Shown here piece after piece: positions 1 to 64,000 of a stretch of 64,000 nucleotides of DNA. Below the pieces are notes generated by a model that saw only the letters and a list, made by a program, of their open reading frames with translations, was not told the origin of the DNA and made no database searches. Location: positions 128,997 to 192,996 of the forward strand of contig CP091734.1 of assembly GCA_022009995.1 (NCBI GenBank), read 5' to 3'. The position numbers were made by a program, and so were the translations under genes. Each line of letters opens with the position of its first letter. Position 1 is the stretch's first letter. The stretch is from Clostridiales bacterium (GTDB lineage Bacteria; Bacillota; Clostridia; Christensenellales; CAG-917).

Positions 1-986
1 ACCTGAACCCGTAGGCCCCGTGACAAGAATGATCCCGTTCGGCGCTTTGATGATGCGGGAGAACTGCTCAAACAGTTTGTCGGGCATGCCAAGGTCGGGA
101 AGCGTGATAAGCGCGGCGTCCTCGGTTGCAAGAAGACGCATGTTGACCTTTTCACCGTAAATCGTGGGCAGCGTGTTGACACGAAGGTCGATGTTGATGT
201 CGCCGTTGTTGAAGTCGATACGGCCGTCCTGCGGGATTCGCTTTTCAGCAATGTTGATGCCCGCAAGGATTTTACAACGCGAAACGATACTGTTAAGCGT
301 GGAAATGTCCAAGCGCATACATTCGACAAGCTCGCCGTCGATACGCATGCGGACAAGGATTTGCTCCTCAAACGGCTCAATATGAATATCAGACGCGCGG
401 CGCATGTACGCCTGCGTGATAAGGCTGTTGATAAGTTTGACGACAGGAGTGTTGTCAACGCGGCTTTCGATCTCGGACAACTTTTGCTGGGTTGCCGCCG
501 AAGTCTGCTGGACAACCTTTTGCGTCGCTTCGTCCGACACGAAGAAGTTGCCGGCGTTGGTGTAGTACTTTTCAATCGCGCTTTCGATGATACGCTGCGG
601 CGCAAGGACAAAACCGACGTCCATACGCGTGACCATCTTTACGTCCTCGAACGCGCCGATGTCGTGCGGATCGTGCGTGGCAATGATGATCTGCCCCGCC
701 TTCAAGTCAAGCGGCATTATGCAGTGCTTTTTGACGATTTGCTCCGGTACGTTTTTCAGAATTTCGGGACGACGGACGACAAGTTCCGTATTTATATAGG
801 TCGTGTTGAAACGCTCCGCCATTGCAGAGAGCATCGCGTCCTCGGTGATAATGCCGCGCGACAACAATATCGCGCTGATTTTTCGTTGGGATGGGTTTTT
901 TGCCAACGTTTTGCGTCATCCAGTTGCGCCTGCTTGACAAAGCCTTTCTCTATCAGGATGTCGCCTAAACTTGCTCCTCTTTGCAT
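1..986 (-). CDS. pilB: Type IV pilus / T2SS assembly ATPase PilB (GspE family). N-terminal part only; the gene runs off the left edge. One apparent frameshift.
   Basis: ATG at 986 with an AAGGAG RBS gives MQRGASLGDILIEKGFVKQAQLDDA (GspE N-domain style). After a shift at the T7 run 894-900 the frame continues to ...IKAPNGIILVTGPTGSG (Walker A), encoded at 1-40 on the minus strand. Confidence 0.85.
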
Positions 987-1011
987 CTCTTCTCCTTATG
1001 ATATATAAATA

Positions 1012-1775
1012 TTATATTCCGAATAAGTTTTTTATGCCGTCGATTATGGGCGTGCCCGCAAATACCGTGACCACCGCACCAAGCGCGATAAACGGACCAA
1101 GCGGAAGTTCGTACCCCTTTCTGACCTTTTTCGTCAGCAATAACGCGCCGCCGATAAGCCCCGCCGACACTATCGCGATAAACGCCGACACAAGCGTCGG
1201 GTAAAGCCCCAACACAAGCCCCAGCGCAAAATAAAGCTTTATGTCGCCGCCGCCGATGCCGCCCGTCACGAGCGCGATTACGTAAAGCGGCACGCTGATA
1301 ACCACCGCGCCCACAAGACGGTGCCACCACACGACGTCCTTCGCCGTGAAAAACAGCGGAATCGACAAAATTATGATGAACACGACGATGCCGTTCGGGA
1401 TCTCTTTCGTGTCGATGTCTATGAACGTCATCACGATGAGCGCCGAAAACAGCGCGTCGTATATGAACGCGTTGGCGTTAAGCCCGATAAAATATGCCGA
1501 CAACGTCCACAATACGGCGTTGAGCGACTCCACAATCGGGTACCTTGCGGAGATTTTTCCTTGCAATTCCTGCACTTTCCGCCAAGAAAAATCCAACTGA
1601 AAACCGGCACCATGTCGTACCATTTCAGCGGCTGCCCGCACTTCGGACAATAACTGTGTTTTTCGGTGAAAAACGTGCCTTTGGGAATGCGGTAAATGCA
1701 AACGTTCAGAAAACTGCCGACCGCAAGCCCGAAAAATGCGGAAAATATCGTGAATAACAGATGGCCAAGTTCCAT
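1012..1775 (-). CDS. pilD: Prepilin peptidase (A24 family, PilD). One apparent frameshift near 1555.
   Basis: MELGHLLFTIFSAFFGLAVGSFLNVCIYRIP...CPKCGQPLKWYDMVPVFSW (ORF 1431-1775) continues in the frame of ORF 1012-1782: ...MTFIDIDTKEIPNG...GGIGGGDIKLYFALG. Confidence 0.9.
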
Positions 1776-1778
1776 TTA

Positions 1779-2548
1779 TCAACCGCCTGTCACGGTTCGG
1801 AAATAAAAATTCTTGAACCCTTTCTCGTTTTTATTGTACGGCTTGTAGTTAGCGTCCAGCAGCATGTTTTTGTAGGCGTCTTTACTGTCCGTGATTGCGT
1901 AGCTATCGCCCTGCTTAAAACTGAAAATCCCTATGAATTTTCTATTTTCCGACTGGCTGTAATCCGCCTCGATAAAGTCGATTTCAAGCCCCGGGGAGTC
2001 GAATTTTTTTTGCCCTTTGGCGTTATAGACGTCGCAGAACACCTTGACGGACGTAATCTCCTTAAAGGTGTTGACAATCGCCCGGAAGTAAACTTCTATC
2101 TTGAAACTGCCGTAAAACGCGCGCTTTCGGCGTCGCTTGACGTGAAGTAGTCCTTAGTGTTTTCAGGGTTTTTGCCGCTGTCCGTCGAATACACAAGCCT
2201 GCCGTCGTCGGACGACGAGAACACCTTGTACTCGCCCGTCGGCGCGTTTTTCATTGTATAAGGGGTCTGATTATCGTCGATTGTAATCATGTTGTCGGCG
2301 GTCGGAAGCGCGCCGTCCTGCAAATATACCTCAACCGACGACCTTGCCGCCCGCTTGATCTCGTTCTGGACGATTGTGCCAAGGTCTTTTGCGGCGGCGT
2401 TTTCTTTCTGTCGCATATAAGCCGTCGTGCCCGCCGTGACAAGCCCGCCGATAACCGTTGCGAGAATACCCATAATGGCGACGACCGCGATCGCCTCGAC
2501 CAAGGTGAAGCCTTTTTTATTTTTTAAGATTTTTGCGAGTTTTCTCAT
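1779..2548 (-). CDS. Type IV pilin / pseudopilin with a prepilin N-terminal cleavage-methylation motif. Candidate major pilin. One frameshift near 2095 joins ORFs 2096-2548 and 1779-2042.
   Basis: N-terminus is MRKLAKILKNKKGFTLVEAIAVVAIMGILATV (G/FTLVE motif plus hydrophobic helix). The downstream frame stays open and protein-like across the junction. Confidence 0.7.
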
Positions 2549-2549
2549 G

Positions 2550-3104
2550 TCAGTTCTTATAGTGGGTTGTTACCCATTCTTTGGATAGCGAGTAGTATGC
2601 AAGTCGTTCCGTGTTTTTAAGGTCGTAAGTCACGGTATCGTCGTTGAAAATGAAAATCCAACGTTTCGTACCCTTGTCCGACGTCACCTGATACCTTGTG
2701 AACGCATAGCCCCAAGGGGTGTCCGTCGTCTGCTCTTTGGTGCGTTCGATTGAAATCGCAAACGGTACCGCGCCGTAATCGGTGTCGTAATTAAGCACCG
2801 CCGCGTACTGCGGCACGTTTTGCTCCACGTTGTTTTGCGTCGTCCTGATGTACGATACCTGCAAAATACTGTGCGGATACACGATATACTGGTCGTTGTA
2901 CTTGAACGTGTTCAAAAGAGCCTGCTCCTGCGCCTGCGACCTTTTGGCTTCTTCCTTTTTCGCCTTGGACATATAGCGCGTCGCCGTGTTGAACATGGTG
3001 AACGCCAGCGTGCCGACGATCGCAAACAACGCGATTGCAACGATACATTCGGCAAAGGTAAAGCCTTTTTTATTCAGTTTTAAGCGTTTCAAAACCTTTT
3101 TCAT
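2550..3104 (-). CDS. Minor pilin / pseudopilin (prepilin-type N-terminal domain).
   Basis: An internal ATG at 3104 gives MKKVLKRLKLNKKGFTFAECIVAIALFAIVGTLAF. It starts 2 nt after the upstream stop. The longer 316-aa ORF in the track is an upstream extension running through the previous gene. Confidence 0.7.
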   Translation of the reverse strand: MKKVLKRLKLNKKGFTFAECIVAIALFAIVGTLAFTMFNTATRYMSKAKKEEAKRSQAQEQALLNTFKYNDQYIVYPHSILQVSYIRTTQNNVEQNVPQYAAVLNYDTDYGAVPFAISIERTKEQTTDTPWGYAFTRYQVTSDKGTKRWIFIFNDDTVTYDLKNTERLAYYSLSKEWVTTHYKN

Positions 3105-3105
3105 C

Positions 3106-6100
3106 TTAGCCGTAATAGTACCCGCCGAAATTCCATTTGGTATAAGTTTTCTTTTCGCTTGATTCGATATAGTCGATATCGATATCGCTGCCAGCGCCGC
3201 CCGCGCTTGACGATACGTCAAACGCCTGGAAGACCAGGTTTCCGATATTACTGCCTTTGACCGAAATATCTTTTGCGACAATTGTTGCCTGGTTGTTGTT
3301 TGAGTATGCGTTGGGCAGAATTCCCAAAAAGCCCGTGGAGTTGTTGACGTATTTACCGTTGGGAAGATACACAAACCCGTTGATATAACCGCCACGTCCC
3401 AGAAGCAACTGGTTGCCCATCGTCCCGATAATGCACAGATTGCCGCTTTCAACGGTGTTGACTTCTTTTGCCGCAAGTTTAAGGCTGCTTTCGTTTTCAC
3501 CGTTCATCGTATAAGAACCCGAATAGGTGGTGTAGAAGCCCGAGTAGAAATGCGTGCCGAGCATCGAGTCACTTCTGTCCGCCGAGTCGTCGTTGATACC
3601 GCCGCCCATGTTGACGCTGAGCTTATATGCGTTTGCATTGATGGAAGTGTCGCCGACAAGCATAATATAGGCGTTGTGTGTGCCCTTAACGCGCCAGCTG
3701 CATTTTCTGAACTCAATGCCCGCTTGAAGTTCGTAATCGCCCTTGCCTTCGCCGACCAGCGTGTACTCGTCGCCGTTTCACGTATGAACCTTTCTCCCCT
3801 TTTTCGACATTGACTTTGATATATTTCGAAGGCGCGTTGATATAAACGTAGACGTCTTTTTTGGTTGCGTCGATTGTGATATTCATACGTTTTGAATTGT
3901 TCAGTTGGTTAATCGAGGCGATTACGCCGTCATCTTTACTCGCGCCAAAGACAACGGCGGATTGACCTTCTAACCCGGTATTTATACCGCCGCCAGAACG
4001 ACCAAAGTTGAAATACGTGTCTTCGGATATGGTATAGTCCACTTGCGTACGTATTCCGCTCATCGCGTTTTTGATATTGGTAAATACACCGCCTTGATCT
4101 CCGCCAATGGGATTTCCTTTGTCGTCATAAGTACAATACAGCGGATCCAAGCCGAAAGTATTGTCGCAAGTCAACGGCGTGACGTTGTTGTCGATGCTGT
4201 TTGTGAACCGTAAAACGCGCACGCTATTGTCGACGCTATCGCTGTTGTAAATCGCATAAAACTTATTGTCGGAGCCAATACTAGTAAGCTTGTGTCTGAT
4301 GTACGTCCATACATTATTGATATTTTTCTCTTTCCAACTAATTTCTATCCCGAGAAATTCAACAAGACCATTTATGTTCGCAAGATTATTAATGTCATAG
4401 AAGTTAGTTCTACCCCTAGGATCGATTGGCTTTTTTTCTAACATTTTATTAAGCTCGTCGATAGAAATTTTTTTACTTCCTTCATACAGTTCTTTCAATA
4501 TTAAATAATCCTGTTTAAGCTCCATTAACGGGTTCAGTGATGTATCCTGTACTTCACTTACCTGGTTGTATTCGTTGACCTTGATTTTTTTGTCGTCGAT
4601 TAGTTTGCGCATATCATCTTCGGTGAGCTTATTTGTTTTAAGTATCGCGATTTTTGCAAACCCTTCGTCGATAATTTCCCTGAAAACCGCTGAAACGCTT
4701 GAATTTTTGTCCGCGTTCGCATACCGCGCGTTGGATGAGCGCAGATACATTCCGTGGTCTTCGCCGCTGAACGCGCGCACGGATAAGAATGCGCTTTCGC
4801 CGACTGTGGTTTCACTATCAGCAAAAATCATTTTATCAACTTTGACGTCTTTGCCCGTAATCGCCTTGAAACTGTTCTTGGCGCTAGTGCTTAAAAGTGC
4901 CAGCTGTTTGACGTTGGCATAATTTTCAACCACGTCTTTTATGTCATCATACGTTAAGACTATTTTCGGGTTATTATACTCAGCCTTGTTTTTATTCGTC
5001 GCAATGATGCCTGTGGTTCCTAAGTTGTCGGCAAAGCTATACGTCCCTACATTAAGTGCACGTTTTCTGATTTCACCCTTTCTTCCGCCACCAACGGTAA
5101 AGTTAAAACCGAACGTACCATCACCGAAAACCTGAGCGATTGTATACCTTTCTTTAATTACTGTTCGTTTGTCCACATAATTCTTCACGACTGTTTTCAA
5201 TGTATTTTCATCGATTCCGTATAATCCGTCGCTGAATTTGAATTTGAATTTATTGTCTTTATTGTCTTCATTGTCTTTATTTTCCATTACCCGCTGAATT
5301 ACTGCCTTTTCGTCATCAGTAAACCCGGCATCTTTCATAAATTTATCCAGTTCGTCGAGGTTGTAAGCTGTATATGGTTTCAGACTGTCTGAGTATTGAT
5401 CAACAATATAAAACTTTTTGTCCAAAAACTTATACAACACTCTGGGTACTAAAAGATATTCTGCTTGTTTTCCGTTCTCTTTTGTCCATTCAATTGTCCT
5501 GTCTGTATCCCCATGCCTTTCATAATCCGTGCATTTATAGTAGGCTAATGCGATAAGATCATATTTCAGGAAGACGCAGTCATTGCCTTTCTCGTCATCC
5601 TTAATGCTGTACGTTAAGTCGGCATATCCCGTATATATGTTGTCGTTGTCGTCAAACTTCAAATATTTTTCTTTCAGTTCTTTAAGTGCCTTATCTTCGT
5701 CACAACCATTGACTTTCATAATAAGATCAAGAAGACTATGCTCCTGATATTCGCTTGAAATCATCTCGCCAATGGTGTCGATTTTTTTCGCGCTCACGCC
5801 AGCTTCGCTTTTATAACCGAACGCGTTGATACCGACAGCCTCGATATTGCCGCTGCCTAAGTAAATCTCGTTTACTTTGAGAGTCCGATATTTTACAGTG
5901 AGCGCGGCTTTGTAAGATACGTCGTTTACCGTGCTGACCGAGGTCTCATCGATGTCCACGCGCGACTCCCGCACCAGTGAAGTGCTGTTAAGTTGGCGCT
6001 GTACCTTTACTTTTTCTTCCGAGCCTTCTTTCTTTTCCGTATTTTCAATAAGCGACTTGTAAGCCCAGTTATAGATATAAAGATTGGAAGTTTCGCTGAA

Positions 6101-8056
6101 TTCTACGGGGCGATACTCTTTATGCACGCCGCCGTCTATTCCCTCCGCGGACAAGTAGCCGTCCCCTTTTAAGATATATCCGCTGTCGTTTATTGTTTTA
6201 TCGAATGCTCCTACCAAGGCGTTTTTCAAATTGCTTTGTCCGAAGTCTTTTAGCGCGGTTAAAAAGCTTTCGACTTTACTATTATCCGTAAAACTGTGCA
6301 CAAAATTATAAGTTAATAAATTTTTTCTATTGTATTCAAATCTGTAAGAACCGGTTGCATCGTAATTAAAGCTGCCTGCGTTTTTGTTCCAATTTTCACC
6401 GTCAAAACCAAGCAATGTTTTCAGACGCGAGAAGAAATTGGTGCTTTGGAAAGTTTCATTGTCAAAATAACGGTTGAAATTTGAACCGTTCATTCTTGTG
6501 AACATGTCTTTATTGCCTGTGCTTTCGGACGTGAGAACAAGATTTTCGGGCGCAATAATCATGCGTCCCATGCAGAATATGTCGCCCCTCATCTTGGTTT
6601 TGTTGTAAGACACAGTGGCGTCTTCAACTTTATCACAATCTTCTTTCTTTGAAGCATCTATTTTACCTTTGCCGGTGCTGTCATAAATAGCCAGGTCATG
6701 ATATATGTATTCGGTGCTGTGGCCTAATGCTTTCGGCGCATAAACCCAGTTATATCCATAGTTCACCCTGTCAAAGATAATATCGCCGCTGCAATATACG
6801 TTGCCGCCCTTCGGATACTGCATTATCATGTCTTCGGGTTTGCATTCGGACGTGGAATACATCGTCGCGCCGAGATATTGTTTGTTTCTGCTGTCTGTTG
6901 CATCCACCGGGCGTAATTCGCCGTTAACTCTTTCCCTGAGCGTTATCGTGACTTCTTCAACCGCGCCGTTCTCCGCCCAGTTTCTTGTCCAGAAATTGCA
7001 TGTTTCGGCATTTCAGGCGCACGATCCATAAGGGTATAGTGCGAGACTTCGTCATAAACCTGCAACGGCAAAAAGTCGTCGTCGTCGCCGTTTTTGTATT
7101 TCAGATACATCGCCTCGTTCACTTTGCCCTCTTGTTCGCGCTCTATGTATTCGCCGGTGCCAAGGATATCGAAGCCTGCAAAAGTCTTGTTGCCGATCGT
7201 GCTGTATTTGATATAGTTTTTGTTGTACGTTTTTTTGAAAAGCGCGGGAAGATTTACGCCAAGGTCAAGCCCGCGTATTGTAAGATTGCCGTCGCAATAG
7301 ATATTGCCCTGAACTTTTATAACGTTGTCGGCAGCGCCGATAATAAGGTCGCCGTTGGCAAAGATACTTCCCGTAAGACCTTCAAGAATAATCGGGTTAA
7401 AGTATCGGGTGGTCATCTTCTTCACGGTTTCCCCGTTTACGACTTCTTCATCCCAACAGTTTATTGAAATATCGCCCTCGATTCTCTTGAAAACAAGGTC
7501 GTCGCGCTTTTTTTCACCGCCCAAGTCGTTGTTCGTTACCAAGGCGTTGCCGAACGTGTCTTTGAGTGTAACGTTTAACTGTCGTTTCTTTGTTATAAGT
7601 GAAGCTCACCGTTCTTTCTTGCGAGCCTTTTACGCCCCTTACGTCGACAAGCACGCTGTCAAGCGACGTCTTTACCTTTGAAGCGTTGGTAAGCGTGATG
7701 TAAACTTTCACACCGTTGATTATTGTGAAATCGTCAAGTTTATCATCAAGATCGCCGTTGTTGAATTGGAGTTTGACGGGCTTATCTTGTTCAAGCTCAA
7801 AGGAATTGCTTTCGATAAGTTTGCCGAGATATGTGGAGCTTTTCAGCGTTTCGGTCATTACGAGTGCTGCGTTGTACGCGCGTTCCTGCTGGGTGTCCGC
7901 AATGCTGTTCGAGAAGGAGGAAAGCGTCACAAAGAGCATAGAAGTGCCTACGACGATAATAATCGCCATAGTCATAAGTACCATAAGCATCGCGCTGCCG
8001 CGTTTTTTATTGTACCGCTTGTTAAACCTTTCTATATTTTTTAATAACGTCAGCAT
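3106..8056 (-). CDS. Giant (~1650 aa) pilus-associated protein with a PilX-N-like hydrophobic N-terminus. Candidate tip adhesin. Reconstructed from 4 ORFs with 3 apparent frameshifts.
   Basis: GGAGG RBS and ATG at 8056: MLTLLKNIERFNKRYNKKRGSAMLMVLMTMAIIIVVGTSMLFV. The frames remain open and protein-like across the junctions at about 7570, 6990 and 3775 (for example ...KGEKGSYV / NGDEYTLVGEGKGDYELQAGIEF...). It ends ...KWNFGGYYYG. A recurring G-[DN]-[IV]-[YF]-C-x-G motif is present. Confidence 0.6.
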
Positions 8057-8203
8057 AATTGACCTCCTTCCGTCAATCGTACTTTTTTATTTTTCCCGTC
8101 TTATCTTTGCGACTGCGCTTTCGCGCGTTTTCGTAACTTGTTGTTATATTATAATATAATATCCTTTATTTTAAGGTGCCGCTTCCGCACAAGTAATGTC
8201 GTG

Positions 8204-8777
8204 CTATTCGTTCAGAATGTACGTGATCGTCATCGAGAACGTGCCCGAAACGTTGTTTCCGTCCGGCGTCATCGAAAGATACGTCAGATTGAACGACTTC
8301 ACTCGCGCGATCGCGTCCGTCACCTTGTAAAGCGTCTGCATGTTCGTCTTGTATGCGCTCGATATGGTGTAAACCTTTTTGGTGGACGTCGTGACGGGCC
8401 TGCCAAGGCTTATCTCAACGTTGAAACCAAGGTCGCCAAAGAACTTGTACAGCGTTTCCGCAATCGCCACAGAGTCCTGATGTCCGGGCATATTGCTGGG
8501 CAGAAGCTCCTCGTTAAGGTTGTTTGGTGCTGGTGAGTTGCTTGTACGCCGCCTCGTTTTGTCTGATTTCTTCAACGAGCTTGTTGTACCTTGCCGGGCT
8601 CACCGCGTCGGTTTGCTTTTTGACCTTCGCGATGTCGCCTTCGACCGTCTGCAACTCTTCCTGAGCGGTTTTTTTGTCGTTGTTTTTCGGCATGATGCCA
8701 AGTGTGTACGTGCCGCCTACAAGCAGGAACAGGATAAGTATGAAAATCAATACTTTTTCTTTTCTGTTAATCGTCAT
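8204..8777 (-). CDS. pilO: PilO-like pilus assembly protein (single TM plus coiled coil). One frameshift near 8540.
   Basis: MTINRKEKVLIFILILFLLVGGTYTLG, then a coiled coil. The C-terminal part lies in the frame of ORF 8204-8575. The call rests on its position after the pilM/pilN-like genes. Confidence 0.45.
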
Positions 8778-8790
8778 TTTCCCGTCCTCC

Positions 8791-9463
8791 TTATTTGTCG
8801 CTGCCGCCGAAAAGTTTATCGTTCACGACGTCGAAACTTACCGAAAAATCGGTGGCGGTGTCCATCGACGGCTCGACGCCCTGAATATAGCCGATGCCGT
8901 TTTCCTTAATCGCCGAAACATAGTTTCGCATCGACTGGGAACCCTTGCCAGTAAGTTTTAACGTGATCCTGCCGTTGGTGAAAGTGAACTGCGTCACCTT
9001 GCACTCCGTCTTTTGCGCGCTTGTGAAGATAATGTCGAAAATCGTGCCGGTAAGGTTTATCGCGGCGTCTGCTTCTTTCGACGTTGCCTGCGCGCCCGCA
9101 AGTGCGTTTGCAACGCGCGTTGCGACTTCCGTCAACGACTCGTATTGGTAAATCGTGTTGCCGTATTTGTCGGTGCCTTTCGTCACGGGGTTGCCGTTTG
9201 TCAAGCATCACCGTGAAGTTTTTGAACTTGTCTTCGTTCTTGGCAAGCGTGTTTTTCTGATTGGTGAGTTCCGTCTTGGCGGATTCAAGTTCGGACACGG
9301 CAGTGTTGTACTGCGAACGCGCCACAAGATACCACCCGACCATCGCGCATGCCACCACGACGACCGTAACGACAAGAATAAACTCAAACGAGGTGCTTTG
9401 CCCCGATTTTCCCATCGCCTTTTGCGCGGCGATAAAATCTATGTTTCTCTTTCTCTTTGCCAT
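8791..9463 (-). CDS. pilN: PilN-like pilus assembly protein (TM plus coiled coil). One frameshift near 9205.
   Basis: MAKRKRNIDFIAAQKAMGKSGQSTSFEFILVVTVVVVACAMVGWYLV, then SELESAKTELTNQKNTL. It continues in the frame of ORF 8791-9204. Confidence 0.5.
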
Positions 9464-9474
9464 AATCCACCTCG

Positions 9475-10465
9475 TTATTTGAGCATTGTGCCGATAAGCG
9501 GTGCAAGCGCGTTGAAATCAAGCTGCTCGACGCCCGATACGCTTTCGGGTACGGGAAGCATCTTGACGTTAAGCCCCATGAAACCGTAAAGGTCGCTTTC
9601 AACCGACTGGAACCTGTCAAGGTCGCCCGTGATAAACACGTCGTCGAATTTGTAATCGGTATATTTCGAGCGGAAGAACTGAATCGCCTCGCTCACGATG
9701 CCGGAAAGTCGTTGATGAAAAACGCCATTTCGTTCGCATAGTTTTCGTTGGGCATCGAATAAATGGGTTTCGACAGAGAGAAGACGTGCTTGTAATCCGC
9801 GAAAAGATACGACGTAATCGTCGTCATGCGATAGTCGACAAGCACGAAATATTGCGGCAGGTCTTCTTTCATAAAATCGACGAGTTTCGACAGCGCGCTT
9901 TGCGAAATATCGATTGCCGTAAGTTTCATGCCGACTTCGCGGCAGCACTTTTTCAGGTTTCGATGACAAGGTTGTCTATGTACGTGATCATAAGACGCGC
10001 TTTTTTCGCTTTCTTTTTCTTTTCGCTCTTCTCTTCCTGTTCTTCCTCGCCCTCTTCGGGGGAGTTCAAAGCGGCTTCCTGCATCTCTTCGTCGGGATCT
10101 TCGATATTTCTGTCGATCTCGACAAAGTCGACGGTGTGGCTTTCCGCAAGTTTTTTATCCGTGAAAAGTTCCGCCGAAATTATCGGATACAGAATCGACG
10201 GCTTTGCGTAAGGCAAAATCATCTCGCGGAACGGTATCTTGTTGTTTTCAAGGACGAATTTCGCCGCTTTCGACTTGATATCGTTTTTGCGGATCATATC
10301 GAGCATCGCTTCGGTAAGTTGAAGGTCGATATTGGTTGCGCTCGGGTCGTTCAGAAATTCACTGGGGAAATCCATATCGTAAAATTCTTTCACGGTGATT
10401 CTCTTTCCGCCCGCCGTCGCAAACATCGCTTTGAGTTTGTCGTTGTTCAAGTAGTAGTAAATCAT
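9475..10465 (-). CDS. pilM: PilM-like pilus assembly protein with an acidic/lysine-rich insert. About 2 frameshifts (ORFs 9953-10465, 9693-9929 and 9475-9969).
   Basis: Three same-strand fragments tile a single ~330-aa protein located between pilC and the pilN-like gene. It ends ...FITGDLDRFQSVESDLYGFMGLNVKMLPVPESV. Confidence 0.5.
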
Positions 10466-10487
10466 AATTTTGCTCCAAATCTACCCT

Positions 10488-11702
10488 TTATTCGGTATCC
10501 GTGCCTATCGAGTCGTACATCGAGAACATAGGCATAAGTATTGCGATAAGTATTACGCCGATGACAACCGCCATTACAACCATAAGGGCGGGGTTTATCA
10601 TTGCGGTAAGACTCTTGATTGCAGTGTCCGCTTCGTCTTCGAAATAAGCGGCGGTCTGCCCGAGAACCTCGTCCAGAGAACCGGATTCTTCACCGACGAA
10701 TATCATTGTCGTAAGCAGCGGATCGAATGCGTCGACCGTCTGCAACGCGGCGGATATCGACTCGCCCCTGCGGATTGCTTCGACAGCGTCGTCGATCTGC
10801 CTTGATACGTAAGTGTTGTCCATCATCTCCGACACCATCGTCAGCGCGTCGAGAAGATGTACGCCCGAACTCGTCAGCGTGCAAAGCGAGCTTGCAAAAC
10901 GCGACGTATAAATCATTTTTTGCAATTTTCCGATGCCCGGCATTTTGACTTTCATTTTGGAAACGAAAAGGTCAACCGCCTCGATTCGTTTAACGATCGG
11001 GATGAAAATAATAAGCGAGGCGACGATGCCGATAATCAGTATGTAGTCCTTCATAATGAAGTCCTTGATTTTCAGCAGGATTTTCGTGACCAGCGGCAAC
11101 TTATCTTCGGACACCATCGAAATCATCTTCGGCATAATCCAGACAAGCAAAACCACAACGACGACAAGACAAATCGCCATAACGATTTTCGGATACGACG
11201 TTGCCGATTTGATTTGCCCTCTTCTCTTTTTTTCCTTTTCGTAATAGTCCGCCATTCGGATAAGAGTCTCTTCCAGTTTACCGCTCATTTCGCCCGCCTT
11301 GACCATGCTCACGAGAAGGTTGGGGAATACGCCCGGAAGCGCACCCATCGACTCCGCAAGAGAGTTACCTTTCTGAACCTCTTCAAACAATGCGGCAAGC
11401 ACGTTTTTGAGTTTCGGTTTCTCGGTGCGTTCGTAAAGCATTTCCAGCGACTTAATAAGAGGCAAGCCGGCGTTCAGCATCGACGCGAGCTGTCGGCAAA
11501 ACTGCAACACCAGCGCGGTGTCGAGTTTTGAAAGTTTGCTTGCGTCGCCCTTTCCCGTGGCATGGACGTAATAGCATTTCAGACCGCGCGACGAAATGAC
11601 CTGATTGAAGTCGTCTTCGCTCGTGGCGGTGATCGTGCCGCTTACGCGTTTTCCTTCCGGCGAAAGTGCCTTGTAAGAATACTTGTACATATTACCTCGC
11701 AA
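10488..11702 (-). CDS. pilC: Type IV pilus platform protein PilC (GspF / T2SSF family). Intact.
   Basis: 404 aa. Two T2SSF repeats (LVLQFCRQLASMLNAGLPLIKSLE...; FASSLCTLTSSGVHLLDALTMV...) and TM segments. Confidence 0.9.
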   Translation of the reverse strand: MRGNMYKYSYKALSPEGKRVSGTITATSEDDFNQVISSRGLKCYYVHATGKGDASKLSKLDTALVLQFCRQLASMLNAGLPLIKSLEMLYERTEKPKLKNVLAALFEEVQKGNSLAESMGALPGVFPNLLVSMVKAGEMSGKLEETLIRMADYYEKEKKRRGQIKSATSYPKIVMAICLVVVVVLLVWIMPKMISMVSEDKLPLVTKILLKIKDFIMKDYILIIGIVASLIIFIPIVKRIEAVDLFVSKMKVKMPGIGKLQKMIYTSRFASSLCTLTSSGVHLLDALTMVSEMMDNTYVSRQIDDAVEAIRRGESISAALQTVDAFDPLLTTMIFVGEESGSLDEVLGQTAAYFEDEADTAIKSLTAMINPALMVVMAVVIGVILIAILMPMFSMYDSIGTDTE

Positions 11703-11742
11703 TTATTTTTGTCAAAACAAAAAAATATTCTTTTGTTAATTT

Positions 11743-11771
11743 ATTATAACATACGACTTGTTAAAATTCAA
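11743..11771 (-). promoter_or_regulatory. Sigma-A type promoter for the pilus operon.
   Basis: On the minus strand: TTGAAT, 17 nt, TATAAT, about 40 nt upstream of the pilC start. Confidence 0.4.
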
Positions 11772-11929
11772 CATTAAAAAAAATTTCGGCGCAAAATATC
11801 GCAAAAACATAAAAAAATCAGGCGGAATTACGGCGGTTTAAGGTATTTTTCAAATTTTTTGGAAAATTATTTTGATTTTTTCGGCACGGGTTTTCAACAC
11901 TTTCGTACGAAATTATACAGTCGTACAAT

Positions 11930-11944
11930 AAAATTCCGCCGTGC
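11930..11944 (+). repeat. GC island AAAATTCCGCCGTGC, copy 1. Candidate regulator binding site.
   Basis: Exact 15-mer repeated at 12081-12095. The reverse complement of its core (GGCGGAATT) occurs at 11821-11829. All copies lie in an otherwise very AT-rich divergent promoter region. Confidence 0.5.
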
Positions 11945-12080
11945 GTTTGCTTTCCGGATTTTTCAAAAAACCGACGTTTTTTCGTAAAAATTCGTCAAAA
12001 ATACGCAATTTTTTATGTGCAAAATAATATACTTTATCGTTCGTTTTTGCATTATAAAGTCGCTTTTGTGTCGGTCAAAA

Positions 12081-12095
12081 AAAATTCCGCCGTGC
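12081..12095 (+). repeat. GC island AAAATTCCGCCGTGC, copy 2.
   Basis: Identical to 11930-11944. It lies about 40 nt upstream of the -35 box of the plus-strand promoter. Confidence 0.5.
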
Positions 12096-12132
12096 AAATT
12101 CATTATTTTTTCCGACGCGACCGAAAAAAGCA

Positions 12133-12161
12133 TTGACAATATTTTTTTCCTTTATTATAAT
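12133..12161 (+). promoter_or_regulatory. Sigma-A type promoter for the 12211 gene pair.
   Basis: TTGACA (12133-12138), 17 nt, TATAAT (12156-12161). An AAGGAG RBS sits 8 nt before ATG 12211. Confidence 0.45.
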
Positions 12162-12210
12162 TTATGATACAAAACACATATTTTCGCTCAAAATTTTAAG
12201 GAGATATATT

Positions 12211-13680
12211 ATGGCAACAAAAAAGAAAGTCAATGTCGACGACGCTTTGGAAACGGCCGAAAACGTGACGGAAACCGTTACCGAAAACGTGGCGGAAAGC
12301 ACGACGGAAAATGCTGAAATCGCCGCGGACGAAACGCCTTCCGTAAATCACGAAACCGTTGACGAAACCGAAAAAGCAAAGCAGCCTCTGAGTCTCGAAG
12401 ACGCCCTTGCCGCGGCTGAATTTGCGGCAGGTCAGTATGAGTCTTTCGCCGCCGAAGAAAAGGCGGAAAAAGAAAGCGACACCCCGTCCGAACCGGAACC
12501 TGCGGCGGACGAATTGCCCGAAATCGGCGCGGCAACTTTCGATCCTTCGATGTTCGACGAAGGCGAAATCACGATGTCGGAAACCCCTGCGGAACCCACC
12601 GAGGAACCCGCTGTCGAAGCAGCCGAAACTCCTGTCGAAACAGCCGAAATCCCCGTTGAAGAAAGTGTGCCCGAAGCGGTCCCGGAAGTGACTGAAAACG
12701 TTGAATCCGAGGCAGTCCCCCTGCCCGATTTGTCGGAAGAACGCCCTGTTATGGGCGGCGAAACGCCTGTTGAAAAGGTTGAAAAAACCGAAAAACAAGC
12801 CGCGAAAAAACCGTCAAAACCGCGCGAGAAAAAAGCCGCTACGGCAAAAAAAGCGGCGGAAGAATCCGCACCTGCAACCGAAGAAAAACAGGAAGAAACG
12901 CCCGCGGAAGAAACGCCCGCAGCCGTTACCGAAAATGAAGAACAGCCGGTGACGGAAGACAAAAAAGTCGTTGCGAAAAAAGGCAAACCCGACAAAAAAT
13001 CGAAGGATAAAGCCGCCGACGCGGAAGCGGAAAAACCCAAAAAGGAAGAACTTACGCTCGCGCAGCGTTCCGAAAGGTTGAGAGCGAAACTTTCGCCCGA
13101 AAAGAACTTCCGTCTGCTGAAAATTCTCATCATCGTTTTGTCGGTAATTTGCGCCGCCATCTCCGCATACGTTTATATTTTCGTGATTTACGACAAGACG
13201 ACACCCTTGTCGATTGCGAAATTCGTGCCGATAATCCCGTTCATCGCGCAACTTCTGTTGCTTCTCATCACGTTACTCACGGCAGGCACGTCAAAGAGAA
13301 GACCTATCGGCGCCGCGCTGAAAGAAAATATACAGATTAAGCAGGAAGTCAAAGAAAAGGAAAAGGACGAAAAGATTTCCAAGGAAATCAGCGATCACCT
13401 TCTTGAACCCGAAGTCGCGCTCAATACTACCAAAAGAACGGTGGAACTTTCCAGTTTCCAGATTGACAACTTCTATAAGAAGAATATCGAAGAAATCAAC
13501 GGAAAATACTACATGCAGGTCGCGAAATTCGACGACAGCGTCAAAGTTTTCAACGCCTTGGGCGCAACCGATATGGAATTGTGCGCGGTGAATATGGTCG
13601 GCAGTGCGAAATTCGACGAGATTCTCAATCAACCCCGTACGAAAACCCTGTCTTCGCAGGAACTTGCGACGTATTTATGA
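12211..13680 (+). CDS. Hypothetical membrane protein: ~300-aa acidic E/T/P/A-rich disordered N-terminus, Lys-rich stretch, 2 TM helices, ~130-aa C-terminal domain.
   Basis: Start chosen at ATG 12211 (RBS AAGGAG). MATKKKVNVDDALETAEN...; TM segments LKILIIVLSVICAAISAYVYIFVIY and IIPFIAQLLLLLITLLTAG. I recognise no family. Confidence 0.6.
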   Translation: MATKKKVNVDDALETAENVTETVTENVAESTTENAEIAADETPSVNHETVDETEKAKQPLSLEDALAAAEFAAGQYESFAAEEKAEKESDTPSEPEPAADELPEIGAATFDPSMFDEGEITMSETPAEPTEEPAVEAAETPVETAEIPVEESVPEAVPEVTENVESEAVPLPDLSEERPVMGGETPVEKVEKTEKQAAKKPSKPREKKAATAKKAAEESAPATEEKQEETPAEETPAAVTENEEQPVTEDKKVVAKKGKPDKKSKDKAADAEAEKPKKEELTLAQRSERLRAKLSPEKNFRLLKILIIVLSVICAAISAYVYIFVIYDKTTPLSIAKFVPIIPFIAQLLLLLITLLTAGTSKRRPIGAALKENIQIKQEVKEKEKDEKISKEISDHLLEPEVALNTTKRTVELSSFQIDNFYKKNIEEINGKYYMQVAKFDDSVKVFNALGATDMELCAVNMVGSAKFDEILNQPRTKTLSSQELATYL

Positions 13681-14316
13681 GCAAACCCAACGTTTTCACC
13701 ATCAAAAAACGCGGCGCGCTTGACTGGACGTTCAAATACAGCAGCAAATCTTTCGGTATTATCCGTGAAAACGACGACAGTTACAAGGTTTCCATCAAGT
13801 GCTATCCCGACGCCGCGCAACGCATCAACGACGTCTATAAAGCCCTTGAAGACAGCAACTTCCCCAGCGGTCCGTTGTGGTATTGCTTCAACGAATTGAG
13901 AAACCTGCCCCCGCGCGTATGCAAATGGCTTGTCGATACGTCCTGCCAGATTTCGCAATTCCAGCAAATCAAGACGGATAAACTCAAAGACACCATCAAA
14001 ACGGCGAAAGATTACGATATCGATATCGAGGATATCCGCACGAAGTTCCAGGCGGGCGAAAGTGCTGAAATTCCCGAAGTTCACGATGATTTTCTCAAAG
14101 GGTAACGACGCGGATATGACGACCTATCTCACGCGCGAATGCGAAGGCGTCGACGCTTCCGCCTATACGAAGGAATACTACTACAAGTTCGCGGACGGCG
14201 TAAATTCGGTCAGCATTCTCTGCCCGACGAAAGGTCTTTCCGAAGACGTCATCATCGCAATTTTCGACGAAATCGAAAAATCGCGAAATAGTTTTTCACA
14301 ACGAAAAGCGGGTTAA
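13677..14316 (+). CDS. Hypothetical protein, translationally coupled to the upstream gene (ATGA overlap). One apparent frameshift at the GGG run near 14098.
   Basis: MSKPNVFTIKKRGALDWTFKYSS... Removing one G at 14096-14098 joins ...EVHDDFLKG to NDADMTTYLTRECEG... (ORF 13930-14316 frame). Confidence 0.5.
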
Positions 14317-14343
14317 GTCTGACTTAACCCGCTTATTTTTTTG
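14308..14343. terminator. Bidirectional rho-independent terminator.
   Basis: AGCGGGTTAAGTC / GACTTAACCCGCT palindrome followed by a T run. It is shared by the convergent genes ending at 14316 (+) and 14401 (-). Confidence 0.6.
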
Positions 14344-14400
14344 TCGTTTTTTTGTTTGTAATTGCCCGGAACCCTTTCGGGCGCGACGGCGTAAGAACCC

Positions 14401-15559
14401 TTAAACGTACTTATTATCGACGTTTATTATGTAATAATAAGTTTTGTCGGACTTTATTTTTTCGTTCAATTCTCGCCTTATTTCGCGCGCGCCGAGTTTC
14501 ACCCCGTACGGCACGACGACGTCAACAAAACGTTTGTGTGCGTGTTGCCCTTCACAAGCCTGAAATCGTGAATGGTGATATCTTCGTTCATCGAGCGGAC
14601 GACGTCCTGTACTTCCTTTTTCAAAAGATCGGTTTCGGGATCGCCCACCGCAATCGGGTCCATATGTATGACGAGATGCACGTTCATATCCCGCATAAAA
14701 TCCCTTTCGATATTGTCGATCTGGTCGTGAGTTTCGATAAAGTTTTTGCTGCCGTCAACCTCGACGTGAACCGACGCATAAGTTATCGCCGGGCCGTAAC
14801 TGTGAATCATAAGGTCGTGGAAACCCAGAACCTCGTCGTACTGCCTGAGTTTTTCGGAGATTTTCGCGACAAGCTCCTTGTCGGGCACGGTGCCGAGAAG
14901 CGGATTTATCGTTTCTTTCAGAAGTTTTATGCTGAAAATAATAATGACAACCGACACGACAAGCCCCGCGTATCCATCGATATTTACGCCCGTAACGTCG
15001 ATGACAATCGTCGAAATCAGGACGGCAATCGTCGTAAACACGTCGTTTCTGCTGTCTGCGGCAGACGCCTTCAACGCCTCGGAATTGATTGTTTGCCGAA
15101 GTTTCTGTAAATCAGCCCCTGCAAAATCTTCAAGACTATCGAAACGGCAAGCACGACGTAGGTGTACGCCGAAATATTGACGCTTTCGGGCGTGATGATT
15201 TTTTCAATGCTCTGCTTCAACAGCAACACGCCGATAAGCACGACCGCAAACGCAATGATAAACGCCGCGATGTATTCGTACCTTGCGTGTCCGAACGGGT
15301 GTTCCCTGTCGGCAGGTCTGTTGGAAAGTTTGAACCCGAAAACGGTAACGACGGATGACGCCGCGTCGGACAGGTTGTTGATTGCGTCGGCAACGATTGC
15401 GACGGAACCAGAAAATACGCCGACGAGAATTTTGAAAACGCATAATATAACGTTGGAAATAATCCCAAAAATCCCCGCGACGATCCCGTAACGAAAACGC
15501 ACTTCCTGATCGGAAGTGTTTTCATAATCTTTGATAAAAAGTTTTTTGAATAATTTCAT
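14401..15559 (-). CDS. Cation diffusion facilitator (CDF) family transporter. Two apparent frameshifts (~15085 and ~14525).
   Basis: ...SGSVAIVADAINNLSDAASS...EHPFGHARYEYIA.../...ALKASAADSRNDVFTT.../...HTNV-FVDVVVPYGVKLGAREIRREL. The first shift is explained by one missing A in a run (GKQINSEALKA). Confidence 0.85.
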
Positions 15560-15561
15560 TT

Positions 15562-16478
15562 TCAGATGCTGAAATCGCCGCTGTCGTCGGACTTCTCCGC
15601 GGCGGACGAAAGGTTATCGTCGTCCTTGATTTCAGCTTGCTCCGTAGTTTTTACGGACACGGATATATCTTCTTCTGTTTCTGTTTTTTCGTCGGAAACC
15701 TCAATGATTTCTTCCTTGACAATTTCGCCGTCCGTCTCAGGCGGGACAGGAGGAACAAAATCTGTGTTTTCGACAGAAATGGCGTTTACACTGTCGTTTT
15801 CGTCCTGTAAAGTGCGTTCTTTGATGGATTCCGTAATGCTGTCGATAAACTCGTGGTCGCGCGATTTTCTGTCGTAAACGCCCAGAAGATTGTCCTTTTC
15901 CTTTAAGGAATTGAACTCCTTTACGGCAAGGTACGCGACGTAAATCAGCACCAGTAGCATAAGCACGACGTACAATATCCAGCTTTTTGAAAAGTACGTC
16001 AGAAACGCAATTATCGCCGCAATTCCGAGTGCCAGCCCGAACACGAGCCACACCTGAACTTTGGGTTGCGCGCCGGGCATCATTTTGTCCATATTCGTAT
16101 AAAAAACGTATCCGAGGCTCACGCCCGTGAACATCGCCGAAACGATGACGCCGACGATACGCCACGCTTTCGTACCGGCGTTTGCACAATACCCGCCGAA
16201 CACAAGCGCAACGATGAACAAGAAAGCGATTATTATGTATTTCCTGACGAATTTATCGCGGGATTTTCTGTTTCTTCCACCATGCAGTCGCGGCATTTGT
16301 TTTCAAAAACAACCCTTTCAAGGCTCGACAAAGTCTTGCCGCAGCGTTTGCAACGGGTGTTGAGCGCAATGTTTGCCTGCGCTTTTTTGAAGTCGTACGA
16401 TACGTTTGCGCGCTTTAATATTTCAGCGACTTTTTCTTCTTTCGTAAGTTCTCTCGGTTGTTCTTTCTTGTGTGCCAT
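15562..16478 (-). CDS. Hypothetical membrane protein: N-terminal zinc ribbon, 4 TM helices, acidic C-terminal tail. One frameshift near 16270.
   Basis: RBS AAGGTGG plus ATG 16478: MAHKKEQPRELTKEEK...CKRCGKTLSSLERVVFENKCRDC. It joins RKSRDKFVRKYIIIAFLFIVALVFGG... (ORF 15562-16296). Confidence 0.5.
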
Positions 16479-16597
16479 AACCCACCTTTTACTATATTTT
16501 ATCATATAGGTTGCAAAAATACAATAAGTTTTTTAATTGCCTTGAAAATATAGTTTGAATATGGTATAATTCCGACAGAAAACATACGAGGTGTATT

Positions 16598-17110
16598 ATG
16601 TCAAAAATTCAGATTCAGCTTTCGGACGGCAGAAACATAAACCTTGATCTTTACGAAGACGTCGCGCCGATTACGGTCAAAAACTTCAAAAAACTCATCA
16701 AAGAAAACTTCTTCGACGGGCTTTGTTTCCACCGCACGATAAAAGATTTTATGATTCAAGGCGGCGGTTTCATCGCGGACGGTCGCGCGATTAAGGAAAA
16801 AGGCGGCGCGGACACGATAAAAGGCGAATTCTTGTCAAACGGCGTGAAAAACGACCTGCACCACGGCGAAGGCGTGATTTCGATGGCGCGCACCAACGTC
16901 AAAGACAGCGCGTCCAGTCAGTTTTTCATCTGCTCTGCCGATTGCGCGTTTCTGGACGGACAATATGCGGCTTTCGGGAAAACTTCGGACGAGGAAAGTC
17001 TTGCGGTCGTGAAAAGCATTTCAAAAGTCCCGACTCACAGTTTCTCGTGGTTTGACGATATTCCGAACGAGCCTGTTGTCATAAAAACTGTTATTTTGAC
17101 ACAAGAATAA
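16598..17110 (+). CDS. ppiB: Peptidyl-prolyl cis-trans isomerase, cyclophilin type.
   Basis: ...FFDGLCFHRTIKDFMIQGGGF...MARTNVKDSASSQFFIC... Upstream TTGAAA-17-TATAAT promoter. Confidence 0.9.
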   Translation: MSKIQIQLSDGRNINLDLYEDVAPITVKNFKKLIKENFFDGLCFHRTIKDFMIQGGGFIADGRAIKEKGGADTIKGEFLSNGVKNDLHHGEGVISMARTNVKDSASSQFFICSADCAFLDGQYAAFGKTSDEESLAVVKSISKVPTHSFSWFDDIPNEPVVIKTVILTQE

Positions 17111-17138
17111 TTTTTCCGACAATTTTTGCAAACAAAAA

Positions 17139-17166
17139 ACCCGACGCGGCGCGTCGGGTTTTAATT
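17139..17166. terminator. Bidirectional rho-independent terminator.
   Basis: ACCCGACGC-GGC-GCGTCGGGT hairpin flanked by an A run upstream and a T run downstream. It lies between ppiB (+) and the TetR gene (-). Confidence 0.65.
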
Positions 17167-17174
17167 TGTATTTT

Positions 17175-17735
17175 TTATTCTTTACGCATTTTTTGCACCG
17201 CGGCGTCAACCGCGCCCTGCATCATACGTCCGATTCGTTTTATGAAACTGTCGATTTCTTCGGTCATGCCGTGCTGCAACCATTGCACCATCAGCGCGAC
17301 GTAAGTAATCGTGAAGTAATTTGCGATAAATTCAATATCCTCATTGTCGATGATGACGTACACGGATTTCTGGATAACCTGATCGTGCACGGCGTCGTAA
17401 ATCGACTCGTAAATAAACTTTTCGATATATTCGCGCCCAAGACTGTTGAATGCCGAAAGCGTCATCGCGCGGTTGTCGTAAAGATAACGCATGATAACGT
17501 CGATTGCGTTGGACGTCGAAAGTTTTCTTATGTCGCCGACGACTTGTTGCGTTTCAAACTTATACAGCCACTCGAACAGTTCCTTGATATCCTTGAAGTG
17601 ATAATAAAAGGTCTGACGGTTATAGCCGCAGTTTGTGACGATTTTGTCGATTGTGATTTTTGAGAAAGGCATTTCCTGAATAAGTTCTTTCAGGGAGTTT
17701 GCCATCATTTTTTTCGTGTTCAACGAGTTGCCCAT
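17175..17735 (-). CDS. TetR/AcrR family transcriptional regulator.
   Basis: N-terminal HTH: MANSLKELIQEMPFSKITIDKIVTNCGYNRQTFYYHFKDIKELFEW. Confidence 0.8.
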   Translation of the reverse strand: MGNSLNTKKMMANSLKELIQEMPFSKITIDKIVTNCGYNRQTFYYHFKDIKELFEWLYKFETQQVVGDIRKLSTSNAIDVIMRYLYDNRAMTLSAFNSLGREYIEKFIYESIYDAVHDQVIQKSVYVIIDNEDIEFIANYFTITYVALMVQWLQHGMTEEIDSFIKRIGRMMQGAVDAAVQKMRKE

Positions 17736-17737
17736 AA

Positions 17738-18343
17738 TTAAGTATTTCTCCTGTTTTTCGACGCTTCGCAGCCGCAGTAGTCCTGTCTGTAAAGCCCGAA
17801 TTCTTTTGATATATTCACGGATTCCTGAAATCCGTTTTCTTTTTTGAAGTCGTTGACGAGATATTTCACACCGTACGTTTTCGCAAGTTCCTCGCCGATG
17901 TCGTTGATGACGACGGCATTTTTCATCGGACTTACGGAAAGCGTGGACGCAAAGTATTCAAAGCCGTGTTCTTTTGCGTATTCGGCGGTTTTCGTCAACC
18001 TTGTTCTTATGCAGACGGCGCAGCGCGGGCCGCCTTCCGTCGTGTCGGAAAAGCCCGAGACCGCCGCAAGGTAATCCTCGTCGCGATAACCGATTTCAAC
18101 GATATTAAGCCCGAGTTCCGCCTTATCGACGTACTCTTTCAGCGTTTCAAGACGTTTCTGATATTCGCTTTCCGGAAACGTGTTGGGATTGTAATAAAAC
18201 AAAGTAACGTCAAAATCTTTCAGACGATTTATGACGGCGGTCGCGCACGGCGCGCAACAGCACTGCAACAGCATCGACGGTTTCCGACAGCCTATCGACG
18301 AAATCTCGTCCTGCATTTCTTTGTTGTAATTACGTTTATTCAT
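17738..18343 (-). CDS. queH: Epoxyqueuosine reductase QueH (DUF208).
   Basis: MLLQCCCAPCATAV..., ...GGPRCAVCIRTRL..., ...YRQDYCGCE. These are Cys motifs typical of QueH. Confidence 0.85.
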   Translation of the reverse strand: MNKRNYNKEMQDEISSIGCRKPSMLLQCCCAPCATAVINRLKDFDVTLFYYNPNTFPESEYQKRLETLKEYVDKAELGLNIVEIGYRDEDYLAAVSGFSDTTEGGPRCAVCIRTRLTKTAEYAKEHGFEYFASTLSVSPMKNAVVINDIGEELAKTYGVKYLVNDFKKENGFQESVNISKEFGLYRQDYCGCEASKNRRNT

Positions 18344-18552
18344 AATTCAACAACAATTTTAATAAGTTAAAAAAAATTTGTCAAACGTATAAACTGTTTT
18401 TTTACAATAAAAAAATTCAATGTAATAAAATTTCGTTACAAAAATTGCTTTTTTGTATAATTTAATCGTTAATTTTACTAAACAAATGTAAAAAACGATA
18501 AAAAACAAAAAGTTTCCTTGGAAAAACCGCGGAAACCTTGAAAATTCGTTAC

Positions 18553-18717
18553 TATTTTTCTTTTTTCTTTTTGTTGCAAGCCTCGCAATCGCCGTTGCAA
18601 TAAATTTTTGAGCCGCACGACGTCTTTCCTTTTTTACGGTTTACGACGACGTACGCAATCGAAAACACAACCCACAACGAAAGCGCGACTATTAAAATTA
18701 TATCAATCGTTTTCATA
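18553..18717 (-). CDS. FeoB-associated Cys-rich membrane peptide (54 aa). Below the ORF-track size cutoff.
   Basis: My own translation: MKTIDIILIVALSLWVVFSIAYVVVNRKKGKTSCGSKIYCNGDCEACNKKKKEK. It starts immediately after the feoB stop (18718). Confidence 0.65.
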
Positions 18718-20722
18718 TCAGCAAGCCGCCGCGATCTGATAAACTATGCACGAGCAAACCCACGCAAGCGCGCACTGATAAACGACGACAACGGCGGTTT
18801 TCCATACGGAGCCCAACTCTTTTCGCATCGTTGCGACGGTCGCGACGCACGGCGTATACAACAGAACGAACGTCAAAAATGACAAAAACGCCGGTACCGA
18901 AGTGAACAACGCCGTCATTCCGCCGCTTCCCGCAAGCATCTCGATCGTGCTTACGACCGCTTCTTTTGCCGTAAATCCCGCAATGAGCGCGGAAACGATT
19001 TTACCGTCGTTCATACCAAGCGGCTTAAACACCGGCGCAAGGAAATTGCCGATATGTTCAAGCAGACTCACGTTGTCCTCAACGCCGTCGGTAATGAAAT
19101 AATGCGGCTGTTGTACGCCTGCAAAAACCATACGACAAGCGTGGCAAGGAAGATGACCGTAAACGCGCGCGTCAGAAAGTCTTTCGACTTCTCCCACATA
19201 AGAAGAAGCACGCTTTTTGCGGACGGCAGACGATAATTCGGAAGTTCCATTACGAACGGTACGGGCTTTCCCTTGAAAATAAGTTTCCCGGACACAAACG
19301 CCGTCAGAATCCCCAAAACGATGCCGAGAACGTACAGCCCGACGATAATCAGCGACTGCTGCCACCACTTGAACACGCCGCAATTTACGACCGCGTAATA
19401 CACGACCGCCTTTGCCGAACAACTGATGAACGGAATAAGTCCGATCGTCATTTTTCTGTCGCGCTCGGACGCAAGGGTACGGGTGCTCATAATCGCGGGG
19501 ACGGAACAGCCGAATCCGACGATGATAGGCACGAAACTGCGCCCCGATAAGCCCAGTTTTCTGAGCGGTTTATCCATAATAAACGCAACGCGCGCCATAT
19601 ATCCGCTGTCTTCAAGGAGCGACAGGAACATAAACATAACGACTATGTACGGCAAAAGCGATACGACCGCGCCAAGCCCGCCGAACAAACCTTTGTCCAG
19701 AAAGTCGATAATTGCAGGATTCGTGCCGAATTTCGTGAGCCCTTTTACGACCACTTTGTCCAGCGCGTCGATGCCCATCTCGATGCCGAGCCCGATATAT
19801 TTGCCGATAACCTGAAACGTGAGCAGGTAAATCGCCGCCATAATAAGGATAAACAGCGGTATCGCACCGTATTTATTCGTCAGTACTTTGTCGATTTTTT
19901 CGCTTTTCAGGCGTTCTTTCGACTCGTGCGGTTTCACGACGCATTCACGCGAGACCTTTTCGATGAAGTCGTACGTCATCGACGCCATCGCCGCGTCGCG
20001 GTCAAGCCCGGTGTCGTTTTCCATCTCGACGACGCTGTGTTCCAGAAGTTCCTTTTCGTTTTCGTCAAGGTTCAGACGTTTGTCGAAGTCGCCACCCGTC
20101 GTGATAAGGTTCATCGCGGCAAATCTTCCCGAAATGCCCGCGCTTTTCGCGTGGTCTTCGATAAGGTGGATTGCCGAGTGCAGGCATCTGTGCACGGGAC
20201 TGTCGCTTTCGCAAATATCTTTACTTTGGGTTTAATTTGTTCTTTGGCGGTTTTGATAACGACGTCGATAAGTTCGTCAACGCCCTCGTTTTTCGCGGCG
20301 GATATCGGCACGACGGGACAGCCCATCATATCCGACATTTTCTGAATATCGACGGTGCCGCCGTTTCCGCGCACTTCGTCCATCATATTCAACGCAATGA
20401 CCATAGGAATATCCATTGTCATAAGTTGCGTCGTGAGATAAAGATTTCGCTCGATCGTGGTGGCGTCGACAATGTTTATTATGCCGTCGGGTTTTTCGTT
20501 CAGAATAAAGTCGCGCGTGACGATTTCTTCCGTCGTGTACGGGCGCAACGAATAAATGCCCGGAAGATCGACGATAACGCAGTCGTCGTGCTTTTTCACA
20601 ACGCCCGACTTTGAATCGACCGTAACCCCCGGGAAATTGCCGACGTGCTGATTCGACCCCGTCAGTTGATTGAACAACGTGGTTTTTCCGCAATTCTGAT
20701 TGCCGACAAGCGCGAATTTCAT
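18718..20722 (-). CDS. feoB: Ferrous iron transporter FeoB. At least 2 apparent frameshifts (3 ORF fragments).
   Basis: MKFALVGNQNCGKTTLFNQLTG...VDLPGIYSL (G-domain). Gate and permease segments lie in ORFs 19068-20195 and 18718-19422. Confidence 0.9.
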
Positions 20723-20943
20723 AAGGCGTTTACCTCAATCATTTTCGCGTCGTCTTTGCGGATTGTCAGTTCGTATCCGCGCAGGCGAATCTCGATAGGA
20801 TCGCCCATCGGCGCATATTTTATCACCGTAACGGCGGTTTTCGGGATAAGCCCCATGTCAAGAAGACGACCGCGCAAAACGCCTTCGCCCCCGACTTTCG
20901 TTATTACCGCGCTTTGATTAACGTGTACTTCGTCAAGCGTCAT
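20719..20943 (-). CDS. feoA: Ferrous iron transport protein A (FeoA).
   Basis: MTLDEVHVNQSAVITKVGGEGVLRGRLLDMGLIPKTAVTVIKYAPMGDPIEIRLRGYELTIRKDDA. Start taken at ATG 20943. Confidence 0.85.
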   Translation of the reverse strand: MTLDEVHVNQSAVITKVGGEGVLRGRLLDMGLIPKTAVTVIKYAPMGDPIEIRLRGYELTIRKDDAKMIEVNAL

Positions 20944-21071
20944 TGTACAAATATCTCCCTGGAATATGAAAATAATATCACTTTCGCCTTTACGTGTCAA
21001 TTTTATTTGTTTTTATTTGCATATCTTATTACAAAAACGACCTTAACTTTGACGAAGTCAAAATATAACTA

Positions 21072-22297
21072 CTAAAACGCCCAGTTCCCTTTTTCAAAGA
21101 TTTTTACGGTTTTTCCGTCGCGGGTGACCGCCTCGATTTCCAGATCTTCGCTGCCGATCATAAAGTCGACGTGAATGAGCGAGTCGTTTATGCCCTTTTC
21201 CTTGCATTCGTCAAACGAAAGATTTGCGTATCCTTCCAGACATTCGTTAAAGCCTCTGCCGAGCGCAAGATGGCAGCATGCGTTTTCGTCGAACAGCGTG
21301 TTGTAAAAAGTGATGCCCGAGTTTCTGATGGGAGAGTCGTAAGGCACGAGCGCGCATTCGCCGAGATATGCCGCGCCTTCGTCCATCGAAATCATGGAGC
21401 GCAACAATTCTTCGTTCTTTTCCGCACTGACGTCAACGACTTTTCCGTCCTTGAAAGTCACGCTGAAATTCTCGATAAGCTCCCCGCGATAAGACAGCGG
21501 TCTTGTTGCGACGACTTTTCCGTCGGCGTTGCCGCGCATGGGCGACGTGAACACTTCCTCGCTTGGAATATTCGGGTTGTATTCGATTCCTTCAAGCGTG
21601 TCTTCTTTGCCGCCAAGGAAATTGCAGCCGTCGATAAGCCCCACTCTGAAATCGGTGCCGTTTGACGATTTATATTTCAGTTCTTTTATTTTCAGGGAGT
21701 TTAAGTAGTTGCAGCGTTCCTTAATGTCCTTGTTGTGCTCATTCCACGCTTCCACGGGATTTCTCCGTCGGCGCGGGACGTGAACAAAATCGCCTGCCAC
21801 AACTTTTCGACAGCCTTGTTTTTCGTGTCACCGGGGAACACCTTTTTTGCCCATTCGACGCCCGGCACCGCCGCTATGCACCACTGATAATGGTTGTCAA
21901 GTTGGTCGCGGTACGGTTTGAACGCCATTGCCCTTGCCTGCTGCGCTTTCGCGACTTTTTCCTGATTTACGCCCTTCAACGCGTCGGGATCGTCGGACTC
22001 TATAAATATCCGTGCGGGACGGGTTTCGACAAAGTGTTTATACTTCTCTTCTTCCCATTTTTCGGTGCGGGACAACACGTCGAGTTTGCAGTATTTATAG
22101 GTCGCTTTCGTCACGGGATTGTATTCCCATTCGACGGTGACCTTGCCCGCGCCCGCCTTATAACATTCTTCCACAACCATTCTCACAAAGTCAAGTTGGT
22201 CGGGACACGCTCTCACGCGGACGTCTTGTCCTTTTTGCACGTTGACGCCCTTTCTTGCGATAAGTTTCGCATATTTTTGCAGTTGACTTTTTTTCAT
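21072..22297 (-). CDS. M29 family aminopeptidase (AmpS/PepS-like). One frameshift near 21790.
   Basis: MKKSQLQKYAKLIARKGVNVQKGQDV... joins ...NPVEAWNEHNKDIKERCNYLN...EEVFTSP...HLALGRGF...IHVDFMIGS. Confidence 0.85.
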
Positions 22298-22612
22298 AAA
22301 TCACCTCAGCTGTTTCTTTGTATGTAATTTTACCAAATTATCTTCTAAATGTAAATTTTTATTCGCGTACTTATTTGGCAAATTATACTTTAAAATAAAA
22401 AGGCGATTCAACTTAATCTCTTTTAATTCAACCAAACAAGACAAACAGAATAGGAAAATATGCGGCTGCATATTACGTGGCAGAAAGTGACAAACAAAAA
22501 CAGCAACGAACTATTGCAATAGTTTTTCCAAAAAGGACAAAACCTCTTTGATGTTTTACCTTCCCTCTCTCTTTCGACAATCGCACCCTGTTCCTGAAAT
22601 AAAACAAAAAAA

Positions 22613-22648
22613 GAACCCGACAGTGATCGGGTTCGTTTTTTTTCAGCT
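22613..22648. terminator. Second copy of the tRNA-Ala terminator hairpin.
   Basis: GAACCCGA-CAGTGA-TCGGGTTC with T/A runs on both sides. The 30 nt at 22611-22640 are identical to 22791-22820. Confidence 0.55.
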
Positions 22649-22649
22649 G

Positions 22650-22666
22650 TGGTGGAGATGAGGGGG
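22650..22666 (-). pseudogene. Orphan copy of the last 17 nt of tRNA-Ala (CCCCCTCATCTCCACCA).
   Basis: Identical to 22829-22845, the 3' strand of the T stem plus the acceptor 3' strand plus CCA of the intact tRNA. Confidence 0.7.
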
Positions 22667-22792
22667 TGCGTAGCAAACAACGTTTGCGTAATAGCGAAGT
22701 GAGCGAGTTTACTCGCATAAACGCAGCGCCAGCCCGCAGGGGTTCACACCGCAGGTGGCACGGCATCGCCGCGCAGAGCCCCCGAAAAGAAA

Positions 22793-22822
22793 GAACCCGA
22801 CAGTGATCGGGTTCGTTTTTGT
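22793..22822 (-). terminator. Terminator of tRNA-Ala.
   Basis: Hairpin GAACCCGA/TCGGGTTC followed on the minus strand by CTTTCTTTTC. Confidence 0.6.
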
Positions 22823-22828
22823 TGTAAG

Positions 22829-22904
22829 TGGTGGAGATGAGGGGGGTCGAACCCCTTACCTCTTGAATGCCATTCAAGCGCTCTACCAGTTGAGCTACAC
22901 CCCC
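22829..22904 (-). tRNA. tRNA-Ala (anticodon GGC), 76 nt with encoded CCA.
   Basis: GGGGGTGTAGCTCAACTGGTAGAGCGCTTGAATGGCATTCAAGAGGTAAGGGGTTCGACCCCCCTCATCTCCACCA. It folds as a cloverleaf with the G3:U70 Ala identity pair, anticodon loop AUGGCAU and T loop UUCGACC. Confidence 0.9.
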
Positions 22905-22923
22905 AAGGCGGATAACAAACGTA

Positions 22924-22951
22924 AATATACTATTTTTACGTCGTTTTGTCA
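22924..22951 (-). promoter_or_regulatory. Promoter of tRNA-Ala.
   Basis: On the minus strand: TTGACA, 16 nt, TATATT, about 20 nt before the tRNA 5' end. Confidence 0.45.
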
Positions 22952-23227
22952 ACTGCATTTGAACAAGTGAATGAAAATGTTTTGTGCAGACGGCGCAGTG
23001 CCGAGAAAACTCAAAAAACTTATCACTTCAAATCACAAGATGACTATGTCAACGAACAGCGCAAATAATTGCGTTTACAATAAAACAGCCTATATCAAAC
23101 AAGCAATAATTTTGCCATTGATATAGGCTTTTCTCTGTGCTGAATCGTCACGCCGAAAGACAAAAAAACTCGAAGTGCAAGCACGATTAAATGATTATCC
23201 AACTTGTGTCACGGGCTTCTGACCAAC

Positions 23228-23268
23228 GAAAAAGTCCGATGAACACCGGGTTACAGGCTCATCGGACT
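23228..23268 (-). terminator. Terminator downstream of the P-type ATPase.
   Basis: AGTCCGATGA ... TCATCGGACT stem, followed on the minus strand by TTTTTCG. Confidence 0.55.
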
Positions 23269-23367
23269 TCTTCTTTTGTCACCCAAAATCACCTTCGACA
23301 CAACTTTTGACACAAATATTATTTTTTCCGGAACGACTTTGGATATTATTCTGTTTTTGGCTGTCGA

Positions 23368-26079
23368 TTACGCGGCAAGGACAATCCCTTTCTTTTTGCG
23401 GACGGCGCGTGCGATTGCCTTAACCAACTCTACCATCGGAATAATGGAAAATGCGAGCGCGATGGCAATGGCGTATTCCGTCCCGTCGAGTTTTGCAAGG
23501 TCGAAGGCGTCCGCAAGCGGTCTGACCTCAACGACGAGGGTTGTGAGCAGCAACGAGAGTATGCCCGCTCCCCAGAGCCACCAGTTGCGCTTTTTGATTT
23601 TGAAAACCGAGCCGTGCAAAGAGCGCATATTAAACGCATGGAAGATTTCCGCCATCGAAAGCGTCAGAAACGCCATTGAAGAGCCGAGCATTTCCGCGCT
23701 GTACGCGCCGTTTGCGATTGCTTCCGCGTGGTGCATTTTCGCAAGGGCCTCCGCGCCGATGAAATAGGACGCGATTGTAATCAGGGTGATAAGTATGCCC
23801 TGATATCCGATTGCAAAGCCCATACCGTTTGCGAAGACGCCGTCTTTGCTGTTTCTGGGCGGACGGCTCATAACGTCGCTTTCTGCGGATTCCATACCGA
23901 GCGAAAGAGCCGGAAGCAATCCGTAATGAGATTTATCCAAAGCAAATGCGCGGGCTTAAATATGGTGAACCCGGCAAGCGTCGCGATGAAAATGGACAGC
24001 ACTTCCGAAAGATTGGACGCCAGCAAGAACTGAATGGATTTGCGGATATTGTCATAAATACGTCTTCCCTCGCCCACTGCCGAAACGATTGTCGCGAATT
24101 GTCGTCGGTGAGTATCATATCCGCGACGTTCTTTGTGACGTCGGTGCCTGTGATGCCCATACCCACACCGATGTCGGCGTTTTTGATTGACGGAGCGTCG
24201 TTGACGCCGTCGCCGGTCATTGCGGTTATGTATCCTTTTGCGCGCCAGGCGTTGACGATTCTTGTTTTGTGTTCGGGTTGCACGCGGGCGTAAACCGAAT
24301 ATTTTTCCACGTCGTTTGCGAAATCTTCGTCGCTGATTTTGTCAAGGTCCGCGCCCGTGATTGCCTGCGACGGATCGGAGATAATCCCAAGTTGCATTGC
24401 AATGGCAACCGCGGTATCCCTATGGTCGCCCGTGATCATAACGGGACGAATACCCGCTTTTTTACACTCGTCGATTGCAGGCTTGACCTCGGGACGAACG
24501 GGATCTATCATACCCACAAGCCCCACGAAACACATATCTTTTTCGTCGTTTTCGGTGGTATATTCGCTTTTTTCAAAATCAAGACGTTTTTGAGCGACTG
24601 CAAGCACGCGAAGCGCCCTGTCCGCCATCTCTTTGTTTGCGGCAAGAATTTCATTGCGTTTCCCTTCGTCCATTTTAACCGCTTTCCCGTCTTTGAGATA
24701 AAACGAACAGCGTTTGACAATTTCGTCGGGTGCGCCTTTCGTGAATTGCAAAATATTGCCGTTTTCGTCCTTATGTACGGTGGTCATCATCTTACGCATG
24801 GAATCGAACGGTATTTCGCCTATGCGGGGATAAATCTCTTTTTGATTGTTTTTATCGAGTCCGAGCATCGCCGCGTAATTGACAAGCGCGCACTCGGTAG
24901 GTTCTCCGACTGCCTCTCCTTTGTCCTTATCGAACTCGGCGTCAGAACAAAGCGACATTGCGTTTGCAAGCAGATTTTCGTCGCTGCCGTAATGGTCGAC
25001 AACCGTCATTTTGTTTTGAGTAAGCGTGCCCGTTTTGTCCGTGCAGATGATTTGCGTGCAGCCGAGCGTTTCGACGGCAGTGAGTTTTCTTATTATCGCG
25101 TTGCGCTTTGACATGTTGGTCACGCCGATTGAAAGCACGATCGTTACAACCGTCGCAAGACCTTCCGGAATTGCCGCAACGGCAAGCGATACCGCAACCA
25201 TAAACGTGTCGAGTATCGTCGCGGCAGTGTTCGCTTTAAGCGTTCCTGTGGCGGCGGCGCGAATCATACTGACCGCAAATCACCGCGCAAATGCCGATTA
25301 CGAGATACGTAAGCACCTTGCTGAGTTGCGAAAGTTTTTGTTGAAGGGGCGTTTTGCTTTCCTTTGCCTGAGTGAGCGCGGTCGCGATTTTGCCCATTTC
25401 GGTGTTTATACCCGTTGCGACGACAACCGCCTTGCCTCTGCCGTAAACGACGGTGCTACCCATAAATACCATATTTTTTCTGTCGCCGAGAGGTACTTCC
25501 CCGCTTTGTGCGCTTATGGCGTCCGACGTTTTAAGCACGGGAACGGACTCGCCGGTGAGCGCGGCTTCTTCGGCTTTCATACTCGCGCACTCGATAATTC
25601 GCGCGTCTGCCGGAACCGCGTCGCCCGCTTCAAGGACGATAACGTCGCCCACGACCAGATCTTCGCTTTTTACGACGACGAGTTTTCCGTCCCTTATGAC
25701 CTTTGACGTGGCGGCGGCTATTTTTTGCAACGCGTCGATGGCTTTTTCCGCCTTGCTCTCCTGCACGACGCCGAGAACCGCGTTGATGATGACGACCGCC
25801 ATTATTATGATGACGTCGGACGGAACTCTTTTTTGCCGCCGGAAGAATTGTTGACCGCAGTCAGAATACCCGAAATTATCGCGGCGACGATGAGTATCAG
25901 CGTCATCGGCTCGATAAACTGCTTCAACAAACGCAGAATAATCGGCTCTTTTTACCCTCTGCAAGTTTGTTTTTGCCGTTTGATTCAAGGCGAGATTCCG
26001 CCTCTTGCGAAGTTATGCCGTCGACGCCCGTTTTCACGTCCCGACAAACTTCGTCGATGTTTTCAAGATAGTGTTTCAT
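23368..26079 (-). CDS. P-type cation-transporting ATPase (P2 type, Ca2+/Mn2+-like), ~900 aa. At least 5 apparent frameshifts.
   Basis: AGGAG RBS plus ATG 26079 (MKHYLENIDEVCRDVKTGVDGITSQEAESRL). TGES, ICTDKTGTLTQNKMTV, MITGDHRDTA and TGDGVNDAPSIKNADIGVGMG motifs are spread over ORFs 25236-25988, 23933-25267, 23868-24077 and 23368-23940. Confidence 0.9.
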
Positions 26080-26165
26080 AAAAACTCCTGTATCTATCGT
26101 TAAAAATTTTGTTTGTAACGTTTTGTTCGTAAGGTCGGTATCGTTTTGTTCCGGCTTTCGGAAAA

Positions 26166-26283
26166 TAAAAAAAAAGACCTATCCTTACGGATAAGTCTCA
26201 TCATTTCAAATAAAACCGGAGTTTGCGCTCGTGTTAGCGGTTTTATTACACCCGGGTGAAGGGTGCCGATTACTCCCTTATTT
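26166..26283 (-). promoter_or_regulatory. Riboswitch-like 5' leader with an intrinsic terminator. Candidate yybP-ykoY (Mn2+) class; tentative.
   Basis: Minus strand: AUAAGGGAGUAAUCGGCACCC...AAUAAAACCG...CGGUUUUAUUUGAAAUGAUGAGACUUAUCC-GUAA-GGAUAGGUCUUUUUUUUU. It has a GGGAGUA box and a 10-bp long-range helix. The P1 3' strand (CUUAU) is shared with the terminator stem. Confidence 0.5.
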
Positions 26284-26289
26284 GCCTGC

Positions 26290-26318
26290 ATTTTATCATA
26301 ATCGCGCGGTATCGTCAA
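26290..26318 (-). promoter_or_regulatory. Promoter of the ATPase leader.
   Basis: On the minus strand: TTGACG, 17 nt, TAAAAT. Confidence 0.4.
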
Positions 26319-26359
26319 ACATTTTTAATATCGCGTACTCGAAAATCACAAAATTATTT

Positions 26360-27104
26360 TTACTTCTTTTCCGTGCGCGCAAACTTTGCCGTGAGCGCAA
26401 AACACGGGCGTTTTCTCACGTATCCCGCCATGGTAAGTTCGTCCCCGTTTATCGTGTATTCCAAACGAACGTGCGCGCCGTATTTTATCTCGGACTTGAA
26501 CTCGATTTCAAGCGACTTCATTTCGTGAGTTTCAAGGTATTCCGCGCCAAGCAGGTCTTCGGCTTCGTCGACGTATTTGCTGTTGTTCATATGCCCGTTG
26601 ATGTCAACCCTGCTGTATGACGCCACGAAATTTCTTGTTTTTCTGAGTACCCGGCGAAACGCCGCACGGAAGAGCAATCCCGATATCTTTTTCAAGGGAC
26701 GGGATCTCCACGCCGTACTCTTCGGGGAACGCCATATGCCTTGTTTTTTCGTCCATCAGGAGCCATACCGCGCTTGCCTTGACAAGCGAATTTCCGCTTT
26801 CGTCCAGCATCTCGTAATACCGCGGGAAAAGCACGCGCAAGGTTTTGCCCGCAAAGCTTTCAAGGGTAACGGTTTCGTCGTAAGAAGGTAGTCTGTTTAT
26901 TTCGATTTTCATTCTTGCGACAACCCACAAAACGCCTTTGTCAAGCGTTTTCGCCCTGCCTGCGCCAAGTGCTTCGGTGTGTGCGATGGATATTTCCTGA
27001 ATGAGCCGTAAAAGCACCGACGGGCGCAATTTCCGAAACATCGTAACGTCGTCGGCAAGCATCTTCTTATGGACTGTATATATTAAATCATTAACTTTAT
27101 CCAT
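26360..27104 (-). CDS. Acyl-ACP thioesterase. One frameshift near 26690.
   Basis: MDKVNDLIYTVHKKMLADDVTMFRKLRPSVLLRLIQEISIAHTEALG...VLWVVARMKIEINRLP... joins ...SYSRVDINGHMNNSKYVDEAEDLL.... Confidence 0.8.
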
Positions 27105-27148
27105 ATTTTTGATATGATTAAGCGGCTGTTTTGCGAAAAATCGCAAAA

Positions 27149-27403
27149 TTATTTTTTCGTTGCCATATCGTAAACTACGTCCACGACTTCGCCGACGCTG
27201 CGTAGTTTCATCCACACCTTATCGGGAATTTTAACGTTGTAGTCGCTTTCAAGCGTGCATACGATATATATGTAATTGAGCGATTCGTACCCCTTTGAAT
27301 TGATGGGGGTTTCGCGCGTGATTTCTTCGTTTTGAAGAGAAGGAACGTATTGTTTCACCAGTTTCGTAAGGTTGTCCTGAATTTCTTGTTTTGTTACTTG
27401 CAT
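27149..27403 (-). CDS. Acyl carrier protein-like (phosphopantetheine attachment).
   Basis: 84 aa. Candidate Ser in ...INSKGYESLNYIYIVCTLE.... It sits between an adenylating enzyme and a thioesterase. Confidence 0.65.
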   Translation of the reverse strand: MQVTKQEIQDNLTKLVKQYVPSLQNEEITRETPINSKGYESLNYIYIVCTLESDYNVKIPDKVWMKLRSVGEVVDVVYDMATKK

Positions 27404-27431
27404 TTTTATACTCCTTTGCGCAGAATAGTCG

Positions 27432-28783
27432 TTATAAAGCCCAGCGTTTTATTTTGCCCGTCGCCGTCCTTTCAAGGGCGTGCGGCATAATCCTGACGTC
27501 CCCGATTTGTCGGTCGAAAGATTTTGTTTTGTTGAATTCGTTTACTTTGTTTTTCACGTCGTCCTTGTCGATATTGCCGTCCTTGTCGCCGACGAACAAC
27601 GTCACGACGCCGTCTTTTTGCGCGAGCGCGATATCGTCGATATTCAAGGCTTTTTGAAGTTCCGTCTCCCACTCGGCAAGATAAATTTTCGTGCCGTTTT
27701 CAAGGACGAGGATATCTTTTTTCCTGCCCGTGATATAAAGGTTGCCGTCTTTGTCGAATTTGCCGAGATCGCCCGTATGGAACACGCCGTTTATCAGCAC
27801 TTCGTCGGTTGCGGTTTTGTTTTTGTAATACCCTTTCATAATACATTCGGGGCATTTTATCAATATTTCGCCGTCGCCCGAAAGCGTGATTTCGTCGTCG
27901 GGACACGGCGTCATCGCAAACGGATTTTCACCCGTGCTTATGGCAACGCCGCTTGACGTTTCGGTCAGCCCGTAGCCAAAGCGGATTTCGACGCCCTTTG
28001 CTTTCACGGCGTCCAGCACCTGCTCGCTTGCGGGGCCCGCGCCGACAAGAACCATACGCAAATTATCGTTAAGAGCATTGAAGTTCAAAAGGAATTTCAA
28101 CGCGGACGGCACGACGGATATAATCGTCGGATTGAAATATTTCGCGTCGAACGGGAGATAACGAAGCCCCCTTGTCAACGACACGCACGCGCCCTGCGAC
28201 AACGGCCACAGCATCGAACATACGAACCCGAACACGTGAGTGAGCGGAAGGATGCAAAGCAGATTGTCGTTTTCGTTGCACGGGCATCTTTCCTGTCCGT
28301 TCCAGGCGCTGGCGCAAAGGGATTTCGAGGTCAGCACCACCGCTTTTGAAGACTCGGTCGTGCCCGACGTGAAAAACAATATATTGCCTTCTCCGTCCGT
28401 CCTGTTCAGCGTATGCGGGCAAAACGTCAACGCGGTCGCATACGGCGCGGTCAGGTTGTCGGTGAGAATAGTTTCGACGTCGGTTGCAAGAACGCATTTT
28501 TGGAGCGTCGCGGCGTCCGACATCGCGTCGAGTAGCACCGTTTGCTTTCCGGCAATCACGCACGCGAACATATCGACAATCCATTTTTCCGACGGCGCTT
28601 CGAGAATACCCACGCAGGTTTCTTTCATACTTTCAAGCGCACGGACGCGATCTTTGACGTCGGCGTATAACTGCGCGTACGTTTTTTTGACCGTCGTTCC
28701 GCCCTCGTCGTACAAGAGCGCAACGTTGTCGGGATAATTCGTCGCGCCGCTGTGCAAAGTTGAACAAAAGACGTAAATTTCAT
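27432..28783 (-). CDS. AMP-dependent synthetase/ligase (acyl-AMP/ACP or CoA ligase). One frameshift near 28760 at the N-terminus.
   Basis: RBS AAGAGGTG plus ATG 28783 (MKFTSFVQL) joins LHSGATNYPDNVALLYDEGG... The AMP-binding motif FFTSGTTESSKAVVLT and ...GYGLTETS...TGDLG...GRKKD... are present. Confidence 0.85.
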
Positions 28784-28973
28784 TTTTTCACCTCTTAAAT
28801 CAATCTCATTATACCACGCCGAAATTACGTTGTGAATACTTAAACGCAAATTTTTGATTTTTTTCGTCAAAATTTTCACAAAAGTATTTACAATGAAAAA
28901 ATAGATGATATAATTATTTTGTAATAAAAATAATTTGTAGGTCGCAAGACCTACTCAGTTCAAGGAGATTATT

Positions 28974-30327
28974 ATGGCAAAGAATGAAAAGATTTGTATC
29001 ATCGGCGCCGGTCCCGCGGGATTAAGCGCGGCAGTCCATCTTGAAAAGAACGGCTATACCGATTATTCGATTCTTGAAAAAGAAGACCACGTCGGCGGAA
29101 AATGCCACTCTCCGTATCATGACGGAAAGCGATTTGAAATGGGTGCGATTATGGGTTGCCCGACGTATTACGCCGTGCATGAGCTTGAATTATTCGGCGG
29201 CGTCGATCACAACGGACCGAAACTCGAACGTGCGTATCGCAAAATGAACGGCAAACCGTACGATCCGTTCAATCCGAAGAAAAACCCCCTGCTTATCCCG
29301 CATCTTTTGAAGATGAAATCACAGGTCAAAAAACTCGGCACGCTTCTTGCGACCAAATACAAGGGATATCAATACACCGGTCACAAGGGAATTTCCGAGG
29401 GTAAATACGACGGGTACGATCCGGTCACCGGCGAACACGTTGTCGGCGAAAACCCCAACCTCAAAGATTTGTGCATGAATTTCAAGGATTTCTGCAAACT
29501 CAACAAGGTTGAACTTGCACAGGAAATCTGGATCGGGCCTTACACCGCGTTCGGATACGGCTTCTTTGACGAAATCCCCGCGGCATACGTCTTGAAATAC
29601 CTTGACTTCGCAACCGCAATGTACTTCGTAAACAAAGATTTGTGGACGTGGCAAGACGGCACGCAAAGCATTTACGAAGCGGTCAACGAGAAACTTCAAC
29701 ACCCTGCCCGCCTCAACGTCAACATCACGAAAGTTACGCGTGAAAACGGCAAAGTTCAGGTTTATATCGGCGACAAAATGGAAGAATACGACAAAATCAT
29801 CGTTACCTCTCCCCTGCAACATCTGCCTTCCTACTTCGACGCGACCGAACAGGAAAAAGCGCTCTTCTCGAAAATCGATTACGAACGCTACGACGTCACC
29901 GCAATCACCTGCAAGAAAGGCACTTATTATCCCGATATGTCGGGCTATCTCTTCGACAACATGGTTCCCGAAAGACTCGGCCACCTTATGGTGTTCTATC
30001 ACAGATGGAAGAATGAACCCAATCAGGTTCTTACAACTTACGTCCTGCGCAACTACAAGGGTAAGGAACTCAAAACCTACGAAGAAGCGAAAGATGGCTT
30101 GGGACGATATGAAACTTTGCGGCATCGACATCGACAAATGCGTCTATGAGAGAAAGTGGTATTACTTCCCCCACGTGTTTGAGAAAGACTACGCCGACGG
30201 CTGGTACGAAAAAGTCGAAAGTATGCAAGGTCAGCTCAATACATATTACGCCGGCGAAATCATGAGCTTCGGCGATATGGAAGAAACGGTGCAATACTCC
30301 AAAGACCTTGTCGCAAGATTCTTTTAA
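28974..30327 (+). CDS. FAD-dependent oxidoreductase of the amine-oxidase fold. It resembles polyenoic fatty-acid isomerase (PAI-like). One frameshift near 30100.
   Basis: MAKNEKICIIGAGPAGLSAAVHLEKNGYTDYSILEKEDHVGGKCHS (GxGxxG). The C-terminal ...RKWYYFPHVFEKDYADGWYEKVESMQGQLNTYYAGEIMSFGDMEETVQYSKDLVARFF lies in the frame of ORF 29740-30327. Confidence 0.7.
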
Positions 30328-30343
30328 TACGGTTGTATAATAC

Positions 30344-30378
30344 AAAGCGCGGACGTTTTGTCCGCGCTTTTATTTTTC
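30344..30378. terminator. Bidirectional terminator.
   Basis: AAAGCGCGGAC-GTTT-GTCCGCGCTTT followed by a T run. It lies between convergent genes. Confidence 0.65.
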
Positions 30379-30416
30379 GTTTTTTTTAAAGAATAATGAC
30401 TTTATAGTTACTTTTT

Positions 30417-31445
30417 TTATCTTAAATCCGCAATATCGTAAATGAGCCTTTCGGTTTTATCCCACCCGAGGCATGCGTCGGTGATGGATTTCCCGTAAAT
30501 TTTGCCGTCCGACGGTTGCGAGCCGTCCTCGATATACGATTCGATCATCAGCCCTTTCACCATTTCCCCGATACCTTTGGAATAACGCGTGCTGTGCAAC
30601 ACTTCTTTTGCGATGCGCGGTTGCTCGTCGAATTTTTTTGCCGAATTCGAGTGGTTGGTATCGACGATGACGGCGGGGTTTTCAAGTCCGCTTTTCGCAT
30701 ACAGATCGCAAAGTTTGATAAGATCTTCGTAATGGTAATTCGGGATTGCCTGTCCGTTTTTATCCACCGAACCGCGCAGAATCGCGTGCGCGAGCGCATT
30801 TCCCGCGCTGTTCACTTCCCACCCCGAATACACGAATGTATGCGGGTGCTGCGCCGCGCGTATCGAATTCATCATGACGGACAAATCACCGCTTGTCGGG
30901 TTTTTCATACCGACGGGAATATCGAGCCCGCTTGCCGTGAGCCTGTGGAATTGGTTTTCAACCGACCTTGCGCCGACCGCAACGTACGACAATACGTCGG
31001 ACAGATACAGATGGTTTTCGGGATAAAGCATTTCGTCCGCACAGGAAAATCCCGTTTCGTTAAGCGCTTTTATGTGCAATTTCCTTATGGCGATCAGCCC
31101 TTTCAGCATATTTTCGTCGGCGTTGGGATCGGGCTGGTGCAGCATTCCCTTGTAGCCGTCGCCGGTCGTGCGCGGTTTGTTGGTATAAATGCGCGGCACG
31201 ATGACGATTTTGTCGGCGACCTTTTCCTGCACGCGCCTGAGCCTTGAAATATAGTCGAGAACGGCGTCCTCTCTGTCGGCGGAACACGGCCCGATTACCA
31301 AAAGCAGGCGGTTATCCTTCCCCGAAAAAATGTTTTTGAGTGTAGCGTCGGTATCTTTTTTGTGTGCCGCAAGCGCGTCGTTAAGCGGATACATCGCCTT
31401 GATTTCCTGCAACGTCGGCAGTTTTCTTTTGAATTCGAGATTCAT
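30417..31445 (-). CDS. 3-deoxy-7-phosphoheptulonate (DAHP) synthase, AroF/G/H type.
   Basis: ...LLLVIGPCSADRE...IYTNKPRTTGDGYKGMLHQPDP...VGARSVENQFHRL... Confidence 0.9.
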   Translation of the reverse strand: MNLEFKRKLPTLQEIKAMYPLNDALAAHKKDTDATLKNIFSGKDNRLLLVIGPCSADREDAVLDYISRLRRVQEKVADKIVIVPRIYTNKPRTTGDGYKGMLHQPDPNADENMLKGLIAIRKLHIKALNETGFSCADEMLYPENHLYLSDVLSYVAVGARSVENQFHRLTASGLDIPVGMKNPTSGDLSVMMNSIRAAQHPHTFVYSGWEVNSAGNALAHAILRGSVDKNGQAIPNYHYEDLIKLCDLYAKSGLENPAVIVDTNHSNSAKKFDEQPRIAKEVLHSTRYSKGIGEMVKGLMIESYIEDGSQPSDGKIYGKSITDACLGWDKTERLIYDIADLR

Positions 31446-32316
31446 TTATCTTGTCTCCTTTGCGTCTTTGTCAAACACTTTGCGGCGCGCCGTGGATTCG
31501 CGCAGCGTTTCTCTTATTTTTTCACGATTATCGTTTTTAATATCTTCTTTCAGTTGGTTGAATTTTTCTTCAAACAGGTCCATTTGTTTTAAGAGTTCGT
31601 CCTTGTTTGCAAGGAAAAGTTCGCTCCACATTTCGTCGTTGATTTTTGCGATGCGGGTAAGGTCGCGGAAGGAATCGCCCGTGTATTCGGCAAGATGGTG
31701 CGACTTTTTGGATACCATCAGCGATACGGCGATGCAATGCGTCAGATGCGACAAAAACCCCACCGTTTCGTCGTGCTCTTCGGGCGAAAGCGACGATATC
31801 CTTTCAAAACCGAGCGCGCGGCCGAGGTCTTTCACCGCCTGCACGTTTTCGTCGGTATTCTTTTTCGTGGGCGTCACGATGTAATTTGCCCCGACGAAGA
31901 TTTTCGGATCGGCGTTTTCGACGCCGCTGACTTCTTTGCCTGCCATCGGATGCGCCCCCACGAATTCCAAGTCGCCACGAAGAATTTTCTGCACGTTTTC
32001 GACGACGAACGACTTCACACCGGTAACGTCGGTGATAAGCGCGCCCGACTTTATCGATGATTGATATTCCTTAATCCAGTTTATGAAATCATGCGGATAC
32101 AGCGCAAAAACGATAAGGTCAAAGTCCTTTACGAAATCGTTTCACGCTTGTCTCGCCAACCTGTATAAGCCCGTTTTTCAACGCGTACTCGACCGAACTT
32201 TTCTTTTTGTCGATTGCGCCGACAAAGTATCCTTCGTCCGACAACGCCTTTGCGTAACTGCCGCCGATAAGTCCAAGCCCTACGATCAGGATTTTTGTGT
32301 TTTTATCGAATTTCAT
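31446..32316 (-). CDS. tyrA: Prephenate dehydrogenase. At least 1 frameshift near 32120.
   Basis: MKFDKNTKILIVGLGLIGGSYAKAL (Rossmann) joins ...FVGAHPMAGKEVSGVENA...EEHDETVGFLSHLTH.... Confidence 0.85.
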
Positions 32317-33513
32317 ATACGTTTACTCCTGCTTTTTTTATGACGCGGAAGAAATCGGGATAACTTTTGTTTACTGCCTCCGCCCCGTCGATTTCCGCGC
32401 CAAACACTGCCGCAAGCACCGAAAGCGCCATTACGATGCGGTGGTCGTTGTGTCCGCAAAGCGGCACAATCGGCGGTTTAAGTTGCGTTTTTTCAATTTC
32501 AACGCTGTTTTCGTACACTTTAACATTTGCGCCGAATTTTTCAGTTCTTCCGCCATAACGTTTGCGCGGTCGCTTTCTTTTACCCTTAACCGCCTTGTGT
32601 TTATGAACCTTCCGCCGTTTTTATATGCGGCGTACGCAAAAAGTATCGGCGCAAGGTCGGGACAGTCTTTAAGGTCGATTTCGGCGTTTTCGCCGTCCAG
32701 CGCGTCAAATGCGACGCTTGAAAATCTGTCGCCCTGCACGCTGTTTTCGTTGAGCCCCGAAACGCTTATTGTCCCCAAAAGGCGGGAAAGCGCAATTAAA
32801 AACGCGGCGTTCGACCAGTCGCCCTCAACTGTAAATTCGCCGGGCGAAAGCCGTCCTTTTCCGTTTATTTCAAAAAAGTTTTTTTCGGTTTCCGTAATAT
32901 CCGCGCCAAAGTCTTTCAAAACTTTTATCGTCATATCGACGTAAGCGCGGCTTTCGGCATTTCCCGTGATTTTAAGCGTGCTTTTGCCTGAAAGCCTCGA
33001 CAATGCAAACAACATTCCGGTTGTATATTGACTGCTGACCTCGCCGCTTATTTCGTAATTCCCCGCCGAGAGTGTCCCGCTTATTTCGATTGATTTTTCG
33101 TCGGAATTTATTTTTACGTCGCTGTTTTCAAAAAGTTTTTCGTATTCCTTTATCCCGCGCGCAAGCAGTCTTTCGCTCCCTAAAAACGTGCAGTTTTTCA
33201 CGCCTGTCGCAAGCACGACGGGGATAAAAAACCTCAGCGTGCTGCCGCTTTCTTTGCAGTCGAAAACCGCGTTTTCGATTTGCTTTTCGTTTGTCGGAAT
33301 AACGGTCACGATATTTCCGTCTTTCGTTACGCTTCCGCCAAGTTGTTCGATGCACGAAAGCGTTGCCGAAATATCGTCGCTGTCCGCAACGTTTTTTATC
33401 ACGCACTTTCCGCGCGACAAAACGCTGCCGATAAGATATCGGTGAGCAAAACTTTTTGACGGCGGCGCCGAAACTTCGCCCGACGTTTTTGACGGCAGAA
33501 TTTTAACCTTCAT
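32303..33513 (-). CDS. aroA: 3-phosphoshikimate 1-carboxyvinyltransferase (EPSP synthase). One frameshift near 32500.
   Basis: MKVKILPSKTSGEVSAPPSKSFAHRYLIGSVLS...; the C-terminus is in ORF 32303-32518 (...CGHNDHRIVMALSVLAAVF...). Confidence 0.9.
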
Positions 33514-33949
33514 TATTTATAAGATGATTTTTGAGCGCGTCCATCGCGATAAGGTATCCGTTAAGCCCTTGCCCTTCGACGGTGTCGATTGCGACCGCGC
33601 GGACGAAACTTATCTGTCTGTACGTTTCCCTTTCGCTGACGTACGAAATATGCACCTCGACGGTGGGTATCGACACGGCTTTCACGGCGTCGGCAAGCGC
33701 AATGCTCGTATGCGTATATCCCGCGGGATTGAACACGATGCCGTCAACGTGCGAAAAGTACGCGCGCTGGATTGCGTCGATGAGCGCGCCTTCGTGGTTC
33801 GACTGGAAAAACTCGACCTCCACGCCGATTTCTTCCGCGTGCTCTTTGACCTTTTCGACAAGAGCATCGTACGTTTCTTCTCCGTAAATTTCAGGCTCTC
33901 TTATGCCCAGCATATTGATATTCGGTCCGTTCAGAATAAGAAATTTCAT
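33503..33949 (-). CDS. aroQ: 3-dehydroquinate dehydratase, type II.
   Basis: MKFLILNGPNINMLGIREPEIYG...FQSNHEGALID...NPAGYTHTSIAL...VEVHISY. Start taken at ATG 33949. Confidence 0.9.
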   Translation of the reverse strand: MKFLILNGPNINMLGIREPEIYGEETYDALVEKVKEHAEEIGVEVEFFQSNHEGALIDAIQRAYFSHVDGIVFNPAGYTHTSIALADAVKAVSIPTVEVHISYVSERETYRQISFVRAVAIDTVEGQGLNGYLIAMDALKNHLINNEG

Positions 33950-35181
33950 AATAAAACTCCTTTTATTTTTTCGACGACGTCGGCGATTTCGCCGTCTGCG
34001 GGGATTACCGCGTCCGCGCACGACTTATAAACGTCGTATCTTTTTTCAAAAAGATTTTTGAGTTTTTCGGTGTCTGACGACAATGGTCTGTCGGCAGTTG
34101 CGACAAGGTTTTCAAGGCTTCTGTCCAGAAACAGAATTACGCCGTTTCGTCTGAGCGCGCGAACGTTGTTTTCGTCCAGCACCGCGCCGCCGCCCGTTGC
34201 GATGACAAGCCCGTTCTCTTTTGACAATTCCTCGATTGCAAGCCGTTCTTCCTTCCGAAATTCCCCTTCGCCGTACTTTTCAAAAATATCGCTTATGGAT
34301 TCATTCCGTTTTTCAACCACGACGTCGTCGGTGTCAATAAACTTTTTGCCAAAAACTTTTGCAATTTCTTTACCGACGGTCGTTTTCCCAGAAGACGGCA
34401 TACCGCAAAGCACGATATTGCGCTTTTCTTTCAGTATGCGGGCGTACGTTTTGTCGATGACGCTCTCATCTGCGGGTTTATCCAAAAACAACGCCGACGC
34501 ATAAACCGCCTGCGCCACAAGCATATACAGTCCGCCGCGCCCTTTCGCGCCGATACTTTCGGCGTTAAGCACGAAATTTGTGCGAAGGGGGTTGTAAACC
34601 GCGTCGATAACACCCTGCAAATTTTTGAATTTTTTAACGTCGACGGGCGTTTTGTCGGCATTTGGAAACATTCCGACAGGCGTCGTATTTATGATGACGT
34701 CCGCACCCGAATACTTTTCGTACGCTTCGTCGTATGTCACCGTGTCCGAAGACTTTTTTCTTGACACTTTCACGATTTTTTTCGCGCCAAGGCTTTTTGA
34801 AACCTCAACGGCGGTTTTCGACGTGCCGCCCGTGCCGAGTATCAGAACGGTTTTGTTTTCAAGGTCAAGCCCCGCGCTTTTGATGAGCGCGCGCATACCG
34901 AAAAAGTCGGTGTTGAATCCGAAAAGTTTCCCTTCCTTTTTGACAATCGTGTTCACCGCGCCGATTTTTTTCGCCTCGTCGGATATTTCGTCCAGAAACG
35001 GAATCACCGCCTGCTTGTAAGGAATCGTAACGTTTATGCCCGAAAAGTCGCGTTCTTGAAAAAAGCGCGGCAACTCGTCCTCGTCGATTTCAAAAAGACG
35101 ATAATCGTAGTCCGCAATGAGTGCGTGTATTTCGCGCGAGAAACTGTGCCCGAGCGGTTTTCCGATAAGCCCGTATTTCAT
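33946..35181 (-). CDS. aroE/aroK: Fused shikimate dehydrogenase / shikimate kinase.
   Basis: MKYGLIGKPLGHSFSREIH...NVTIPYKQ...GAVNTI... (AroE), then ...IVLCGMPSSGKTTVGKEIA...IATGGGAV... (AroK P-loop), all in one frame. Confidence 0.9.
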   Translation of the reverse strand: MKYGLIGKPLGHSFSREIHALIADYDYRLFEIDEDELPRFFQERDFSGINVTIPYKQAVIPFLDEISDEAKKIGAVNTIVKKEGKLFGFNTDFFGMRALIKSAGLDLENKTVLILGTGGTSKTAVEVSKSLGAKKIVKVSRKKSSDTVTYDEAYEKYSGADVIINTTPVGMFPNADKTPVDVKKFKNLQGVIDAVYNPLRTNFVLNAESIGAKGRGGLYMLVAQAVYASALFLDKPADESVIDKTYARILKEKRNIVLCGMPSSGKTTVGKEIAKVFGKKFIDTDDVVVEKRNESISDIFEKYGEGEFRKEERLAIEELSKENGLVIATGGGAVLDENNVRALRRNGVILFLDRSLENLVATADRPLSSDTEKLKNLFEKRYDVYKSCADAVIPADGEIADVVEKIKGVLL

Positions 35182-36273
35182 TTCCCGATACCTTTTGTCA
35201 TGACGTCCACGCCGTATTTTTGTTGCAGAAGATCGGCGACGGCAAGCGCGGCGACCGCGTCGATAACGGGACAAATCCTTCTTATTATCGCGGGATCGTG
35301 TCTGCCGCGAATATTGATTTCGGTTTCTTCGTTTTTCAAAAAATTGACCGTCTTTTGCGTTTTGTAAATGGACGGCGTGGGCTTTACGGCACACTTGAAA
35401 ATCACGGGCATGCCGTTGGTGATGCCGCCGTTTACGCCGCCGTTGTTGTTTGTAATCGTTACGACTTTTCCGTTTTTCAAAGCGAACGCGTCGTTTGCGG
35501 CGCTTCCTCTCATTTTTGTCATTTCAAAGCCGTTGCCGAATTCCACACCCTTAATCCCGCCGATTGAAAACAGCGCGTGCGAGAGTATGCTTTCAACGCT
35601 GTCGAACCACGGCTCGCCGACGCCTTCGGGCAGTCCGATTATTGCGGTTTCGGTGACGCCGCCGACGCTGTCGCCGTCGGCTTTCGCTTTTTCGATTTCT
35701 TCCTGCATCTTCTTCCCTTGTGCCTTGTCGATAACGGGGAATGTTGCGGATTTAATGGTTAATATCTCGTTTGATGTCGTTAAACGGCTTATCCTGCACA
35801 TTCGCACATTCAATGATGTGCGTCGCAATGTTAATTCCGATGCTTTCCAGCGCGCTTTTTACAATCGAAGCGGCAGCAACTATCCCTGCCGTTACGCGCC
35901 CCGAAAAGTGTCCGCCGCCGCGGTAATCTTCATATCCGTGATATTTGCAAAACGCCGTGTAATCGGCGTGCGACGGCCGCGCGATACCGTAATCGTAGTC
36001 ACCGCTTTTCGTATTTTCGTTTGGGACAATCACGCAAATCGGAGCGCCCGTCGTCCTGCCGTCCTTTACGCCGCTCATTATTTTGAAATTGTCGTTTTCG
36101 CGGCGCGCGGTGTCCGTGCTCGTCGATGGAGCGCGCCTTTTAAGGTCTTCCCTTATCAGGTTTTCGTCAACGACGATTCCCGCCGCGAGTCCGTCGATAA
36201 CCGCGCCGACGCATTCGCCGTGACTTTCGCCGAATACGGTAAGCGAAATGCTGTTTCCGAACGTGTTTTTCAT
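35178..36273 (-). CDS. aroC: Chorismate synthase. One frameshift near 35790.
   Basis: MKNTFGNSISLTVFGESHGECVGAVIDGL...RPSHADYTA...GGGHFSGR... joins ...GDSVGGVTE...RGRHDPAI.... Confidence 0.9.
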
Positions 36274-37271
36274 TTCTTTTTCTCCGATACTAAAAGTATT
36301 TCTTCCGCGGTGCGGTCGATAAACCTGAAACTTCCGATTTCGTCGACGTACACCGTCGAGATTTTTCCGCCGCTCGCTTTTTTGTCGTGCGTGATGTACG
36401 GCAGAAGTTGCGCCGCCGTTTTTTCGGTTCTGACGGGAAGACCAAACTTTGTCATAAGGTTTTCAAGGCGTGTTTTTACGCCGTCGGAACATGCGTACAG
36501 CATACCCGTCGCAACGCATTCGCCGTGCAAAAGTCTACCCTGCTCCGCGCTTTCGATTGCGTGTCCGACGGTATGGCCGAAGTTCAGAACCTTTCTTAAT
36601 CCCTCTTCTTTTTCGTCCTTTTCCACGACGGTTTTTTTGATGAGTATCGACCTTTCGATGATTTCTTTCACGTCGCGTTTCACGTCGGCGTTTTCGATAA
36701 ATTCAAAAAGCGATGCGTCCGACGTCGCCGCCATTTTTATCGACTCAGCAAGCCCTGCGTAAAATTGTCTGTCGTCAAGCGTGCTTAAAACGCGAGGGTC
36801 GACCACGACCGCTTTCGGCTGATAAAATGAGCCGACGACGTTTTTCACGCCCATAAAGTCGATTGCGGTTTTCCCGCCGATTGACGAGTCCACCATCGAC
36901 AAAAGGGTTGTCGGCACGTTGTAAAAATCGACGCCGCGCATATAACACGACGCGGCGAATCCGCCGATATCCCCGACAACGCCGCCGCCGACAGCCACAA
37001 CGCAATCTTTCCTTGAAAACGAGTTTTCAAGCATAACGGAAAGGATATGTTTGAAGTTGTCAAAATTTTTGCTTTCTTCGCCGTGTTTAAGAGTCACGAC
37101 AACGGGGGTTTCGCATTTTTTCGCGACTTTTTCGGCGTACTTTTCGGGCACTCCGTCGTCGGTCAGAACCAGAACCTTTTTGTTAAGGTTAAGGTATTTT
37201 TCCGCGTCGTCAAGCGCGCCGTTTTCGACGATGACGTCGTATTTTTCGTCAAGATTTACGGGTATAATCAT
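36270..37271 (-). CDS. aroB: 3-dehydroquinate synthase.
   Basis: Start ATG 37271: MIIPVNLDEKYDVIVENG...VAVGGGVVGDIGGFAASCYMRGVDFYNVPTTLL...GKTAID...FGHTVGHAIE. Confidence 0.9.
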   Translation of the reverse strand: MIIPVNLDEKYDVIVENGALDDAEKYLNLNKKVLVLTDDGVPEKYAEKVAKKCETPVVVTLKHGEESKNFDNFKHILSVMLENSFSRKDCVVAVGGGVVGDIGGFAASCYMRGVDFYNVPTTLLSMVDSSIGGKTAIDFMGVKNVVGSFYQPKAVVVDPRVLSTLDDRQFYAGLAESIKMAATSDASLFEFIENADVKRDVKEIIERSILIKKTVVEKDEKEEGLRKVLNFGHTVGHAIESAEQGRLLHGECVATGMLYACSDGVKTRLENLMTKFGLPVRTEKTAAQLLPYITHDKKASGGKISTVYVDEIGSFRFIDRTAEEILLVSEKKK

Positions 37272-38374
37272 TTTTCGTATTCCTCGTCCGAGAAGTAGCT
37301 GCCGACAAGTTTCAGCTTGGCGCAAAGCGCGGACAGCTCTTGCATAAGTTCTTTTCCGTTTTGCGTATTGACGTTTCCTTCCGCCTCGATGTAAAAATAG
37401 TAATTCCATTTCAGGTTTTTCATCGGACGGGAACGAAGCGCGCGCATATTGAAGTTGTGTGCGCCGATTATGTTCAACGCGCTTGCGAGCGCGCCCGATT
37501 CGTTCTGCACCGTGAACACCAGAATAAAGTTTTCGTTTTCTCTTTTCGTGAGGCAAAACGGCGTATTTTCAACTCTTGAAAACGCGGCGAATCTCGTCGT
37601 GTTGGTTTTCACGTCGTTGACGCTTTTTTCAATGATATCGAGCCCGAAAACGTTTGCGGTTTCGTCGGAGGCAATCGCGGCAATCGTTTTGTCGCCGCTG
37701 TCTTTGACGAACTTTGCGGCAAGCGCGGTGTTGGAATACGCTTTGACCTCAAAATTGTTTTTCTTTATGAAATCCGCGCACTGCATAAGCGCCTGCGGAT
37801 GGCTCACGACGGTTTTTATCGTGTCGACGCTTGCGCCGGGCAATGCCAGAAGATTGTGCGTGATCGGCACTTCGATAACCTGATTTATATGCAGATCGCC
37901 CGAAAACGTCAAATCCATAACCTCGCCGACTTCCCCGGCATAACTGTTTTCAAGCGGAAGCACGGCGCAGTCGTAGTCACCCTTTTCGACGCCCTCGTAC
38001 GCCTCCGAAAAAGTCGCGCAGGGCTTGTACGTCGCGGTCGGAAACATTTTCTTCGCGGCGATGTGTGCAAACGCCCCCTCGACGCCGCAGTACGCGACGG
38101 TCATATTCCGAAGCAGCGATTCCTGATACTTACAGGACACGTCGATCGTGTTTCTGATGAAGTCGACGTAATACGGTTTCAGGCTTTCGTCCGTGACGAA
38201 TTTTGAATTGCGTTTTGCGACTTCCGCCTCGCGGGAAAGGTCGCGGACGGACAGACCGTTGTCCTTTTTATACACGGCAACGTCTTTCACGGCTTCCATT
38301 CTTTTCTGGAACAGTTGCGCCATTTGTTTGTCGATTTCGTTGATTTCGTTCCTTGCGTCCAAAATATCTTTCAT
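37268..38374 (-). CDS. pheA: Bifunctional chorismate mutase / prephenate dehydratase (P-protein).
   Basis: MKDILDARNEINEIDKQMAQLFQKRMEA (CM), ...VAYCGVEGAFAH...TRFAAFS... (PDT), and a C-terminal ACT domain. Start chosen at ATG 38374 (AGAGG RBS). The ORF is open up to 38404. Confidence 0.9.
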   Translation of the reverse strand: MKDILDARNEINEIDKQMAQLFQKRMEAVKDVAVYKKDNGLSVRDLSREAEVAKRNSKFVTDESLKPYYVDFIRNTIDVSCKYQESLLRNMTVAYCGVEGAFAHIAAKKMFPTATYKPCATFSEAYEGVEKGDYDCAVLPLENSYAGEVGEVMDLTFSGDLHINQVIEVPITHNLLALPGASVDTIKTVVSHPQALMQCADFIKKNNFEVKAYSNTALAAKFVKDSGDKTIAAIASDETANVFGLDIIEKSVNDVKTNTTRFAAFSRVENTPFCLTKRENENFILVFTVQNESGALASALNIIGAHNFNMRALRSRPMKNLKWNYYFYIEAEGNVNTQNGKELMQELSALCAKLKLVGSYFSDEEYEK

Positions 38375-38483
38375 ATAAACCTCTGTCTTTTCCATTATAA
38401 TCAATTTTGATTATAAAACCATCGTTTTTTCACATATTTCGCGCTGTTTTCCGTATATATTGCAAATCGGCGCGGTTTTTCGT

Positions 38484-38514
38484 ATAAAAAAAGCGATTCC
38501 GCAAAGGAATCGCT
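38484..38514 (-). terminator. Attenuator terminator in the aro/phe operon leader.
   Basis: Minus strand: AGCGAUUCC-UUUGC-GGAAUCGCU followed by UUUUUUUAUACG. It lies 30 nt after the leader-peptide stop and ~110 nt before the pheA start. Confidence 0.65.
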
Positions 38515-38544
38515 AACTTACCTGAAAAAAAAGTGCGTCGACTT

Positions 38545-38619
38545 TCAGCGTCCCTTGCAGAATGAAACGTTGTTTTGAAAGTAATAGTAATAAAACTTGT
38601 TTTCGACGAAGTTTTTCAT
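38545..38619 (-). CDS. Candidate leader peptide MKNFVENKFYYYYFQNNVSFCKGR (24 aa). Not in the ORF track.
   Basis: My own translation of the minus strand, 38619 down to 38545. 8 of 24 residues are Phe or Tyr, including the run F-Y-Y-Y-Y-F. An AAAGGG SD-like box lies 8 nt upstream. A promoter lies upstream and a terminator downstream. Confidence 0.55.
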   Translation of the reverse strand: MKNFVENKFYYYYFQNNVSFCKGR

Positions 38620-38648
38620 AATACGCCCTTTGAATTTTCGATATAACT

Positions 38649-38677
38649 ATGATAATGCCCTTTTCACGATTTGTCAA
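38649..38677 (-). promoter_or_regulatory. Promoter of the aromatic amino acid operon leader.
   Basis: On the minus strand: TTGACA (38672-38677), 17 nt, TATCAT (38649-38654). Confidence 0.45.
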
Positions 38678-38714
38678 CTTCATTTCGGCAAAAGAATAAT
38701 TTCAAAAGGTTTTT

Positions 38715-38753
38715 AATAAAAAGAAAAAGAAGGACGCGCCTTTCGACGCGTCC
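38715..38753 (-). terminator. Terminator of the glycyl-radical enzyme operon.
   Basis: GGACGCG-UCGAAAGG-CGCGUCC followed by UUCUUUUUCUUUUUAUU on the minus strand. Confidence 0.6.
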
Positions 38754-38764
38754 GCATTGCATTA

Positions 38765-39590
38765 TCAAAACTCCGTGACTTCTTTATATTCCTCTTTGGG
38801 ATAAGTATATCCGCAAACCGGTGGCATCGAGTTGTAAACCCTGTCGATGTCGACGTAACCAATTCCGTTTGAATCCCGAGAACGTTCCTTTCACGAGCAC
38901 GCTTTCCATCTCAAGGCTTATCGCCATGACGGCAACACGGGCTCCTTTTTTTAAACCGCCAAAAAGTGTTTTATACGGGCTTGCGGTGAACACTATACGG
39001 TCACGCCCGACGGCTTGAGCCTGTACGGCGGGAACGATTGCCGGATATCCCTCGTCATTGATAAACGAGACGAATTTCGGGTTGCCCAACGCATTGAATA
39101 GTTTAGTCGCAAACGGGCTGATAATATCCTCGCCGTTTTTATTCTTCATAAACCCTTTTAACATAAGCACTCTGACCGCGTTGACGCCGACGCCAAAAAG
39201 ATTGAGCTTCTTCTTTTCTGTTATACCTTTTAAATGCGCATAATGCACCTTCCCTATTCCGAAATAGGTATTGAACCGCCACATCTGCATATTGTTGTAT
39301 TTGATGTATTCCTCGCCTTCGGTTTTCATATCGTACCAGTCGCAAAAGCCCGTCCAAAGATTCATATCGAGCGTCAATATCGCAAAGCCCGACTTGTGCC
39401 TTTCGATCATATTGACCTTACTAAGTCCCTGCGAAAACTGCCCCGCAACCATCGTATTTTCGTCCTTTGCCATAAGCGTTGTGATAAGTGAAATATGCGG
39501 ATCGCGATCGGCACCGATAGTTGCGATTACAGCCAACTTTTCGCTTTTTTCAAATGTATTAAAATCATTTGGATTTATTTTTTCGTTCAT
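38765..39590 (-). CDS. Hypothetical protein, possibly a PNPOx-like/flavin-binding split-barrel family member (tentative). One frameshift near 38870.
   Basis: MNEKINPNDFNTFEKSEKLAVIATIGADRDPHISLITTLMAKDENT... The alternative frame after ~38870 gives a more natural C-terminus, ...GFKRNGIGYVDIDRVYNSMPPVCGYTYPKEEYKEVTEF. Confidence 0.4.
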
Positions 39591-40543
39591 TGTTTTTCCT
39601 CCTTTTCAAGTTGCGTCGCGCCTGTGACAAAGACATTGTCCAAGCCTTCATTAAGTGCAATATCCAATAGTTCATTCATACGTTTTTTGGTCATTAACTG
39701 CGTGTTTTTGAAAAACCAGTCTTGATACAGCCTTTCGTACTTATCGCGACAAAGATTGTTGAAAGCACACATTTCCCACCTGTCGAAACGACCTTTTATA
39801 AACCGCGCGATGTTTTTTATGTTATCGTCGTCATCAGTCGCACCGGGGATTATCGGCGTCCTTATCCAAATTTTTGTGCCCGTGTTTTTGACCGCGTCGG
39901 ACAGGTAATTGAAGTTTGAAAGTATCACCGAATTATCTGCTCCCGTAAACTCTTTGTGTTTTGCCCCGTCAAAAATTTTTATATCGTACAGAAAAACATC
40001 GACATACGGCAAAACTTTTTCAAAGTCTTCCTTTTTGCAAAGCCCCGAGGTATCGACGGCTGTGTTTATGCCCGCTTCTTTCAACTTTTTCAAAAGTAGT
40101 TGCGCCTCGTCCGCCTGCGACATAATTTCCCCGCCCGAAAGTGTTACGCCTCCTTCGCGACCGAAATACGCGCGGTCTTTAATGAGTTCGGAAAAAATCT
40201 CATCAACTGTCTTTTCTTCGCCTTTCGTTTCTATTGCACCGGTGGGACATTCCTCGACGCACGCACCGCACACTACGCATTTGTCGCGGTCAAAAACAAT
40301 GCCGTTTTCCGTCGCTTGCACCGCACTTTTTTTGCACGCCGATACGCATGAACCGCACCCGATACACCTGACTGCAATCCACTCGTTTTGTCGCTTGAAC
40401 GATATGCTTTCGGGATTGTGGCACCACCTGCAACGAAGGGGACAGCCTTTTACAAAAAGTGTTGTGCGAAGTCCCGGTCCGTCTTCTGTGGACATTCTTT
40501 GGAAATTAAGTATCAGCATATCAAAATCCTTTGTGGCTTTCAC
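39587..40543 (-). CDS. Glycyl-radical enzyme activating protein (radical SAM with two extra ferredoxin-type clusters).
   Basis: ...QRMSTEDGPGLRTTLFVKGCPLRCRWCHNPES...CIGCGSCVSAC...CVVCGACVEECP... The start may instead be the internal ATG at 40519. Confidence 0.9.
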   Translation of the reverse strand: MKATKDFDMLILNFQRMSTEDGPGLRTTLFVKGCPLRCRWCHNPESISFKRQNEWIAVRCIGCGSCVSACKKSAVQATENGIVFDRDKCVVCGACVEECPTGAIETKGEEKTVDEIFSELIKDRAYFGREGGVTLSGGEIMSQADEAQLLLKKLKEAGINTAVDTSGLCKKEDFEKVLPYVDVFLYDIKIFDGAKHKEFTGADNSVILSNFNYLSDAVKNTGTKIWIRTPIIPGATDDDDNIKNIARFIKGRFDRWEMCAFNNLCRDKYERLYQDWFFKNTQLMTKKRMNELLDIALNEGLDNVFVTGATQLEKEEKQ

Positions 40544-43003
40544 GGGCGATTATTTCGTCCTGAAGTTCACGTCCAATGCTTGTGAAGTACGCGTTGTAAC
40601 CCGTCACGCGCACCAAAAGGTGACGATACTCCGACGGGTGCGCCTGTGCATCTTTTAGCACCTCGGGATCAAGAATATTAATTTGTAGCGCGGTACCGCC
40701 GTTTCGACATAGCCCCTCAAAAACGACTTGAGCTTTTCTTTGTGTTGCGGATCTTTCACCATCGACGTATTGAAAGTTATCGTATGACTGGCTCCGTTGG
40801 GCAGACAATTGCGGTAATTCTCAAAGTCACCTTTCTCACTCTTTCCGCCAAGTGCCTCACCTACCGAGTTGCTGTTTGCCGTCGGACCGTTGATATCGGC
40901 TCCGTTACTGGGACAAATCGCGTTGGACAGAAACTGATTTTCCGTCCTCCCGTTTGCGCTGGCTTTCATGATATATCCCGAGCCAACCCAATAGTTCCAA
41001 CTGAGCATACCGGGGCGATAAAACCTATTGGTTGCGGTGGTTTTATAGTTCCAAGTTTCGTTTGCCCAAAACTCCATGACGTCTTTTGCGAGCTCGTCCG
41101 CCGCCCTATCGTTTCTGCCGTATTTGGGCGCTTTGTTAATAGCTTTTGCCTGCAAGACTTCGTGTCCTTTCCAATTGGCTTTCAGTGCTTTGACAAGTTC
41201 CTCAAGCGTGCATTCCTTTGTCATAAACAAGGTATTTCACGGCAAGCAGACTATCGACGGTCGTTGCAAAAGTAACGCCTTCTACCGTGACAAAATTCAG
41301 TTCCGCCCCGCCCTCGGTGATATCCATACATTTATCGATACAACCGTTGACAAGCAGAGAAAGGTACGGCGTAGGATTATATTTTGCGCGCACGCTTTCC
41401 GTGTCGTTGTGGTGCTCGATAATAACTTTCAACACATACTTCAATTGCTTTTTGAACGCCGAATAAAACTTTTCAAATGTATCCAAATCTTTGAGTTCGC
41501 CCGTTTGTTCGCTCACTCTTTCGATTTTGCTCCACTTGTCCGTCATTGCGTCATAAAACGGCAAAAAGTCGCACCCGTTGCCATAGACGAGTTCCATCGC
41601 CTTCAACAAGTTTACGTTGACGTCAACCGTACCCGATCGGTCGTTGCCTACCATCGTGTTTTCCAGACACCCCACCGACGCATAGTCGAAAACGTTGTCC
41701 TCGTTGATGTATTTTTCGGTGTGCGACATTTTGGCTTCTCTTAAAAGCCCCGCCATACTTCTTTCGTCAAAATTCAACAAAAACGGTGCACCCTGACTTT
41801 CCGACACCATATCGACGATGCGGTCAAGTAGTTTATCCGGAGTATTTCTGTGCAGTCGGACATTGGGCTTCGGTTCAAGAATAGGTGAATAATCTTCGAT
41901 AACGTCAAGGAAAAGATACGTAAGGTCGTTGGTCATATCTTTGCCGTTCTTTCCCATTCCCGAAAGGTTGAAAAGTTGTCCGAATCCCGCCGTTATGCCC
42001 TGATTGCACCCGATTCTTATCTGCGCGTCGTATACGGTGTTGCAATGGAACCAGAAACAACCGAGGATTTCTTTCATAAAATCCTTGCTCATACCGTCCT
42101 TTACCGACTGCTCATAGTATGGATAAAGATATTGGTCGATTCTGCCAAACGACACGCCGGGTCCCGGATATCTTTCGTCGAACATTACGAGCATGTGCGT
42201 GAACCACAGCGACTGCATCGCTTGCCAAAATCCGTTGGCGGGCTCCCATGGCACGCGCATATTTTCCGCCATTTGCAAAAGTTCCGCCTTTCGTTTTTCG
42301 TCCTTTTCGACGCTCGCTTTTTCAAGGCATTTTTCCTTATACTTTTCGGCAAGTTCTTTGGGCATTGTCGCGACGATTTTCATTGCGCGAATATTTGCAC
42401 CCTTTTTACCTTTTTTGTCTTCTTCGCTCAAGGTCGCGTATTTCGTTTCCAGTTGCTCGTATATCCCCTTGAAACCGTATTTAAGTATTTTGGCGTAGTC
42501 TGGGATAAGGTGTCCGCTTGTCGCCCCGCTGTTTCCATACCCGTGCGAAATTAGATATACGATATCTTTCCTCAGTTCCATAATGCGTTTTTCGCGGGCA
42601 ACGCCTTCTTCTTTTGTCAAGCACATGCTGTACATTGCGTTAAATCGCGCGCCACACAATAAGTCCCCGGGCAAAATTTCCTTGGGAATATGATTGACGA
42701 TAAGGTCTTTTTCATAACTTGCCTTTCTTTCGGGAATGCTCTGATTGAAAAACTCGTCCTTCACGGGCACAACCTTTGCGGTCTCGACAAAACCCGACGT
42801 GAAAGGCTGATAAAATGCCACCGTTTCGGGGACAATATGATAGGTTAGTTCGTCAAAACATCTGTCCCACTCTCTGCCGTTTGAAAGCAACTGTATTCGT
42901 TGTTCCATTTTCTGTCCGTTCCTAAAAAGAAATAATCCCTAAGCCACTGCACGCGTGGCGTAAGATTTTTCGGTTTTTTGACAGCATCCTCGTATTTTGC
43001 CAT
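40521..43003 (-). CDS. Glycyl radical enzyme, PFL2/glycerol-dehydratase-like (eliminase-type Cys loop). Substrate unknown. About 3 frameshifts.
   Basis: GGAGGG RBS plus ATG 43003 (MAKYEDAVKKPKNLTPRVQWLRDYFFLGTDRKW) joins ORF 41202-42908. The Cys loop is ASVGCLENTMVG. The Gly-radical motif LLVRVTGYNAYFTSIGRELQDEIIARE lies in ORF 40521-40808. Confidence 0.9.
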
Positions 43004-43005
43004 AT

Positions 43006-43692
43006 TCAACCCTCCTTATTCATAGTCGTTTTTACGATATATTCGCCTTGCGACAGTAGTTCCGCAAGATATTTTTCGGCATCGTCGGCGTTTTTGTTTT
43101 TGATTGCTTCAAAAATTTGTTCGTGCGTGTCATAGACGTATTCGCGGTCGTAGTTATTTTCGTAAAAATGAGTGACGAGCGCGACATAAATGTTTTCAAA
43201 AGACTTCAACAATATCGAATACACAAAGTTGTGCGACGCTTTCGCAAGCGTATGGTGAAACGCAACGTCAAATTTCACGCGTTGCGGTATGGTGCAATCC
43301 TTTTTTTCTTCGGCAATAATCTTCGCGATTTCCAGAAGGTCGTCGTCCGTGCGATGAATTGCCGCGGCTCGTACAGCCGCAAGTTCGACAGTGCGCCTGC
43401 CGTCTAACATATCCGCAACGTATCCGCCCGTCATAAGTCCGTTTTCAAAAAGACCTTGAAGCACTGCAAGCGTTCCTTCTTTTTTCCAGTCGGTCACTTC
43501 GATATGACGGCGCGGCACGGTCACGAGATAGCCCTTGTTTTGAAGTTCCACGATACCTGCGTTGACCACGCTTCTGCTGACGTTGAATTCCTCGGCAAGA
43601 ACACGAAGCGCGGGAAATTTTTCACCGCATTTCCACTCGCCTTTCAGAATCCTTCTTTCCATTTCGTTCACAAAATCGGACGTAAGGCTCAT
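43006..43692 (-). CDS. GntR family transcriptional regulator (FadR/FCD type).
   Basis: ...GEKFPALRVLAEEFNVSRSVVNAGIVELQNKGYLVTVPRRHIEV... followed by a helical FCD-like C-terminal domain. Confidence 0.85.
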   Translation of the reverse strand: MSLTSDFVNEMERRILKGEWKCGEKFPALRVLAEEFNVSRSVVNAGIVELQNKGYLVTVPRRHIEVTDWKKEGTLAVLQGLFENGLMTGGYVADMLDGRRTVELAAVRAAAIHRTDDDLLEIAKIIAEEKKDCTIPQRVKFDVAFHHTLAKASHNFVYSILLKSFENIYVALVTHFYENNYDREYVYDTHEQIFEAIKNKNADDAEKYLAELLSQGEYIVKTTMNKEG

Positions 43693-43802
43693 ACTTTCCC
43701 CTTTTTTGTGGTATTACCACGATATATTTCAATTATTAGACAAATATGGTGTTTTGTCAATTTTATTATTGAAAATCGCGTTGTCTCTTTATTTTATGAC
43801 CA

Positions 43803-43827
43803 CAAAAAAGACCGCATTGCTGCGGTC
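43803..43827 (-). terminator. Terminator after the MMPL transporter gene.
   Basis: GACCGCA-GCAA-TGCGGTC followed by TTTTTTGTG on the minus strand. Confidence 0.6.
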
Positions 43828-43847
43828 CGTAATAAGGTTGCATTTTG

Positions 43848-46266
43848 TTAATTCTTTTCGGAAGTCGTTTTTTCGTCTTCGGAAGGCTCCGTGGAATCGG
43901 GGCTTAGCGCAACTTCTTCGACGGCGGCTTTTTGTTTTCTTCTGAACAGTTTTGAAAAGTCGGTTTTATCGACGACTTTCTCTGTCACCAGAAGAAGCGA
44001 CGGCAGGACGAACAACACGATGATTATCGACGTCAGCGTGCCTACGCCCAGCAACAGCCCGAGTTGCGCCACCACACCCGACGACAGCATACTCATAACG
44101 AAGCCGGTTGCCGTAAGAATGACGCCCGACGTCAGAATTGTCGGGAACACGGCGTTTGTTGCGGCAGCCATTGCGTCGTAGCGGTCGGTAAAATCTTTCC
44201 TTATGCCGCGGTATCTGTTGGTAAGTACGATTGCATAGTCGATTGTCGCGCCCATCTGTATCGCGCTTATTATAAGGTAGCCGATGAACGAAATCGACGT
44301 CTTGGACAAGAACGGAATCGCAAAGTTGATGAAAATTCCGCCCTGAATCGCAAGAATAAGGATTATCGGAAGCGAAATATTCCTGAACGTTATAAGCAAT
44401 ATAACCAGAATGAACAAGTCGGTGAACAGACACACCATAAGGTTGTCTTTCATAAAATATTCGCTCATCTCATAGCACACGACGCTTTCGCCGGTGATAT
44501 ATCTTTCCTCGTAAAAGTCGGACACACCCGATTTCAAGGTTTTGACAAGTTCAAACACGTCGTCGTCTTCCACCCCGCCGTTGATGTTGAACGTGATGCG
44601 GGAATAGTTTTCGGATTCGAGATTTGCCTTTGCAAAGGAAATTTGCTTGACCTGTTCAAGATACGCAAGCTTTTCGGGATCGTCCCCTATAAACCTGGAA
44701 ATCGCGTCGAACTTTTCGCGGACGGCAAAATCCAACAAATCAATAAGTCTGACTTTGGCTTTGCTTGGTTTGGTACCTTCGGGCAGATATTTTTTGACGT
44801 AATCGTCAAACCAACCCTCGATTATAGGTTTGATAATCAACGGACTTACGCCCGCGTCGGACGGGATTTTGTCGATTAAGTCCCCGATATCCTTTTTCGA
44901 CACCTCGTCGGTAAGATACAGCGTTTCCGAAGAATCCGCGTCGATGAAAGAATACACGTTGATTGTCGCAAGAGCAGTCGTCTGCGATTTGTCGATAAGG
45001 TCGAAAGACTCCACGTATTTCACAAGTTGGCGTTCTTTCGGCGTCGCCTTTCGGCACAACCACGACAAGCGAGTTAAGCGTGCCGAAGCCCGTTTCTTCG
45101 ATGACCTTTTTCGGCGCGACGATAAGCGAGCCGCTGTTGTAGTTGAACGAATATTTGTTGAACCCCTGCGCGACTCCCGCAAGGATTGCGATAAGCAAAA
45201 ACGCCGGCACGATAACTTTCCTTGCTTTGACGATTGCACGCGCGGGCTTCGTAACGTTCGGCACGAAAGATTTATGACGGGTTTTTTGAATGGGTTTGTC
45301 GAAAATCACGAGAAGCGCGGGCATAAAGAATATGACCGTCGCCATCGAGATGACGATACCTTTTGCAAGCGACAATCCGATTTCCGCGCCGATTGACAGC
45401 GTCATCAGCATAAGCGCGGCAAGCCCCGCCACCGTCGTAAGGGAACTTGACAGAATTTCGGGCAGTCCTTTCGTAAGTGCGGTAACCGTTGCGGTTTTTG
45501 CGTCTTCGCCGTTATCCCTTTCTTCCATATAGCGGTGCAAAAGGATAATCGAGTAGTCAAGCGACAGCGCGAGTTGCAGCACGAGCGCGACCAGATTCGC
45601 AATGTAAGAAATACCGTTGACGAACAAGAAATTCGTCCCCATGTTTATCGCCATCGCCGCACCGAAAACGAGAATGAGCACAATCAGTTCAAAATAAGTT
45701 TTCGACGTAAACAGCATAACCAGAAGAATAATCACGACGATTGCGATTCCAAGCTTCATTATGCTTTGTTCGGTTTCAAGTTTTGTGTAGTATGAAAATG
45801 CAGATTGACCGGATAAATATGCTTTTTCGTCGGATAAAGCGTCGATTACGCCCTTTACCGCGTCAAACGCACCTTTCGTCGAGTCATAGTCTTTCAGCGT
45901 TACGGTATAGAGTGCCGAGTTGTTTTTGTAGTTCATACTCTCAACGTAAGTAACCGTTGCGACGCCCTCGACTTGTTCAAGTCTCGTCTTGATTTCGCCT
46001 GCTTTTTCGGGCGTAACGTCCTTTACCATAACGTATGCCATGCCCTTGTCGTCAAACTCTTTTTTCAGAAGTTCGAGAGCGGTTGACGAATCGCAATTCG
46101 CGGGCAGATAACCCGTCAGGTCATAGTTGATTTTCGTACGCGGAATCATCACCGCGCCGAATATCGACAGCGCGACGAACAGCACGAGAAACACCCATTT
46201 GAGTTTTACGATACCTTCGGGAATTTTTTTCAGACCGTGTGAAATCTTTGATAACTTCTTTTGCAT
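43848..46266 (-). CDS. MMPL/RND-superfamily membrane transporter (~805 aa). One frameshift near 45000.
   Basis: Two halves (ORFs 44806-46266 and 43848-45239), each with a periplasmic-type domain followed by a 5-6 TM bundle (...LALSLDYSIILLHRYMEE... / ...MGATIDYAIVLTNRYRG...). Confidence 0.8.
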
Positions 46267-46327
46267 CCTCTTTACCTACATAGAAATTACTTAATGTTAT
46301 TTTATATAAGATATGATAAAAAGGCAA

Positions 46328-46351
46328 CAAAAAACAGCCTTGCAAAGGCTG
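46328..46351. terminator. Terminator after the EFR1 ferredoxin gene.
   Basis: CAGCCTT-TGC-AAGGCTG with an A6 run upstream and T5 downstream. Confidence 0.55.
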
Positions 46352-46377
46352 CTTTTTCAAAATTATTTTCGGGATTT

Positions 46378-47118
46378 TCAGAATTTGACGCGCGGATTTA
46401 CGTAGCGGCCGTTTTTCAAAGACTTCTTAATCGAGATTGCGTTTTGTGGGCATCTTGACAAACAACCCAAACACATATCGCACTTTTCTTTTGTCCATAC
46501 GGGCTTTCCGTTTTCGATTTTTATTGCGGAAACCGGGCAAATGCTTTCGCAAAGTCCGCAATTTACGCAGTCGTCGGACACCGAAAATTTTGTTTTTCTT
46601 CCGCCGAATTTTTCGTAAAGCGGATACAAAAGCGCGGTGTTGAGTTTATAAAAACCACCTTTTACGTCGTTGAAGTCGCCCTTTTCCTCGTTCCTGATTT
46701 TGTCCGCGATAACGGCGATTTTTGCGTTTTGCGCGTCAAGTCGTTTTTCCGTTTCCTCGGCGGATTCGATTTTGAACATCGGGCAGAAATTATCGACCGC
46801 GACAACGCCGAACACCGCGTCGGGACGCACGTATCTTTCGCACACGCCCTGCGCGTTCCCGGTGCTTCCGCCACATTCGAGAACTATCGCGAAATATCTT
46901 CCCGCGGTTTTCAGGGTTTTCAGAAATCCTTTCACCGATTCGGGAATACCCCAGTAGTACACGGGACTGACAAGGACAAGTCGTTCCCCGTCCGACAGCA
47001 AAAATTTCTCGTTATCGCGGGTATACGCCACGATATTTTTCGTTTCGTCGCCCGTTACGTTTGCGATTTTTTCGGCAATATATTTCGCATTGCCCGTACC
47101 CGTAAAATATAAAATCAT
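46378..47118 (-). CDS. EFR1-family protein: flavodoxin-like domain plus a 2x[4Fe-4S] ferredoxin domain.
   Basis: GGAAGGTG RBS plus ATG 47118: MILYFTGTGNAKYIAEKIA...; C-terminal CVNCGLCESICP...CDMCLGCLSRCP. Confidence 0.75.
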   Translation of the reverse strand: MILYFTGTGNAKYIAEKIANVTGDETKNIVAYTRDNEKFLLSDGERLVLVSPVYYWGIPESVKGFLKTLKTAGRYFAIVLECGGSTGNAQGVCERYVRPDAVFGVVAVDNFCPMFKIESAEETEKRLDAQNAKIAVIADKIRNEEKGDFNDVKGGFYKLNTALLYPLYEKFGGRKTKFSVSDDCVNCGLCESICPVSAIKIENGKPVWTKEKCDMCLGCLSRCPQNAISIKKSLKNGRYVNPRVKF

Positions 47119-47206
47119 TTTTCTCACCTTCCGTTTGGAAATATTATATCCCGCTTTTTGCGATAAATCAATACCGCACGCGCATTTTTTGTTGTATAAT
47201 CCAAGT

Positions 47207-47679
47207 ATGATTTACAAGGGATTTCTGCCGTTCTTCGACGAAAACAGCGAAATATTGATTCTCGGAAGTTTTCCGAGCGTTATCTCGCGCGAAACGAACT
47301 TTTATTACGGCAACAAACAAAACAGATTCTGGAAAATTCTATCGGAAGCCTTTGGCGAACCCGCGCCCGAAACGATAGGCGAAAGCAAGCCCTGCTTAAA
47401 AACCACAAAATCGCCCTTTGGGACGTCGTTGCCGAGTGCGAAATAACGGGCAGCCTTGACAGCACGATTAAAAATTATAAGGTAGCGGACTTACTACAAG
47501 TCCTTGATAAGGCAAACGTCAAAAAAATTATCTTAAACGGCGGAAAGGCAAAGGAAATATTCCTGAAAAATTACAAATATCTTTCGGATTCCGCCCTGTT
47601 TTTGCCGTCCACAAGCCCCTTAAACACCCGCTTTGACAAAACAATCTGGCTGAACGCATTAAAAACCGAAAAGGATTAA
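47207..47679 (+). CDS. Uracil-DNA glycosylase superfamily protein (DNA-deoxyinosine glycosylase-like). One frameshift near 47385.
   Basis: MIYKGFLPFFDENSEILILGSFPSVISRETNFYYGNKQNRFWKIL... joins ...ALWDVVAECEITGSLDSTIKN...LPSTSPLNTRF. Confidence 0.7.
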
Positions 47680-47683
47680 AACT

Positions 47684-47917
47684 ATGAAACTGAACGAAGC
47701 GGTCGCCGCGCGTATTCTTGAATACTGCAACAACCGAAACATCACCGTCAATAAACTTTGCACGATGTCCGGCGTGATTCAGTCCACCGTCAACAGCATT
47801 TTCTCGGGAAGAAGTCAAAATCCGAAACTGCAAACCATCGCGTATCTTTGCGAAGGATTGTCAATTTCTCTTTCAGAGTTTTTTGACAGCCCCTTGTTTT
47901 CAAATCTCGACGATTAA
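47684..47917 (+). CDS. XRE-family helix-turn-helix transcriptional regulator (77 aa).
   Basis: MKLNEAVAARILEYCNNRNITVNKLCTMSGVIQSTVNSIFSGRSQNPKLQTIAYLCEGLSISLSEFF. Confidence 0.8.
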   Translation: MKLNEAVAARILEYCNNRNITVNKLCTMSGVIQSTVNSIFSGRSQNPKLQTIAYLCEGLSISLSEFFDSPLFSNLDD

Positions 47918-47974
47918 TTGCATTTTATTGACTTTCCCGCCGCCTTGGGACTATAATTTTCCCGAGGTGATTTT

Positions 47975-48397
47975 ATGAATATCGACGATTTCAAAAAAGC
48001 AAAAATCGAAGCAATGAAGGCGCACGACAAAGATACCGTCACGGCTTTTAACGCGCTCATAAACAAACTTATGCTCTTCAATATCGAAAAACGTAGCAAA
48101 GGCGAGGAAATGTCCGACGCCGACTACGTCCAGATCCTGAAAAAAACGCAAAAGGAACTCTTTGAAGAAAAGGACGCCTTTGAAAAGGCTGGCAGAGCCG
48201 ACACCGTGCTGTCTTTGAACAACCAGATCGCGGCAATCGAAAAGTATCTGCCCAAAATGATGAGCGAGGACGAAATCAGAGCCGTCATTATGACCTTGCC
48301 CGACAAATCGGTGCCAAGCGTAATGCGCCACTTCAAGACGGAATACGCCGGCAAATGCGATATGGCGGAAGTCAACAAAGTCCTGAGAAGTTTATAA
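47975..48397 (+). CDS. yqeY: GatB/YqeY domain protein.
   Basis: MNIDDFKKAKIEAMKAHDKDTVTAFNALINKL...EIAAIEKYLPKMMSEDEIRAVI... Confidence 0.85.
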   Translation: MNIDDFKKAKIEAMKAHDKDTVTAFNALINKLMLFNIEKRSKGEEMSDADYVQILKKTQKELFEEKDAFEKAGRADTVLSLNNQIAAIEKYLPKMMSEDEIRAVIMTLPDKSVPSVMRHFKTEYAGKCDMAEVNKVLRSL

Positions 48398-48413
48398 TTT
48401 CACGCGCCCACAA

Positions 48414-48442
48414 AAAACGACCGTTCCCACGGTCGTTTTTTA
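48414..48442 (+). terminator. Rho-independent terminator after yqeY.
   Basis: AAAACGACCG-TTCCCA-CGGTCGTTTT followed by TTAATG. Confidence 0.65.
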
Positions 48443-48452
48443 ATGTAAATTC

Positions 48453-48635
48453 GTGCCCTTCCGGGAGATTCTCACGTCGCTTTGCTCCTCAGAATGACAG
48501 AGTACTTCGTACGGAATAGAATAAAAGAATGTTTGTTAAGAAAAATAGCAAAATTACGAAATAGCCTTTTTTCTTCCGTGCAACGCACTTTATGTCATTG
48601 CGAGCGCAGCGTGGCAATCTCCCGGAAGGGACACC
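48453..48635. repeat. REP/MITE-like element: imperfect ~45-nt inverted repeats flanking a ~95-nt AT-rich core.
   Basis: GTGCCCTTCCGGGAGATTCTCACG...AATGACA (48453-48499) against TGTCATTGCGAGCGCAGCGTGGCAATCTCCCGGAAGGGACACC (48593-48635). The TGTCATTGCGAGCG and GGTGTCCCTTCC modules recur at 52265-52382. Confidence 0.5.
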
Positions 48636-48686
48636 TTATAAAAGCGATGATGCGATGTTGTTGCCCTTTGACAAACCTGATATTGA

Positions 48687-48714
48687 TTGAAAAAGCCAAA
48701 TTATATGCTATAAT
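48687..48714 (+). promoter_or_regulatory. Strong sigma-A promoter (extended -10) for the cassette array.
   Basis: TTGAAA (48687-48692), 16 nt, TGcTATAAT (48706-48714). Confidence 0.5.
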
Positions 48715-48717
48715 ATA

Positions 48718-48766
48718 CGTACAACGACCACAAACTTATATCGTTCATACCGTTTGCAACTTTACA
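48718..48766 (+). repeat. Cassette-junction repeat, diverged copy A (in the 5' UTR of the first cassette).
   Basis: It shares the blocks ACAAACTTATATCGT and ACCGTTTGCAAC with copies B and C (~75% identity over ~50 nt). Confidence 0.5.
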
Positions 48767-48791
48767 ATCGGGAGTCAATATTGAAGTAAAG

Positions 48792-49442
48792 ATGAAAAGC
48801 AAAAGACAGCAAAAACTATACGACCATTATAAAACCGTTTTCGGGGAAGAGCCGATTTTCAGTCTGAAACTTAAAAAGAACGTCCTGCCGACGGATATGA
48901 AGCCGATAACGACGCTTGTTTTCAAACCGACGGACGAAATGCCGTTTTGGAAACTGTGTACAATCGGCGCAAGCGATTATCTGATGCCCGAGCGTGATAT
49001 AGGCTTTGGAAGGAAGGCGAATCGCCGCAATGAGTATATGATGTTTATTTCGCCCGACGTCGATATTCGTAATCCTTCGGACGACGAAGACGCGCCGACG
49101 GACTGGCTATCGTTAAACTCGCTTCTTTGGGCAACTGCGGAATATGCGTTCAACGAAAAAGATAACATAACCGTTTCGGACACGCTCGATATGGGAATCG
49201 ACGGGAAATACTGCGGCACGGTACTTTTATTGCCAGAAATATTAAAATCGCCGAGTACAGTTAAGTGCTATGTTTCCGAGCATAAATACATCAGTATATT
49301 TCAGGTAATGCCGATAACGAGAGAGTTGCTTACAAAGAAACTCCGGAAGAAAGTGGGCGGCATTTATTGGCTTATGGAACAGTTTTACACGCACGACGAC
49401 GATTACAAACTTATATCGTCCAAACCGTTTGCAACGTTATAA
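48792..49442 (+). CDS. SUFU-like (suppressor of fused domain) protein, a family used as polymorphic-toxin immunity proteins.
   Basis: 216 aa. ...MPFWKLCTIGASDYLMPE...RRNEYMMFISPD...DWLSLNSLLWATAEYAF... follows the bacterial SUFU-domain pattern as I recall it. No search was run. Confidence 0.55.
   Translation: MKSKRQQKLYDHYKTVFGEEPIFSLKLKKNVLPTDMKPITTLVFKPTDEMPFWKLCTIGASDYLMPERDIGFGRKANRRNEYMMFISPDVDIRNPSDDEDAPTDWLSLNSLLWATAEYAFNEKDNITVSDTLDMGIDGKYCGTVLLLPEILKSPSTVKCYVSEHKYISIFQVMPITRELLTKKLRKKVGGIYWLMEQFYTHDDDYKLISSKPFATL
49381..49442 (+). repeat. Cassette-junction repeat, copy B (the last 62 nt of the SUFU-like ORF including its stop).
   Basis: CAGTTTTACACGCACGACGACGATTACAAACTTATATCGTCCAAACCGTTTGCAACGTTATA. 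It is 61/62 identical to 49954-50015. Confidence 0.8.
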
Positions 49443-49468
49443 AACTCAATGGAGCGCGAGGGCGTAAT

Positions 49469-49951
49469 ATGTCAAACACTATTTCAATAGATGAACTGAT
49501 AGAACAAGAATATGAGCAACAATATTTTGAAGAGTGCAAATTTATATGGCAAAACTTTGTTCCCAAAAGTGGACAAGCCCGAAATTTGCAAGGAGAATTG
49601 TTGCGAGAAATCGAGAATATTCGTTGTGAGGCACAAGATAACGGAAATGTTAATTGGGACGACGATCTTACTTATTTTTGTGAATTTATAAAGCAATCAT
49701 TGATTGAACAACCGATTTTTTCTGAACCCGAAAAAGAAAAAATATGTGTCATAATGAATTATCTCAAAGAATGCGGAGTATACGCTCAAAGATTCAACGA
49801 TGGTAAAATTTCTGATAACGATGTTCTTCCTGAAAAACTTGCGTATACAAAAGACAACCTTTACGATATTATTTGCGATTTTATAGGTAGATTACAAAAT
49901 AAGCACCCTGAACCTATTAAATACAGCATAAATAATTCAATAAAGAGATAA
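49469..49951 (+). CDS. Hypothetical cytoplasmic protein (160 aa), immunity-like cassette 2.
   Basis: GAGGG RBS plus ATG 49469: MSNTISIDELIEQEYEQQYFEECKFIWQNFVPKSGQARNLQGELLREIENIRCEAQDNGNVNWDDD... No signal peptide or TM. Family not recognised. Confidence 0.5.
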   Translation: MSNTISIDELIEQEYEQQYFEECKFIWQNFVPKSGQARNLQGELLREIENIRCEAQDNGNVNWDDDLTYFCEFIKQSLIEQPIFSEPEKEKICVIMNYLKECGVYAQRFNDGKISDNDVLPEKLAYTKDNLYDIICDFIGRLQNKHPEPIKYSINNSIKR

Positions 49952-49953
49952 TA

Positions 49954-50015
49954 CAGTTTTACACGCACGACGACGATTACAAACTTATATCGTCCAAACT
50001 GTTTGCAACGTTATA
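49954..50015 (+). repeat. Cassette-junction repeat, copy C (non-coding, fills the gap between cassettes 2 and 3).
   Basis: It differs from copy B by one C>T change. It begins 3 nt after the cassette-2 stop and ends 16 nt before ATG 50032. Confidence 0.8.
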
Positions 50016-50031
50016 GACGTAGGAGTATAAT

Positions 50032-50648
50032 ATGGAAAAACCGACCGAAGAATATTTACAGGAACTGATATCAAACGCACGAAAAAAATTCGATGAGTTT
50101 TCATATTGTTTTGCGGATATTCCAAACGCAAAAATAACATATGTGAACACACAAAAGAGAAACCTGACGGGGATGACAAAAGGGCTTCGCGGGCTTGCAG
50201 AAATGAAAGCGCATAATACAAAAGAATCATTGAAAATCAGTCCGAACTCCAAAAATTACAATAAGTTTTATAGGTCGGGCGAAAAAGTGATAAAAGTCGA
50301 GTGTTTCGTAGGCGGGCATAACGATTTGGACGTGATATACGTCGCGCAATACGACGGTGAACGACGCTATCTTTTCCCTTTTTTTGAGGATAAGAGCAAA
50401 CCGTCGGATATCCGATTCTCGTGACGAATTTTGAAAACGGCAAAGTCACCGAAGAATACAGAGTGGACGGAAATAAGATTCTTTATGAAAAGTATGATTA
50501 TTCCTTAAAAGACACGGTCGGATATTATTGCATAAACTTTGTTCCGACGGGAATTTGTCCGGTTTTGGGCGAAGAAGAAGGATATTTTAACATAAATTCG
50601 CTTGAATACAGACAGACGAAAAACGAAGTCTGGTGTCAAAAACAATAA
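50032..50648 (+). CDS. Hypothetical protein (~205 aa), cassette 3. One frameshift near 50400.
   Basis: MEKPTEEYLQELISNARKKFDEF...FFEDKSK joins TVGYPILVTNFENGKVTEEYRVDGNKILYEKYDY... (ORF 50421-50648 frame, open upstream). Confidence 0.45.
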
Positions 50649-50658
50649 AGGTGAAACT

Positions 50659-52254
50659 ATGGAAAATGTTTACGAGAAAATTCAAAAGTATAAGAAACTG
50701 GCGGTGAAAAAACCGAAGTATTATGTTTCTATCGGTAATATTTATATCGAAGAGGGCGCTTTCAAGGCCGCAACGATTTACTATCAAAAAGCCGTCGACA
50801 ACGGCGTTTTGGCATATACTGTTCTTGGCGACACTTGGGGCTACCGCTCTCAATACAAAAAAGCGTTCGACGTTTATACGGAGGGCGCAAACAAAGGCGA
50901 AGCGGAGTGTTTTGCCCGTCTTGGATTTTGCTATGAAAACGGTTATGTAAAAAAAATCGATATTCAAAAAGCAATCGAGTGTTACGCCAAAGCCTCCGAT
51001 TTGGGTGTGGCGGCAGCGGCAAGATCTCTCGGCGATTTGTATTATTTCAATACGCCGATTGAAGATTCCGAGATCGAAAACGTTAAAAATGCGTTGAAAT
51101 ATTACGAGCGTGCTTTTTACCTCGGAGATATAGAGGTTGCAAAAAAGATAGGCTTTATCTACTTAAACAATGAAGAACTGAAAGACGTTCCCAAAGCCAT
51201 AGAGTGGTACGAAAAGGGATTGAGTCTTGGCGATCACTCTCTCAACTTTGATTTGGCTTACGTTTATCTCAACGACAGGTTTGTTCCGCACGACTATGAA
51301 AAAGGTTTGAAATATCTTTTGGACGGCGTTCACCACAACGATCCCGAAAGCCTTTATATGTACGCAAGAGTTCGCGAAACGGGTATGTATAAGGTAGAAC
51401 CCGACAAAAAGGCATATATTCATTATCTCAAAAAGGCGGCGAACCTTTGTCAGGACGACGCATTGCTTGATTTGGGGTATTACTATTACAAAAAAGGCAA
51501 GTATGACGACACGCTCGATTGTTTTGCACTGTGCGATTTGGATTATGTCGGCGTTTATTGGTGTATGGCGACGATTTACGAAACCAAAAAAGCCGATTAC
51601 AAAAATGCGCTGTTTTATTATCAGATGGCAATGGAAATGGACTTTCCGGACGCAATCGAACGAATGGCGGAAGCGTATCTCGGCGACGAACTTGGACTTG
51701 AAAAGGACGAGAAAACCGCCCTTAAACTTTTCAAACGAGCCGCGAAACTCGGCAACGCCGCCGCACAATATAATCTCGGTATGGCGTATGCTTGCGGATA
51801 TTACGGCGTAACACCCGATAAAGATAAGGCACTTCATTGGCTGAAACAGAGCGTTAAAGGCGAAAATCCGTCGGCGTGCCTGCAAGTGGGGCTTTATTAC
51901 TACTACACCGTCAAAACCGAAGCGGCTTATAAAAAAGCCTTTGAATTATTTACCGACGCATACAATCTCGGCGAGAACGAAGCGATTATCAATATCGGAC
52001 TTTGCTATCTTCAAGGCAACGGCGTGAAAGAAGACAAAAAAGAAGCGGTAAAATGCTTTAAGACAGCCGCCGAAAAGTACAGTTCGGGCGTTGCGTATCA
52101 CAATCTCGGAATCTGCTATGAAAACGGATTTGGTGTGAGAAAAGACTATAAGAAAGCAATTGAAATGTACGGCAAAGCGGTAGAGAACGGCGAAAAAGCA
52201 GGACTTGAAGGAATTAAAAACGTTTATTTGAAAATGGGTAAAGATAAAAATTAA
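50659..52254 (+). CDS. Sel1-repeat (SLR/TPR-like) protein, 531 aa. Intact.
   Basis: About 12 repeats of the type A.KWY.KAA..G...A...LG..Y..G.GV..D..KA (for example KALHWLKQSVKGENPSACLQVGLYYYY; AVKCFKTAAEKYSSGVAYHNLGICYENGFGVRKDYKKAIEMYGKA). Confidence 0.85.
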   Translation: MENVYEKIQKYKKLAVKKPKYYVSIGNIYIEEGAFKAATIYYQKAVDNGVLAYTVLGDTWGYRSQYKKAFDVYTEGANKGEAECFARLGFCYENGYVKKIDIQKAIECYAKASDLGVAAAARSLGDLYYFNTPIEDSEIENVKNALKYYERAFYLGDIEVAKKIGFIYLNNEELKDVPKAIEWYEKGLSLGDHSLNFDLAYVYLNDRFVPHDYEKGLKYLLDGVHHNDPESLYMYARVRETGMYKVEPDKKAYIHYLKKAANLCQDDALLDLGYYYYKKGKYDDTLDCFALCDLDYVGVYWCMATIYETKKADYKNALFYYQMAMEMDFPDAIERMAEAYLGDELGLEKDEKTALKLFKRAAKLGNAAAQYNLGMAYACGYYGVTPDKDKALHWLKQSVKGENPSACLQVGLYYYYTVKTEAAYKKAFELFTDAYNLGENEAIINIGLCYLQGNGVKEDKKEAVKCFKTAAEKYSSGVAYHNLGICYENGFGVRKDYKKAIEMYGKAVENGEKAGLEGIKNVYLKMGKDKN

Positions 52255-52261
52255 GCTATGT

Positions 52262-52647
52262 CGAGGTGTCCCTTCCTCAGTGATATGCCAGCGGCGTGGT
52301 ATTGTCTTTGACAGTGATATGCCTACGGCGTGATATTTGCCCTGCGGACAAGTTATGGATAAGTATTTGTCATTGCGAGCGGAAAACCGGGGACCCCACG
52401 GGTACACAGTATCCCGCGGGGTCCCCATTTTCCACGAATTTTCAGGTTCCGCCGAAAAGGCGCAAACATACAAGCGTTAAAAACCGAGAATGCGTCGCAC
52501 ACTGCACTTTTGAAATCACATTATTGCAAGCAATAATGCTCACTCTTATGCTTGTGTGCTCCTTTTCCCCACGGGTACACAGTATCCCGTGGGGTCCCCA
52601 TTTTCCACGGATTTTCAGGTTCTCGGAAAAACTCAAAAAGGCGCAAA
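52262..52647. repeat. Cluster of REP-like structured repeats (1.5 tandem units plus TGTCATTGCGAGCG and GGTGTCCCTTCC modules).
   Basis: CCCCACGGGTACACAGTATCCCG(C/T)GGGGTCCCCATTTTCCACG(A/G)ATTTTCAGGTT occurs at 52394 and 52567. The unit 52497-52575 recurs at 58455-58559. It contains nested hairpins (CCCCACGGG/CCCGTGGGG; TTATTGC/GCAATAA; GCACAC/GTGTGC). Confidence 0.6.
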
Positions 52648-55497
52648 TTATCGGTTTTTAATCGCGTCGACGGGTTTCTTTCGGGCAATCCTAAGTACAG
52701 GTATAAAGCTTGCGAAAAGTGCCGTGGCGATGCAGCCCAGAAGGATAATTCCGATCTCGCGAATTCCGTAACTTAAAAGGGTTATCGGCAGTCCGTAGGT
52801 TGCGCGCAGGGACGAGTTTACAACGGAAACCACAACGCCACTTCCTATCGTCGCAAGCACGAATACGATAAGCGAAATCACAAGCGCCTCGTTGAAGAAT
52901 ATGCCAAAAACGTCACTTGAACGCGCGCCGACGGCTCGTAAAATGCCGATTTCGCGTTTTTTGTAGGATATCGACGCCGAAATGTAAGTCATAAACAGTA
53001 TGACGGCGAATACGAAAACACCAATACCGACGTACAACAGAATTTTGGCAATGTTTTCAATGATCGAACCCACCATATTTTCCGCCGAAACGACGTAGTT
53101 GACCAGTGAATACTTAACGCCGTCTTCGCTTTTCATCGAAAACTCGACAACTTTTTCAAGGTCGGATTTTGAAAGTTTTCCACCGGAAATCGCCCTTGCG
53201 TATTTACCGACGGGCGCGTTTTTGATTTCGGCGGCAAGGCTGTCGGACACGCCGATGAAACTTTTGTCGACAGTGCCGTCGCCGTTATCGAAGAAGTAAC
53301 CTTTTATCGTTAAGATTTTCGTGATATACGGGTTATAAGTCCCGCCGCACTGCATTTTGATTTTCGCGTCTTTCACAAGCGGCGAAAGCGTCGCTTTGAT
53401 TTCTTCATTGTCGGAAGAATTTTCTATGCCGTCAAGCCTGTCGCATATTCCCGTGTTGTCGTAATAAACGTTTTTCAAAGCGTTTATAAGTTGTTTTATT
53501 TCCAGCACGATTTCGTCGTCCGAAAGCGTGGTTTTGCCGCTGTCAAAAAACACGGTGCCCGCGTAATCGGCGGTTGTGAAGTAGTGGCGATAATCTCCGC
53601 CCATATACATTCTGCGCGTTTTTCCGTTAATTTCTTCGCTTTGCAGAATCGCCCTGTCGTAAATTTCCCCGCCGAATCCCTTGTAGGAGAGGTAGTTTTT
53701 AATAAAATCCTTTCCGCAAAAGAGCAAGCCCGAAAACGCGCTGTTATGTTCGCTTGAAAACTGGCTTTGCAACATGAAGTAATCAAGCGCGTCGTCGTCG
53801 CTGCCGACGGTCTTGTCAAGAGCGGCGTATCTGGAATAATCGTAGCCCGTTTTCACGACGCCGACGATTTTGAACGTGCCGTTCATCGCACTGCCCGCGA
53901 TTTTCAGGTTCGGTTGTGCATTGACAAAGTCCGCGGCGTTTTTAATCCCCGCCGCTTCGATATTTTTGCTTTCGTCGGGAACGCCGTTTTCGTCAACGTA
54001 GGCGTATCCCCATTTTTTGAAGCAATCGAAGACAAAGTCGCTTATCGCGATTTCGTCGTTACTCTTTGGCAGCCGCCCCGCCATAAGCGAAAGATTGTGC
54101 TTTTTCAGGGTGGCTTCGTCCCCGATTTCGACGATGCCAGAAACGCTGCCGTCATAAACCCTGCTTGTCGCGTCTTTCAGGAAATTCCCGGAAACGCTCG
54201 CGCTGCCTCCGCTGTAATATCCGCTGCCGCTTTCGGACAGCACGGGCAAAAAATCCATGCCCGTCTTGTTTTTCAGATTTTCGACGTCGGCGTCAGACAT
54301 TCGTTTTTCGGTGAAGAACTGATCGCCGAACTCGTCAACCTGCACCGTTTTTCTGAACGTGGTATATTTTATGCCGCTGTCGATAATCGAGTTGACGATG
54401 GCGGTCTTGCTGTCGTACGCGGCAAAACTGTCCACGATTCCGAACATTGCAAAGCATACGAAACACAAGAAAATCGTAATTATCAGCCTGAACGGCTTGG
54501 TTTTCATTCCGCTGACGCCCATTTTGAAACTTTCTTTCACGGGCATACGCGATTTAATAAGTCTGAACGGTTTGTCGTCGGAAATTTTTATCGCGTTTTC
54601 GTCGGTGGGGGCAAACGACTCCATTTTCCCATCTTCATCGATGTGCGACGCGGTTTTTACGTCGGCGTTGACCTTCTCGTCAAGCGACAAATACGCTTCG
54701 TCCCGTTCAAGATATTCGTTGATACGCTTTACGTCGTCGGCGGTCAGCCTGTACCCTTTCGGGAAGCGCAAAAGTTTCCCCTTGTAGTTTTCCGCGCCGC
54801 CCTCTTCCACTTCGGCGTCGATGCGGTGTTTTTCGATGTCGGAAATTACTTTGCCGTCTTTAAGTTCGATCACCCTGTCGCCGTAGGACTCGGCAAATTC
54901 GCGGTCGTGCGAAACGACGATGACGAGTTTGTCCTTTGACAACTTTTTAAGGGTGTCGAAAACTTGTATTCCCGTGCCGCTGTCAAGTGCGCCGGTGGGC
55001 TCGTCCGCCATGATGATTTCGGGGTTTTTGACAAGCGCCCTTGCGATTGCGACGCGCTGTTTCTGCCCACCGGACAACTCGTTGGGCTTCCTTTTTCCAT
55101 AGCCCGAAAGCCCGACTTCGTCCAAAATTTCGTTGATTTTTTCGTCGGTCGCTTTTGCCCCTTGAAGTTTCAGCGCAAGCGCGATATTCGCACCCACGTT
55201 GAAGTCTTCCAGAATGTTGTATTCCTGAAAAATAAAGCCGAGATACGTGTTGCGGTAACTGTCGAAATCGCCCGTGGAGAACTCCTTGGACGACTTGCCT
55301 TTGATGATGATTTCGCCGCTGTCCGCCGTGTCGAGCCCGCCCATAACGTTCAGTAGGGTGGACTTTCCGCTGCCCGATTTTCCGAGTATGAACACAAGTC
55401 CTTTTTCGGGAAATTTCAGACTTACGTCGTCAAGGGCTTTCACCTCGTCGCCTTTTTTCGGGCGATAAGTTTTTACGATATTTTTAATCTCAATCAT
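52648..55497 (-). CDS. Fused ABC transporter ATP-binding / FtsX-family permease (MacB-like) with a very large extracytoplasmic domain. Intact, 949 aa.
   Basis: GGAGG RBS plus ATG 55497: MIEIKNIVKTYRPKKGDEVKALDDVSL...LGKSGSGKSTLLN...LSGGQKQRVAIARAL...IIMADEPTGALD. C-terminal FtsX TM bundle with ...KKREIGILRAVGARSSDV.... Confidence 0.9.
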   Translation of the reverse strand: MIEIKNIVKTYRPKKGDEVKALDDVSLKFPEKGLVFILGKSGSGKSTLLNVMGGLDTADSGEIIIKGKSSKEFSTGDFDSYRNTYLGFIFQEYNILEDFNVGANIALALKLQGAKATDEKINEILDEVGLSGYGKRKPNELSGGQKQRVAIARALVKNPEIIMADEPTGALDSGTGIQVFDTLKKLSKDKLVIVVSHDREFAESYGDRVIELKDGKVISDIEKHRIDAEVEEGGAENYKGKLLRFPKGYRLTADDVKRINEYLERDEAYLSLDEKVNADVKTASHIDEDGKMESFAPTDENAIKISDDKPFRLIKSRMPVKESFKMGVSGMKTKPFRLIITIFLCFVCFAMFGIVDSFAAYDSKTAIVNSIIDSGIKYTTFRKTVQVDEFGDQFFTEKRMSDADVENLKNKTGMDFLPVLSESGSGYYSGGSASVSGNFLKDATSRVYDGSVSGIVEIGDEATLKKHNLSLMAGRLPKSNDEIAISDFVFDCFKKWGYAYVDENGVPDESKNIEAAGIKNAADFVNAQPNLKIAGSAMNGTFKIVGVVKTGYDYSRYAALDKTVGSDDDALDYFMLQSQFSSEHNSAFSGLLFCGKDFIKNYLSYKGFGGEIYDRAILQSEEINGKTRRMYMGGDYRHYFTTADYAGTVFFDSGKTTLSDDEIVLEIKQLINALKNVYYDNTGICDRLDGIENSSDNEEIKATLSPLVKDAKIKMQCGGTYNPYITKILTIKGYFFDNGDGTVDKSFIGVSDSLAAEIKNAPVGKYARAISGGKLSKSDLEKVVEFSMKSEDGVKYSLVNYVVSAENMVGSIIENIAKILLYVGIGVFVFAVILFMTYISASISYKKREIGILRAVGARSSDVFGIFFNEALVISLIVFVLATIGSGVVVSVVNSSLRATYGLPITLLSYGIREIGIILLGCIATALFASFIPVLRIARKKPVDAIKNR

Positions 55498-55629
55498 AAA
55501 ACCTCCGTGGCCGATGTTTTTACCGACCATAGATATATTATACTTTATACAACGATATACTGTAAAACGAAAATATACCTTAATTTTCGCACACCGTCGC
55601 GCACGACTTTCAATTTTTCAAAAGCGCAG

Positions 55630-55658
55630 ATTTTTCGCATTAAAAAAGCATCTCGATT
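55630..55658 (-). terminator. Terminator after clpB.
   Basis: AAGCATCTC-AAATC-GAGATGCTT followed by TTTTAATG on the minus strand. Confidence 0.6.
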
Positions 55659-55675
55659 TGAGATGCTTCTTCGTT

Positions 55676-58269
55676 TTATTTTTCGGGTTTTTCGGGTGCG
55701 ATTTTAAGCGCGCCGTTTTCCGCGTCGACGACTATTACGTCGCCTTCGTCAAGGTTGCCCGAAAGTATGATTCTTGCAACCGGCGTTTCGATGTGGCTTT
55801 CGATGAAACGCTTCAAAGGTCTTGCGCCGAACGTTACGTCGTAGCCGCCGTCGATAATGACGTCTTTGCCGCATCTGTAACTTTAAGGTGCAGATTTTGC
55901 CTTTCAAGCCTTGAATTGAGTTTTTCAAGCAACAAGTCGATTATCTTCTTCACACTGTCGCGAGTAAGCGGAGTGAACGTTACGATGTCGTCCAGACGGT
56001 TCAGGAATTCGGGACGGAACGTCGATTTCAACAATGCTGAAACCTGCTCTTTTGCCTCTGCCGAGATGTTGCCGTCTTTGTCGATGCCGTCCAGAATATA
56101 CTGACTGCCCAGGTTACTGGTCATAATGATAATCGTGTTTGAAGTTGACCGTTCTGCCCTGACTGTCGGTAATTCTGCCGTCGTCAAGCACTTGCAAAAG
56201 CACGTTGAATACGTCGGGATGCGCCTTTTCGATTTCGTCGAACAGCACGACGGAATAAGGTTTGCGCCTTACCGCTTCGGTAAGTTGTCCGCCTTCGTCG
56301 TAGCCCACGTATCCCGGAGGCGCGCCGATAAGACGCGACACGCTGAACTTTTCCATATACTCGGTCATATCGATTCTCACGATATTTCTCTCGTCGTCGA
56401 AAAGATAATTCGCAAGGGTTTTCGCAAGCTCGGTTTTACCGACGCCCGTCGGACCTAAGAACATGAAACTGCCGATAGGACGGTTTTCATCGGATATGCC
56501 CGCACGCGAACGCAGGATTGCGTCGGCGACTTTCGTGACCGCCTCGTCTTGACCGATAACTCTCTTATGCAACTCGTTGCCGAGATTCAAGAGTTTGGTT
56601 TTCTCGCTTTCCATAAGTTTCGTCACGGGGATACCCGTCCATTTTGCGACGATTTGCGATTTCGTCCGCCGTAACTTCGTCGCGGAGCAGGCTTGAATTT
56701 TCGTGTTTGCCCGCCTTGCTTTCGGCTTCTTCCAGACGTTTTTGAAGTTCGGGAAGTTTTCCGTATTGCAGTTCCGCCGCGCGCGTGAAGTCGTAAGACC
56801 TTTTCGCTTCTTCGATTTCAAGGTTCACTTTATCGATTTCGGCTTTGGTTTCCTGCACGCCGACAATCTTTTTCTTTTCGTTTTCAAGCTGGGCTTTCAT
56901 CTCGTTGAACTTCGCGTTAAGTTCCGCAAGTTCCTTTTCGATGCTCGCCTTGCGCTCCATCGACAGTTTGTCGCTTTCTTTTTTTAATGCGGATTCTTCG
57001 ATTTCAAGTTGCATTATCTTGTGCGAAATGTCGTCCATTTCGGCAGGCATGCTGTCGATTTCGGTACGAATCATGGCGCACGCTTCGTCGACAAGGTCGA
57101 TTGCCTTATCGGGCAGGAATCTGTCGGTAATGTAACGGTCGGACAAGGTCGCCGCCGCAACGAGTGCCTGGTCGTGAATTCTCACGCCGTGATAGATTTC
57201 GTATCTTTCTTTCAGTCCCCTTAAAATCGCAATCGTATCTTCGACGTCGGGCTGATCGACGGTCACCGGTTGGAAACGACGTTCAAGCGCGGGATCTTTT
57301 TCGATATACTTGCGGTATTCGTCCAAAGTCGTCGCGCCTATGCAGTGCAACTCGCCACGGGCAAGCATAGGTTTCAGGAGATTGCCTGCGTCCATGCTGC
57401 CTTCGGTCTTGCCTGCGCCGACGATCGTGTGCAATTCGTCGATGAACAAAAGCGTCCTGCCTTCCTGTTTTTTGATTTCGTTAAGGACGGCTTTCAGCCT
57501 TTCTTCAAATTCGCCGCGGTACTTCGCGCCCGCAATCAACGCACCCATATCCAGCGCGAAAACCTTTTTGTCTTTCAATCCTTCGGGGACGTCGCCGCGT
57601 ACGATACGCTGTGCAAGCCCTTCAACGATTGCGGTCTTGCCGACGCCGGGATCACCGATAAGCACGGGGTTGTTTCGTCTTTCTGGAAAGAATCCTTATG
57701 ACGTTTCTTATTTCCTCGTCACGGCCGATTACGGGGTCGAGTTTTCCGTTTCTTGCCCTTTCGACAAGGTCGTATCCGTATTTATTGAGCGCTTCGTAAG
57801 TGTCTTCCGGATTGTCCGTGGTGTTGGGCGCGGTTTTGATTTTTTTCAAAGCGTCCAGAAACGCCGCCTTGTCCACGCCGTACGCCGAAAACAATTTTTT
57901 GAGATTCGCCGTCTGGTTGTCGAGAATACCTTCAAAAAGATGCTCGACCCCGACGTATGCGTCGCCGTCTTTTTTGGCGTACTTTTCGGCAGCGGCAACG
58001 ACTTTCGCCGCTTCGTTACCGAGATACATGCTCGCGCCTTCGCCCGAAACCCTCGGGAAAGATTTAATCACGTTTTCGACAGCGCCTTTAAGACTGTCGG
58101 CGCTTACTTGCAGTCCTGTTAAAATTTTATAAATGAGTCCGTTTTCGTCGTCAAGTAAAGCGTATAAAAAATGCTCGGGCTTAATTTCCTGATTGTCGTG
58201 TTCGAGAGCGACGTTTTGCGCGCCCTGCACGGCCTCAACGGCTTTTGCGGTATATTTATTAGTATCCAT
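55676..58269 (-). CDS. clpB: ATP-dependent chaperone ClpB (~865 aa). At least 4 apparent frameshifts (5 fragments).
   Basis: [29 protein letters not shown]...; the NBD1 Walker [20 protein letters not shown]; a coiled-coil M domain; the NBD2 [14 protein letters not shown]; and C-terminal ...[23 protein letters not shown]... in a further frame. Confidence 0.95.
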
Positions 58270-58334
58270 ATATTATTTATCCTCCTTTTTACGATAATAC
58301 ATACGCGAGCGTTGGCAGTCAGCGTTACAAACCG

Positions 58335-58361
58335 TTAGCACTCGCAACCTTTGATTGCTAA
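58335..58361. promoter_or_regulatory. CIRCE operator (HrcA binding site) in the clpB leader.
   Basis: TTAGCACTC-GCAACCTTT-GATTGCTAA against the consensus TTAGCACTC-N9-GAGTGCTAA (one mismatch). It lies directly downstream of the -10 box. Confidence 0.7.
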
Positions 58362-58363
58362 TT

Positions 58364-58391
58364 ATTGTAACACTTATTTACGATTTGTCAA
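58364..58391 (-). promoter_or_regulatory. Sigma-A promoter of clpB.
   Basis: On the minus strand: TTGACA (58386-58391), 16 nt, TACAAT (58364-58369). Confidence 0.5.
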
Positions 58392-58454
58392 TACCTTTAT
58401 GAAAAAAAGTTAAAGAAAAATACAACAAAAAAAGCACGCAAAGCGTGCTAACGG

Positions 58455-58559
58455 CGCACACTTCGCTTTTGAAATCACGTTATCGCAAGCGATAACGCTC
58501 ACTCTTTTGCTTGTGTGCGCCTTTTCCCCGCGAGTACACAGTATCCCGCGGGGTCCCCA
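58455..58559. repeat. Third copy of the REP-like structured repeat.
   Basis: GCGCACACTTCGCTTTTGAAATCACGTTATCGCAAGCGATAACGCTCACTCTTTTGCTTGTGTGCGCCTTTTCCCCGCGAGTACACAGTATCCCGCGGGGTCCCCA aligns with 52497-52600. Substitutions in the TTATYGC/GCRATAA and CCCCRCG/CGYGGGG stems are compensatory. Confidence 0.6.
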
Positions 58560-58707
58560 AGATTAAAATCGTCAGAATTTTGATTAAAAACTATCCCAAA
58601 AACGGCATAAATTAGATGGATTTTTGGGGTTCTTGACGGGTTCGTGCGAAGGCGCGTACTTTGTCGTACGTAACTGAGCAGGGTTCCGTCAAAACGCCGA
58701 AAAGGCG

Positions 58708-59667
58708 CTAATTTTTGCCGTTTTTTAAGGCGAGGGCGGCAGCACCTAAGATACCAGCCTCATTTTTAAGCGTCGCCTTAACAACCTTAATATACGGGTT
58801 TCTTTTGCCGCCGTAACTGTAACGGGTGACGTACGCTTGCAGGCGTTTTATGAACCAGTCGCCCTGATTGCTTATACCGCCGCCCATAAAGATTATTTCG
58901 GGACGGATATAGTTGCCGATATTCACAAGCCCTTCGCCGACGTATCTGATATATCTTGAAACAAGGGCTTTTGCGGTTTTGTCGCCCGCGTTCATCGCGT
59001 CGAATGCCGTACGCCCCGTGACCTTCCCTTCTTTTTTGGCGATTTCGTTCATCAGACTTTCGGGATGTTTTTCCATCGCGCGTTTGGTATCACGGATAAG
59101 AGCAGTTGCCGACGCATACGCTTCCCAGCAACCGCGCCTGCCGCAACCGCATTTTTCGCCGCCCATACGAATGACAGTGTGTCCGCCCTCGCCGCCTGCG
59201 CCTTTGAAGCCGGAAATCAAATTACCTTTAACAAGCGTGCCTGTCCCTACACCTGTGCCGAGTGTCACCATGACAGCATTTTGCACGCCTTTCATATCGC
59301 CGAACACCGATTCGCCGATGACAGCGCAGTCCGCGTCGTTGCCGATATACACGGGAAAATCGAAATATTTTTTGAATTCCGCACGGAAATCGTAATCGCG
59401 GAAGAAAATATTGCAGGTATAAAAAATCTTTGCGGTGTCGGGATCGACCGTGCCGGGGACGCCCATGCCCATTCCCGCGATCTCGTCCGTCGAAATGCCG
59501 GCGTCTTCCAAAAGTTTTCCGACAAGCCCCGCGATATCTTTTGTGTTGTCGTCGGACGGTTGCGTCGGTTTTGTAACAACGCTGTCTTTCACGATTATGT
59601 TGCCGTTTTCGTCGACGATGCCGCCTTTAATGCTCATACCGCCCACGTCGATACCTATATAATACAT
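58708..59667 (-). CDS. glk: ROK family glucokinase. Intact.
   Basis: MYYIGIDVGGMSIKGGIVDENG...IGNDADCAVIGE...GHTVIRMGGEKCGCGRRGCWEAYAS. Start taken at ATG 59667. Confidence 0.85.
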   Translation of the reverse strand: MYYIGIDVGGMSIKGGIVDENGNIIVKDSVVTKPTQPSDDNTKDIAGLVGKLLEDAGISTDEIAGMGMGVPGTVDPDTAKIFYTCNIFFRDYDFRAEFKKYFDFPVYIGNDADCAVIGESVFGDMKGVQNAVMVTLGTGVGTGTLVKGNLISGFKGAGGEGGHTVIRMGGEKCGCGRRGCWEAYASATALIRDTKRAMEKHPESLMNEIAKKEGKVTGRTAFDAMNAGDKTAKALVSRYIRYVGEGLVNIGNYIRPEIIFMGGGISNQGDWFIKRLQAYVTRYSYGGKRNPYIKVVKATLKNEAGILGAAALALKNGKN

Positions 59668-59828
59668 ATTCAAATCCTTATTTTTTTTCTTAATTTTATC
59701 ACAAATACACGGCGCGCGCAACGGTTGCGCCGGGACATTTTCAGGTGTAGCGCAAAATTCTTCTTGATTTATCACGTTATCGTGTGATACAATACTTCTA
59801 AGAATAATGATTATTGGGGATTTATATT

Positions 59829-60242
59829 ATGTTGAAACCGGAAGAAATTATTGCGGCAAGGATTCTTATGAACACCAACGAGGTTTTTTTGTCCTCGGTC
59901 GGCGCAGGAGGCGGTCCACGTTCCAGTATTATCACGAAACTTCGCTCGGAAGGACACAACGTCATTTATTTCGGCGCGCCGATTAACAGCCAGAAAGTCC
60001 AGAATATCCGACAAAATCAGAACGCAAGTATTTGCTATTACAGCGGCTCGGACAGCATCACTCTTTTGGGCAAGGTTGAGTTTGTCACCGACAACACTTT
60101 AAGGAAGCAACTCTGGCACGAATGGTGCAAAAAAACCAACGCGATCGCGCTTAACGAGTACGACTTCTGCCCGATGAAGTTCACGACGACGGAAGCCACT
60201 TTCTGGATACGAAACAAGCTTTCGACCTTCACTTACGAATAA
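59829..60242 (+). CDS. Pyridoxamine 5'-phosphate oxidase family protein (general-stress-26-like).
   Basis: MLKPEEIIAARILMNTNEVFLSSVGAGGGPRSSIITKL...ASICYYSGSDSITLLGKVEFVTDNTLRKQLW.... Confidence 0.6.
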   Translation: MLKPEEIIAARILMNTNEVFLSSVGAGGGPRSSIITKLRSEGHNVIYFGAPINSQKVQNIRQNQNASICYYSGSDSITLLGKVEFVTDNTLRKQLWHEWCKKTNAIALNEYDFCPMKFTTTEATFWIRNKLSTFTYE

Positions 60243-60288
60243 TCGCGATTAAAGAATAATCAAAGTTCGTCCCGAATATAAATACCGT

Positions 60289-60582
60289 ATGAAATATACG
60301 GTAATTCGGGTTGGCTTTGGCGAGAACGCCTCATCTTTGGCAAGAAAATACAAAACGACCGAAAGGTCGCTTTTTTTATTGAACGATAATCCGCTTTTCT
60401 TTGAGGGGGAACGTCTTATCGCGGCGGAATTCCACGGGAAAACCTGCGTCGCGAAGCCTTTCGACACGGCGGAAACCGTCGCAAAAAGGACGGGAACAAG
60501 AAAAGAAGAAGTGATCCGTCTGAACGGCACCGACAAATTCTTCCCCGGTCAGAACGTGATTCTTTCGGATTATGACGAATAA
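60289..60582 (+). CDS. Small LysM-like domain protein (tentative).
   Basis: ...CVAKPFDTAETVAKRTGTRKEEVIRLNGTDKFFPGQNVIL resembles a LysM motif. It overlaps the start of the next gene by 11 nt. Confidence 0.45.
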   Translation: MKYTVIRVGFGENASSLARKYKTTERSLFLLNDNPLFFEGERLIAAEFHGKTCVAKPFDTAETVAKRTGTRKEEVIRLNGTDKFFPGQNVILSDYDE

Positions 60583-62095
60583 GAAAAGTATTTTTAAATC
60601 GGTCGCGGTCGTAACGGCGTTTTCGGTCGCGACAAGACTTTTTGCGTTTTTGTTCAAAGTTTTCGTGTCGCGGCAGTTCGGCGCGAGCGTTGTCGGCGTA
60701 TATCAGATGGCGTTGAGTTTTTATTTTTTCGCGTCGGCGGTTGCGCTCAGCGGACTTCCGACGGTGATAAGCCGAAAGATTGCCGAGGACGAAAAAACGG
60801 GCGGCGAAAACGTTCCGTCGCTTATTTCGACCGCGCTTGTTTTGTCGCTGTCGTCGGTACTTCCGATACTTTCGGTAATATATCCCGTCGCTTTCCTTTT
60901 GCCGTCGGTTTTTGCGGACGAGCGGGTTTTGCCGCTTGTCGTGATTATGCTGCCCGCACTTCTGAGCACAAGTATTTACAACGTTATCCGCAGTTGGTTC
61001 TGGGGAAAAAGGTCTTTTCTTGCGTTCAGTTTCACCGAGATGCTGGAAGAAGTCCTTCGCATTACTTTCACGCTGATATTTTCGCTGGGACTTATCGCCG
61101 CCGTAACGCCGCTTAAAGGGCTTGCGGTAGGTTTTTTGGTGTCGGATATTGCGTGCGCCGTCGTACTTTTCATACTGTTTTTGATAAAAAAAGGTAAATT
61201 CGGCCGTATTAAAGACGTTCCGGCGGTGTTAAAACCCTCGCTTCCGATAACGGCGATGCGCGTTTTCGGCGGAGTCATCGGCGCGTTTACGGCAATCGTG
61301 ATTCCCGTCCTGCTCATAAAATACGGTATGGAAAAAAGCGACGCGTCGGCAACTTTCGGACGCGTTACCGGAATGGCGATGCCTCTTCTTATGGCACCGA
61401 CCACTCTCACGGGCGCGCTGTCCGTCGTGCTTATCCCTGAAATCGCGACGATTAAACACGACGATAAATCCGCGATGTCCGCACGCATTGACGGCAGCAT
61501 AAATTTTGCGATAATAATCGCAGCCCTTTTCACGATTTTGTATATCCCGCTTGGAAAAGAAATCACGTCTTTCGTGTTCAAAGACGAGTTTTCGGGCGTG
61601 TATCTTTCAAACGTCGCGCTTATGCTGTACCCGCTGGGGCTCAACCAGATTTCGACGTCGATATTAAACTCGATGGGGCTTGAAAAGAAATCTTTTTTCA
61701 ATTACGCCGTCGGCGCGGCGATACTTATGATTCTGACGCTCGCGCTGCCGAAGTACGTCGGAATTTACGCTGTCGCGATCGGGGGCGCGGCGGGAAGCGT
61801 CGTCACGTCTTTTCTGAACCTTAACGCGCTCAATAAAAAAGCGCGGATTCTGGACAATCCCAAAAAGACCGCGCTTGCAATATTGTTGTCGTTTCCGCTT
61901 GTCGCACTGACCTGTCTTCTGAAAAATCTGCTGTTTTTCAAAATTCCGCCGTTTTTCGCGATTGCGATTTCGGGCGGAATACCGATGATTTTATACCTTG
62001 CGGCGTGCGTCGCTTTCAGAATCTTCGACGTCACTCGCTTTTACAAAACGACGCGGAAAAAATCTTTGAAAAAACGGGATAAATCAAAAAAGTAA
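60572..62095 (+). CDS. MOP-superfamily polysaccharide/peptidoglycan-precursor flippase (SpoVB/MurJ-like). Intact.
   Basis: 507 aa, about 14 TM helices. N-terminus is MTNKKSIFKSVAVVTAFSVATRLFAFLFKVFVSRQFGASVVGVYQMA. Confidence 0.75.
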   Translation: MTNKKSIFKSVAVVTAFSVATRLFAFLFKVFVSRQFGASVVGVYQMALSFYFFASAVALSGLPTVISRKIAEDEKTGGENVPSLISTALVLSLSSVLPILSVIYPVAFLLPSVFADERVLPLVVIMLPALLSTSIYNVIRSWFWGKRSFLAFSFTEMLEEVLRITFTLIFSLGLIAAVTPLKGLAVGFLVSDIACAVVLFILFLIKKGKFGRIKDVPAVLKPSLPITAMRVFGGVIGAFTAIVIPVLLIKYGMEKSDASATFGRVTGMAMPLLMAPTTLTGALSVVLIPEIATIKHDDKSAMSARIDGSINFAIIIAALFTILYIPLGKEITSFVFKDEFSGVYLSNVALMLYPLGLNQISTSILNSMGLEKKSFFNYAVGAAILMILTLALPKYVGIYAVAIGGAAGSVVTSFLNLNALNKKARILDNPKKTALAILLSFPLVALTCLLKNLLFFKIPPFFAIAISGGIPMILYLAACVAFRIFDVTRFYKTTRKKSLKKRDKSKK

Positions 62096-62635
62096 GCCCG
62101 ACGTTTATCGCGGTAACGGGCGTTTGCGTAACCGCGCGCACCCCCATATAGGCAAAAAACGTCTGCCCTTTGCTGAGCCCCATAAGATACAATGCGTACG
62201 TGTTTATGAAAAGCGTGCAGACGACGTAAACCAAAATATACGATATTGCGATATTCACGTACGGCATCGCGCCGCCGAGTTTTTTGATTTTAATATACGA
62301 CGTGAGCCCCGGGATAACGCCGATAAGTACCGACGCGCAAGAATTACCGGGTTTGGCGCATACCCGCCGCCGACGAAACAGCCGATTACGTCGCCGAGTC
62401 CGCCGACAAGTCCGCCGGCAATCGGCCCGAAAAAGTACCCCGCAAGAAAACATACCGTATAAGTCAGCGTGATTTTGAGCGTGCCTAAGCGCGGCGAGAA
62501 TATGCCGACAACGACGTTCAACGCCACGAATACCGCAAGGTACGCAATCTTTTGCGCCGTGAAATAACGTTTTTTTTCGGAAGACTCCCCGACGGAAACG
62601 TCGGGTTCTTGTGCAACGATTTTGTTTTTGAGCAT
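62031..62635 (-). CDS. folT: ECF transporter S component, folate family (assigned from the upstream THF riboswitch). One frameshift near 62400.
   Basis: ...FTAQKIAYLAVFVALNVVVGIFSP...TVCFLAGYFFGPIAGGLVGGLGDVIGCFVGGGYAPNP... joins ...VLIGVIPGLTSYI...INTYALYLMG.... Confidence 0.7.
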
Positions 62636-62691
62636 AAAAAAACCTCCTTTAAGAGGTTCGCGTTAAAAGCCGCGCGAAAACGCGGTACTTC

Positions 62692-62781
62692 GCAGCGAAC
62701 GCGACAAGCCACCGCAGGTTTCCCTTTCGTTTGCGGGCGACATTCCATCCCGCAACACTTAACGCGACTTATCTACTCTGC
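62692..62781 (-). promoter_or_regulatory. THF (tetrahydrofolate) riboswitch, folT motif.
   Basis: Minus strand: GCAGAGUAGAUAAGUCGCGUUAAGUGUUGCGGGAUGGAAUGUCGCCCGCAAACGAAAGGGAAACCUGCGGUGGCUUGUCGCGUUCGCUGC. It matches, block by block, the Eubacterium siraeum THF aptamer as I recall it (AGAGUAGAU..UCGCGUUAAGUGU, AUGG.AUGUCG, AACGAA, GCGGUG, CGCU). Confidence 0.85.
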
Positions 62782-62859
62782 AACGCTAATAATAAACTAT
62801 CCGCGCCGAAAAATCAAGCGGCGGCGCATAAATCGCGAAAACTTAAAAATAATAGCGAT

Positions 62860-63561
62860 ATGCTCAACGTTTTAATTCGCGCAATAATATTATACTTTTT
62901 CCTGCTGGCGGCGATGCGGCTTATGGGAAAGCGGCAGTTGTCCGAGTTCCAGCCCTTCGAGTTTGCGATAACTCTCGTCGCGGCAGACCTTGCGTGCATT
63001 CCGATGTCGGACAATACCATTCCGATAATTTACGGCATAATCCCGATATTCACGCTTGTGATACTGCATAATTTCTTGACGTTTTTCGCAATCAAAAGTC
63101 ACCGCTTCCGAAAACTCATCAACGGCAAGCCAGTTATCCTCATCGGCGACGGCAAAATCGACTGCGACGTGCTTAAAAAATGCGGAATGACCGCAAACGA
63201 TCTTCTGGAAAGCCTGCGCGAACAAGGATATTTCAAAATCGGCGAGATAAACTACGCCGTGCTGGAAACAAACGGGAAAGTGTCCGTGCTACAAAAGTTT
63301 GCAAACGCGCCGGTAACGAACGCCGACCTTAATATCGAAGGCGGCAGCAACAACCTTCCTTACAACGTCGTCGTCGAGGGCAGGTTTATGGGGGATACGT
63401 TCAAAAGCATTACCCCTCCCCTTGAAAAGGACGTCGTCGTAAAAACGCTTGAAAAAGAGAATATGACAATCCGCGACGTGTTCTTGTTTTCCATTGACAA
63501 AGACGCGGCGTTTATACAAAGTTACGACGGGCGCGTCGTGAACACGATAATCGAAAAATGA
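62860..63561 (+). CDS. DUF421 (YetF-like) membrane protein.
   Basis: MLNVLIRAIILYFFLLAAMRLMGKRQLSEFQPFEFAITLVAADLA...LINGKPVILIGDGKIDCDVLKKCGMTANDLLESLREQGY.... Confidence 0.75.
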   Translation: MLNVLIRAIILYFFLLAAMRLMGKRQLSEFQPFEFAITLVAADLACIPMSDNTIPIIYGIIPIFTLVILHNFLTFFAIKSHRFRKLINGKPVILIGDGKIDCDVLKKCGMTANDLLESLREQGYFKIGEINYAVLETNGKVSVLQKFANAPVTNADLNIEGGSNNLPYNVVVEGRFMGDTFKSITPPLEKDVVVKTLEKENMTIRDVFLFSIDKDAAFIQSYDGRVVNTIIEK

Positions 63562-63937
63562 AAAAAGCAGTTATCCTTTTTATAATATTTCTTATGATTC
63601 TGGGCGCGGGAATTGCCGAACATTTTTTCGTGCATAAAACCTTTGACGACTTCAACGAGCGCATTGGAAAAATCGAAGCCGCGCTTCAAAACGACGACGT
63701 AGAGAACGCACTCGCATACGCCGAAGACCTGCAAAACTTCTGGGCGAAAAACGAAAACTCGTGGAGGCGATTTCCTATTGTCAGGACGCACGACAGGTCA
63801 ACGTAATACTTGGGGAACTCACGGGAAGTTTAAGATGCGAAGACTCCGACAACGCTTTCAGCAAAATCGAAAGCCTGTATCAACTCATACAAAACATACG
63901 GGATATGCTGGACTTCAACGCCATTGATATAATTTAA
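63558..63937 (+). CDS. DUF4363-like small membrane-anchored protein. One frameshift near 63770.
   Basis: MKKAVILFIIFLMILGAGIAEHFFVHKTFDDFNERIGKIEAAL... joins ...VNVILGELTGSLRCEDSDNAFSKIESLYQLIQNIRDMLDFNAIDII. This is the usual partner of DUF421. Confidence 0.55.
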
Positions 63938-63950
63938 TTATTTCGACAAA

Positions 63951-63985
63951 AAAGCGGCTTTACAAATGTAAAACCGCTTTTTAAC
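63951..63985 (+). terminator. Rho-independent terminator.
   Basis: AAGCGGCTTTACA-AA-TGTAAAACCGCTT followed by TTTAAC. Confidence 0.6.
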
Positions 63986-64000
63986 ATTGTTTTTTGCAAT

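Follow-up and report, generated by a model that had tools for sequence, protein, structure and literature searches.

The leader upstream of pheA in the 64,000-nucleotide stretch of DNA analysed here (the window) combines a Tyr/Phe-rich small ORF with an intrinsic terminator and an alternative antiterminator fold. We consider it very likely that this leader is a ribosome-mediated, leader-peptide transcription attenuator that sets expression of the operon running from pheA to the DAHP synthase gene in response to how much charged tRNA-Tyr and tRNA-Phe is available. An earlier note had proposed attenuation of the trp/pheA type keyed to Tyr and Phe, and every computationally testable prediction of that proposal holds, including the signals, the enrichment of aromatic codons, the position of the complementary segment, covariation and the alternative folds. 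Judging from sequence comparisons, the leader very probably represents an attenuator family that is absent from the catalogues.

All elements of the leader lie on the minus strand. A TTGACA −35 hexamer (38672–38677) and a TATCAT −10 hexamer (38649–38654), separated by a 17-nt spacer, jointly match 11 of the 12 consensus positions in a consensus scan, and transcription would start near 38642, ~7 nt past TATCAT. The hexamers are unchanged in 38 or more strains and in the related leader L001 despite differing spacer sequence; two spacer alleles are found, with the 17-nt length common to both, and one strain has TATTAT as its −10 hexamer. A Shine–Dalgarno-like AAAGGG, read from the sequence, is located 6 nt 5′ of the leader ATG (38626–38631). 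This is a modest ribosome-binding sequence, and most relatives have a stronger one at the same position (AAGGAG, AGGAGG or GGGAGG). The leader ORF (MKNFVENKFYYYYFQNNVSFCKGR, 38545–38619, with its ATG at 38619) has 24 codons followed by TGA, and the regulatory codons F9-Y10-Y11-Y12-Y13-F14 (UUU UAU UAC UAU UAC UUU) occupy 38578–38595. Gene callers overlook this ORF and report a spurious 56-residue one in a different frame. Downstream of the ORF is an intrinsic terminator (38485–38514) composed of a 9-bp stem, AGCGAUUCC/GGAAUCGCU, a UUUGC loop and a U7 tract; as DNA, it reads AGCGATTCC-TTTGC-GGAATCGCT followed by T7 from 38514 to 38485. The hairpin has a calculated energy of −13.2 to −13.7 kcal/mol and its arms covary across relatives. 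The promoter, the unlisted 24-codon Tyr/Phe ORF and the terminator with its 9-bp stem and U7 tract are all present on the minus strand where the earlier note had placed them.

Several hallmarks of attenuators are evident in this arrangement: (i) a short translatable ORF with a ribosome-binding site and start codon lies in the 5′ leader of the operon; (ii) an intrinsic terminator separates the leader ORF from the first structural gene, as it does in related leaders and (iii) the codon cluster F-YYYY-F, which specifies end products, precedes an operon with both pheA and tyrA, a gene content that fits a sensor of both amino acids. Based on Pfam assignments, the operon (30417–38374, minus strand) contains pheA (CM-PDT-ACT), aroB, aroC, aroE-aroK, aroQ, aroA, tyrA and DAHP synthase. 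The first gene, pheA, begins with an ATG at 38374 and encodes CM_2, PDT and ACT domains. Nine downstream genes had been claimed previously; we find eight ORFs, two of which are fusions (CM-PDT and AroE-AroK). A bidirectional terminator closes the operon at 30344–30370; its 12-bp stem has an A run on one side and a T run on the other. The window copy differs by five homopolymer indels of 1–2 nt from an otherwise identical public assembly (L117), in which the gene calls are intact and overlapping; the leader is unaffected. We rejected aroC, aroA and tyrA as pseudogenes, since their apparent frameshifts are homopolymer differences and the genes are intact in the public assembly.

The segment of RNA that ends at the leader stop codon can form an antiterminator. 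This segment 2 (UUCUGCAAGGGA-CGCUGA, 38545–38562) comprises codons 20–24 and the stop, and its partner, segment 3 (UUAGCG-AU-UCCUUUGCGGAA, 38497–38516), is made up of the terminator 5′ arm, the loop and the first 4 nt of the 3′ arm. The helix between them (38562–38545 with 38516–38497) has 18 bp in two blocks of 12 and 6 bp with a 2-nt bulge between, and is stronger than the ~10 bp with a small bulge that had been described. The underlying pattern GCAARGGA-N25-55-TCCTTTRC occurs once in the window, compared with 0.01 expected occurrences. RNA that is free from position 38578 or 38566, mimicking a ribosome with Tyr10 or Phe14 in its A site, adopts the antiterminator as its minimum-energy fold (−22 to −23.5 kcal/mol), even when the complete terminator sequence is included. 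RNA that is free from 38532, as when the ribosome has reached the stop, folds into the terminator (−13.7 kcal/mol); the footprint sizes assumed in these mimics are general background values. Folding of the leader, a check suggested in the earlier note, yields mutually exclusive structures, with the antiterminator in the stall mimic and the terminator in the stop-codon mimic. This is a further hallmark of attenuation: the antiterminator excludes the terminator, and its 5′ strand would be covered when the ribosome is at the stop and exposed when it stalls at the regulatory codons.

A candidate anti-antiterminator strand, segment 1 (ACUUUCA ... CGUUUC, 38564–38582), pairs with GGGACG and UGAAAGU of segment 2 in minimum-energy folds. 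Its assignment in the window leader is provisional and derives from these folds; in this short leader the pairing is weak (6 + 7 bp) and just the inner 6 bp are retained in L001. Relatives with long leaders have a clearer segment 1, namely a copy of UCCUUUGC within the ORF that pairs with GCAAAGGA. The naked leader folds at −33.5 kcal/mol in the terminator form and at −32.1 kcal/mol with the antiterminator enforced. With a difference of 1.4 kcal/mol the two states are nearly isoenergetic, and the predicted default state of the untranslated leader is uncertain. In the naked-RNA fold, a U8 tract located between segment 2 and the terminator (38525–38532) pairs with the 5′ UTR and start region. 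The length of this tract varies, with U7 in 3 of 39 strains, and we speculate that it may be a pause site.

These elements suggest how the switch would operate. A ribosome would load at AAAGGG/AUG and translate the 24-codon leader. With Tyr and Phe plentiful, it would proceed to the UGA codon and cover segment 2 (UUCUGCAAGGGACGCUGA), the terminator would form and RNA polymerase would halt at U7, yielding a transcript of ~157 nt. If Tyr-tRNA or Phe-tRNA were scarce, the ribosome would instead stall at F-YYYY-F with a footprint that covers segment 1 and ends upstream of segment 2. The free segment 2 would then form the 18-bp helix with the 5′ arm and loop of the terminator, preventing termination and allowing the operon to be transcribed. 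RNA that is not translated would probably terminate by default, with segment 2 held by segment 1 and a long-range helix. The model predicts that the leader ORF is translated, that ribosomes stall on it, that transcripts end at the terminator and that the switch responds to amino acids.

Comparison with related loci was also suggested in the earlier note, and Tyr/Phe-rich small ORFs are indeed enriched upstream of orthologous pheA genes. Small ORFs with at least five Phe/Tyr in eight residues are present in 14 of 41 pheA-upstream regions, whereas shuffled sequences give a mean of 2.46 and a maximum of 6. With at least six in eight required, the count is 9 of 41, whereas shuffles give 0.24 and the reverse complement gives 0. 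Within the 64-kb window, YYYY is found at only three places across the six reading frames and just 5 of 1002 small ORFs have at least six Phe/Tyr in eight residues; the pheA leader is the only one of those five flanked by a promoter and a terminator. The leader peptides of relatives range from 20 to 49 residues and are not conserved in sequence except for their aromatic content and an RNA-constrained tail. Leaders of unrelated sequence (L031/L116, L028, L022, L023, L034 and L013) show the same layout of Tyr/Phe ORF and terminator, most of them with a Shine–Dalgarno sequence, and for L028 and L031 a segment of the ORF is paired with the 5′ arm of the terminator in the minimum-energy fold. The tRNA genes found directly upstream of some leaders encode tRNA-Arg rather than tRNA-Tyr or tRNA-Phe and were set aside as irrelevant.

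The placement of the antiterminator with respect to the ORF is conserved. Almost every lineage has a segment at the stop codon that can pair with the 5′ arm and loop of the terminator, and this segment always occupies the same position with respect to the stop. Of 15 leaders, 13 have their best duplex with the 5′ half of the terminator in the end of the ORF or immediately beyond it; this duplex begins 16–27 nt past the last aromatic codon, with z-scores of −1.8 to −4.6. L007 and L016 have no significant antiterminator duplex (z of −0.33 and +0.30). Automatic terminator calls were wrong for L029, L016, L001 and L007, and these were set by hand. For the 12 core pairs, 91.1% of cells can pair, compared with 84.3% in shuffles (0 of 500 reach 91.1%) and 42–61% when the strands are slid, as counted in a gapless, motif-anchored alignment (A3, with the linker replaced by A8) whose anchors were picked using the motif itself, which favours the structure. 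A whole-leader MAFFT alignment (A1) was dropped for pair counting because the UCCUUU core is out of register between clades. Compensatory changes are evident in the core (C-G to U-A, C-G to G-C and again C-G to U-A, with a U·G intermediate), essentially as one clade split between the L008 group and the rest and hence as few independent events. In L087/L108, the stop codon is 5 nt upstream of the conserved GCAAAGGACGC segment and the ‘RKGR’ tail is untranslated, indicating that what is conserved there is the RNA and not the peptide.

Strain variation in a population set of 39 sequences (38 human-gut metagenome contigs and the window) shows that the leader is less polymorphic than its flanks. 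Four sites segregate in the 135 nt from the ORF to the end of the terminator, compared with 11 in the 110-nt downstream spacer (Fisher p = 0.03), and the terminator has no segregating sites among the 39 strains. Third codon positions vary at 0 of 25 codons in the leader ORF and at 81 of 369 in pheA (p = 0.004), consistent with constraint on the RNA. Within the regulatory codons, the strains differ only by F9Y (38594 T>A) and Y12F (38585 A>T).

Is this a known type of leader? None of the Rfam families reaches its gathering score in either the window or the 40 related loci, and a cmscan of 38300–38800 at E ≤ 10 returned only chance-level matches, with neither Phe_leader nor the Leu/phe leader (RF01743) among them. 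The T-box (RF00230) has no match at E ≤ 10 in the leader and none at gathering score in the window or the 40 relatives. The earlier note had regarded T-box or TRAP control as the expected mechanism in a Firmicute. This is true of model Firmicutes, where T-box or TRAP control is usual for aromatic genes, but a T-box is missing from all 40 related pheA loci. Moreover, leader-peptide attenuators have already been described in Firmicutes (PMC2965389, PMC8632094, PMC2864571). The T-box resembles the window leader in making a terminator/antiterminator choice in leaders of Firmicutes amino-acid genes and in reporting tRNA charging, but it reads uncharged tRNA directly through a specifier loop and T-box sequence and involves no ORF.

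A close functional parallel is the pheL-pheA attenuator of Escherichia coli and other gammaproteobacteria (Rfam Phe_leader), where ribosome position sets terminator versus antiterminator (PMC3082878, PMC11802643). Both systems place a short ORF rich in end-product codons before pheA (CM-PDT). The window leader differs in that its regulatory codons are chiefly for Tyr, with four consecutive Tyr codons between Phe codons, rather than Phe runs; it precedes an eight-ORF common-pathway operon with tyrA rather than pheA alone; its host belongs to a Clostridia lineage and there is no sequence or structure match by cmscan at E ≤ 10. The aroR leader upstream of aroF in Corynebacterium glutamicum is described as a Phe-Tyr-Phe leader with ribosome stalling (Neshat 2014, as summarized in PMC11802643), and is likewise a mixed Phe/Tyr peptide over an aromatic-pathway operon. 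According to that summary, it occurs in an Actinobacterium, has only three regulatory codons and is responsive to Phe but not to Tyr; the likeness drawn here is one of description. A further parallel by description is the uORFC-13-1 motif, a predicted upstream ORF before aroF that the account in PMC8632094 places only in Acholeplasma and environmental sequences. Here too an ORF with one or more Phe codons lies beside an intrinsic terminator before a shikimate-pathway gene in a Firmicutes relative, but as described there the ORF has a U run coding for at least one Phe and no Tyr run. The Leu/phe leader of Lactococcus lactis (RF01743; PMC2864571), the His leader of bacilli (PMC2965389) and the Leu-rich ilv-leu attenuator peptide of Staphylococcus aureus (PMC5794164) demonstrate that leader-peptide attenuation coexists with T-boxes in Firmicutes; all differ from the window leader in amino-acid specificity, genes and RNA sequences.

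No leader-peptide attenuator for aromatic biosynthesis in Clostridia was found in Rfam 15 or in the literature searched. Leader-peptide attenuation is a textbook mechanism that has been documented mostly in Proteobacteria and Actinobacteria, with a handful of cases in Firmicutes, and the leader described here opens no new mechanistic question. A Tyr-dominated regulatory run is nevertheless rare among known leaders. If our reading of the sequences is correct, uncultured but abundant human-gut Clostridia would regulate the whole shikimate/Phe/Tyr pathway by translation-sensed tRNA charging. We see about even chances for a broader proposal: that an uncatalogued family of dual Tyr/Phe attenuators, with one member in the window, is widespread in uncultured gut and rumen Clostridia and fills the role there that T-boxes have for aromatic biosynthesis in model Firmicutes, that its ORF turns over rapidly (20–49 codons, at least two unrelated RNA designs) while a six-pair core, AAAGGA:UCCUUU, is invariant at the stop codon and that some lineages add a second, DNA- or promoter-level control before pheA. 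The occurrence of several non-homologous Tyr/Phe leaders before orthologous pheA genes also makes this a good system for studying attenuator birth and replacement.

Three other explanations of the leader need to be weighed against ribosome-mediated attenuation. Intergenic DNA rich in T and A readily gives Phe and Tyr codons, and four further small ORFs in the window equal the aromatic score of the leader, so the leader might be no more than an AT-rich ORF that happens to lie beside a terminator belonging to a short non-coding transcript. The enrichment over shuffles and the reverse complement, the conserved position, the covariation and the reduced polymorphism effectively refute this idea, and we assign it a negligible probability. 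A different possibility is that the switch is real but is set by an RNA-binding protein, uncharged tRNA or a small-molecule ligand, with the aromatic ORF being incidental. Mutually exclusive folds alone do not name the sensor, and model Firmicutes control their aromatic genes by T-box or TRAP (Panina 2003 is cited on this in PMC1262725). However, neither the T-box nor any other Rfam family is detected in the leader at E ≤ 10 or in the 40 relatives. TRAP leaders carry about 9–11 (G/U)AG triplets spaced 2–3 nt apart, whereas the window leader has no GAG triplet, a single UAG and no repeat array. The Tyr/Phe enrichment is in frame after the start codon in leaders that are otherwise dissimilar in nucleotides, and the pattern of UAU, UAC, UUU and UUC varies while the class of amino acid is kept. 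We therefore regard a sensor other than the ribosome as most improbable.

The small ORF could also be an independent micro-peptide gene with its own terminator, with pheA expressed mainly from a separate promoter in a conserved block closer to the gene (AAAAAACGATGGTTTTATAATCAAAATTGATTATAATGG, 38394–38428, minus strand). This block, which contains a 10+10 palindrome (38415–38396 region), may possibly be an operator or a weak second promoter. A block with two TATAAT motifs is found 3′ of the terminator in the window, L001, L029, L002-4 and L011, and strain L042 has lost the attenuator (leader and terminator) but kept the block. Inspection by hand identifies a perfect TATAAT, accompanied by a weak −35 and by a TG that is off register by one base; a scan against the canonical sigma-70 consensus finds no promoter with at least 9 of 12 matches in the block, the −35 match being poor. 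The block is absent from L005, L006, L008, L009, L094 and L007, where the terminator is 36–84 nt from the pheA start. A micro-peptide gene is also difficult to reconcile with peptides whose length and sequence vary beyond their aromatic content and RNA-constrained tail, with the untranslated tail in L087/L108 and with the lack of third-position polymorphism, and we judge it very unlikely.

It is plausible that the leader controls every downstream gene, as claimed earlier: the ORFs are closely packed, and no convincing internal terminator is found in the operon. The TATAAT-containing block and the attenuator-less strain L042 together suggest that there may be a second input and that part of operon expression may bypass the attenuator. 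A motif for a possible regulator at the block can be written as TTATAATCAA-NN-TTGATTATAA.

The promoter, small open reading frame and terminator that the earlier note described upstream of pheA are all present on the minus strand of the window. The upstream gene ends at 38784 and has its own terminator (38753–38732). The leader promoter consists of TTGACA (38677–38672) and TATCAT (38654–38649) separated by 17 nt, and AAAGGG (38631–38626) lies 5′ of the ATG (38619) of a 24-codon ORF, MKNFVENKFYYYYFQNNVSFCKGR, that stops at TGA 38547–38545. A U8 tract (38532–38525) and a terminator hairpin, AGCGAUUCC-UUUGC-GGAAUCGCU (38514–38492), followed by U7, separate this ORF from pheA (ATG 38374), which encodes chorismate mutase, prephenate dehydratase and ACT domains. 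The genes aroB, aroC, an aroE-aroK fusion, aroQ, aroA, tyrA and DAHP synthase follow on the same strand, down to 30417, with no convincing operon-strand terminator within the aromatic operon. A strong, palindromic and bidirectional terminator at 30344–30370, whose 12-bp stem has an A run on one side and a T run on the other, can serve both this operon and a convergent plus-strand gene. Public gene calls place a 56-residue ORF across the leader in a different frame (38513–38683, minus strand; 1758–1928 in L117, assembly GCA_021624375.1). This ORF starts 5′ of the -35 hexamer, is broken in other strains and is almost certainly a spurious call masking the true 24-codon leader ORF.

The last five codons and stop of the leader ORF, UUCUGCAAGGGA-CGCUGA (38562–38545, segment 2), are complementary to UUAGCG-AU-UCCUUUGCGGAA (38516–38497), which comprises the terminator 5′ arm, the loop and the four initial bases of the 3′ arm. 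The complementarity proposed earlier between the ORF end and the terminator 5′ arm and loop is thus present, and is longer than the estimate of about 10 bp: it extends over 12 + 6 bp with a 2-nt bulge between. A ribosome shields about 12–15 nt downstream of its A site. In folds that assume this protection, a ribosome with Tyr10 or Phe14 in the A site (RNA free from 38578 or 38566) leaves the antiterminator as the minimum-energy structure (-22.0 to -23.5 kcal/mol), despite the presence of the full terminator and U7 in the RNA, and a ribosome at UGA (RNA free from 38532) leaves the terminator (-13.7 kcal/mol). The two structures are mutually exclusive in the sense that the earlier note anticipated. 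The naked whole leader also forms the terminator (-33.5 kcal/mol), with segment 2 sequestered by a candidate anti-antiterminator strand (segment 1, ACUUUCA/CGUUUC, overlapping Phe14 to Ser19) and in a long-range helix between codons 2–6 and the post-stop region. Enforcing the antiterminator costs only 1.4 kcal/mol, and the naked-RNA states are so near in energy that thermodynamics leaves the default state undecided.

Aromatic-rich small ORFs are a recurrent feature of related pheA upstream regions. In 41 such regions of 600 nt apiece, small ORFs with at least 5 Phe/Tyr in 8 residues occur in 14 (dinucleotide shuffles: mean 2.46, maximum 6; reverse complement: 3), and those with 6 in 8 occur in 9 (shuffles: mean 0.24, maximum 2; reverse complement: 0). 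Within the window itself, 5 of 1002 small ORFs reach 6 Phe/Tyr per 8 residues, YYYY occurs three times over all six frames, and the motif pair GCAARGGA...TCCTTTRC occurs once (0.01 expected). The two YYYY runs outside the leader lie at 51478 and 51895 (plus strand, frame 0). Examples of leader peptides from related loci (numbered L001 onward) are MKNFVDNKYYYYYFFNNVSIRKGR (L001), MFARDYFYFYFGSNSLRKGS (L029) and MNTVYYFAYCFFYYFSSIIKVPQRMSY (L007), together with the C-terminal ends ...ENGYFYFYFRNFCPRKGR (L005), ...RFSSYCVYYYCNEVACRKGR (L002 and L003), ...CVYYYYRNFVAHRKGR (L004), ...RFYSYRAYFFTR (L087), ...RFYSCCAFYCFGRSSTAW (L008) and ...NNYFSFTFARFYAGFYCFAKNE (L016). AAGGAG, AGGAGG or GGGAGG precedes most of these ORFs at normal spacing; all contain both Tyr and Phe codons, and none has a Trp codon in the aromatic run.

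The antiterminator pairing recurs in most of these leaders. For 13 of 15, the most stable duplex between the post-aromatic region and the terminator 5′ half lies in or just beyond the ORF end, starting 16–27 nt past the last aromatic codon, with energies of -11.6 to -21.5 kcal/mol (z -1.8 to -4.6 versus shuffles). The top duplex of L002 is a different, non-significant one (z -1.4), and L007 and L016 have no significant duplex with the terminator 5′ half. Alignment on GGA and UCC as anchors gives 12 pairs. Of pairs 1–8, six show either no change or wobble changes alone; pair 7 is mostly C-G, with U-A in L008, L009 and L006 and U.G in L094, pair 9 is C-G, U.G or G-C and pair 10 is C-G or U-A. 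Paired cells make up 91.1% of the alignment versus 84.3% in shuffles (0/500 reach the observed value) and 42–61% with slid partners; the covariation score is 0.305 versus 0.170 (0/500). These figures carry the caveat that the motif itself supplied the alignment anchors and that the double changes stem, in essence, from a single clade split. L087 and L108 end their leader ORF at a UAA placed 5 nt before the conserved GCAAAGGACGC. Because this stop precedes the segment, the recurring 'RKGR' tail reflects a constraint on RNA rather than on peptide, and a ribosome sitting at UAA would still cover the segment.

Longer leaders carry further elements. In those of L003, L004, L005, L008 and L094, the ORF includes a copy of segment 3, the terminator partner of segment 2. 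This copy reads UCCUUUGC (in the L008 clade, GUCCUUUA) and pairs with segment 2, which gives these leaders the classical four-segment layout. Directly 5′ of the Tyr run, inside the long ORFs of L002, L003, L011, L004, L008, L009 and L094 (e.g. L003:2608–2640), is a conserved hairpin, ACGCAGUGCGA-UUUAGU-UCGUAUUGCGU, followed by U-rich sequence. This hairpin, absent from the window's short leader, may make RNA polymerase pause and so keep transcription in step with translation.

Population variation also points to constraint on the leader. Among 39 sequences (38 human-gut metagenome contigs and the window), 4 sites segregate in the 135 nt from the leader ORF to the terminator end and none in the 30 nt of the terminator alone, versus 11 in the 110-nt terminator–pheA spacer (Fisher p=0.03 against the leader); the pheA coding sequence has 102 in 1107 nt. 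No third codon position varies in the leader ORF (0/25, versus 81/369 in pheA; p=0.004). The ORF variants are K2I, N3S, F9Y (38594 T>A) and, in one partial contig, Y12F (38585 A>T). The last two are the sole changes in regulatory codons, so that such swaps stay between two aromatic residues. Two promoter alleles (window 38632–38700; L041, L044 and L118) have quite unlike spacer sequences, and both retain TTGACA, TATCAT and the 17-nt spacing. Upstream neighbours vary by strain: the window has a radical-SAM gene and a 275-residue gene there, L118, whose homology to the window begins near 38658, has an MMPL gene, and further strains have other neighbours.

Taken together, the folds, comparative pairing, enrichment and polymorphism support the attenuation interpretation of the earlier note, and on this sequence evidence the window element is very probably a ribosome-mediated attenuator that responds to Tyr and Phe. 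The mechanism, of the type shared by the trp, phe, his and leu attenuators, is not itself new. What sets this case apart is the tyrosine-dominated run, the host lineage and the occurrence of several independent leader designs before orthologous pheA genes. The closest functional relatives are the gammaproteobacterial pheL-pheA attenuator (PMC3082878), a motif predicted 5′ of aroF in Acholeplasma, uORFC-13-1 (PMC8632094), and the Corynebacterium glutamicum aroR leader (Phe-Tyr-Phe), also 5′ of aroF, which is reported to respond to Phe only (Neshat 2014, as recounted in PMC11802643). Leader peptides are known in Firmicutes, but are few: a His leader in bacilli (PMC2965389), the Leu/phe leader of Lactococcus lactis (RF01743; PMC2864571) and the ilv-leu attenuator peptide of Staphylococcus aureus (PMC5794164). 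None of the catalogued models fits the window element, and Rfam identifies no family in the leader; T-box, Phe_leader and Leu/phe leader are all without a match there. Searches of open-access literature turned up no account of a Tyr/Phe leader in Clostridia, a negative that is weak as evidence.

Other leader designs and candidate control elements precede pheA in relatives. Six further loci (L031/L116, L028, L022, L023, L034 and L013) have leaders without nucleotide similarity to that of the window, in the same layout: a Tyr/Phe-rich ORF, with a ribosome-binding site or a near-leaderless start, and a terminator close before pheA. In the minimum-energy folds of L028 and L031, an ORF segment (GAUGGAUU, or CGAUGG) pairs with the terminator 5′ arm. 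This common layout in unrelated sequences points to repeated evolution or fast turnover of a single device. Other relatives have no such ORF, and no T-box was found at 40 related pheA loci. Five leader-less relatives share a palindrome, GTTAACAGTGTTAAC, 20–35 nt upstream of pheA and directly 3′ of a strong promoter (L019:300–314, L020:2956–2970, L021:2968–2982, L026:1679–1693 and L027:1627–1641), which is probably a repressor operator and hence another mode of pheA regulation. A tRNA-Arg gene lies directly 5′ of the Tyr/Phe leader in L031 (2721–2795) and L116 (1170–1244), and of pheA in L035 (2897–2969); the leader may therefore share a transcript with a tRNA gene or come after one.

A conserved block, AAAAAACGATGGTTTTATAATCAAAATTGATTATAATGG (38428–38394), is situated between the terminator and the pheA ribosome-binding site and occurs once in the window. 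TATAAT appears in it twice, and TTATAATCAA-AA-TTGATTATAA, around 38396–38417, forms a perfect 10+10 inverted repeat. The block is common to L001 and L029 and is altered or partial in L002–L004 and L011. A consensus scan detects no canonical promoter in the block, which could act as an operator or as a promoter that is weak or regulated. One human-gut strain, contig L042 (OGLM01000366.1, PheA 100% identical), keeps the block and lacks the leader promoter, ORF and terminator; upstream of 38452 (L042 position 1424) its DNA diverges into unrelated, apparently coding sequence. Either this strain naturally has no attenuator or the contig is a chimera. Together with the conserved block, L042 suggests that the attenuator may not be the operon's sole input.

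The leader sequence is identical in the window and L117 and, bar a few SNPs, in about 40 human-gut metagenome contigs (PheA identity 99–100%); the closest genome-collection relatives are uncultured Clostridia, Christensenella-like and Acutalibacteraceae MAGs. The window and L117 represent the same genome: over 11 kb they have no mismatches, and the window lacks 1–2 bases in five A/T homopolymers (38870, 35772, 32541, 32142 and 30092). These indels break the frames of the upstream 275-residue gene, aroC, aroA, tyrA and one plus-strand gene. They resemble errors made in sequencing or assembling the window copy, or edits of it, rather than pseudogene formation in aroC, aroA and tyrA; in L117, all eight operon genes are intact, with stop and start codons that overlap or abut. 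Elsewhere in the window, a tetrahydrofolate (THF) riboswitch aptamer is found at 62691–62782 on the minus strand, with a score of 75.9 bits, far over the gathering score.

Follow-up and report, generated by a model that had tools for sequence, protein, structure and literature searches.

The window, that is, the whole 64,000-nt stretch of DNA that was analysed, carries an accessory operon of gut Clostridia that begins with a SUFU gene, ends with a Sel1-repeat gene and, across about 110 related loci, holds between zero and two variable genes in the middle. We consider it probable that this operon is a small, heterogeneous locus of the polyimmunity type, reshuffled by ordinary homologous recombination. 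A 62-nt direct repeat within it is the tail of the SUFU gene. The loci compared came from genomes and metagenomes, 17 of them being genome loci.

Organization of the SUFU-Sel1 operon

The features of the locus, all on the plus strand, are the following.

48687..48714 (+): sigma-70-type promoter, TTGAAA-16-TGcTATAAT, consensus score 11/12 with a TG extension
48715..48785 (+): copy A of the repeat, decayed and now the operon 5′ leader; aligns with a 3-nt gap to the SUFU-tail/Sel1-start junction
48792..49442 (+): SUFU-family gene that opens the module, 216 aa, conserved (Pfam PF05076, E 7.8e-11)
49380..49441 (+): copy B, coding, the 3′ end of the SUFU gene (QFYTHDDDYKLISSKPFATL); last 20 codons and part of the stop codon
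49469..49951 (+): gene2, 160 aa, an all-alpha, low-GC cassette (GC 0.33 versus 0.44 to 0.50 in the flanks)
49954..50015 (+): copy C, non-coding, duplicating the SUFU tail between gene2 and gene3; travels with gene2
50032..50648 (+): gene3, the second cassette, frameshifted in the window; an intact ORF of 204 to 205 aa elsewhere
50659..52254 (+): Sel1-repeat gene that closes the module, 531 aa, conserved and highly mosaic (Pfam Sel1, E 1.8e-51)
52255..52393 (+): 3′ trailer of the inserted segment, missing from empty sites and common to strains with the same Sel1 3′ end

An earlier sequence-only reading of this DNA had proposed a single strong promoter. The site at 48687 to 48714 is indeed the top consensus match within positions 48300 to 52700 and is kept in all strains of the window's species; the sole comparable internal promoter-like site overlaps the ribosome-binding site (RBS) of gene3. 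The operon is predicted to be transcribed from this promoter. The same reading had described four genes. The SUFU-family gene in first place and the Sel1-repeat gene in last place were recovered, but gene3 is split in the window into two ORFs (50032 to 50424 and 50421 to 50648) by a 1-nt deletion after position 50400; it is unbroken in other strains.

Between loci, homology begins at the SUFU start codon, and the SUFU protein is represented in 228 protein clusters at at least 69% identity. The Sel1 RBS and about the first six codons are supplied by whichever cassette precedes the gene. The AF2 model of gene2 (pLDDT 92) gave no fold match. The predicted model of gene3 (pLDDT 90) consists of an N-terminal helix and beta-hairpin repeats, and its top PDB match is weak (3msw, E 3e-3). 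Within the trailer, positions 52278 to 52341 resemble the Gut-1 RNA motif (Rfam RF01706) at 38.7 bits, which is below the gathering score of 50.

The 62-nt repeat is the coding tail of the SUFU gene

Positions 49380 to 49441 and 49954 to 50015 are identical at 61 of 62 sites, or at 62 of 63 when one extra upstream base is included, and none of the shuffles of the window gave as good a match. The 62-nt direct repeat described earlier is thus real, although copy B had been placed one base off. The repeat forms the last stretch of the SUFU ORF in all 17 genome loci and also in those from metagenomes. The C-terminal peptide encoded by copy B is conserved at the protein level across the SUFU family, and past the stop codon the sequence varies with the identity of the next gene.

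Only the gene2 cassette bears a second copy of the tail; the junctions of gene3 and of two other cassettes, G12 and G21, with Sel1 showed no repeat and no shared core. The left junction of copy C (gagataa/TACAGTT, the slash marking the junction) is identical in 21 of 27 readable gene2 loci, with variant or indel forms in 4 more, and is the same whether gene3, G12 or Sel1 comes next. Copy C indels of +1, −1, −6 and +11 nt occur among loci, and two divergent gene2 alleles (L015 and L036) have no copy C. The 62-mer therefore does not behave as the general cassette junction that had been proposed: gene2 alone is bracketed, and no copy lies between gene3 and Sel1. Rather, it is the coding end of SUFU, of which a single duplicate sits behind gene2.

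The diverged third copy reported in the 5′ leader also exists, in decayed form. Copy A is 68% identical over 63 nt in an ungapped alignment, with a 31-nt core (48730 to 48760) at 93.5%. It matches the SUFU-tail-to-Sel1-start junction of two other loci (L067 and L071), the match reaching about 20 nt past the end of the 62-mer, and what was once the Sel1 ATG is now ATT. Copy A is restricted to the window's species. From this alignment, it appears to be a relic of an older SUFU-to-Sel1 junction.

Cassettes vary between strains and between species

Strains of the window's species are empty at this site or carry SUFU-Sel1 (with or without YhbY), SUFU-gene2-Sel1, SUFU-gene3-Sel1 or all four genes; five architectures and empty sites (L099, L100 and L107) were found between identical YqeY and ABC/FtsX flanks. 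In a second genomic context, behind a BREX system, the middle position holds no gene, G12, G21, gene2 plus gene3 or gene2 plus G12. The strain-to-strain cassette polymorphism that the sequence-only reading had suggested looking for is strong, both between strains and between species.

In most carrier loci, gene2 is 99.4 to 100% identical and gene3 98.9 to 99.4%, while in the same loci SUFU is 79 to 98% and Sel1 73 to 96% identical. Within the window's species, the corresponding values are 94 to 98% for the core flanks, 99.6 to 100% for gene2 and 85 to 94% for Sel1. Host flank GC spans 0.31 to 0.54 across loci. Since gene2 and gene3 are near-identical across hosts whose SUFU, Sel1 and flanks differ, these data support cassette turnover, and both genes have spread recently.

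Breakpoints, a chimeric tail and deletion scars

In mismatch maps, divergent sequence gave way to near-identical sequence at about position 49280, which lies within SUFU, about 100 nt upstream of the repeat. Two loci bear imprecise deletion scars: in L053 the gene3 leader is fused to the Sel1 start, and in L005 the leader and trailer of G12 are kept and G12 itself is gone. These observations, together with the mosaic nature of SUFU and Sel1 and the decay of copies A and C, favor a reading in which the duplicate tails are neutral leftovers and all variation comes from allelic replacement via long SUFU/Sel1 homology plus random deletions. We regard this pure-scar reading as unlikely, given two further observations. 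Copy C of L028 joins the gene2 left junction to the CTGATAGAATCC variant, which is elsewhere the form that the tail takes in the SUFU gene of SUFU-G12 alleles; a crossover therefore took place at or within the tail. Moreover, the gene2 unit precedes three different partners, each with exactly the junction found in alleles that lack gene2. Crossovers in the tail are the simplest explanation for both the chimera and the three partners. A 62-nt direct repeat with copies 574 nt apart is also a plausible deletion substrate, which again speaks against a neutral scar.

One clear chimera and parsimony thus suggest that the 62-mer has acted as a crossover substrate, and exchange via the longer flanks could be behind most of the variation. 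Of the recombination at a conserved junction that had been predicted, the participation of the repeated tail stands (L028); the breakpoints, however, lie about 100 nt upstream, and losses are imprecise.

The repeat as a possible structured or site-specific element

The hairpin GACGAT-N11-ATCGTC is present in the repeat. The change of its outer pair from G:C to A:T in copy A, read earlier as compensatory, is there, but the innermost pair of the copy A hairpin is broken as well. Folding of the repeat was no more stable than that of shuffled sequence (z −0.4 to +0.8), and the stem is disrupted at third codon positions in divergent homologues. In a sequence set not selected on the repeat, synonymous-site identity was 0.795 in the tail versus 0.706 in the rest of the SUFU gene, an ordinary value given the gene's own range of 0.575 to 0.897. 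A search of the repeat against Rfam returned no match. With no folding signal, a broken stem and ordinary synonymous conservation, the suggestion that the junction is recognised as a structure finds no support.

These results bear on an integron- or AID-like system in which the 62-mer would be an attC-like structured docking site used by a distant recombinase for precise capture and excision. Several features would fit such a system: an array of promoterless genes led by a promoter, the direct repeats that bracket gene2, the SUFU stop codon as the exact left boundary of every cassette, a 6-bp hairpin with one compensatory change in copy A, and near-identical cassettes in hosts of differing GC. 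Set against this, the second copy occurs only with gene2, and the junctions of gene3, G12 and G21 with Sel1 are repeat-free; the hairpin is no stabler than shuffles and is broken by third-position changes; synonymous conservation is ordinary; breakpoints fall upstream of the repeat; and cassette losses are imprecise and copy C carries indels. In 10 strains of the window's species, the genes up to 8 kb to the left and right of the locus included no recombinase, and the only one seen elsewhere was of the serine type, in 3 unrelated contexts out of about 100. We judge such a system highly improbable. Every cassette does begin right at the stop codon of SUFU, and hosts ranging from 31 to 54% GC share gene2 and gene3 with no visible vehicle. 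Nevertheless, it is very doubtful that the SUFU tail is a dedicated docking site for the capture of cassettes, be it by a distant recombinase or by another targeted mechanism.

Alternatively, the repeat could be a cis-acting RNA element, a leader before three cistrons with a role in processing, stabilisation or translation control. A start codon follows the end of each copy at 16 to 28 nt (48766/48792, 49441/49469-49470 and 50015/50032), copy A begins at about the predicted transcription start, and copy C is highly similar in most loci. The last point is accounted for by the gene2 unit having spread recently as a whole (99 to 100% identity in most loci that carry it). In addition, the repeat gave neither a folding signal nor an Rfam match, Sel1 and other cassettes do without it, the operon has other leader types that lack copy A, and copy C tolerates indels and 5′ truncation. 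An RNA element is, accordingly, a most unlikely explanation.

Putative function of the operon

The operon probably functions in toxin immunity, as suggested by the SUFU family of its first gene, by the Sel1 repeats and by the pattern seen across the population. SUFU (PF05076) is a recognised immunity superfamily in strain-variable polyimmunity loci (PMC3482391). In the comparison with Imm, SUKH and SUFU families that had been suggested, the first gene matched SUFU and the last matched Sel1 repeats as a repeat class. Neither gene2 nor gene3 matched a Pfam, NCBIfam, PADLOC or PHROG immunity or other family, or a convincing solved fold; the only PADLOC match was QatB, for gene2, at E 0.007. Alternative cassettes include lipoproteins, a membrane-anchored HExxH protein and a YhbY/CRM RNA-binding protein, which fit immunity loosely.

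No toxin gene was found beside any of the about 110 loci, so that the immunity function is putative. No toxin domain was detected within 8 kb on either side in the window's species, or in the other contexts examined, and no T7SS, LXG or WXG100 gene occurs in the flanks examined. The earlier reading, which had noted no toxin gene or integrase in the window, is supported for the 8 kb to either side of the locus. The module's flanks are unrelated between genomic contexts, and most loci have no mobility gene alongside.

A different accessory function, such as anti-phage defence or an envelope or stress role exerted by a SUFU-gene2 pair with a Sel1 scaffold, is possible but less likely. A toxin partner was seen nowhere; in one lineage the module lies directly behind BREX and its WYL regulator in the same orientation; SUFU-gene2 also occurs as a conserved pair without Sel1; and lipoproteins, the HExxH protein and YhbY are among the cassettes. 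On the other hand, no PADLOC family was matched beyond the QatB hit, and SUFU is documented as an immunity superfamily in polyimmunity loci that are strain variable and toxin-less. Polymorphism in presence or absence and sweeps across species are compatible with any conflict system and do not help to choose between these functions.

Proposed model for cassette turnover

According to our preferred model of a polyimmunity-type operon, the locus would store proteins that neutralise the toxins of competitors. Incoming DNA from other strains or species would recombine in the two conserved genes, SUFU and Sel1, bringing the middle genes along, and imprecise deletions would later remove genes. One ancestral event may have left the non-coding copy of the tail behind gene2. 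In the simplest case, a SUFU-gene2 unit would have been stacked before another SUFU-led unit and the body of the second SUFU gene then deleted. Gene2 and its tail would since have moved as a unit, and the tail would provide a short homology patch for deletion or insertion of gene2 or for its joining to a new downstream cassette. Copy A would be one more relic, now decayed, left by an older SUFU-to-Sel1 junction. This order of historical events is the one we infer, presumably with RecA-type recombination as its enzymatic basis.

Relation to known systems

The locus is, with moderate confidence, of the polyimmunity type. Heterogeneous polyimmunity loci of polymorphic toxin systems were described by Zhang, Iyer, Aravind and colleagues in 2011-2012 (PMC3482391). 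Like them, the present operon is co-directional and apparently polycistronic, has no adjacent toxin, combines SUFU with repeat proteins, varies in gene number and type between strains of one species, and belongs to Firmicutes of dense communities. Unlike them, it has only two to four genes in a fixed frame that SUFU opens and Sel1 closes; two members fall in no recognised Imm family, and some cassettes encode lipoproteins or YhbY. One cassette is accompanied by a duplicate of the first gene's tail, and the immunity function is putative.

In tandem T7SS immunity arrays (esaG, tipC), genes are gained and lost as conserved blocks recombine with one another (Garrett et al. 2022; PMC9484751). Here too, immunity-type genes of Firmicutes are gained and lost at short blocks at gene ends with no dedicated recombinase, as seen in the L028 chimera and the three gene2 partners. 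In those arrays, however, the blocks reside in full-length tandem paralogues, whereas our locus has one SUFU gene and two relic tails, exchanges mutually unrelated genes and has no T7SS or LXG toxin nearby. The orphan modules of CDI and Rhs systems are similar in that the displaced gene is preceded by a leftover 3′ fragment of the conserved upstream gene, which serves as recombination homology; there the fragment derives from a toxin gene, and here from an immunity-like SUFU gene with no toxin.

The rAID islands of Bacteroidales, from the work of Ross et al. in 2019, reportedly encode a tyrosine recombinase and have an intergenic repeat element at every cassette. They share with our locus toxin-less, strain-variable arrays of orphan immunity-type genes that occur in gut bacteria and pass horizontally among species. 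The resemblance to acquired interbacterial-defence islands put forward earlier thus holds for the toxin-less, variable array, but no recombinase lies alongside, and the repeat, a gene tail, is at one cassette only. Integrons (intI, attI, attC) likewise have a promoter at one end and unrelated promoterless genes, one of which is here flanked by direct repeats. Our locus differs in having no integrase, imprecise losses and no repeat at the other cassette boundaries, and its repeat is kept as sequence rather than structure, with a coding master copy. Were the SUFU tail nonetheless a docking site, the locus would be a Firmicute analogue of integrons and Bacteroidales rAID islands in which a coding sequence serves as the attachment site.

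Repeat and genes of the operon

Comparison of the window with itself revealed that the stretch at 49380-49441 recurs at 49954-50015 with a single mismatch in 62 sites, a match that none of 100 shuffles equalled. The 62-nt repeat described in the sequence-only reading thus exists, and Pfam matches support the SUFU-like first gene and the Sel1-repeat last gene proposed there. The operon comprises the following features.

48687-48714, promoter TTGAAA-16-TGcTATAAT, the best promoter match of the region
48715-48785, copy A of the 62-mer, decayed, in the 5' leader just after the promoter
48792-49442, SUFU ORF (Pfam SUFU PF05076, E 7.8e-11)
49380-49441, copy B of the 62-mer, the last 20 codons of the SUFU ORF
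49469-49951, gene2
49954-50015, copy C of the 62-mer, non-coding, between gene2 and gene3
50032-50648, gene3
50659-52254, Sel1-repeat gene, the fourth gene, 531 aa (Pfam E 1.8e-51)

Relative to all other strains, gene3 of the window is broken by a 1-nt deletion after 50400; elsewhere it is an intact ORF of 204 to 205 aa. An MMPL transporter gene (43848-46266, minus strand) is likewise split into two overlapping ORFs, and in other strains it is one ORF of 806 to 813 aa. These frameshifts are either real pseudogenes or assembly indel errors.

In an Rfam search of 4.3 kb, the stretch right after the Sel1 stop codon (52278-52341, plus strand) resembled the Gut-1 RNA motif RF01706 with E 3e-5 but, at 38.7 bits, below the gathering score of 50; it has three short hairpins and GUGAnAU between them. 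This motif is part of the inserted segment, being missing at empty sites and present in strains that share this Sel1 3' end. A THF riboswitch (75.9 bits, 62691-62782, minus strand) and a tRNA gene (22832-22904, minus strand) are unrelated to the operon.

Cassette content varies between strains

We derived module architectures from the gene order in all related loci and in contigs encoding the exact YqeY protein of the window. The common flanks are flavodoxin, UDG, HTH and YqeY genes on the left and a 960-aa ABC/FtsX gene and ClpB on the right. Between these same flanks we found the gene contents tabulated below as well as empty sites, in agreement with the strain-to-strain cassette polymorphism anticipated from the sequence.

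Table. Architectures between the common flanks (L numbers are related loci)
Empty site: L099, L100, L107
SUFU-Sel1, with or without a YhbY/CRM gene: L018, L021, L098, L103, L104
SUFU-gene2-Sel1: L022, L023, L026, L102, L105, L106
SUFU-gene3-Sel1: L024, L032
SUFU-gene2-gene3-Sel1: window, L025, L046, L048, L101

At the empty sites the interval is occupied by REP-like palindromic units in variable copy number. In L099 there are three tandem units of ~103 nt. REP/MITE-like units of this kind, which include an inverted repeat with 21-nt arms and fill the intergenic region hosting the module in strain-dependent copy number, lie in the window at 48456-48630, 52384-52431, 52567-52622 and 58527-58548 (for example, CCCCACGGGTACACAGTATCCCGCGGGGTCCCC). 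The flanking pair GGAAGGGACACC / GGTGTCCCTTCC belongs to the REP-like palindromes that surround the module in the window. No terminal repeats delimit the module, and searches of viral contigs and of phage and plasmid records gave no match to it; a serine recombinase occurred in only three contexts.

A second context places the module behind a BREX system (PglX-like C-terminus, PglZ, BrxL and a WYL regulator). The stop codon of the WYL regulator is 30 nt ahead of the SUFU start, and a LexA-like repressor gene follows Sel1. Loci with BREX genes in the upstream 7 kb (L020, L028, L034, L038, L054, L056, L058, L063 and L071) belong to one lineage and contain no cassette, G12 (encoding a 188-aa lipoprotein), G21 (encoding a ~520-aa membrane-anchored HExxH protein), gene2 plus gene3, or gene2 plus G12. 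Elsewhere the module stands beside tRNA genes, a rhamnosidase gene, pseudouridine-metabolism genes and others. Two of the contexts, L001 (~3890-3970) and L008 (~7095-7180), have a tRNA gene a few hundred nucleotides ahead of the module. The SUFU gene of L001 and L010 is preceded by a gene for a small XRE-type HTH protein (68 aa) and by a 24-codon ORF. The GC content of host flanks ranged from 31 to 54% and that of the SUFU gene from 37 to 46%.

The 62-mer is the end of a gene

A degenerate 31-nt pattern was taken from the repeat and used to scan a single genome of each species, which yielded 17 loci. The repeat was the end of a SUFU ORF in all 17, and the sequence past the SUFU stop codon differed according to which gene came next. 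By BLAST against these loci, homology to the window is confined to the interval that begins at the SUFU start codon and ends at the Sel1 stop codon, and the flanks are unrelated. A first conservation profile, built on loci picked through the repeat pattern, gave the tail 95% versus 81% identity. To avoid selection on the repeat, we retrieved 80 more metagenome loci through mid-protein peptide patterns. The excess was nearly gone in this set, and we therefore rejected unusual nucleotide conservation of the tail as an ascertainment bias. In the peptide-retrieved set, the last 20 codons had a synonymous-site codon identity of 0.795, compared with 0.706 in the remainder of the gene; 10-codon windows along the gene ranged from 0.575 to 0.897. 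What is kept throughout the SUFU family is the C-terminal peptide GIYWLMEQFYTHDDDYKLISSKPFATL, at the protein level.

The sequence-only reading had taken the 62-mer for a junction element recognized as a structure. The three copies, folded as RNA either alone or together with the leader downstream of each, did no better than shuffles (z -0.4 to +0.8), and an Rfam scan of the region at a permissive threshold gave no match on the repeat; these two results count against a structured site. Ordinary synonymous conservation speaks against it as well, as do distant homologues, in which the tail is changed at every third position, the proposed stem positions among them. The 62-mer was undetectable in 14 loci that belong to another lineage. 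The compensatory change noted in the hairpin of copy A holds for the outermost pair, but the innermost pair is lost. The 62-mer is a duplicated gene tail, at most a homology patch.

Copy A aligns, with a 3-nt gap, to the SUFU tail/Sel1 leader junction of loci L067 and L071. The alignment runs ~20 nt past the end of the 62-mer (AATCGGGAGTCAATATTGAA vs AATCGGGTGGCAATA-TGAA), and the ATG of the former Sel1 start reads ATT. Copy A is restricted to the species of the window; other leader types lack it. Copy A is best read as a scar of an older SUFU-Sel1 unit ahead of the present one and not as a junction element. A second common leader type (L002, L011, L013, L014, L033 and others) begins ~170 nt upstream of SUFU at TGTCAATGACGAACAAAAAGGAGCG, right after the terminator of the upstream gene. 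This leader carries a TTGAAA-17-TATAAT promoter of its own, together with a short ORF (MTNKKERLFKPKTG) that in L013 continues in frame through to SUFU. The left end of the leader may be the boundary of the transferred unit.

The gene tail travels with the cassettes

In most carrier loci gene2 was 99.4 to 100% and gene3 98.9 to 99.4% identical, compared with 79 to 98% for their SUFU and 73 to 96% for their Sel1 genes. Within the species of the window, core flanks were 94 to 98% identical, gene2 99.6 to 100%, gene3 99.0 to 99.4% and Sel1 85 to 94%. Since gene2 and gene3 are near-identical whereas core flanks are more divergent, the cassettes spread after the strains had diverged. The end genes, SUFU and Sel1, are mosaics.

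In mismatch maps, divergent sequence gave way to near-identical sequence at ~49280, inside SUFU and ~100 nt before the repeat. This upstream breakpoint indicates that the tail hitch-hikes with the cassettes, which accounts for its apparent conservation. The second tail copy occurs behind gene2 only. Its left junction, gagataa|TACAGTT, was identical in 21 of 27 readable gene2 loci, with variant or indel forms in 4 more, and did not depend on whether gene3, G12 or Sel1 came next. Moreover, the post-tail sequence behind gene2 is exactly that found after the SUFU stop in gene2-less alleles. The exceptions are L015 and L036, where a divergent gene2 stands directly ahead of a divergent Sel1, probably an older arrangement. 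Copy C carries indels of +1, -1, -6 and +11 nt, as expected of non-coding DNA. In L028 the tail behind gene2 is a CTGATAGAATCC variant, otherwise found as the SUFU tail of SUFU-G12 alleles (L056, L045 and L041); this chimeric tail points to a crossover at or within the tail.

At the right boundary every cassette has its own ribosome-binding site and first ~6 Sel1 codons, and we found no repeat and no common core there. Cassette losses are imprecise: L053 has the leader of gene3 joined directly to the start of Sel1, and L005 retains the leader and trailer of G12 with the G12 body gone. Of the cassette turnover at the repeat envisaged earlier, the strain-variable, horizontally refreshed island stands, but the 62-mer serves at most as a homology patch.

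Possible immunity function

Sel1-repeat immunity proteins are known. Among the immunity superfamilies of polymorphic toxin systems, only SUKH is broader than SUFU, which is found in toxin-less, polycistronic polyimmunity loci that vary between strains (PMC3482391). The present locus matches this description in its SUFU domain match, its strain variability and the absence of a toxin. As the sequence had suggested for the window, no toxin domain was found in any neighbourhood examined; large or unknown neighbour ORFs in other contexts encoded a surface repeat protein, an rRNA methylase, a GGDEF-HD regulator, BipA and similar proteins.

The middle genes, also regarded earlier as immunity-like, had no convincing family or fold match. 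Confident AlphaFold models showed an all-alpha gene2 product (pLDDT 92) and a gene3 product with an N-terminal helix and beta-hairpin repeats (pLDDT 90). Neither had a convincing relative in Pfam, NCBIfam, PADLOC or PHROGs (the best was QatB, E 0.007), a significant hit among PDB sequence profiles, or a convincing Foldseek match in PDB and BFVD. Some gene2 homologues are paired with SUFU where Sel1 is absent. In L111-L114 (6486-7510), solitary homologues of 169 aa lie among core-genome genes (smc ... apbA ... ftsY), downstream of a ~90- to 103-aa ORF with a Glyco_hydro_46 (chitosanase/lysozyme-like) match and a 52-aa ORF; this arrangement may be a decayed toxin-immunity pair. We infer an immunity function for the locus with slightly less than even confidence; it may instead have another conflict-related role, such as one linked to defence islands.

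Relation to known systems and implications

As far as can be tested, the locus belongs with heterogeneous polyimmunity loci. T7SS immunity arrays gain and lose genes by recombination at conserved blocks at gene ends (PMC9484751), and the locus works alike. Integron identity was rejected because there is no neighbouring integrase and no attC-type site at each cassette, and losses are imprecise. An orphan CDI/Rhs module was rejected too, since the fragment retained here does not come from a toxin gene. Bacteroidales acquired interbacterial defence islands are similar in ecology but have a recombinase and repeated intergenic elements, both absent from this locus.

Together, these analyses define a strain-variable, horizontally refreshed, immunity-like island. 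It reveals no new recombination mechanism and is a clean natural case in which the duplicated tail of a gene serves as portable homology. Should the immunity reading be true, small-genome gut Clostridia (Christensenellales-like) would maintain orphan immunity genes in a compact store refreshed by horizontal transfer, with individual cassettes recently swept between species. Such a pattern is well documented in Bacteroidales and has hardly been documented in gut Firmicutes. The SUFU protein, the gene2 and gene3 products, the Sel1 protein, the G12 lipoprotein and the G21 protein would then be starting points in the search for matching toxins. The chief value of the locus lies in these concrete candidates for a toxin hunt and in the spread of gene2 and gene3 by sweeps between species of gut Clostridia.
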